From contig CM074807.1 of the NCBI GenBank assembly GCA_037447605.1, positions 558,001 through 622,000 of the forward strand: a stretch of 64,000 bases of DNA, read 5' to 3'. Position numbers and translations under genes: made by a program. Below the pieces are notes generated by a model that worked only from the letters and a program-made list of their open reading frames with translations, was not told where the DNA came from and did not search any database. The stretch's first letter is position 1. Each line of letters opens with the position of its first letter. This DNA comes from Zygnema circumcarinatum SAG 698-1b. Lineage: Eukaryota; Plantae; Zygnematophyceae. Positions 1 through 64,000 of this stretch are shown one piece after another.

Positions 1-21323: not shown

Positions 21324-21610
21324 TTCTACCTTCCAACCCATCTCCCAATAGTCAAATCAGTTACGCATTTTTGGCCCGAGCAATGGTGGAGGCCCAAAGG
21401 CAATACAATCCTCCCCATTGTTCTCCGACTGAAACAGAACAACAAATCAATCACGGAAAAAGAAAAAAAAATAAACAAAATCATTCAAACGGGAAATCCT
21501 TTCCTCTTTGAAAACAATTAAACTCATACTAAGAAAAGGTTTTGCTGTGAGAATTGGGAAAGATCCACACATGCAATTTTTAGGGTTTTATGTTCCATGT
21601 TGACTTCGAT
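21324..21610 (-). pseudogene. Decayed fragment of the 2-hydroxyacid dehydrogenase gene (one exon plus upstream intron)
   Basis: Matches 54298-54615 in the same orientation (GCATTTTTGGCCCGAGCAATGGTGGAGGCC; GTGAGAATTGGGAAAGATCCA) but has in-frame stops and a deletion. Confidence 0.8.
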
Positions 21611-22563
21611 TGCTGTCCCTCCACCGTAAGGAAACATTGAAATGAAATAGAGGCGCTGAAACAGACAAAAAAAGGGGAACGATGCAGGAGAGGGCTGCCA
21701 GGGTTGTGAGGGTTCAGGGTTGCGCGGGTTAAAAGGAGTTTGTAGGGTTTGTAGGGTTTTAGGGCAGTCACATCGTGGGGGATATGGGATGCCTCGCGGA
21801 ATATATCTACGGAACAATAGCGGAGGTACATTGGAGGGTATCTCGATACACGCCGTCAATGATGTATCGGAGTTTATGAAACCGGCGGAAACCGGCGGGA
21901 AGGGCGGGGGAGGACGGACGGAGGGAGGGAGAGCGAGGGAAGGACAGGGTGGAATGAGGGAATCGAGAGAGGGAGGGAGTGACGGAGGGAGGGAGGGATG
22001 AGGGGGGAGTGCAGGCGTAGAACCATTGTACATACTACTTTCGTTTCTTTGACTCTGTTCTAAGGGTCTATGCAAGGAGTAATGTTGCAGACGAGTCTTT
22101 AAAAGCATTTCGCAATCAGTTTCGAAAGCTTTCAGACCTTCGCGCTGACACCCCTCCATGGATCATCCAAGTGAGGGGCTCTCTCCCTGCTTGGCTCTTT
22201 TCATTCTTCAAAAGAGTAACGTTCTAATTTCTCTAATTTTCCGAGCACTTGTCGATGAAATAGTGAAAATAGAGTCCGATTCAAGTGTTCGAATAAAATT
22301 TCTGTATTGAGAGTGTTTGCTGAATTACCTTTATACATTGTCTCGAAAAGACGAACCCTCAAATATGGCTATCTAGGCAGAGCAGATGTCTTCATTTTAC
22401 TTTATAACTCTCTTAATTCTGTTTCTCTCTCTCTCTCTCTCCCTCCCTCCTCTCGTCACTCCCGCTCTCCTTCCTCTCCCTCCCTCCTGCTCTCCCGTTT
22501 GCCCTCCCTCCTCTCCCTCTATCCCCTTCTCCCTCTCCTTCTCCTTCCTCTGTTCTTCTTCCA

Positions 22564-25495
22564 GATTCTGAACTGCAGCTACCATTTGTAAACCACGGAG
22601 AAGCCACGAACAATCGCAAAAGAAAAGCGGCCCAGATTGAGAGGAGGTTCCTACCCACTCTCCCCCCCTCTGCAGCTCCTCCATATGAAGGCCTTCAGTA
22701 TGGAGGAGCTGCCCCTGCAGGACATAGCGAACTTCTCCATCGTTCTCATGTGCGGTATGCGGAGCTTTTTGAAGGACCTGCGGTAGGAGAGGAGAGGGAG
22801 TGGGAGCAGAGAGATGACTATTTCGAGCACTTGGAGTTAACAAGGAGAGATGCTTTGGACCTTCCAGACAGCATGAAGACTATGGACGGAACTGTCTTAA
22901 GTGATGATGACATCGTTCGGATTATGCTGCCGGAAAATGGAGATGAGGAGGCAGAAGATGTGAACGAGTTAGAAACAGTTAGGGACTCTGGAGAGGATGA
23001 TTGCTGGTAGGAAACTTCTTTCACTCCCCCTCTTTCTCTCTTTCTTATCTTGTCACCTGTTTTGCCTCACCACTTTCTCTATCCATAGAACGAAACATTG
23101 AGTATTTTGCATCAACTGTTTTGCAGGTTCAGTGCTAACGATGTGGCTGAGATTCGCCGGAAAGTGGAGAAGCTCCGACCTGTAGAAACAAGAATCTCTT
23201 ATTATCCGCGAATTCGGCAGTTTATAAGTTGGTGTCAGGAGAAGGGAAGGAGACCAATTCCTGTGGGTCCGAGAGTGGCCGCATATTTAAAGTATGGGAT
23301 TGATGAGGGCATAGGAACAGCAAGGAGAAGGGTGCGTATTTGCGCATATATTTTTACATATATATTTTTTTCTACATTACAGCAAACTTTCTGACTGAAC
23401 TCAATCAGCTTTCTGGCTGATTTTGTATGCTGATAGTTGGGATGCATGGATGGGGCCATGCAGTTGACTGAAAGCACTTATAATATGACACTTTTCGCAT
23501 TACAAGATGCTTATAAGCGGCTTTACAAAGCTACAGCAGTCTACTTCGGAATTGCGCCCTCTGCTTATGGAGTCATCAAAGATATGAAAATCAACTATGT
23601 CAAAAAGCTGGCGGAAAATCGGAACGAGTAAGCGTTGCTCTGCTTATTCTTCAAACTCGAGATTGTTATATTTCTTTCAAAACAAAACATCGAATGTGAT
23701 TGTTTATAATTGAATTTACGTTCAACCTTTATGGGAGTTTTTTGTTTGCTCACATTCTCTATCGCTCACTCTTTTTCTCCTTTTCCTTTTCTTTTTTTTT
23801 CCGGACCCTTCCAGATCATGTTCCGTGGGAGCACAAGTAAACATTGTCGAGCCTCTCACTAGTGAGGACTGCAGAGAGATTCTCACTCCCTCTCCCTCTC
23901 CCAATCCCACCCTAACTCCCACTCCCACTCCCACTCCCACTCCTCTCCCTTTCTCAACGGCAGGTGCTCCTACCGCTGCTCCTTCCGCCACCTCCTCTTC
24001 TGCAAATGTCTCTCTCATCCCCTCTCTCACCCCTCCATTCACACTCTCTCTTCAACCTGCATCTATTTCCGCAGCCACATTCTCTCAACCCTCCAACTCT
24101 CCCTTCTCAATACCTCCTTCTGAAGGACCTCCCACAGCCTCAACGTCATCTCTACCTCCCATGTTTCCCCCTCTCCCTCCCTCCTCTCCCTTCATATCCT
24201 CTCCTTCTGGAGGGGGCCCTCTCCCTCTCCCTCCCTCTCAGCCTGCTCCCTCATTTCTTCTCACTCCTGTTTCTACTGGCCCTGGGGGACACGTTCTATA
24301 TCAGATTTCTCAGATTATGCCCTTACTCCAACCACCTCACTTTCTTCAAATGGCTTCTCCCTCTTTTGCTTCTTTCTCTTCCACTCCAGCTCCCTCTCCC
24401 TCTTCCTCTCCCTCTCCCTCTCCCACTCCTACTCCCACTCCCACTTCCACTCCGACTCCCACTCCTACTCCCGCTCCTACTCCCACTCCCGCTCCCACTC
24501 CCACTCCCTCTCCCACTCCCACTTCCATTCCCACTCCCGCTCCCGCTCCCACTCCCACTTTCACTCCCACTCCCACTCTCGCTCCCACTCCCACTCCCAC
24601 TCCCGCTCCCACTCCCTCTCACACCCTCGCTCCTCCTACCGCTCTTCCTTTGCCCCCCCCCCCTCCGTCTTCCCCTCCCACTCTCCCTCCCGCTCCCTCT
24701 CTCTCTCTCGCTCTCGCTTCCTCTCCCGCTCCCTGTCCCTCTCCCTCTCTCGCTCTCGCTTCCTCTCCCGCTCCCTGTCCCTCTCCCTCTCTCGCTCTCG
24801 CTTCCTCTCCCGCTCCCTGTCCCTCTCCCACTCTCGCTCTCGCGTCCTCTCCCTCTCCCTGTCCCTCTCCCTCTCTCGCTCTCGCTTCCTCTCCCGCTCC
24901 CTCTCCCTCTCCCTCGCCCTCTCCCTCCCTCCCTCCCCCCCGCCGCGTAGACCCTCACGAGGACGAAAAATACCTCGTCTCCCGTCACGAGGATGTTCGC
25001 TCCATATGGAGAGAATTCTTTATTTCGGGCCCTCATGGCAAAAAGCCCATCATTGAATTGATGGCCAAATTTGGGAGGGAGTCATGGTATCTTCAAGCAG
25101 GAGACACCCTCTCAAAGAGCAATCGGAAGAATGCATGGCACCAAAGGAGTTGGCCGATTGTGGCAGAGATTTTGTACCGAATAAAGGGGCTGAAAATGGA
25201 CATAGGAGCTGCCCTAACGGAGGTGGAAGCTATGGTGGAGAACTCTCCAAATAAGTCAATTGCCTCCTTCACGAATCAGCTGGTGAGGAATGTGGGGAGT
25301 GAGAGGGCGAGTGGGGTTTGGGTTCAGCAGAAGCAGCTCGTGTCGGAGCTTTTGGATGAGGCTATAAAGGATAGGCGGGATTTGCACATGTATACGGTTC
25401 CGGCCTTGGGGAGGCAGAGTGGGAGTAGTGCTCGCAGGAAGGAGGGAGCTCTTGATAATCTTATCGAGGGTTTAAGAGTCGATACAAAGCCGTAA
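22564..25495 (+). CDS. Spliced gene: integrase core-binding-like domain, long Pro/Ser/Thr linker, GCR1_C-like domain (Crypton-derived candidate); 5' end unresolved
   Basis: Exons (<=22564)-23006, 23127-23331, 23437-23627, 23815-25495 join in frame at three GT-AG introns. The C-terminus [33 protein letters not shown]...[12 protein letters not shown] resembles GCR1_C. Domain calls are from remembered patterns only. Confidence 0.6.
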
Positions 25496-25842
25496 TTAGG
25501 GTTTCTGAGCAACTTAAAGCGATCTATGATGCGGTTCTTATTGCATGACATGGCATGGCATGGGATAGGATGAGATGCCATGTATGTATGTATGTATGTA
25601 TGTATGCTATAATATAGGAACTCATACTGGCTATAAAATGACACGGAGAAAGGCTCAAAACTACTGTACTAGATAATGCGCGCTTTTCGAAGCCCTGAAC
25701 TGGAAAACCCTCAACAGTTTTAAATATCCTAAAAAGACCCAACGATACAAATTTTGCATTACTGCCAATTACTTTTGAGTCCCAGAACAAAGCCCAACAA
25801 TAGAAATATTTTACATTCCGCCTCCCTATGCCCTAAACCGGC

Positions 25843-28692
<2,850 letters not shown>

Positions 28693-28727
28693 AAGGGCCA
28701 GCCAATGGGGGGGGGGGTGAGGGGGCC

Positions 28728-29000
28728 CTGAACCCTAGTTCTTAAGCCCTTAGCCTTGGGGGGGGCCCTGAACCCTAATTCTTAAGCCCTTAGCCTTTAG
28801 GGGGGGGAGGGGGGGGGCTGAACCCTAGTTCTTAAGCCCTTAGCCTTGGGGGGGGGCTGAACCCTAGTTCTTAAGCCCTTAGCCTTAGGGGGGGGGGACT
28901 GAACCCTAGTTCTTAAGCCCTTAGACCGTAGGAGGGGGGGGGGGGGCTGAACCTTAATTCTTAAGCCCTTAGCCTTAAGGGGGCGGGCCCTGAACCCTAA
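28728..29000. repeat. ~40-bp tandem repeat (CTGAACCCTAGTTCTTAAGCCCTTAGCCTT + G run) just upstream of ASB1
   Basis: Six full units and one partial unit with variable G tracts. Confidence 0.85.
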
Positions 29001-29275
29001 CGGTCCTAAAACCCTAAACCCCTGAACCCTGAACCCGGAGCACTACTGTGCCCCCAAGTTGTAACCTAAACACGAAACCCTAAACCCGTAATTCTAAACG
29101 CTAAACCCAACCCAAGACTTGAATTCTTAAAAAAAAAGGTTTCTAGGAAAAAATTACCATGCCAAGAGGCCCAAGACCCTAAACCCTAAACCCTAATCTT
29201 TGAGGATGGCCAACCTCCTTCGTTCCTTTGGCAACTTCGCACCCTCCAAAAACAAACTTCTGTGCATGATTGGAG

Positions 29276-29373
29276 CGTACAGGGATGTACGGATTTTGTA
29301 CGGATATCGCCACGGCAGGTTTGGCTTGTACGGATAAAATTGACCGTACCAATATCGAGTCGTCCATTCGTAC
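29276..29373. promoter_or_regulatory. CGTAC cluster between divergent ASB1 and CJD1
   Basis: Three CGTAC on + (29276, 29345, 29369) and three on - (29287, 29298, 29328) within 100 bp. Confidence 0.5.
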
Positions 29374-29584
29374 AATATCGAGAATATACGGTAAACTGAG
29401 AGCGAACTACATAGAGTTTCACCCAATCCAGCTAATGGGGACTCGCCACGTGACAAATTTGTCTCGATCTTTTGGGTGCCCTTAACCCCCTCATGAAATG
29501 ATTTTCCCCTGAACCCTAAAGTTTGAACCCTAAAGCTTCGGGAGATACAGAGAGAGAGAGTGAGAGCAATTTAGAGGCGCAGCC

Positions 29585-32500
29585 ATGGCGGCCATGGCGG
29601 CAGCAGCGGCGGCGGGTCTCGTCCTCTCCAAGGCGCCATCGCTGGGCAGAGCGAGCTCTTCCGCCGCCCTCCATGGCTCCTCGCACGTGCGAACCTGCCT
29701 CCTGCGGGCCTCCCGCGGCAGCCATGGCCGGAGCCTCGCGGCGGCCTCTCCTTCCGCCGCGCGCTTCGGGCGGCGCCGGAACTCGTAGGGCTCGAACGCT
29801 GGACCTCGGGCATGCTGCGTGGCGCTGCATGGGCCGGCGTATCATGCGCTGCATGGCATGGTCTGGAGTAGGATGCCATGGCATAATGTGTGGCATGGCA
29901 TGGCATGGCATCCCTTTGAGAGCTTAAGTTTGTACAGTGGATTAAGATAGTATGGATTTCAAGTGATTGATAGGTTTCCAGCGATTTCAAGGGTTTAGGG
30001 CTTAAATGAATGGGGAGTGATGATGAGAACATGTGCTTCTTTACGTCTTCATTCTAGGGTTTGAAAGTGCATCGTTCATGGGCAGAAATCAAATTTCAAC
30101 TAATCGAAATTTGCCCCTTTTTTTCTTCATTTCCAGCCAATCAGGAGCTGCCAGGTGCGCAGCTTCAGGTGCTTCCTCCGCAGACCTTCCGGCAGACGAA
30201 GAAGATCCGTACGCGGTGAGTGGTGCCGTTAGTCGGATAAAAAATCTGTAAACATGTACTCGAGTTTTTTTTTTGGTGTCAAAATGGAAATATGTGCAAA
30301 AGTACATGTAGGAGTTTCGAATAGAATTCATGCCGAAAATTATATCTCTTGAAGCACGCGCAAAATTAGATCCATGTTTCGTGTGAACGCGCATGTGTAC
30401 AGAACGTTGACTTCATTGACTTGACTGGCATTGACTTCGTTTTTCTATCGATAACTCCAAAAACTGTCATCAAGTGATACATTGCCAACCAAGCCCTCTC
30501 TATGCACTCGAGACACCGCTAACGGAAACGGAAACGGTAACGGAAAAATCGAAAAAATAAGATACCTAAACTGAAAATCGAACAAAGCAACGCGTGGAGC
30601 CTGTAATGTTTAAAGCGGTCTGACCCGCCAGAGAAAGACCCTCTCGAAACTCTTCAATTTTTTTTTTTTTTTTTTTGCGCATAGAATGTGCATGTGTTGT
30701 ACGCTCAACTGAACTTTAGGTTTTTTTTTTTGGTTTTATGTTGCCACAGGTGCTGGGTGTAAACCCTTTAAAGGGATTTGATGCGGCCATGGTCGCCCAT
30801 AGGAAGAAGCACAAGGAGGCCGTGAGGAAGGGGGACAAGGAGGCCATGGACAGGGTCAGCCTCTGAAAACTGCAAACCCTAATATTTTTAGAAAACGTAG
30901 AAACTCTGAAGGTTTGGAATAAGAATGGAAGGTCTGAAAGGAGTAACGGCGATGTTGAAGGGTTCGAAGGGTTCATGAAATTAGGAGATTTTTAAATGTT
31001 GCGGGTTAGAATCTGACGGTCAACAAGTTTCAGATTTCTAGAAACCTTCAAGATCTTAAAAGATTTGTTTGTTTTTTTTGCTTGAAGGTTAGTTTTAGGA
31101 TGCGAAGGAGCACATTTTTTTTTTTTTTTTTTTTGGATTCGTCAACTCTGCTCGGGAGTGCAGGGTTGTTGGTCATTCTGAAAGTTGAAGTCCTTTTAGG
31201 GTTGCAAAGTTTCGCTAGGATTGAAGGCCTGAAAAGAATGTAAGCAATTCTGTCTGTGTATGAAATATGGGGCTTTCAGTATGACCGAGCATACAACAAA
31301 ATTATGATGAAGCAACTCAACCTTCGGAGGCAGGGCATGACTCTCGGTTCCATGGAGGTAAACTATCTTTCAGATCCTTTCTTTTCCATTCCATGCTCTC
31401 TCCCTCTCTCTCTCATGTTGTTTTGATTCCGCTCTATCGAACTTCTCTTTTCTGCTTCTCAAATCTTCGGATCACGCAAAGTTCATGAGAACTTGAATGC
31501 ATCTTCCCTTCCTCTCTATCCTCCGCTTCCCCTCTCTCCTCTCCCTCTAACCCCCTCCCTCTCTCTGCTTTTGCTTGATTCTCCTCCCTCACTGTCAGTT
31601 CACCAAATCAAAATTCTCTCCCTCTTTGTCCTTCCTCTGTGTAAGCCGATTTTCAGGTTTCGAATGACATAAAGTATGCAGACAAAAGGGCGATTTTTCC
31701 ATGGCTCCCTCGGTAAGTTTCGAGCAGTATCTCTTCTACTTCCATCATTACCTCTGCGGCATTGTACTGCTTCAAACTCCCCGCTTATTGTCATTCTTCA
31801 ACTTCTACTCAAACCACAACTCGGAAATTGCAAAATATGCAAAATGAGCCTTGATTCTCTTTTTCCGTTAGACTGTTCCTTGTAACTACTCATTACGGAA
31901 AACTGAGTTTCCATGTGTTGGCCGACAGGTCGGCCCCTGTGGAGAGAAAGGAGCTGTTCATGAACGCCGTGATTTCCGCAATCTTCGTAGGTTTGCCTCC
32001 TTGCCTCCTTGCGGACTTGGCTTTGAACGGATGTAGGCTTTTAGGGTTTAAGGGTATTCAGGGTGTTGGGGGTTCAGAGGTTTGTTAGGGTAAAGCAGGA
32101 CCTTAAGAAATTTCAGAGACTTACGGAAGGTTTAGGGTCCAGGTCTGGACTGAAAAGAGCAGCGCAACAGAAATTGGAAGGCCAGGAAGGGAGGCGTATG
32201 AAGAGCGAGAGATGGCTAGGGGGGAGAGAGAGAGGGAGAGTGAGAGGGAGAGGTGGGGGAGAGGGGAGAGGGAGGCGGAGAGGGAGGGGGAGGAGGGGGA
32301 GGGGGAAGGGGAGGTGGAGGAGAGGGAGGGGGAGGAGGGGGAGGGGGAGGGGGAGGAGAGGGAGTGGGAGGTGGAGGAGAGGGAGGGGGAGGAGGGGGAG
32401 GGAGAGGGGAAGGAGACGGAGAGGGAAGGAGGGCAGGGAGGGCGAGGGAGAGTAGCCTACTGGCGTCATCCACTACCTCACTCCCTCTCCATCCTCTCCC

Positions 32501-32916
32501 TCCTTCCAGGGCGGGTGGATCATCGCTGTTCGTTCCGCGGAATGGAGACCGCTGCAGTTCATCATCTTCACCTTCATTTTTCGATTGTTTCTGAAGCTTA
32601 AGTCTTTGGCAGGGAGCGCCCCGAAAAGCAGCGAGGTGCACTACTACTGCTATCTCTCTACCTCTCTCNNNNNNNNNNCCCCCTCCCCCATTATCTCTCC
32701 TCCCACTGATCACTCTTGCCACCTCTTTACCTACTTGGGGGCAATTTCAGTTATTTTTGTGAAGGTTTTCACTGTGAGTATGCGATTTTTGGAGCAGGAA
32801 GAAGGAGGAGGAGGGAAAGAGAGAGACGACCAGAATCGGAGCATTCTTCTCCGATCGCTGGGATTGGTCTTCGGAAGCGTTGGCCTCGCCTCATTGGTGG
32901 GTTACTAAAGGAGGGT

Positions 32917-32957
<41 letters not shown>

Positions 32958-33501
32958 CTTTTGCACCCCATGGATGCAAATGGGGTATACGGCAAAGGCA
33001 TTGAGGTGATAAGATATGTTATATGAGATATCATTGGGTGGTTAACGGTGACTTATTTTAGTTAAGTTGTTTTGTGAATGCAGGGATATGCCGCAGTTGT
33101 GAAGGCCTACGTGGCAATGGGGTCGTACCCATACTTTGTGGCTACTGGGCAGGTGAGTATTCTCAGGGCGCGAGAGGGAAAGAGGGAGAGAGGGAAAGGG
33201 AGACAGAGGGAGAGAGGGAGAGGGAAAGGGGGAGAAGGAGAGAGGGAAAGGGAGACAGAGGGAGAGGGAAAGGGAGACAGAGGGAGTGAGGGAAAGGGAG
33301 ACAGAGGGAGAGAGGGAAGGAAGGGGGCCGGGAGGAGAGAGGGAGTGCTTTAAGGTGTGATGATGACCTTTGAATACGCTGCCTGAGACAGATGCCTCTC
33401 TGATTCCTTACTTTCCTTCCCTTTCCTGGTGGTTTCAGGAGCTCTTCATCACCGTGTTCTCCGCTGCCGCTCTCTTCGTTATTTCTAGTTATTATCGCTA
33501 A
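29585..33501 (+). CDS. CJD1: Chloroplast J-like domain 1 homolog, 10 exons
   Basis: Stitched exons give DPYAVLGVNPLKGFD...YDRAYNKIMMKQL...VSNDIKYADK...FPWLPR...WRPLQF...LLRSLGLVFGS...ELFITVFSAAALFVISSYYR*, colinear with Arabidopsis CJD1 as recalled. Ala/Ser-rich transit peptide. Confidence 0.88.
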
Positions 33502-34118
33502 GCAAGGATGGTCTCTCCCTCTCCCCCACTCTCTCTCTCTCTCCCTCTCTCTATCTTTCCTTCACTCTCCCTCCCTTTCAAACACACTCACACGTCCATC
33601 GTGCTCTTTCTTTTCATTCTCCCTTTCATCACTCGCTGCCTCGTTTGGCCCTCTCCCTCCCTTCGCCTTCCTCTCCACCTCCTTCACCTAGTTTACGTTT
33701 TGAACCAGGTCTGTCCCGCTCGATGTGAATCCGCCAGTTTGCAAATTATCGGATTTAGGAGCCGTTAGTGCATTGCCAGTTTTGCGTGTTCAGTATTACG
33801 AATAAAGCCAAATTTATTCACATGTGACAGCGGTCAAGCGTTGGTTCGGCCTCAAAGCTTTCTCTAATTTTTTTTCGGAAAAAATGCACTGAATGCACTG
33901 TTGATCCTTTCAAGCAGCCAAGGTTATTGTATGATGTTGAGGCTGCATTTCCTTGTGTGAAATTTCTGCCGACTGCAACATCTACTTCTGTTCTCAATAT
34001 GTGGCAGCTCAGCATCCATGTTACACAAAAGGCTCCACGACATATCTATTTCTGTTGCTCCATGCATAGTGGAACTTGAATGGATGACAATTGTGCATCT
34101 TAAAACTTNNNNNNNNNN

Positions 34119-37100
34119 GGGGCGGTGAGAGCGGCGGAGGTGGAGGAGGCGGCCATGGCGGAGGGGAAGGAGAGGGGGGGGGAGACGGAGGGGGTTGTGA
34201 AGGGGAGGAGAGGGAGGAAGAAAGGGGTGCAGAGTGTAGAGAGGAGAGTAGGAGGGGAGGAGGGGGAGAGGAGGGATGGAGAGGTGAGTGAGGGCGAGGG
34301 GAGGGAGGGAGAGAGAAGGGAGGAGGGGGGAGTGGAGGCGAGTGGGAGGGTGGGGGAGGAGGTGAAGAGGAGAGGGAGAGGTAAAGGGAGAAAGAAAAAG
34401 GAGAGTGAGGAGGGAGAGGCAGAATTGAGTGAGGGAGAGGGAGAGAAGGTGAGCGGGAGGAGGAGAAAAAAAGTCCTTAATGGGAGCACAAATGGGAGTA
34501 GTGTGAACGATGTAGGAGGGAGGGAGAGGAGAGAGGAGGCGGGAGGGAGTGATGAGGAAGGAGGAAATTCTGGAGAGGAGGAGGTAAGCTATGGAAAGAG
34601 AGGAGCAGAGAGAGCAGAGTGGGAGTCGGAGACGGAGTCGGAGGGAGAAGGAGACACAGAGGGACTGAGAGAGAGAGAGAGAGATGACGTCGGCGTTCTA
34701 CAGGAGCCGCAAGCTAGGAGAGAGGAGGAGGAGAAGGCGGAGTTTGCAGAAATTGACGAACGGATCGTTAGAATGATGTTCACGGAACGGCTCATGGAAC
34801 GGAGCAGGGCAAAGGACCCCGAGGGAGCCGAAGCAGTTTTGGAGGAAATGCAATTTGTGGGGCTGAGCGCGGGGCCTCGACTGCACCACGGAGTGGTGGT
34901 GGGGCACGCACAAGTTGGAGACTTTTACAGCACAGTGAGTGTAGTGGAATACATTTGGGTTTGCAGGATTTTAGGGTTCTAAGAATTTGGGGTTGCTAGA
35001 GTAGGGGTTCTTGAATCTTTCGTTTTTGGGGTTTTCGAGATCATTTTCGCGACCCCCTTTTTTTTTTTCTTCCTCGAAACACCCTGATTCCCTCATATTC
35101 CTAATCTAACCCTAACCCTTATCTATCTCTAACCCCACTTTTCCCCTCTCCCATCTCCTGCCTCCCTCCCTCCCTCCCTCCCTCCCTCCCTCCCTCCTCT
35201 CCCCCACTCTCTCTCTCTCTCTCTCTCTCTCCCTCTCTCTATCTTTCCTTCACTCTCCCTCCCTTTCAAACACACTCACACGTCCATCGTGCTCTTTCTT
35301 TTCATTCTCCCTTTCATCACTCGCTGCCTCGTTTGGCCCTCTCCCTCCCTTCGCCTTCCTCTCCACCTCCTTCACCTAGTTTACGTTTTGAACCAGGTCT
35401 GTCCCGCTCGATGTGAATCCGCCAGTTTGCAAATTATCGGATTTAGGAGCCGTTAGTGCATTGCCAGTTTTGCGTGTTCAGTATTACGAATAAAGCCAAA
35501 TTTATTCACATGTGACAGCGGTCAAGCGTTGGTTCGGCCTCAAAGCTTTCTCTAATTTTTTTTCGGAAAAAATGCACTGAATGCACTGTTGATCCTTTCA
35601 AGCAGCCAAGGTTATTGTATGATGTTGAGGCTGCATTTCCTTGTGTGAAATTTCTGCCGACTGCAACATCTACTTCTGTTCTCAATATGTGGCAGCTCAG
35701 CATCCATGTTACACAAAAGGCTCCACGACATATCTATTTCTGTTGCTCCATGCATAGTGGAACTTGAATGGATGACAATTGTGCATCTTAAAACTTGAAG
35801 TTTGAATCACCAAATGAAGTCGAACCCATATTGTGCTTAGGTCCTTTGCGACCAGTTCCTCGTGGTTCCTGCTGCTTTTGTCCATGTACATTTGATGGCC
35901 TCATCGCTATCGTGAGATCAATGCCACTTCCTTTCATATTCCTTGCAATGTAAAATGTAACCAAATGCAAAACGATCGCAAACGCTCCCATACTTCACAT
36001 AGAGATGGCCCCTCAGTTTGACTTGCAGTTGATGACGCTTTTGGCTGTTCTATGACGGAGTACGGAACTGCTATCATGGAACGTCATTTAGTGACTCTCA
36101 CACGTGCCGAGAGTCGGAGATCAACTGAAAAAAAAAAACACAAAACGAACACCTTTATCTGCTGCCCGCTAATGAGTAGTAGCCACGTCAGCTCCAAGGA
36201 GCTTTTTCCGCTGCTCGCAGTAATCAGGCGGGCAGCAAAAAAAATGGGCGAGATGAGGCAATGCCGCATTCCTCCGCCAGTGTCGCCAACTTTTAAACCT
36301 TAAACCCTAAACCCGAAACCTTGAATCCTAAACCCTTATCTGGAAGGACGGGATCTCGAAGCTTTGGAGAAGCGAGCTGCAGAACTGCTCCTTGTATTAC
36401 TCAAAAACGAGTCCTAATTCTCAATTCTTCACCCCTCCTTTAAACTCTACACCCTGAACGAATTTTGAATTTTGAGACCCTGAACCCTGAACTCCTGAAC
36501 TCCTGAACCCTGAACCCTGAACTCTGAACCCTGAACCCTGAACCCTGAACTCCTGAACTCCTGAACCCTGAACCCTGAACCCTGAACCCTGAACTCCTGA
36601 ACTCCTGAACTCCTGAACTCCTGAACTCCTGAACTCCTGAACTCCTGAACTCCTGAACTCCTGAACTCCTGAACCCTGAACCCTGAACTCCTGAACTCCT
36701 GAACTCCTGAACTCCTGAACTCCTGAACTCCTGAACCCTGAACTCCTGAACTCCTGAACCCTGAACCCTGAACCTGAACCTGGACTCTGAACCCTGAACC
36801 CTGAAGCCTGAACCCTGAACCCTGAACTCTGAACCCTGAACCCTGAACCCTGAACCCTGAACCCTGAACCCTGAACCCTGAACTCTGAACCCTGAACCCT
36901 GAAGCCTGAACCCTGAACTCTGAACCCTGAACCCTGGACCCTGAACCCTGAACCCTGAACCCTGAACCCGGAACCCTGAACCCTGAACCCTGAACCCTGA
37001 ACCCTGAACCCACAGACCCTGAACCTGAACCCTGGACTCACAGACCTGAACCCTGAACTCCTGAACCCTGAACCCTGAACCTGAACCTGGACTCTGAACC

Positions 37101-40034
37101 TGAACCCTGAACCTGAACCCTGAACTCCTGAACTCCTGAACCCTGAACCCTAAACCCTAAACCCTGAACCCTGAACTCTGAACCCTGAACCCTGGACTCT
37201 GAACCCTGAACCCTGAACCCTGAACCCTGAACCCTGAACCCTGAACCCTGAACCCTGGACTCTGAACCCTGAACCCTGAACCCTGAACCCTGAACCCTGA
37301 ACCCGGAACCCTGAACCCTGAACCCTGGACTCTGAACCCTGAACCCTGAACCCTGAACCCTGAACCCTGAACCCGGAACCCTGAACCCTGAACCCTGGAC
37401 TCTGAACCCTGAACCCTGAAGCCTGAACCCTGAACCCTGAACTCTGAACCCTGAACCCTGAACCCTGAACCCTGAACCCTGAACTCTGAACCCTGAACCC
37501 CGAAGCCTGAACCCTGAACTCTGAACCCTCAACCCTCAACCCTGAACCCTCAACCCTGAACCCTGGACTCTGAACCCTGAACCCTGAACCCTGAACCCTG
37601 AACCCTGAACCCTGAACCCTGAACCCCCGGAACCCTGAACCCTGAACCCTGAACCCGGAACCCTGAACCCTGAACCCTGAACCCTGAACCCTGAACCCTG
37701 AACCCTGAACCCTGAACCCCCGGAACCCTGAACCCTGAACCCTGGACCCTGAACCCTGAACCCTGAACCCTGAACCCTGAACCCTGAACCCGGAACCCTG
37801 AACCCTGAACCCTGGACTCTGAACCCTGAACCCTGAACCCTGAACCCTGAACCCTGAACCCTGAACCCTGAACCCTGGACTCTGAACCCTGAACCCTGAA
37901 CCCTGAACCCTGAACCCGGAACCCTGAACCCGGAACCCTGAACCCTGAACCCTGAACCCGGAACCCTGAACCCTGAACCCTGAACCCTGAACCCTGAACC
38001 CTGAACCCTGAACCCTGAACCCTGAACCCTGAACCCTGAACCCTGACAGACCCTGAACCTGGGCCTGAACCTGAACCCTGAACCTGGGCCTGAACCTGAA
38101 CCCACAGACCTGAACCCTGAACCTGAACCTGAACCCTGAACCACAGACCTGAACCTGAACCCGGAACCCTGAACCCTGAACCCCCTGAACCCGGAACCCT
38201 GAACCCGGAACCCTGAACCCTGAACCCTGAACCCTGAACCCTGAACCCTGAACCCTGAACCCTGAACCCTGAACCCTGAACCCTGAACCCTGAACCCTGA
38301 ACCCTGAACCCTGAACTCTGAACCCTGAACCCTGAACCCTGAACCCTGCCTGTGATTTGAAGCCTGAATCCCTGAATCCTGAAGGCTAAAGATCTGAACT
38401 CTGAACCCTGAACCCTGCCTGGGATTTGAAGACCTGAGCCCTGAACCCTGAACTTTGAAGTTGAACCCGTGACCCCTGAAGGCCAAAGGCCTATTTTGAA
38501 GCCCTGAACCCTGCCTGAGATTTGAAGCCTGAACCCGTGAATCCTGAAGGCTGAAATCCTGAAGCTTGAGCGCTGAAACCTTAGAATATTAAGCCTTGGG
38601 GTGCCTAGTATCTGAATGTATGAGCTTCAGGCACGGGAAACCATGAAATTTGAACGTAAATAGACTGCTATGTAAAAAGCTTGAGCTTTTGAGGTACCAA
38701 AACCGCAAAATAATCTGAGCTGTACAACACCTGTACCCTGAATATTTGAACTTCAGCATACTGAAACCCTAAAGCTCCGAAGCTTTGAACTTCAAAAACA
38801 CCCCAGCCTTCAAAGCTGAACTACAATAACACCTTTAGTCTTCAAGATTCAACCCTAAAAGACCAAAACCCTACAGTTCGATCCAAAAACCCGGAAGTTC
38901 GATCCAAAACCCTAAAGTCATCTTGCATCCGAAGCCCTAAACTGTGATCCAAAACCCTAATCCAAAACCCTAATCCAAAACCCTCATCCAAAACCCCTAT
39001 CCAAAACCCCAATCCAAAACTCTAATCCAAAACCCTAGTCCAAAACCCTAATCCAAAACCCTAATCCAAAACCCTAATCCAAAACCCTAATCCAAAACCC
39101 CAATCCAAAACCCCAATCCAAAACCCTAATCCAAAACCCTAATAACCGTTTGAACCCCTTCCTTTTCCTCGCAGAGGGGCTATGGCACGCGGGCGCTGCG
39201 AAGGAGGCCAATGAGCTCTTCCTCAAGGCGATGGCAACGCCCAACGGAACGCTGCGGCCCATAGATTCCCTTACGGACCTGCTCGTGAAGGGCAACTGCG
39301 AACGGAACGATCATGGAACGGCGGTGGACATTTTGGAGGCAATGGAGAAGCAGGGGAGAAGGAAGACCACCTTCCATTACAACTGCCTCCTCCGGGCGCA
39401 GGTTAAACTCTAAACCCTAAACCAACCCTAAACCCTAAACCTTAAACCCTAAACCCTAAACCCTAAAACATTCATCCATTGGAAACCCTGGAACCCTCAA
39501 AAGTGATTCATCCAATGAAACCCTAAATCCTGGAATCGTGATCGGTTCAAACTTTCAGACGTCGTTGGAGATTTAGCTTCATGAATCCTGAAACCTTGAC
39601 ACCTCCTTCAACTCTGAAATCTCTCAAAGTCTAAGGAGGAGCTCCAAAAACGAAAAAAACAAGCACAGACTGAAGTTTGGAAAGCCTAATTTTACTAACC
39701 CTAAATCGCCGGAGAGGTTTAAAAAGTCGGTAGGAAGTTTCCGCCCTCGTGAGACCTGCCAGCCCTGCATCTACTGTTGGGGAGGGCAATCACAAAGGCG
39801 GAAACCCTAAAAAAACTTAAAAAAAAAAAAACTAAAACTTATTTTGCTAAGATAACAAAAAAAACGTTGAACCCGTTTAAAAATGAGCCCTAAATGTATT
39901 AGTATTATTTTTAATAAATGTACTTCACATTTGTTAACGGACACCCGCGTTAGTTTCTAGTTTCTGCGCACTTTCACCACAAAATGGTTGAAAAATGGAA
40001 TCAATAAAATCTCTCTCTCTCTCGCTCTTGCTCG

Positions 40035-40079
<45 letters not shown>

Positions 40080-43000
40080 TGGAACTACTCTTTTTCCCTT
40101 TGTAAGTTTTTTCTCTCTCGCTGTGGAAGCTCACTTCCTCTTCCACTCTTTCTCTCTCTCTCTCTCTCCCTCTCTCCCTCCCCCCCGTTCTCTCCCCCTC
40201 TCTCTGAGTTCCTGTCTCCCTCTCTGACCTGTGTTGGCAGTGCTATTCGGGAGTTCCACCAGAGGTATTGAAAAAGACGGTGGAGGAGATGATATATACC
40301 ACAAGAGGTGGGACAGATCTGAAAAATATTTACGGACCTAAAAAACATTGGAATTCGTTCAACAGCTTTCGCCAGTTCTATGGTCTCAGTTGCAGTTTCA
40401 GTTACAGTTACAATGCATGGAACAAAAACTGCTCGTTTGGCGAAATCTCTCTCTCGTCCTCGCCCCCTTTCCTTCTACCCTTTTATTCTTTTTTTCTTTT
40501 TGGGTACTGCTGATTGAAGTTATTTTTTTTTATTTCTGCTGCCCGGTGGGGCGGGCAGAGGAACTGTGGCCAATGAGAGACGCCGGTAAGCCTGACGTGG
40601 AGTCCTACAATTGGGTCCTTCAGTGCTACGCTCGCCAGACTACGAGCTCGTAAGCGAACCTTTCAAAAAAAAAAAAAGAAAAAAGGGAGAGACAAAAAAA
40701 CAAGAAATTTCTCTGTTCACTTTTTGATTTTTTACATTGTGGAGGCTTTGTGCTGTTTCTGCTTCAGTTTCATTTTCGGTTTCAGTTTCAGTTTCAGTTT
40801 CAGTTCCTGTTGCGTCTGTTGGGCCTCATAACACGCTCTTGTTCCTTTCCATGCTGCCTCATTCAGTTCCGTTTCAGTTATGTTGCTTAACGGAAAGTGT
40901 GTCGCATAGAAGCTGACTGCGCAACGGAACGGAATGCGGAGCAGGGAAACGGACGCGGCAGAGTTCTTGGGGATGATGGTGGAAGACTACAAACGGGTGC
41001 AGCCGAATGCGAGGACTTATGCGTAAGCCCTAAACCCTAAACCCTGAAACCGCCCTGAAACCCTAAAATCCTGTCCCTTAAAACCTTGCACTCACATCCT
41101 TAAACCCTAACCCTAAAAACCTGCGCCTTAAACCCTACATCCTGCCCCTTAACCCTAAACCCTACACCCTGCGCCTGATACCCTAAACCCTACCCTAAAC
41201 CCTACGCCCTGCGCCTTAAACCCTAAACCCTAAGCCCTTATCCCTTTCCAGGCTGCTGGTGGAGATCTTTTGCCGGTCGGGCGACCTCCACCGCGAGGCG
41301 GTCCGCCATCTGCGGGCGCTGCTGCAGCGGCCCAACGGACTGCGCCTGCTCAGCGGAGGGAGGGGGAGGGAGGGAGAGGGAGAGGGAGAGGGAGGGGAGG
41401 GAGAGGTGGGAGAGGAGGGAGAGGAGGGAGGGGAGAGAGAGGAGGGAGAGGAGGGGGCCCAGCCACTCACGCTGCTGCTGCGGACCCTTTCCAGGACAGG
41501 TGGGAGCGAGGGGGGGAGGGACGGGTTCAGAGTTTAGGGTGTAGGGAGTTTAGGGTTGAAGGGTTGAATGGGGGTGGGTTAGGGTTTAAGGGTTGAAGGG
41601 TTGAATGGGGGTGGGTTAGGGTTTAAGGGTTGAAGGGTTGAATGGGGGTGGGTTAGGGTTTAAGGGTTGAAGGGTTGAATGGGGGTGGGTTAGGGTTTAA
41701 GGGTTGAAGGGTTGAAGGGTTGAAGGGCTTTGGGGGGGGGGTAGGCTTGGCCTTTCAAGTTTTCAGGGTTTTAGGATTTAGGGTTTTGAGGTTTCAGGGG
41801 GTTTAGGGTTTTTGGATTTTAGGGTTGTAGGGCATTAGAGTCTAGGGTTTGGACGTTTTGGGGTTTTAGGAAATTAGTGCCCCAGAAGTTTTTCGATATT
41901 AGGTCTAGGATTTCAATGCTTAAAGATATAGGACTTTATGGTTTTGAGATTTTGCTTTTTGGTTTTGAAAAATCCGTCTTTTTGGGTTCGTTTTGGGGCG
42001 CAGCCGACATTGCGATGTTGGCCACAACCCTAGAAACGATGGTACGTGACAATGTCACGCTGCCACGTGGCGCGATGTGGTTGGAGCCGAGGGGGAGGAG
42101 GACACTTGTCTCGTCCTGGATGGCCCCCATGAACGAAGAGCCTGACTATGGAGCGGAGATCGATTTTGTTGCCAGGTATGCATGCAGGAGGGAACAGAAA
42201 TGTAAAAAAAAAAAAAAAAGAAAAAAAACATTAAACATTGAGCACATTTAAGAACCATAACCTTTCTCTCTCTCTCTCTCTCTCTCATTGTTTCTTTATT
42301 TGTTTCTAATTTTTTTAGTTGCTAAAGCCCTGAACCCTAGTTGCGTGGGTTTTCCAGATTCGTGGAAGATGGAGGGGTGGAGGGGACCCGGAGAGGGTGG
42401 CGAACTCACAGAGGGAATTGGAGGCTAAAGGAGGAGGAAGTGAAAGGGTTTTGGCTTCTCCCTCCTCTCATTTCCTTCCAAGGGAGGGCGGAGGCAGAGG
42501 ACCTCCGTTACAAGCAGCTTCTAATCAAGAGGCTCCATGTGGAGGTCTGTCCGTTAAAACACTACGCTATTCGGTAGGAGTTCAGTTTGAACAGTTAGAT
42601 GGATTCAGTTTTCAGTTTTTTGTTTCCTTCAAATAGGAGAAGGGGAAGGAGGCATTGAAGGAGACTCGAAACCCTCAAGAATTCTCCTATACTCCAAAAT
42701 ATCCTGAATATTAAAAAGGATACGATACCCTGACCCCTTGAAAGCCTCTTGATTTTCGAAAAATTTAGCCACCCTACCCCCTCCAGCCTTTCTACCCCCC
42801 TTTCCCTCTCTCCCCCCTTCCTCCCCCCCCCGCCTTTACCCAACTTATCCCCTTCCCCCCTCCCCCCTCCCCCACCCCCCCCAACCCCCTGCCCTCCTCC
42901 CCCAACCCCTAACCCCCTACCCCTAGCCCCCTAACAGCCCTCAACGCCCTAACTTCTTTAAACCCTCACTACCCTCCCCTCCCCCCGAAGTCCACTCTCC

Positions 43001-45793
43001 CTCCCCTGAACCCTCCCTCCCTGAACCCTCTCTCCCTCCCTCCCTCCCTCCCTNNNNNNNNNNGGGGGAGGGAGATGGAAGACGAAGAGACAGAGCGGGA
43101 GTGAGCGAAAAATAACGGGAAAGTGGGGAAGGGTGGGAGGAGATTGGATTTTGGGCTGGTTGAACTATGGGCTTGCGCTTTGGCTGTCCTGGAAGCTTTT
43201 TGTTGTGAATGAGTACCAAATTAGGGCTTTACAGTTTTCAGAACTTCAGAGAACGGCATACTTTAGAGGCCTCATATTGACGAGTTTCTGTTTCCCCTCT
43301 CGCATCTCCCCCTCCCTCCACTCCCCTCTCCCACTCCCTCTCCCTCTCCCTCTCTGTCTCCCTCACCCGCTTCCTCTCTCTCTCCCTCTCCTTTCGCCTC
43401 TCCCGATCCCACTCTCTCTCTCCCTCTCCCTCTCCCTCTCCCTCTCCNNNNNNNNNNCCCTCTCCCTCTCCCTCTCCCTCTCCCTCTCCCTCTCCCTCTC
43501 CCCCCTCTCCCTCTCCCTCTCCTCCCTCTCCCTCTCCCTCAGGTGGACGAGCGTGTGGAGGAGCTCCTCCCTCGCCTCACCCTCGAGGGTTTTGAGATGA
43601 GCTATGAGGAGGTTTTGGCGGCTGCGCAAGCCCCTGGTCAGCCCACAGTGGCGGAGTTGAGGGCGAGGGAGGAGGAGGAGAAGGAGGCTTTGAAGAGGAG
43701 GTTAAGGCAGGAAGCGGGAGAGGCGGGAGAGGGGAGGGAGGAGGAGGAGGAGGAGGAGGAGGAGGAGGAGATGATGGATGATGAGGAGGAGGGAGACTCC
43801 TCCATGTTGGCGAGGTTCATGCAGGAGACGGCGCAGCAGAAGAAGTTGCGGCAGTTCATGGTATTGTGAATGAAAAACCCTAAAATGGGAAGGTTGCAAA
43901 AGGGTTTCTGAACCCTACAAAGGGGAAGCCCTGAAGGTCACTATTGAAGTCATCGAATTGTCAGAGGAGAGCCCTAATCCATCTAAGCCCTAATGTTGAG
44001 TTCATTTCGCTTCCAAAGCCTCTCACTCTTTCGCTCTCATTTTTGCGGCACCCCTCTCCCCGCTCCCTCCCCTCCCTCTCCCTCCTTCCCCCTTCTTTCC
44101 CTTCCTTTCCCACTCTCCCTCCCTTCCCCCCCACTTCCCCTCTCCCTCTTCCTCTCCTCTCTCTTTCCCCCGTCTTCCCCTTCCCCTCCCTCCCCCCCCT
44201 CTTCCCCTCCCTCCCACTCCCTCTCTCCCTCCCCCCCCTCTTCCCCTCCCTCTCCCTCTCTCTCCCCCCTCTTCCCCTCCTCTCCCTCACCCTCCCGCCT
44301 CTTCCCCTCCTCTACCTCGTCCTCCCCCCCGTCTTCCCNNNNNNNNNNTCCCTCCCTCCCCCCCAGGAGCGCGAGGAGGAGAAGCTTGCCGCCGCCCGGC
44401 GCGTGGAGGACGACCCCCTCGCCTTCCCCATAGTGGACGATTCGCAGCCGCTCCTCCCGCAGCTCGCGCTCGAGGCGCTGCTCGACCTGCGCCACGCGTG
44501 GGCTCACACGTGGGAGCGCGCGCTCTCAGAGGCCGCGCCGGATCCGTACACGCCCGAGGCCGAACTCGACCTCGGGCTGCGAGTGCTGCGGGCGGTGGGC
44601 GCACAACCCTGAACCCTAATTGCTGAACTTGGAACTGCTCAACCCTGAACCCTGAAACCTAAACTTGAAGTCCTCAACCCTGAAGCCTAATTGCGAAACG
44701 TGAACTCCTCAACCCTGAAGCCTAATTGCTAAACTTGAACTGCGCGACCCTGAACCCTAATTGCTAAACTTGAACTGCTTAACCCTGAACCCTGATTGCT
44801 ACACTTGAAGTCCTCAACCCTGAACCCTAAGTCCTAAACTTGAACTCCTCAACCCTGAACCCTAATTCCTAAACTTGACGTCTGCAACCCTTAACCCTGA
44901 TTAACCAACTACGAACCCTAGACCCCAGACCGCAACCCGAAATCCTGGGCCCTATTTCGTCTTGGACCCTACGTTTTGAACTGCAAATGCGAAAGCCTGA
45001 ACCCTAAACCTCAAACTCGAAACCCTCAAAACTTACATCCGGACGCCGTAATCCTGAACCCTAAATCTTGAATGTTAAACCCTAAAAGTCTCGATTCCGA
45101 TACTGAACATGAACCCTCAAAGTCTTATACCCTGCAACCCTTTAAACCCCAAACCCTGAACCCTAATTCCTAAATCCTCAAACTTAATCCCTATACGCTC
45201 AATGCCTTGAAGGCCCCAAAGACAGAATCATTAGGGTTGTGGGAGGCACTTCTTTCCCCTCCCCCCCCTTTTTTTTTTTAACTTTTTTTCCCTTTTTGAG
45301 CAGGTGGTGAAGCTGGGCGGGAGGCCGAGTTTGGCGGACTGCGTGATGCTGATCCGGCGCGCCATGGAGGTGCAGCGGCCGGCAGCCATGGCCGAGCTGG
45401 TGGACATGTGTCACCTCCTCAAGCATCGCCTGCACATGTGAGTGGGGGAGGGAGGGAGGGAGGGAGGGAGTAGCGGGAGAGGGAGAAGCGGGAGAGGGAG
45501 AGGGATTGGAAGAAGGCGTTCGTCTCCTTTGCCCTTTCATTTTCCTTTCCTTTTCCTTATTTCATTTCGCTCTCTGTGTGTTCTTTCCTTGCAGAAATTT
45601 GTATGCCGATGTGGTCCGCGCGTGCATAGGGCTCGGCGCGGAGGAGGAGGCGGAGGCGGTGGTGGCGGCCATGGCGGGCGCGGGCGTGAAGGCGCCGGAG
45701 CCGCTCTTGCGGGCGCTGCAGACGCGCTCCCTCGACCCGGACATGGTGTGGGGGGAGGGGGAGGGAGAGGGAGAGGGAGGCGAGTCGGAGTGA
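34119..45793 (+). CDS. PTAC3: Plastid transcriptionally active chromosome protein 3 (PAP1) homolog; incomplete in this assembly
   Basis: Exons encode FTERLMERSRAKD...GLSAGPRLHHGVVVGHA, TTFHYNCLLRAQ, KPDVESYNWVLQ, FLGMMVEDYKRVQPNARTYALLVE, RTLVSSWMAP...IDFVARFVEDGG, TWERAL...ELDLGLRVL and VVKLGGRPSLADC, colinear with land-plant pTAC3. The transit peptide, one early exon and the SAP exon were not found; there are N gaps at 34109, 43034, 43448 and 44339. Confidence 0.85.
35213..35796. other. Duplicate of ~33525-34108 (offset 1688); probable misassembly
   Basis: Identical ORFs at 33818 and 35506. The first copy ends at an N gap and the second starts in a CT microsatellite. Confidence 0.65.
36470..38350. 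repeat. ~1.9-kb (CCCTGAA)n = (TTCAGGG)n telomere-variant satellite
   Basis: Long heptamer array with CTCCTGAA, CCCGGAA and CCCTGGACTCTGAA variants. It produces the spurious GFRVQGS ORFs. Confidence 0.92.
44610..44880. repeat. ~35-bp AACCCT-core minisatellite in a pTAC3 intron
   Basis: About 7-8 units like CTCAACCCTGAACCCTAATTGCTAAACTTGAACTC. Confidence 0.75.
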
Positions 45794-46658
45794 GAGAGGG
45801 GGAGAGGGGGAGAGAGAGAGAGAGCTAGAGAGAGTATCGCGGTTTAGGGTTGTAGCGGCTGCGAGGAAAAGGGCGGGAGAAGACCCGTTACGCGGATGGG
45901 AGAGACTTTTTGTTGGCAGAAAGGATTGGCGGTGGTTACCGAATCAAGTTTCTTTCTCTTTCATAGAATCCCTCTGTCATAGAAAACCTCAATCGTCCCT
46001 CAGAAAATCGAACAGGAGAGCCATGCTTGTGATTTGTAAGAGCGTTTGCGATTGGTTGAATATTCGTTACTTAAAATGCATGCAGTCCTCTTGGTGCTTC
46101 GTGCTTCATGTTTAATAATCTAACAGTCCAGCAGATTTACGAAAGACCGTAAAAAATCGAAGTTCTACCATGAATAGCGCATTGCATGAATTCTCACCAG
46201 TCCCACCATGAATAGTGCCTGTTCAATGGATACAACGTGAACCGATTTTCATAACATAAGCTACATTTTTTTTCTTTTTCTCAACGGACTTTCTGCATGC
46301 AAACAAAAAACTGCAGTTATTTCAGGGGAAAATATTTTTTCATTGCCGCCAGTGGTTTTTTAGTGACCGAGCATATCAGAGGTAATAACGAATCAAAGCA
46401 CCACAAGAAAAAAAAGACATGAATCACATGTGAAGGAAATGAGAAGGAAATTTTTGTTATTTCCCGAAAGATAACATGAATGCGTCATCACACAACTCTC
46501 AGTTTGGAGTGTATTCTGAAATTTCTACCAAAATTAGATCAATGTACATAAATTAACTGCAGGAGCTTGGGGCAGCCCTCCCTGCAGCAACCCTATCTTT
46601 CACTATCCCAACCAGCCTACTTCTACCTCCGCTCCTGGCAGATTTACAGACGACAAGC

Positions 46659-47396
46659 TTAACGGGGGGAGACGGTGATGTTAGCATCGGACTCCACCAA
46701 CTTGCCGTTCCTGAACTCGCTGACTGCAGCCAGGGGCCATGTGAAGCCCTTGGACATAATCTTCAAGGCGCGGGGAACGTCAATGATGATCTCCTTCTCA
46801 GTCGGCTTCTTCTCAGATCGCACGCTGATCAAGTACTCCCGGCCGACCCATCCAATCCAGCCGCTGATGTAGAGGAAGACGATGCCAGGGTACACGAACT
46901 CTCCAAGGTGAGCCTGGTCTCCGTCAACGATAAGGTGAGGGAGGCCGTCTGTGCCGCACAGAAGTCCCTGCTTGCCATAGTAAGCAAATCTCTTCTCGGT
47001 CTTCTCAATGGTCGCCTTCAAGGCGAGGGCGGGGGCACTGTCAGGCGCATACTGCTTCAGCCTGCTGTTAAGCTTCTTCACGGCCTGCTTCTCGCGCTTG
47101 GCGAACGCCTTGGAGTCCTTGCAGGGAGTCAGGCCGGCAACGTCGGCAAAGGCAGCCTCAGGAATGGAGGTGCTGACAATGGCTGCCAGAGCAAGAGCAG
47201 TGGCAACCTTGCCGGCCTTCATGGCAACATTCTCCTCCTTGTCAGCGGAGGCAGAGCACACAGTCCTGGCAGACACCTGCTTCACGAAGGCGGAAGCCTT
47301 GGTGGTGGAGAAGGACTGGCGAGACGAAACATCCTTGACTCCCACCACTGTGAGAGGGGAAGCGATCCCGGCCGCCATGGACACTGAAGCCGCCAT
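46659..47396 (-). CDS. psaF: Photosystem I subunit F precursor, intronless
   Basis: Bipartite transit peptide, then [19 protein letters not shown]...[16 protein letters not shown]...[16 protein letters not shown]...EIIIDVP...GFTWPLAA...ITVSPR. Confidence 0.98.
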
Positions 47397-48107
47397 TGCT
47401 CTGCTGCTTAGTCTCCTTAGATTCCTGCTTCTTCTTCTCCTTCAATTCCTGCTCTGAACTTTTCTGCAGACACTGCACGAAGACTGCTGGGGAGCCTTTC
47501 TCCTTTGTCTCCAAAAAATTTGGGGCTGCGAAGGGCTGCCGCCAACCGCAAAATTTGGAGCCGCGAAAATCCAGCCGATCACTCAGGCCAATCAGAGCGC
47601 AGAGCGAGAAATGCGGAGCCACTCGTGTGCGTCTGGATCGATAAGGTGCGGATCGGACGGTCCAGATTCGCCTGAATCGGAACTTTATCACTTTTTGCAC
47701 TTTCCGGATGCCCGCCACATCCGCCGCTTTAGCCGGCCGACAGGATTCGCCGGCGACTTTTCGACCGGCCGGGCGGCTCGCTCCCGACCGTCGATCGTGG
47801 GTGCGACAGATCGGATGGTTTACAATCTTCTGAATCTGGACGGCTGCCACGTGACACCAGTCGGAGGCCGCCAAGTAGTGCAAAGATAGATTGGACGCGC
47901 TCTGATTGGCCGACCAGGGATCGCCCGCCGCCCGTTGCCAAATCCTGCCGGCCGGCGGGGGGCCGGCCGGCCGGCTAAATCCTGAAGGGCCTTATCGGAG
48001 GGAGGTGGCCACCCCTAAGAGACGCTCCGCACCTCCTTGAAAGCCATCCCCTTTGAATCTTTCTTGCAAGAGCCTGAGCTTGAACCTGCAGCAGAATCAC
48101 AAGCCGT

Positions 48108-48138
<31 letters not shown>
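47397..48138. promoter_or_regulatory. Bidirectional psaF/psaD promoter
   Basis: 742 bp between the two ATGs. Perfect 15-bp inverted pair GGCCAATCAGAGCGC (47586-47600, 47897-47911), GATAAGG (47640) with its reverse complement CCTTATC (47990), and a central CACGTG (47848). Confidence 0.75.
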
Positions 48139-48738
48139 ATGGCCGCCATTGCCTCCACCGCAGCAGCTTGCGTCGCCGCCGCGGCGCCATCTTCTTCCCT
48201 CTCTCACAAGATCAGTGTGAGGAAGTTCGTGGCGGCGACTCCTCTGCGGCTGCAGGGAGTTGCCTCCACCTCCAGGGTGAGAATGGCGGCCGATGCTGCT
48301 GCCCCTGCAGGCTTCACCGCGCCGGAGCTGAAGGCCGACACTCCCTCCCCCATCTTCGGAGGCTCCACCGGAGGCCTGCTCCGCAAGGCTCAGGTCGAGG
48401 AGTTCTATGTCATCACATGGGAGGCCCCTAAGGAGCAGATCTTTGAGCTCCCTACCGGAGGAGCCGCCATCATGCGTGCAGGCCCTAACCTCTTGAAGCT
48501 CGCCAGGAAGGAGCAGTGCTTGGCTCTTGGAACGCAGTTGAGGAGCAAGTTCAAGATCAACTACCAGTTCTACCGCGTCTTCCCAAGCGGAGAGGTCCAG
48601 TACCTCCATCCCAAGGATGGTGTGTACCCCGAGAAGGTGAACGCTGGACGCACAGGTGTCAACCAAAACTTCAGATCTATTGGAAAGAACCTGAACCCCG
48701 TTGAGGTCAAGTTCACCGGAAAGTTGACCATCCAGTAA
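48139..48738 (+). CDS. psaD: Photosystem I subunit D precursor, intronless
   Basis: Transit peptide, then [26 protein letters not shown]...[31 protein letters not shown]...[17 protein letters not shown]. Confidence 0.98.
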
Positions 48739-48765
48739 GCAGAGAGCAGGCTTAACTTGTTCAAA

Positions 48766-49695
48766 CAAGGGCTTCACATGATCCCTGGCTGCAGTTAGCG
48801 AGTACAGGAACGGCAAGTTGGAGTCCGATGCTAACATCGCTGTTCCCTCCCGTTACGCTTGTCTTCTCTGTAAATCTGCCAGGAGCGGAGGTAGAAATAG
48901 GCTGGCTGGGATAGTGATAGATAGGCCTCCTGCCCCAAGCTCCTGCAGTTTATTTATGTACATTGATCTAATTTTGGTAGAAACTTCAGGATACACTCCA
49001 AACTGTGAGCTGTGTGATGACACATTCATGTTATCTCTGGGAAATAACAAACATTTCCTACTCATTTCCTTCGCATGCGATTGTCGTTTTTTTCCTTGGT
49101 GCTCTGATTCCTTTTTGCCTCTGATGTGCTCGGTGCCTTGGAAAAGGTCACAAAAGAACCACTGGCGCCATTGGAAACTTTTCCGATGAGATTACTTAAT
49201 TATTTGCTTGCAGTACTTTCCCATTGAGAATAAGAAAACAGAAAGGTGGCTCGTTAGTGGCCATGTCACAGAAATTCTCAGGTTATGTTATATCCATTGA
49301 GCAGGCCCTATGCATGGTGGGACTTGAATGTATGGCAATGTGTATCTTAACTTGAAGCGCGAATTAAAGACGTCGAACCCAATGCGATGATAAGTAACAA
49401 ATATTCAAACAATCGCAAACGCTCTTACAGGACACAAGCATCCCTTCTGTTCGAACTTCTGTTGTGATGATTGAGGTGTTCTTTGACGGAGGGAACGTAT
49501 GATAACGAAAGAAACACGAGTTGGTAACCACCGGCAATCTTGTTTACCAAAAAAAGGCCCTCCCGCCCTCTCAGGAACGGATCGCCCCCCACCCTCCTCG
49601 CGACCGCTACTAAACCAAGCCGCGACAACCTCTCTCGCCCTCTCTCTCACTCCGACCCGCTGCCCTCCCCCTCGCCCTCCCCCGACACCATGTCC
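48766..49695 (+). pseudogene. Inverted duplicate of ~45740-46752: pseudo-psaF 3' end, its 3' UTR, intergenic DNA and the pTAC3 tail
   Basis: CAAGGGCTTCACATGATCCCTGGCTGCAG... matches psa[10 protein letters not shown] with TGG>TGA, a 3-nt deletion and TAA>TAC. Similarity continues to ACACCATGTCCG, the antisense of the pTAC3 last codons. Confidence 0.92.
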
Positions 49696-50640
49696 GAGGG
49701 AGGGAGGGAAAGAGGGAGGGAGGGAGGGAGGGAGGGAGGGACAGCCCGCCTTACGGCCGGGGCACATAGTGCGCGGAGCACCATGGTGGTTTTAGCACCC
49801 GCTACAATCGCAGCAGGGGGGGATTAAGTGGAAAACAGTGTGTACATATTCATGTGCTAAAGCATTTGAAAATGATATCTCATGTGATGTTGAGCATGTA
49901 ATAGATGTGATATTGGTGATGATTATATGGTGTTCTGAAAAAACGCAACGAAGTGATTGCCTTGTTCAATCTGCTCGCCCGCCTCTCGGAATCCATCAAG
50001 ACGGTCTCCGAGCTTATGACAAGTCTGAACACCTCCCCAGAAAGAGAGCGGAGCTCCTCTCCCTCCTCTCCCTCCTCTCCCTCTCTCTCCCGCTCCAACT
50101 CCAGTCCCAGCAACCTCCTTAGCGCCCTCCTTCCCTCTTGAAGCGGGAAGAGAAAAACATTTAGCAACCACCGATGGTTGGGCCATTGTCGCTCACAATG
50201 GAGGAGTCAACCCTAAATCCTAAACCCGAAACCCGAAACCCTAAACCAAACCCTGAAGAATGTATGTGGAATTAAGTCATTTACATTTGCATTGTAGAAA
50301 TGAGTACCAGCAATCACTGTTTTTGATTCTCGAATATAGTTCGAGTAAACTTATTACATCTAACAGTTGAAATTGATTTCTGAAAAGAAACATAATAATT
50401 CTTATTGCGACACCTACACAGATAATAGCCTGTTAAATCCCTCGGACAGATATTCACCTTAGGTGTGTTTACCAAGAAAAGAAAAAAAAAAAAAAACGTT
50501 TCTCGGGTCTAATATTTCAAACTGAACCATAGAGACACCAGAGAAACCAGAGAGAGTTCAAGGCCCTTTAAGATTTCAAACTTCCGAAAGTTCAAACCGT
50601 CAGCCTTCAGGGTTTTGGAGTTTGAATGTTCCAACGACTT

Positions 50641-50922
50641 CCAAGGGTTCAAGACTTCTTCTTCTTCGTCCAAGGGTTCAAGACTTCTTCTTCTTCGTCC
50701 AAGGGTTCAAGACTTCTTCTTCTTCTTCCAAGGGTTCAAGACTTCTTCTTCTTCGTCCAAGGGTTCAAGACTTCTTCTTCTTCTTCCAAGGGTTCAAGAC
50801 TTCTTCTTCTTCTTCCAAGGGTTCAAGACTTCTTCTTCTTCTTCCAAAGGTTCAAGACTTCTTCTTCTTCTCTTCCGAGGGTTCAAGACTTCTTCTTCTT
50901 CTTCTTCTTCCAAGGGTTCAAG
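50641..50922. repeat. 29-bp minisatellite (CCAAGGGTTCAAGACTTCTTCTTCTTCGT), ~9.5 units, overlapping the dehydrogenase stop codon
   Basis: Units start at 50641, 50670, 50699, 50728, 50757, 50786, 50815, 50844, 50875 and 50910. Confidence 0.92.
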
Positions 50923-51401
50923 GCTTTCCATTTTCAACGTTGTTCGCCAACTCCACCAAGGTGAGGGTCTCGCCATTCTTCACTTGCCGAATAGTCGCCG
51001 CCATCACCTGCAAAAGCCGCCGCCCATAAAACAGACTTTCAGATTTCAGATTGTTCCCAGCAAAACAGTATTCAATGTTTACGGATGAAAGTGATGTGCA
51101 GTGGGGCCACCCCTTCTCCCTCGTTCCTTCCCACTCACCACCTCGAAAAGTGAGACAGAAGGAGAGCAAGAGAGAGAGGGTGAGAGAGATGGGGGGGTGA
51201 GAGAGAGAGCAAAAGAAAGAGCAAGAGAGAAGGAGAGGGGGAGAGAGAGAAAGAGAGGGGGAGAAAAAGAGAGCAAAGAAGCGAGATAGAGCAATAGAGA
51301 GAGGGAGCATAAGAGATAGAGAGATAGAAATAGAGAGAAAACAAAGGCGAGAGGGAGCAATAGAGAGAGAACAAAGGGGAGAGAAAGCAAAGGAGAAAGA
51401 G

Positions 51402-51440
<39 letters not shown>

Positions 51441-52237
51441 AACTGACTCGCGCCATGGTTTCATAGGACGGCTTCGTGACGCCTCCCACGTGCGGAGTGA
51501 TGATGACCCGCGGATGTGTCGCGATCGCATCCGTCGGATCGAACGGCTCCTGCCACGCCACGTCAGCCGCGAGCCCCCCCAGCCGCCCCCCCTCCAGGGC
51601 CGCCCACGTGGCCGAATAGTCCAAAAGGCCGCCCCGCGCAATGTTCACCAAAAGGGCCCCCTGCGAGCCGGCCCAGAATGGAAATATTTTTTTTAGGGAC
51701 AGATTTTAGGGTTTTAGATTGTAGGGGTTTTAGGGTTTGGGGAAAACATGGGCGATTCATCATCATCAGCAGAGGAAATGGTGAAAAGGAAAAAGTGAAA
51801 AGTTGAAAAGGGGGGTATGTAATGATGATGGGAAGGCATGGGCATACCTTTTTCATGGAGCCGTAAAACTCGGCGTTGGCCATGCCCGCCTGCATGCATG
51901 GATGGATGTATGGATGTATGTATGTATGTGTCCCCCATGGATGGCATCATCATGCCATGGATCCATCCATCCATCCCCATGAGTTGCTTCCCAGAAGCTT
52001 CCATCGCACTAAAGCTGCTCCACAGTGTTCATGCAACGGACTGATGGAGCGGGATTCGCAGCAAACATCAGGGAGCGAGAGAGAGAGAGAGAGAGAGGGA
52101 GGGGGAGAGAGAGGGGTAGAGAGATGGGGCGAGAGAGATAGAGAAAGAGAGAGGGAAAGAGAGAGAGAGAGGGTGAGGGAGAGAGAGAAAGGGTGAGGGA
52201 GAGAGAGAGAGGGAGAGCGAGAGAGGGGGAGCGAGAT

Positions 52238-52270
<33 letters not shown>

Positions 52271-54788
52271 AAGAGAGAGAGGGAAAGAGAGTGAGAGAGA
52301 GGGTGAGGGAGAGAGAGAGAGAGAGTGAGAGAGGGGGAGGTATGCACCGTTTCTTTGGTAAGGAGACAGCACATGACGACAATGTCCGCCTGTGGGAGAA
52401 ACGTTGGGAGGGCCTCTGTCCCCCCTCGCTCATCCACTGCCTCCACTCCTTTCTCACTCTCTCCCTCTCTCTCGCTCTCTCTCCCGCTCTCTCCCCTCCT
52501 CTCCCGCAGGGCGACCTCCTGGGCATCACTATTGCTTGAGTCGATGGGCTCCGCATCTACCAAAGCAAACACATAACCGATAAGTCCATTTAATTGCTGC
52601 TTATTTGAACGCAACAAATAATGGATTTTTTTTGCATTCCATCTTTGACTCTAAATGTGAAAAAAAAACGAAAAAAACAAACGAAAAAAAAACGAAAAAA
52701 AAGATAATAGTGGAACGAAACAAAAGCAAAATCTTTGGATACATTTGGGTCTCGCGACAAACCTTCGCCTATGATCGATTTTGAGCCGTTGGATCGACCC
52801 CACGATCGACGGACAGCGAGGACTCGCACATTGAAGGGCTTCAAACGAGGGGCCAACTCTTGGCCAATGCTTCCGTACCCAACAATAAGTACCTATTAAA
52901 AAAAAAAAAAAAAAAAAGATAAAAAAAAAACGAGAAGGGAAGGTAATGAAGATTAAGAAAACTCCCTGACCGAGTTTGAAAAGGGTGAAGTGTATAAAAG
53001 GGGGAAGAAAAAAATTGAAAAATTGAAATTTAATTTCCTGTTTTACTGACCGTTTTCCCATAGAGAGTGTCGCCCTGAGGTTCTCCAAGGAGCATGTTCT
53101 GAAGCGATGACGTCATCCTGTGCTGGTGAGAGAAATGCGTCCATTACTTCTACTTGTCAATGATAACTCGCAAAGGGAATCGGAAAAGTAGCACAGAAAG
53201 ACGCACAAAAAGTGCAAGTGGGTTTCTGGAAGGCAGGAGGGAGGGAGGGAGAGGGAGAGGGAGAGGGAGGGGTGGGAGGGAGGGAGGGAGGCAGGGAGGG
53301 AGGAGAGGGAGGCAGGGAGGGAGGAGAGGGAGGGGAGAGGAGGGAAGGGCGGGGAGGGACGAGAGGGAGGGAGGGAGGAGAGGGAGGATAGGGAGAGGAT
53401 GAGGAGAGGAGGAAGAAGAGGGAGAGGAGGAAGAAAGGGAGGGAGGGGAGGGAGAAGGGGAGGGAGAAAAGGAGGGAGGGGAGGGAAAAGGAGAGGGAGA
53501 AAAGGAGGGAGGAGGGGGAGATAGGGAGGGAGAGGAGGGAGGAGAGGGAGGATAGGGAAAGAAGGAAGAAGAGGGAGGGGCGGGAGAAAGGGACGGAGGG
53601 GAGGGAGAAGGGGAGGGAGAAAAGGAGGGAGAAAAGGAGGGAGGGGAGGGAGAAAATGAGGGAGGAAAGGGAGATAGGGAGCGAGGGGAGGGAGGTGGGG
53701 GAGGGAGGGGAGAGGGAGAGGGAGGGTCGGTAAGGGAGGGAACAGAGGGAGGAGACGGATAGGAGAGAGGATGGGCGGCAGGAGAGGTCCTGACCTGGTC
53801 TCGGAGGAGGGCCATTGCGAGATATATGCAGTGCTCAGCACATGAAATTGCGTTGTAACGGTTGGCAGTTCCACTGATTCTCGACACATGGATCCCTGCT
53901 GACGTGGCAGCCGGAATATCCACGCCTGGTAGATGCTCCCATCCCCCAATGCATCATGGGATGGGGGGAGGGAGGGAGAAGGGAAGGAGGAGAGAGAGGG
54001 AGGAGGAGGGTCGAGAGAGGGGGAGAGAGCAGGAGAAGCAAGGACCAGCAAGTATGAGAGGAGGGAAGGAAAAAGGAGGGGAGAAGGCGAGGAAGGGGAG
54101 AGGGAAGGAGAGAGAGAGGAGATGGATGAGGGAGGGGAGGAACGGGAAGGTGGAACGAAGAAAGAAAGGAGAGGAACAGGAGGAACAAGGGAGAAAGAGG
54201 GAGGAGAAAATGGGGAGAGAGTCAGGGAGAGAAGAGAGGAAGAGAAGGGAGAGGAGGGGGAGAGGGAGAGGGAGGAGAAGGTGGGAGGACGTTTTTTACC
54301 TTCCAACCCAACTCCAAATTGACAAATTAGTTTTGCATTTTTGGCCCGAGCAATGGTGGAGGCCGAAAGGCGGCACATCCGTGGAACGACCACATGGAAC
54401 TGCTCAATCTTCTCGGAGATTTCTTCTCTCGGGTAGTTTTCGAACTGAAGCAGAAATGAAAAGCAATCACAAAAAGAAAGAAAGCATTCAAAAGGGAAGC
54501 CATTTCCTCTTTGAATAGAAACCCTAAAAACCCTGAAAATAAGACGAGGTATGGTTGTGAGAATTGGGAAAGATCCATACATGCAAAACTTTTAGGGTTT
54601 CATGTTCATGTTGCCTTCATTGGCTATGGATATCCCAACTTACAGCAGACTTAAAATGGAGGAGCTTGCAACGGAAAGTAACGGAAAACTGTTTCTTTGC
54701 TTGCTGTTACCTGAATCTCCGGATCGTCAGCTAAAAGTCTTCGGGTAGTCTCCAGAGCGGAGGGGAACTCCTCTCCGCAAAAAAGCAC
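50918..54788 (-). CDS. D-isomer-specific 2-hydroxyacid dehydrogenase; start exon lost at the gap
   Basis: Exons: VLFCGEEFPSALETT (54788-54711); ...LICQFGVGLEG (54444-54300); VDIPAATSAG...SCAEH (53925-53795); LLGEPQGDTLYGKT (53122-53051); VLIVGYGSIGQELAPRLKPF (Rossmann GxGxxG); ADIVVMCC; LVNIARGG; DVAWQEP; ITPHVGG; stop at 50918. Confidence 0.9.
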
Positions 54789-54844
54789 CTGACATTAAAT
54801 CCATGAAATAAGAAATGCATGAGCCCTGCCTCCTCTCTCCCTCT

Positions 54845-54897
<53 letters not shown>

Positions 54898-54907
54898 NNN
54901 NNNNNNN

Positions 54908-57325
54908 AGAGAGAAAGAGAGAGAGGGAAAGAGAGTGAGAGAGAGGGTGAGGGAGAGAGAGAGAGAGAGTGAGAGAGGGGGAGGTATGCACCGTTTCTTT
55001 GGTAAGGAGACAGCACATGACGACAATGTCCGCCTGTGGGAGAAACGTTGGGAGGGCCTCTGTCCCCCCTCGCTCATCCACTGCCTCCACTCCTTTCTCA
55101 CTCTCTCCCTCTCTCTCGCTCTCTCTCCCGCTCTCTCCCCTCCTCTCCCGCAGGGCGACCTCCTGGGCATCACTATTGCTTGAGTCGATGGGCTCCGCAT
55201 CTACCAAAGCAAACACATAACCGATAAGTCCATTTAATTGCTGCTTATTTGAACGCAACAAATAATGGATTTTTTTTGCATTCCATCTTTGACTCTAAAT
55301 GTGAAAAAAAAACGAAAAAAACAAACGAAAAAAAAACGAAAAAAAAGATAATAGTGGAACGAAACAAAAGCAAAATCTTTGGATACATTTGGGTCTCGCG
55401 ACAAACCTTCGCCTATGATCGATTTTGAGCCGTTGGATCGACCCCACGATCGACGGACAGCGAGGACTCGCACATTGAAGGGCTTCAAACGAGGGGCCAA
55501 CTCTTGGCCAATGCTTCCGTACCCAACAATAAGTACCTATTAAAAAAAAAAAAAAAAAAAAGATAAAAAAAAAACGAGAAGGGAAGGTAATGAAGATTAA
55601 GAAAACTCCCTGACCGAGTTTGAAAAGGGTGAAGTGTATAAAAGGGGGAAGAAAAAAATTGAAAAATTGAAATTTAATTTCCTGTTTTACTGACCGTTTT
55701 CCCATAGAGAGTGTCGCCCTGAGGTTCTCCAAGGAGCATGTTCTGAAGCGATGACGTCATCCTGTGCTGGTGAGAGAAATGCGTCCATTACTTCTACTTG
55801 TCAATGATAACTCGCAAAGGGAATCGGAAAAGTAGCACAGAAAGACGCACAAAAAGTGCAAGTGGGTTTCTGGAAGGCAGGAGGGAGGGAGGGAGAGGGA
55901 GAGGGAGAGGGAGGGGTGGGAGGGAGGGAGGGAGGCAGGGAGGGAGGAGAGGGAGGCAGGGAGGGAGGAGAGGGAGGGGAGAGGAGGGAAGGGCGGGGAG
56001 GGACGAGAGGGAGGGAGGGAGGAGAGGGAGGATAGGGAGAGGATGAGGAGAGGAGGAAGAAGAGGGAGAGGAGGAAGAAAGGGAGGGAGGGGAGGGAGAA
56101 GGGGAGGGAGAAAAGGAGGGAGGGGAGGGAAAAGGAGAGGGAGAAAAGGAGGGAGGAGGGGGGGAGATAGGGAGGGAGAGGAGGGAGGAGAGGGAGGATA
56201 GGGAAAGAAGGAAGAAGAGGGAGGGGCGGGAGAAAGGGACGGAGGGGAGGGAGAAGGGGAGGGAGAAAAGGAGGGAGAAAAGGAGGGAGGGGAGGGAGAA
56301 AATGAGGGAGGAAAGGGAGATAGGGAGCGAGGGGAGGGAGGTGGGGGAGGGAGGGGAGAGGGAGAGGGAGGGTCGGTAAGGGAGGGAACAGAGGGAGGAG
56401 ACGGATAGGAGAGAGGATGGGCGGCAGGAGAGGTCCTGACCTGGTCTCGGAGGAGGGCCATTGCGAGATATATGCAGTGCTCAGCACATGAAATTGCGTT
56501 GTAACGGTTGGCAGTTCCACTGATTCTCGACACATGGATCCCTGCTGACGTGGCAGCCGGAATATCCACGCCTGGTAGATGCTCCCATCCCCCAATGCAT
56601 CATGGGATGGGGGGAGGGAGGGAGAAGGGAAGGAGGAGAGAGAGGGAGGAGGAGGGTCGAGAGAGGGGGAGAGAGCAGGAGAAGCAAGGACCAGCAAGTA
56701 TGAGAGGAGGGAAGGAAAAAGGAGGGGAGAAGGCGAGGAAGGGGAGAGGGAAGGAGAGAGAGAGGAGATGGATGAGGGAGGGGAGGAACGGGAAGGTGGA
56801 ACGAAGAAAGAAAGGAGAGGAACAGGAGGAACAAGGGAGAAAGAGGGAGGAGAAAATGGGGAGAGAGTCAGGGAGAGAAGAGAGGAAGAGAAGGGAGAGG
56901 AGGGGGAGAGGGAGAGGGAGGAGAAGGTGGGAGGACGTTTTTTACCTTCCAACCCAACTCCAAATTGACAAATTAGTTTTGCATTTTTGGCCCGAGCAAT
57001 GGTGGAGGCCGAAAGGCGGCACATCCGTGGAACGACCACATGGAACTGCTCAATCTTCTCGGAGATTTCTTCTCTCGGGTAGTTTTCGAACTGAAGCAGA
57101 AATGAAAAGCAATCACAAAAAGAAAGAAAGCATTCAAAAGGGAAGCCATTTCCTCTTTGAATAGAAACCCTAAAAACCCTGAAAATAAGACGAGGTATGG
57201 TTGTGAGAATTGGGAAAGATCCATACATGCAAAACTTTTAGGGTTTCATGTTCATGTTGCCTTCATTGGCTATGGATATCCCAACTTACAGCAGACTTAA
57301 AATGGAGGAGCTTGCAACGGAAAGT
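54908..57325 (-). other. Near-identical second copy of ~52265-54680 between two N gaps; probable assembly or haplotype duplicate
   Basis: Identical ORFs at offset 2644-2646; bounded by gaps at 54898-54907 and 57351-57450. Confidence 0.7.
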
Positions 57326-57450
57326 AACGAGCTTGAAACATTTTGCTTGCNNNNNNNNNNNNNNNNNNNNNNNNNNNNNNNNNNNNNNNNNNNNNNNNNN
57401 NNNNNNNNNNNNNNNNNNNNNNNNNNNNNNNNNNNNNNNNNNNNNNNNNN

Positions 57451-60400
57451 ATCCCGACAGTCCCCTTTCGGTGGCGCGTGGACGCTCGACAGCCTCCCTC
57501 ACACCAGCCCAGCTCACGCGGTTCTGCGCTCCCAGTACAATGTCAGGACCTCCGTGCAATTTGTCAGATTGATCGCACGCGCCCACGTGCTATGTTCAAC
57601 CCCATAGCCCAACCATTTCACGAGATATTCGTGGCGGGAAGTCTGACCTCTACTCACAGTCCTGTGGGTTTGGATGGTCTCTACCTCATACTCGAGGTCA
57701 CCCTCAACTTCCACTGGAGGGGGAGGTGGTTGGACTCTCCCATCGCTGCGGTATGCCTTAAGAAGACCCACGTGAAAGACCGGATGCACTTTCATATGAG
57801 CCGGTAAAGCCGCATAAGCCGCCTCACGATCGGCTCACGACCGGAAAGGGTCCCATGGAGCGAGCCACGACTTTCGGGGCCCGCCGTGAGTCTTCAGGCG
57901 CAGTGCCGGGGGTGTCAGCGGTGCCTGATCACCTCCAGCGAAGGTGATGCAGCACGACGCGACCCAGCATAGGCTTTCTCGGACCAGACTGCTAGCAGGG
58001 TCTGCCTTGCCCTCTGTAACGCCTCGGACATTTTCCGAGTGAAAGCACTAACGGCGGGAGGTTGACTCCCGCCAGCTCCTCTCATGCCCCAAGGATCTGG
58101 GAGCCTGTGAACATCCATGTTCCACACATCTGGCTGCTGATCTCTTGGCTGCAGGGGATTTAGAGGATGCTGACCAAAGTTCAAGAAGAAAGGAGTGGTA
58201 CCGATTGATTCCTGGAATGCATTGTTAATGGCATACTCAGCCACCGGGAGCAGTTCATCCCATCCATCCGGGATGGGTCCCACATAATGCCTCAAATAGT
58301 CTTCCAGAATCCGGTTCACCCGCTCAGTTTGGCCATCTGTCTGAGGGTGGAAGGCTCTACTCATAGCCTGCTTAGTCCCGATAATCCAGAGGATTTCTTT
58401 CCAGAAATGGCCGGTGAATCGGGTATCACGATCTGAGATGATCTCAGATTGAAGTCCATGCCGACTCCAGACCTTGTCAACATATAGCCGTGCTATCTCG
58501 TCGGCACCCGCCGTCTTAGCAGTGGCTGCAAAATGCACCATTTTGCTCAGGCGGTCGACAAACATGAGGATGGAGTTAAAACCCCGAGCTGTCACAGGTA
58601 AATCTGTGATCAAATCCATACCCACACTCTCCCACTTCCTGTAAGGAAGGGCGAGGGGCTGGAGCAAGCCAGCCACAGGTCCCGTGCGAGGCTTATCCCG
58701 CTGACAAGTTGGGCATGCGAGTACATACGCCTCCACGTCCGCTGTAATTCCGGGCCACCAGAATTCTCGGAGCAGTGCTTCACGGGTTTTGGCAACTCCC
58801 ATATGGCCCCTGTACGGAGGATCGTGCATCTCACTCAGTATGAGCTGCCGTACAGATCCAGCCTTGGGTACGACTAACTGCTTATCGTGGTACCAAAAAC
58901 CGTCCCGAAGCACGAGCTTGTTCTTATAGCCATTGCCTTGGCCGTCCAGGAACAAAGGATCACCAGTGTACCCCTCCTGGATCATCTGTCTGAAATCAGA
59001 GAGAGCAGGAGGGTTGACTGCGTCACTGGTGGAGGGGTTTATGACAAAACATACTGGAGATGTAAACGCTGGGTTGGCCGGCCCTTCGTCTCCACCATCT
59101 CGTACCACCAACACTCGAGTCGACGAGCGCATCATCCAGGCTAGATGAATGGGTTGCCTGCTCAGTGGGTCCGCTACATTTAGCCTCCCAGGCCTGTATA
59201 CCCACTTGCAGTCGAACCGTTGGAGGAACTCAGACCAGCGTGCCTGCCGCCTCGAAAGAGTTTGCTGAGTGGAGAGGAACGTCAGTGGACGGTGGTCTGT
59301 GACCAGCGTGACTGCCACCGCCCCCTCCAAATAGCAACGCCATGTCCTCAGGGCGTGAACAACGGCCAAGAGCTCCTGCTCTGTGGCTGAGTAGTTTCGC
59401 TCAGCTGGGTTCATCTTGCGACTTTCGTAAGCAAGAGGTTGGTCGTCTTGGAACAAGACCGCACCCAAAGCGAACCCCGAAGCGTCACATACCACTTCAT
59501 ATGGCAACCGCGGATCAGCCAACCTCAACGTAGGTGCTGTCACAAGCGCATGTCTCAGCCATGGGATGCCGTCTCCGGCACTCTAGTGTCCATGCATAGG
59601 CGACACCGGAACGTGTCAAGTTGGTAAGCGGAGTTACCAACTTACTAAAGCCTTGGATAAATTTACGAAAATAATTTGCAAATCCAAGAAAAGACCGCAA
59701 CTGATGAAGATCAGTCGGTACAGCCCATGTCTTTATAGCAGACACCTTGGCTGGATCAGGTTTCAATCCCTGATCATTCAAGATATGCCCAAGATACAAC
59801 AACTCTCGTTGCATGAAGTTACACTTCTTTCGCTTGGCATAAAACGTGTGTTTTCGCAACACCTCGAACACTTTGCGTACATACACAAGATGTTCAGCAA
59901 TCCAATATTGCTGAATTTTCAGATGTCATCCAGGTCAACAAGGACAAAGTCATTGTGCCAGCGAACATTTCGTCATCACAGCTTGGAATGTCACAGGAGG
60001 TAGGTCATCAAAAGGTAAGCACCTTGTCCTGGAAGTGACCCATCGCGTCCAAAATGCCGTCTAAAACACCAACATGGGTGATATGATCTGATAGTACCCT
60101 GCAAAGTGACAAGGTGGACACCTTCACCTGTGAGCGGTCCAAAGATCATCTTATGACGGTAAAGCAAACCTGTTCTTTACCGTGATCTTATTGAGTGCTC
60201 GATAATCGATGCACATTCGCAAAGACCCATCCTTCTTACCAACGAAGAGGATGGGAGCCCCAAAGGGACTCTGGCTGGGCTCAATCCAGCCCTTCTCACG
60301 CAGGTTAGCGAGTTGCTTTCGCATCTCCTCAGTCTCCTTCGGACTAAGCCTATAGATAGGCCTCCAAGGAGGTTTCTGTTCTGGCTCAAGGGGTATGGTG

Positions 60401-62861
60401 TGCCCCACCCTTCTGGCTGGAGGCGGGGCCCCTTCATGGTCCGTCTGAATGAGTCTCAAGCGCTTTCAACAAGGTTGAAACACAGACTCAGGGCAGCTGG
60501 CATGTTTCACCCGCGGTGGGTTGCCACTCCTGGTCCCGTGGTGAACGTCCTCGGTTGCGTCATGACTGCACCATAAAGCAAGATTGTGCTCGTTTTAATG
60601 CTCTCAATTGCATGGCGGACACAGAAACGACAAAATGACGCGACAAGGGCTGGTCCCGAAGGAGTGCCTGGGTTCCAGTTCATCCGTCTCCCTTTCAGCC
60701 TGCGGAAGACACAATTCAGGACAACAAATCTGGCTGGGCGCCCAGTAAGCGTCGGCCATTTGCTCCCAAGTGGGTCTGTTCACTGGGGCTAATAACGTCG
60801 CAGCAGTTCTCGGCCACCAAAGTGACCTGAATCTTCAATTCACACTGGCACAGGAGTAGGCCCCATGCGTGCCCATCCCGAAAGTTACACTACTCGGAAA
60901 TGAGGCTGGACTGCAAACCCTGCAGTCCTGACAAAGGCTGCGCTAACAAAGTTAGCGTCCGCGCCAGTGTCCAGCAAAACCACTGCTGAGTGTCCATCGG
61001 CCGAACCCTGGAAGGTCATAGCACGATGAGACAAGTGGAAAATGGACCGTAGCACATTCGGTGCGTGGGGGCGAGCTAACCGCCACACAAGGGGATGAGG
61101 AGACTTCCCCAGCACAGTGGTAGAAGCTCCAATCACCCACCTAAGAAGGGAGAAGCCCTTCTTCCAAAGCTTTACCACTTTCCACTCAGTCTGTGGATAA
61201 GCCTTCACTGCCACGTGTTGTGGGAGCAGGACTCGCAGACTGAGTACATGGTCTTTCGACCGCAGCAAGCGCAAGGCATCAAATGCACATTGCACTAAGG
61301 CATCACTGCCCATGGCATTCAAGATGATGACATGCCATTCTTTGATCAAGACAGCATTCGGAAATGCCGTTGGAGTCACAAGCATAGCAGGTGGCAATGA
61401 ATAATCAGCGGGAACGCGTGGCACGAACAGCGGATTCCGCTCGAAAACTCCCCCCAGATCCTCTTAAGAATGTCATCCGCCTAGAATGCGGCATTCTCCA
61501 CTGCATCGCTCGCTAATCCAGCTCCCCTCCTGTGGAGCCACAGCAGAGACCCCTAAGCTGCGGTCAAGCAGGTTTGGCCAAGCCTTTCTGCTGTCTTGAA
61601 AGATGGGCAGTCATAGAGCCTATGCCCAGCTTTCCTGCGCGGAAACACTTGTTTTAGCGCGGCTCTGATCTTTGCTGTGGAGCAAGTTTTCCCAGCTGGC
61701 AACCGTGCTAGTTAATGAGAGGGAAGGAAAGCTCCTCTTGCCATTTCCCTTAGGTCGGCCGCCCGGCGCACCAGTTTTGCGCGGCTGTTCGACCGTGTCC
61801 GCACGCGGCGGACGGGAAGGCCCTGCACCATCTGTAGGCGCAACGTCAGTTTGGACTGCAGCTGCAAACATCAGCTCATCATCCATAGGTCCCCAAGGTT
61901 CCAAGGTACGAGGATTCAGCCGAAGCTGTTTCCGAACGTACGGCTTCAATCCATGGCTGAACCGGAAGAAGAATTCTTCGGGTCCAGGTGGGAACTTGGT
62001 AATTGAAGCCCAAGCCGCACGCAATTCCCATAGGAATTCAGCCGCCGCTTCCAGTCTCCATGAGCGACAAACCTCTCGTACAGCAGCAACCCAAATCCAG
62101 GGATGCCAAAGTGTTTGGGAAGTTCGACTCGAACTTCTCAATCTTTGCGATAGCGCCTTCGGCCGCAGTAGATGTAGCGGAACGCTATACATGGGTTGTA
62201 TGGCCCAGACCCTGCATTCCAGGTTGCCTTTAATGGGTAAACACTTAGGTGAATATGGCAGAAAATCCTGCAGGTTCGAACCTTTCTGCAGGGCAGGTTC
62301 ATTACATGATGTGGGGCCAAGGCCCGGTCTCCCACAATCCATCCCTGAGAACACCGTGATCTCTGAGCATGGTACGGTTGACCAGAGGGTCTGAACCGAC
62401 TACGCCACCGTATGTCCATGTGTTGAAGGAGCTTGAACGCTGCTCGTGAAAAACCTTGACTGCGCTCGAGGACGAGCCCGGTTTAGGTGGGGAGGAATGT
62501 AGCGAAACGCTATACATGGGTTGTATGGCCGAGTACTTACATCCGCGGTTGCCTTTTAATGGTAAAGCACTTAGGTGAATACTGGGAGGTCCTGAGTTCG
62601 AACCTTGCTGCAGGCAGGTTCGTTACATAGACGCTCCATGCCACGCCCCTCAAAGCGGGTGAAGCAAAGTTCACCCATTGATCGGGAGGGCATTGGGTAG
62701 CACAAAGGTACCCACGCACCTGCCCCAGCCAATGATCAATTGGGCAGTCGGCATGCGGCCGATCCCCCCATAAGGAGATCGGAGGGACCTTCGCCCGATT
62801 TCTCGGGGGAGGGTCCTGCAAAGCCGGGGCGGACCCCCCAATGGGGTCGCCCCGTCCGCCA
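57451..62861 (-). mobile_element. Decayed chromovirus-type Ty3/gypsy LTR retrotransposon (gag-PR-RT-RH-IN-chromodomain)
   Basis: gag (62821-61620), protease LLDTGA (~60960), [11 protein letters not shown]...[12 protein letters not shown] (60459-60151), RNase H CDASG...ELLA and integrase MDLITDLP...HPQTDGQTER (59543-57915), chromodomain YEVETI...YLVKWLGY (57795-57514). Polypurine tract GAAAGGGGAC then TG start of the 3' LTR at 57459. Many frameshifts and stops; both LTRs run into gaps. Confidence 0.95.
62173..62627 (+). mobile_element. TRIM (miniature non-autonomous LTR element) with tRNA-like LTRs, nested in gag
   Basis: LTRs 62173-62306 and 62498-62627, both TG...CA with short terminal inverted repeats. 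Polypurine tract AGGTGGGGAGGAA directly before the 3' LTR. 4-bp TSD TAGA. Removing it restores the gag frame (VAWSVY|CGRRRY). Confidence 0.88.
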
Positions 62862-63026
62862 NNNNNNNNNNTGAGCCGAAACGATCATCTCCAGCATGTA
62901 TGTATGTCTCTTTAGATGATGACTCCAAAACCCTAAAAACCCTAGAAGAGTTTTTGAAATAAGTCTAGAGACACCTGGACGTTTGAAACGCATCCATCCA
63001 TAAGATTAGTGTACGGAAAGATGTGG

Positions 63027-63515
63027 CATTGATCTCACGATGGCAATGATGCCATCAAATGTACATGCGCAACATCATCATGGGGAACCACGAGGAACTG
63101 GTCGCAAAGGACCGAAGCACAAAATTAGATTAGTTTGGATACCTTCCTTCGCCAGTGCGCCCATCGCTCTTTCGAGATGCACGGCCCCGGAAGCCCTCCT
63201 CCGGCGATCTTGGCTACCTTTTATCGACAACGTATTTCCGTCGCCCTTCAGCGTTGCCTCGCTTCTACGCTACTTCGGCGTGCTGCAGTTGTTGGTGACC
63301 GTGTTGGTGGACTTCCGCCGCTCCCTCCTCGCGACGTGCCTCACATCGGTGACCTTCGCGGCTGCTTCTAGGGCTGCGTTGTTGTGCCTAGGCGTAGTTT
63401 TCCGCTCCTAGCTTCGTTTTATTGTGTTTCGGTCCTTTGTGATCAGTCCTTCGTGGTTCCACATTTTGCCTTTATCCATGTAAATTTGATGGCCTCGCCA
63501 TCGCGAGTTCAATGA
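63027..63515. mobile_element. Element with ~95-bp imperfect inverted arms; related arms elsewhere in the window
   Basis: 63027-63122 is inversely similar to 63420-63515. The same sequence occurs at ~35830-35935 (-) and, diverged, at ~9258-9330. No TSD found. Confidence 0.6.
63135..63371 (+). mobile_element. 3' fragment of a non-LTR retrotransposon ORF (CRE-like, restriction-like endonuclease end)
   Basis: FYRQRISVALQRCLASTLLRRA resembles the RQR(I/L)S(V/I)ALQRxxA motif at the C-terminus of CRE-type elements, as recalled. Confidence 0.55.
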
Positions 63516-63591
63516 AAGTTTGCGTCATCTGTGAAGTCCTTGCATTCAACCGCCAGCTACGCTCGACCGCGACGACCAACGCGAACCGACC

Positions 63592-63740
63592 GACCTACGT
63601 GACCTACGCGACCTACGTGACCTACGCTACCTACGGGACCTACGCGACCTACGCGACCTACGCGACCCAACCGACCTACGTGACCTACGCGACCTACGGG
63701 ACCTATTCTACCCAACCGACCTACGCGACCTACGGGACCT
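63592..63740. repeat. 9-bp tandem repeat (GACCTACGY/G)n
   Basis: About 16 units; source of the YATYVT pseudo-ORF. Confidence 0.9.
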
Positions 63741-64000
63741 ACTGATTGGTCGTGCTCTTACCGCGACCAATCAGTACGCGCCGACAGAATCTTTTGAACT
63801 CGCCTCAATTTCTACGCCATCCGTACGGTCGTGCACCACTTCGTACATCTCGCACTACGCGCACCTCATGGACCTGTACGGTTGCCGAACAATGTCCATC
63901 ACCACATACTAGGAACGCTAAGAGCACACTCCGCCACACAAACTTGGTATAGTACCTACAGCACTTGGTGTATGCTAATCTACAGAGCAAACTTTCATTG

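Follow-up and report, generated by a model that had tools for sequence, protein, structure and literature searches.

Inverted head-to-head paralogues that share a bidirectional promoter and have identical 3' ends include light-harvesting protein genes of Nannochloropsis and divergently paired histone genes of green algae, and Chlamydomonas vectors make use of the PSAD promoter and terminator. The Nannochloropsis and histone pairs reflect whole-gene duplication or a family-wide 3' motif, whereas at the locus described here only a 3' end was duplicated, and it is joined to an unrelated gene. Engineered bidirectional cassettes with matched terminators have the same design (one promoter region, two ORFs, the same 3' end), yet this locus is natural and evolved, and its function as a unit is putative.

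Chimeric genes and UTR capture arising by partial duplication, where a gene fragment is copied beside another gene, decays as coding sequence and acquires a non-coding use, constitute the known kind to which the locus belongs. What is new is that an inverted copy of the 3' end of the partner gene serves as the 3' UTR. In contrast to other cases of UTR capture, the inverted copy probably also supplies the terminator, and the donor lies divergently beside the recipient, the two encoding subunits of one complex within a symmetric cassette.

The HLI retrogene pairs of Paulinella consist of intronless, nuclear, photosynthesis-related genes arranged head to head, with a putative bidirectional promoter containing quasi-palindromic elements and with mirrored repeats as flanks; they have multiplied many times, and their flanking genomic poly(A) and homopyrimidine tracts are taken as marks of retrotransposition (PMC9191642). 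The likeness to psaD and psaF lies in the intronless divergent photosynthesis genes, the putative bidirectional promoter and the mirrored flanks. However, the Paulinella pairs are homologous genes, whereas psaD and psaF are unrelated and lack a genomic poly(A) tract, their flanks derive from the 3' end of the partner gene itself, and the locus occurs just once in the window (the whole 64-kb stretch of DNA analysed, to which all coordinates refer). A literature search turned up no account of psaD and psaF paired in a nuclear genome.

Organisation of the locus

On contig CM074807.1 of Zygnema circumcarinatum SAG 698-1b, nuclear psaF (minus strand) and psaD (plus strand) lie head to head in a 2-kb core, flanked on both sides by inverted repeat arms of ~1 kb:

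45595-45793, plus strand: last exon of the convergent gene pTAC3/PAP1, stop TGA at 45791-45793 (spliced RNA contig, PDB match)
45738-46752, no strand: left arm, source copy (repeat finder, MAFFT, blastn)
46659-47396, minus strand: psaF CDS, intronless single ORF, 245 aa (Pfam PSI_PsaF, E 4e-81; RNA depth 5,000-23,000)
48139-48738, plus strand: psaD CDS, intronless single ORF, 199 aa and stop at 48736-48738 (Pfam PsaD, E 2e-67; RNA depth 4,000-20,000)
48739-48765, plus strand: psaD-specific 3' sequence ahead of the right arm, 27 nt
48766-48857, plus strand: copy of the 31 terminal psaF codons, decayed and now within the psaD 3' UTR (codon-level comparison)
48766 to ~49696, no strand: right arm, derived inverted copy (repeat finder, MAFFT, blastn)
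49640-49696, minus strand: antisense copy, now decayed, of the codons and stop at the pTAC3 tail (MAFFT alignment and sequence)

The repeat finder, the MAFFT arm alignment and blastn all see one and the same inverted repeat, with a mean column identity of 82% (MAFFT) and a blastn E-value of 5e-134 for the inner 588 bp. GA/CT-rich microsatellites occur at the outer ends of the arms, where (GGGA)n tracts blur the outer boundary. The left arm comprises the tail and 3' UTR of pTAC3, intergenic sequence and, from psaF, the 3' UTR together with the final 94 nt of coding sequence. The right arm starts exactly 27 nt past the psaD stop, and its psaF fragment, which has undergone a TGG>TGA change, the loss of one codon (a 3-nt deletion) and a TAA>TAC change, reads KGFT*SLAAVSEYRNGKL-ESDANIAVPSRY when compared codon by codon with the intact psaF C-terminus. 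The left arm is the source and the right arm the derived copy, since the former lies in an intact psaF ORF and the latter carries a TGA, a deletion and a lost stop.

The convergent neighbour is identified from its sequence as pTAC3/PAP1, an assignment settled by matches to PDB PAP1/pTAC3 chains that are collinear across exons: 39150-39413 aligns with residues 178-256 (E 1e-13) and 41997-42200 with residues 381-437 (E 3e-10), and the tail exon gives a weak match at residues 838-882 of 892 (E 0.15). An RNA contig is spliced from 45434 to 45595 in this gene; searches of its exons against the protein atlas and Pfam were uninformative. Most of this layout had been proposed in the first-pass annotation of the sequence, which placed both genes inside ~1-kb inverted repeats, let the copy begin 27 nt after the psaD stop and listed the same three codon-level changes; the repeat, the distance and the changes all hold. 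It also extended the arms into the pTAC3 tail, where the identity of the gene and the overlap stand but the coding overlap is now narrowed to the last ~55 nt, a low-complexity Gly/Glu tail.

The psaD 3' untranslated region

RNA evidence comes from unstranded contigs of four runs in two studies (2019 and 2024), whose origin from RNA is indicated by zero depth over the promoter and by the spliced pTAC3 contig. Two transcribed 3' regions were delimited:

46521-46658, minus strand: psaF 3' UTR, distal end approximate (RNA depth)
48739-48984, plus strand: psaD 3' UTR as transcribed, distal end approximate, 48955-48985 (RNA depth)

The junction between psaD and the arm at 48766 is crossed in all four runs by contigs at CDS-level depth with zero mismatches, for example in runs X4 (48147-48896, depth 4298, no mismatches), X1 (48315-48896, depth 9486, no mismatches) and X3 (48661-48896, depth 9204, against 7786 for the CDS contig of that run). 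psaD thus uses psaF-derived sequence as its 3' UTR, as had been anticipated from the letters; polyadenylation before 48766, named at that stage as the outcome that would speak against it, is contradicted by full-depth contigs that run to 48896.

Further downstream, psaD depth drops ~30-60-fold near 48955-48985, a position homologous to the site of the psaF depth fall; past 48917 the bin carries as much as 40-65 nt would at full depth, and right-arm contigs that start at 48952-48954 have depths of only 146-299. The psaF side mirrors this pattern, with high depth down to 46621, a fall from ~10^4 to 170-260 beyond ~46550, and low-depth contigs ending at 46551-46553. The two falls are therefore at homologous places (~48955-48985 for psaD, ~46521-46565 for psaF). 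No poly(A) loose ends are reported in the RNA contigs, and the 3' ends are placed solely by depth, at a resolution of ~30 nt; an exact-protein look-up of PsaD and PsaF in the assembly collection, aimed at poly(A)-tailed transcript contigs, found neither on record. Because transcripts cross the fragment and depth falls beyond it, the psaD 3' UTR measures ~220-245 nt, all but 27 nt of it psaF-derived, and the psaF-derived sequence probably acts as the psaD poly(A) region as well. The low-depth signal past the fall may represent read-through or antisense transcription, given that the contigs are unstranded.

The contig ends at 48896/46621 and 48952/46553 were considered as poly(A) sites and rejected. 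They fall at blocks identical in both arms (27 nt in the MAFFT alignment, or 30 nt by another gap placement, and 32 nt) and consequently are assembly breaks; the 30-nt block is one less than the assembler word length, which we take to be 31. Similarly, UGUAA at 48869-48873 cannot be the only poly(A) signal, as full depth persists well past it. Neither UTR contains an outstanding folded structure (z = -0.3), an Rfam search of the shared UTR gave no match, and a weak miRNA-like Rfam signal at 49633-49734 was dismissed as noise from a CCCT/GGGA simple-repeat hairpin. Neither variant letters nor joints of an inverted core occur in the RNA contigs, a source that drops rare forms.

Divergence of the arms and origin of the duplication

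Identity between the arms is concentrated in their inner parts:

46421-46752, no strand: high-identity zone of the left arm, 90.8%; right-arm partner 48766 to ~49082

This zone has 287 matches and 29 mismatches (Jukes-Cantor K = 0.10), whereas the outer part (45738-46420) has 427 matches, 154 mismatches and many indels (73.5% identity, K = 0.33), a significant difference (Fisher p = 1.5e-10). Estimates made by eye in the first-pass annotation (~90% over the inner ~320 bp, 70-75% further out) are thus close to the computed 90.8% over ~330 bp and 73.5%, and identity uniform across the arms, which that annotation had set against its own reading, is at odds with a profile of ~91% inside and ~73% outside. 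The profile is step-like, remaining at ~0.9 over the first 300 bp before falling to 0.8 and below. The zone appears to comprise the transcribed part plus ~65-100 nt past the 3' end placed by depth.

Several features expected of an exapted duplication are found together at this locus, namely inverted arms, an intact source opposed to a degenerate fragment, and the presence of that fragment in the recipient transcript. It is likely, in our judgement, that the 3' end of psaF was duplicated, decayed as coding sequence and was reused as the 3' UTR and terminator of psaD. Under this scenario, a lineage-specific inverted segmental duplication would have taken in ~1 kb at the 3' end of psaF: the 31 terminal codons and 3' UTR of that gene, intergenic DNA and, from pTAC3/PAP1, the 3' UTR with the final codons. 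The copy would have landed 27 nt past the psaD stop, psaD and psaF being arranged head to head on either side of a promoter region of ~0.6 kb. The duplicated psaF poly(A) signals would now terminate psaD. The transcribed part and the following ~65-100 nt would have been kept ~91% alike while the untranscribed remainder drifted to ~73%; a need for both copies to retain signals for 3'-end formation and UTR function would account for the inner identity, to which an old gene-conversion event could have added.

A potential alternative explanation for the inner identity is neutral capture followed by concerted evolution, such that conversion rather than constraint keeps the copies alike and the shared UTR has no co-regulatory meaning. 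We regard this as a serious possibility, albeit one that is rather doubtful. A conversion tract later than the duplication would leave just such a step-like profile; moreover, the ex-coding part of the copy, which has no obvious role in psaD, is 89% identical, near the 93% of the UTR proper. However, no long identical tract is present: the longest, at 32 nt, is as expected for 91% identity over 316 nt (a uniform divergence of 9%), and consequently any arm-to-arm conversion must be old, although by the same reasoning this block gives no sign of constraint by itself. Furthermore, the high-identity zone stops ~65-100 nt past the probable 3' end, where poly(A) downstream elements would end, and conversion from right to left would harm psaF.

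The intergenic region and related genomes

Between the two genes, the following features were recognised:

47501-48100, no strand: putative shared promoter region of the divergent genes, untranscribed apart from traces
47586-47600, minus strand: 15-nt element GCGCTCTGATTGGCC with a CCAAT box, facing psaF (perfect inverted pair)
47897-47911, plus strand: 15-nt element GCGCTCTGATTGGCC, copy facing psaD (perfect inverted pair)

RNA depth is 0 over 47501-47677 in all four runs and 0-3 up to 48031, the traces before psaD having a depth of 2-3, with psaF contigs reaching 47500 and psaD contigs beginning at or before ~48109. The start codons are 742 nt apart with no gene between them, and the genes accord with the usual definition of a bidirectional pair (divergent genes, start sites less than ~1 kb apart, nothing between). 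The transcription-free gap is consistent with a shared bidirectional promoter, and both it and the divergent layout fit the earlier proposal that the genes share a promoter region, the promoter itself being putative. Allowing up to 2 mismatches, the element GCGCTCTGATTGGCC occurs at these two sites of the window and nowhere else in it (0.1 expected), its local-alignment score exceeds those of all 300 shuffles, and its copies are situated 190 and 228 nt from the two start codons. Apart from it, the promoter halves and 5' UTRs have no alignable similarity, and a palindromic promoter was rejected given that the halves have just this 15-mer in common.

The comparison with related species that had been proposed at the outset was carried out: psaF adjoins psaD in 0 of 83 psaD loci of relatives, with upstream sequence of 1.5 kb or more available for 47 of them and downstream sequence of 500 nt or more for 73. 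This set includes Closterium NIES-67 and the closest relative available, at 81% amino acid identity; the relatives covered reach at most 81% identity for PsaD and 77% for PsaF. At two further loci (L004 and L005) psaF lies at a contig end with upstream DNA too short to judge. Consequently, the arrangement appears from these genomes to be lineage-specific. In the relatives examined, psaD and psaF are each recovered as a single HSP, that is, without introns, so that intronlessness is ancestral here.

These observations bear on the suggestion that the whole of psaF and half of the promoter were duplicated as a palindrome, with psaD replacing most of the second copy; in a variant, psaD would be an inserted intronless copy that kept the promoter and terminator of the second psaF. 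The perfect mirrored CCAAT element at similar distances from the two starts, the lack of introns in both genes and a breakpoint within the psaF coding sequence are compatible with such an origin. We nevertheless find it improbable, since the promoter halves are unalignable outside the 15-mer although the supposedly neutral outer arms remain 73% alike, relatives' genes are intronless too, and no genomic poly(A) tract follows psaD. Indeed, no A-run of the kind associated with retrogene pairs occurs after either psaD or psaF.

Although inverted arms bounded by simple repeats, and N-runs elsewhere in the window, might suggest a foldback element or DNA transposon with the arms as its terminal inverted repeats, or an assembly artefact, either is highly improbable, as the arms consist of recognisable psaF and pTAC3 gene ends and the left arm belongs to two functional genes, blastn finds no further copy of either arm within the 64-kb window and no target-site duplication is present (multiple copies and such duplications being diagnostic of these elements), and RNA contigs from both the 2019 and 2024 studies cross the inner junction without mismatch.

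Possible function

The outcome of the preferred scenario, duplication and reuse of the psaF 3' end, would be a cassette of two genes served by a single bidirectional promoter and ending in near-identical 3' sequences, an arrangement that would favour co-regulation of two subunits required at 1:1. An adaptation to match their stoichiometry, as proposed in the first-pass annotation, is hinted at only by contig depth, a poor measure of expression, which gives a psaD/psaF ratio of ~0.87-1.1, an agreement within ~15% across the four runs. The broader question touched upon here is by what means nuclear genomes balance photosystem subunits in the absence of operons. The locus, a natural case of two unrelated PSI subunit genes with a common promoter region and nearly identical 3' UTRs, lends itself well to asking what 3' ends contribute to matched expression. 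It also illustrates clearly how a coding fragment can decay and find new use as a UTR, and may yield compact promoter and terminator parts for streptophyte-algal expression tools.

A stronger hypothesis, which we consider unlikely on present evidence, is that the bidirectional promoter, its mirrored CCAAT elements and the two near-identical 3' UTRs form a selected co-expression module. If so, shared RNA-binding factors or small RNAs would read both 3' UTRs, and PsaD and PsaF mRNAs would be made, stabilised and degraded in lock-step, in effect standing in for an operon in a eukaryotic nucleus, by means of a copied terminator rather than a copied gene.

Structure of the psaD-psaF locus

The nuclear photosystem I genes psaF and psaD lie head to head within a 2-kb core, flanked by a single inverted repeat of about 1 kb (left arm ~45738-46752, right arm 48766-~49696) that was delimited with a repeat finder and MAFFT, the latter aligning 45700-46800 to the reverse complement of 48720-49760. 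Upstream, a multi-exon plus-strand gene converges on psaF, and its exons are collinear with PAP1/pTAC3 chains from solved plastid RNA polymerase complexes.

39150-39413, plus strand: pTAC3 exon, residues 178-256 (E 1e-13)
41997-42200, plus strand: pTAC3 exon, residues 381-437 (E 3e-10)
last exon, plus strand: pTAC3, weak match to residues 838-882 of 892 (E 0.15)
46659-47396, minus strand: psaF, single ORF, 245 aa, Pfam PSI_PsaF (E 4e-81)
ATG 48139, stop 48736-48738, plus strand: psaD, single ORF, Pfam PsaD (E 2e-67)
51079-51651, minus strand: domain of a D-2-hydroxyacid dehydrogenase-like gene right of the arm, Pfam 2-Hacid_dh_C (E 1e-13)

The last pTAC3 splice (45434 to 45595) is supported by an RNA contig and the stop codon, TGA, occupies 45791-45793, so that the left arm takes in the last ~55 nt of pTAC3 coding sequence, a low-complexity Gly/Glu tail of which a decayed antisense copy occurs at ~49640-49696. 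The right arm starts exactly 27 nt past the psaD stop and reads in frame as KGFT*SLAAVSEYRNGKL-ESDANIAVPSRY, differing from the psaF tail by TGG>TGA, a 3-nt deletion and TAA>TAC. The first-pass annotation had described this copy of the psaF tail, its three changes and the inverted arms from sequence inspection, and the repeat finder, MAFFT and blastn agree. Mean column identity between the arms is 82% (MAFFT); in blastn against the whole window, each arm matched its partner only (E 5e-134, inner 588 bp), and the repeat is thus not dispersed within the window. Judged from sequence, copying went from left to right, because the left arm lies within an intact gene whereas the right arm is a decayed fragment.

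(GGGA)n or GA-rich microsatellites occupy 45444-45500, 45750-45830 and 49696-49742, in a pTAC3 intron and at the outer limit of each arm, and blur the outer arm boundary on either side. At 49633-49734, CCCT and GGGA repeats lie side by side and can fold back, giving weak, sub-threshold miRNA-like Rfam matches.

The psaD transcript and its 3' end

Contigs from four runs of the same organism (X1-X4; data from two studies, 2019 and 2024) were placed on 45200-50500. The psaD and psaF coding regions are covered at a depth of 4,000-23,000, whereas each run has zero depth across 47501-47677 and stays at or below 2-3 from there to 48031; as a pTAC3 contig also lacks the intron, the runs represent RNA. 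Contigs of coding depth span the psaD/arm junction at 48766 with 0 differing letters:

48147-48896: X4 contig, depth 4298
48315-48896: X1 contig, depth 9486
48661-48896: X3 contig, depth 9204 (7786 for the X3 coding-sequence contig)

Since they come from two studies, the junction is no assembly artefact, and psaD is not polyadenylated before the arm, full-depth contigs running to 48896. Beyond this point, the signal in bin 48917-49093 amounts to ~40-65 nt at full depth, and contigs beginning at 48952-48954 have a depth of just 146-299. psaF mirrors psaD: depth stays high to 46621, a partly filled bin follows, and the contigs that end at 46551-46553 are of low depth. These contig ends were rejected as poly(A) sites, given that they coincide with stretches identical in both arms (46621-46647 = 48870-48896, reaching 30 nt under another gap placement in our reading of the alignment, and 46522-46553 = 48952-48983), blocks that would split the assembly graph under the assumed 31-letter words. 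The 3' ends were consequently estimated from depth alone, at ~48955-48985 for psaD and 46521-46565 for psaF, homologous within ~30 nt. On this estimate, the psaD 3' UTR is ~220-245 nt long, of which psaD itself contributes just the first 27 nt; the following 92 nt derive from psaF codons and the remainder from the psaF 3' UTR. The earlier proposal of nearly identical 3' UTRs therefore stands as regards a psaD transcript running into the psaF-derived arm, while sharing of the poly(A) region is probable, as read from depth. The shared UTR showed no unusual fold (z = -0.3) and no Rfam family, and the RNA contigs of the four runs gave no sign of core inversion.

One X2 contig (45838-46553, depth 168) joins the pTAC3 3' UTR to the psaF 3' end; it is read-through of one of these two convergent genes, and overlapping antisense RNA across this interval is possible.

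Divergence between the arms

Identity per 50-column step, from the inner edge, is 0.92, 0.87, 0.94, 0.89, 0.94 and 0.92, then 0.79, 0.87, 0.80 and 0.77, and farther out 0.45-0.86 with many indels.

46421-46752 (partner 48766 to ~49082): inner zone, 287 matches, 29 mismatches, 90.8%, JC K 0.10
45738-46420: outer zone, 427 matches, 154 mismatches, 73.5%, JC K 0.33

The gradient noted by eye at first pass (~90%, then 70-75%) is thus borne out, and uniform, neutral identity across the arms is rejected (Fisher p 1.5e-10). The divergence of the outer zone indicates that the duplication is old. Either constraint or gene conversion may keep the inner zone alike: the ex-coding part of the right arm is about as similar (89%) as the UTR proper (93%), which counts towards conversion, but the longest identical tract is 32 nt, against the ~35 nt that 91% identity over 316 nt would predict, so any conversion must be old. 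Moreover, the high-identity zone extends ~65-100 nt past the estimated 3' ends, an edge that fits a transcript end plus downstream elements and favours constraint.

Amid otherwise ~70% identical outer arms lies a 51-nt island of 90% identity (46023-46073 / 49391-49441). Its left-arm copy falls within the pTAC3 3' UTR, ~60-110 nt before that gene's RNA contig ends (46131-46132), and contains TGTAA; it could represent the region of the pTAC3 poly(A) signal.

Origin of the arrangement

For both PsaD and PsaF, zygnematophycean proteins are the best full-length matches (Mesotaenium endlicherianum, 75-76% and 72%; Closterium, 74% and 69%), the databases searched having no entry for Zygnema's own proteins. 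The comparison with related species suggested at first pass covered 83 psaD loci (among them Closterium NIES-67 with 10 kb of upstream sequence, the nearest relative available, at 81%, and 80 metagenome loci), with at least 1.5 kb upstream in 47 and at least 500 nt downstream in 73. None carried psaF or a psaF tail beside psaD, indicating that the pairing and duplication are lineage-specific. Both genes are single HSPs in the relatives examined; the intronless state is therefore ancestral here and provides no evidence for retroposition.

We are confident of the core of the following explanation: an inverted partial duplication would have given psaD a psaF-derived 3' UTR and probably also its poly(A) region, the portion needed by both genes staying alike. 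A palindromic origin, with psaD later replacing a second psaF copy, is disfavoured, given that the promoter halves and 5' UTRs lack similarity. A transposon or an artefact fails, considering the single blastn partner of each arm within the window and the mismatch-free junction contigs.

Chimeric transcripts built by partial duplication are well documented. The literature searched contained no account of a nuclear psaD-psaF pair. The HLI retrogenes of Paulinella likewise form divergent photosynthesis-gene pairs with mirrored flanks, yet their partners are homologous and bear marks of retroposition, unlike the psaD-psaF locus (PMC9191642).

Promoter region and possible co-regulation

The two ATGs are 742 nt apart. 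Compared as a palindrome, the promoter halves are not alignable, although both contain a perfect copy of one 15-nt element, GCGCTCTGATTGGCC, that includes a CCAAT box:

47586-47600, minus strand: psaF-facing copy, 190 nt upstream of the psaF ATG
47897-47911, plus strand: psaD-facing copy, 228 nt upstream of the psaD ATG

Both copies have the same orientation relative to their own gene (an inverted pair), and with up to 2 mismatches allowed the window contains just these two (0.1 expected); the local alignment score of the halves exceeds 300 of 300 shuffles. Because psaD and psaF of relatives have upstream CCAAT boxes as well, the element is a plausible candidate for a shared cis-element. Contig depths of the two genes lie within ~15% of each other in all four runs, depth being a poor measure of expression, and a pair matched for subunit stoichiometry is an attractive hypothesis. 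Very low RNA contigs (depth 2-3, two runs) at 47741-48037, within the promoter region, might represent promoter transcripts, either upstream or antisense.

Neighbouring repeats

Short N runs at ~43100, ~43450 and ~44330, within simple repeats of pTAC3 introns (X in ORF translations), are assembly gaps near, yet outside, the psaD-psaF locus. To the right, contigs of the dehydrogenase-like gene's apparent 3' UTR (50117-50468) are separated from the arm by ~420 nt or more, and this UTR also holds a 29-nt tandem repeat (50582-50928, ~12 copies, up to 99% alike). The second-to-last pTAC3 intron contains a 35-nt satellite of telomere-like CCCTGAA/CCCTAAA units (44597-45200), to which a short stretch at 50198-50245 is related.
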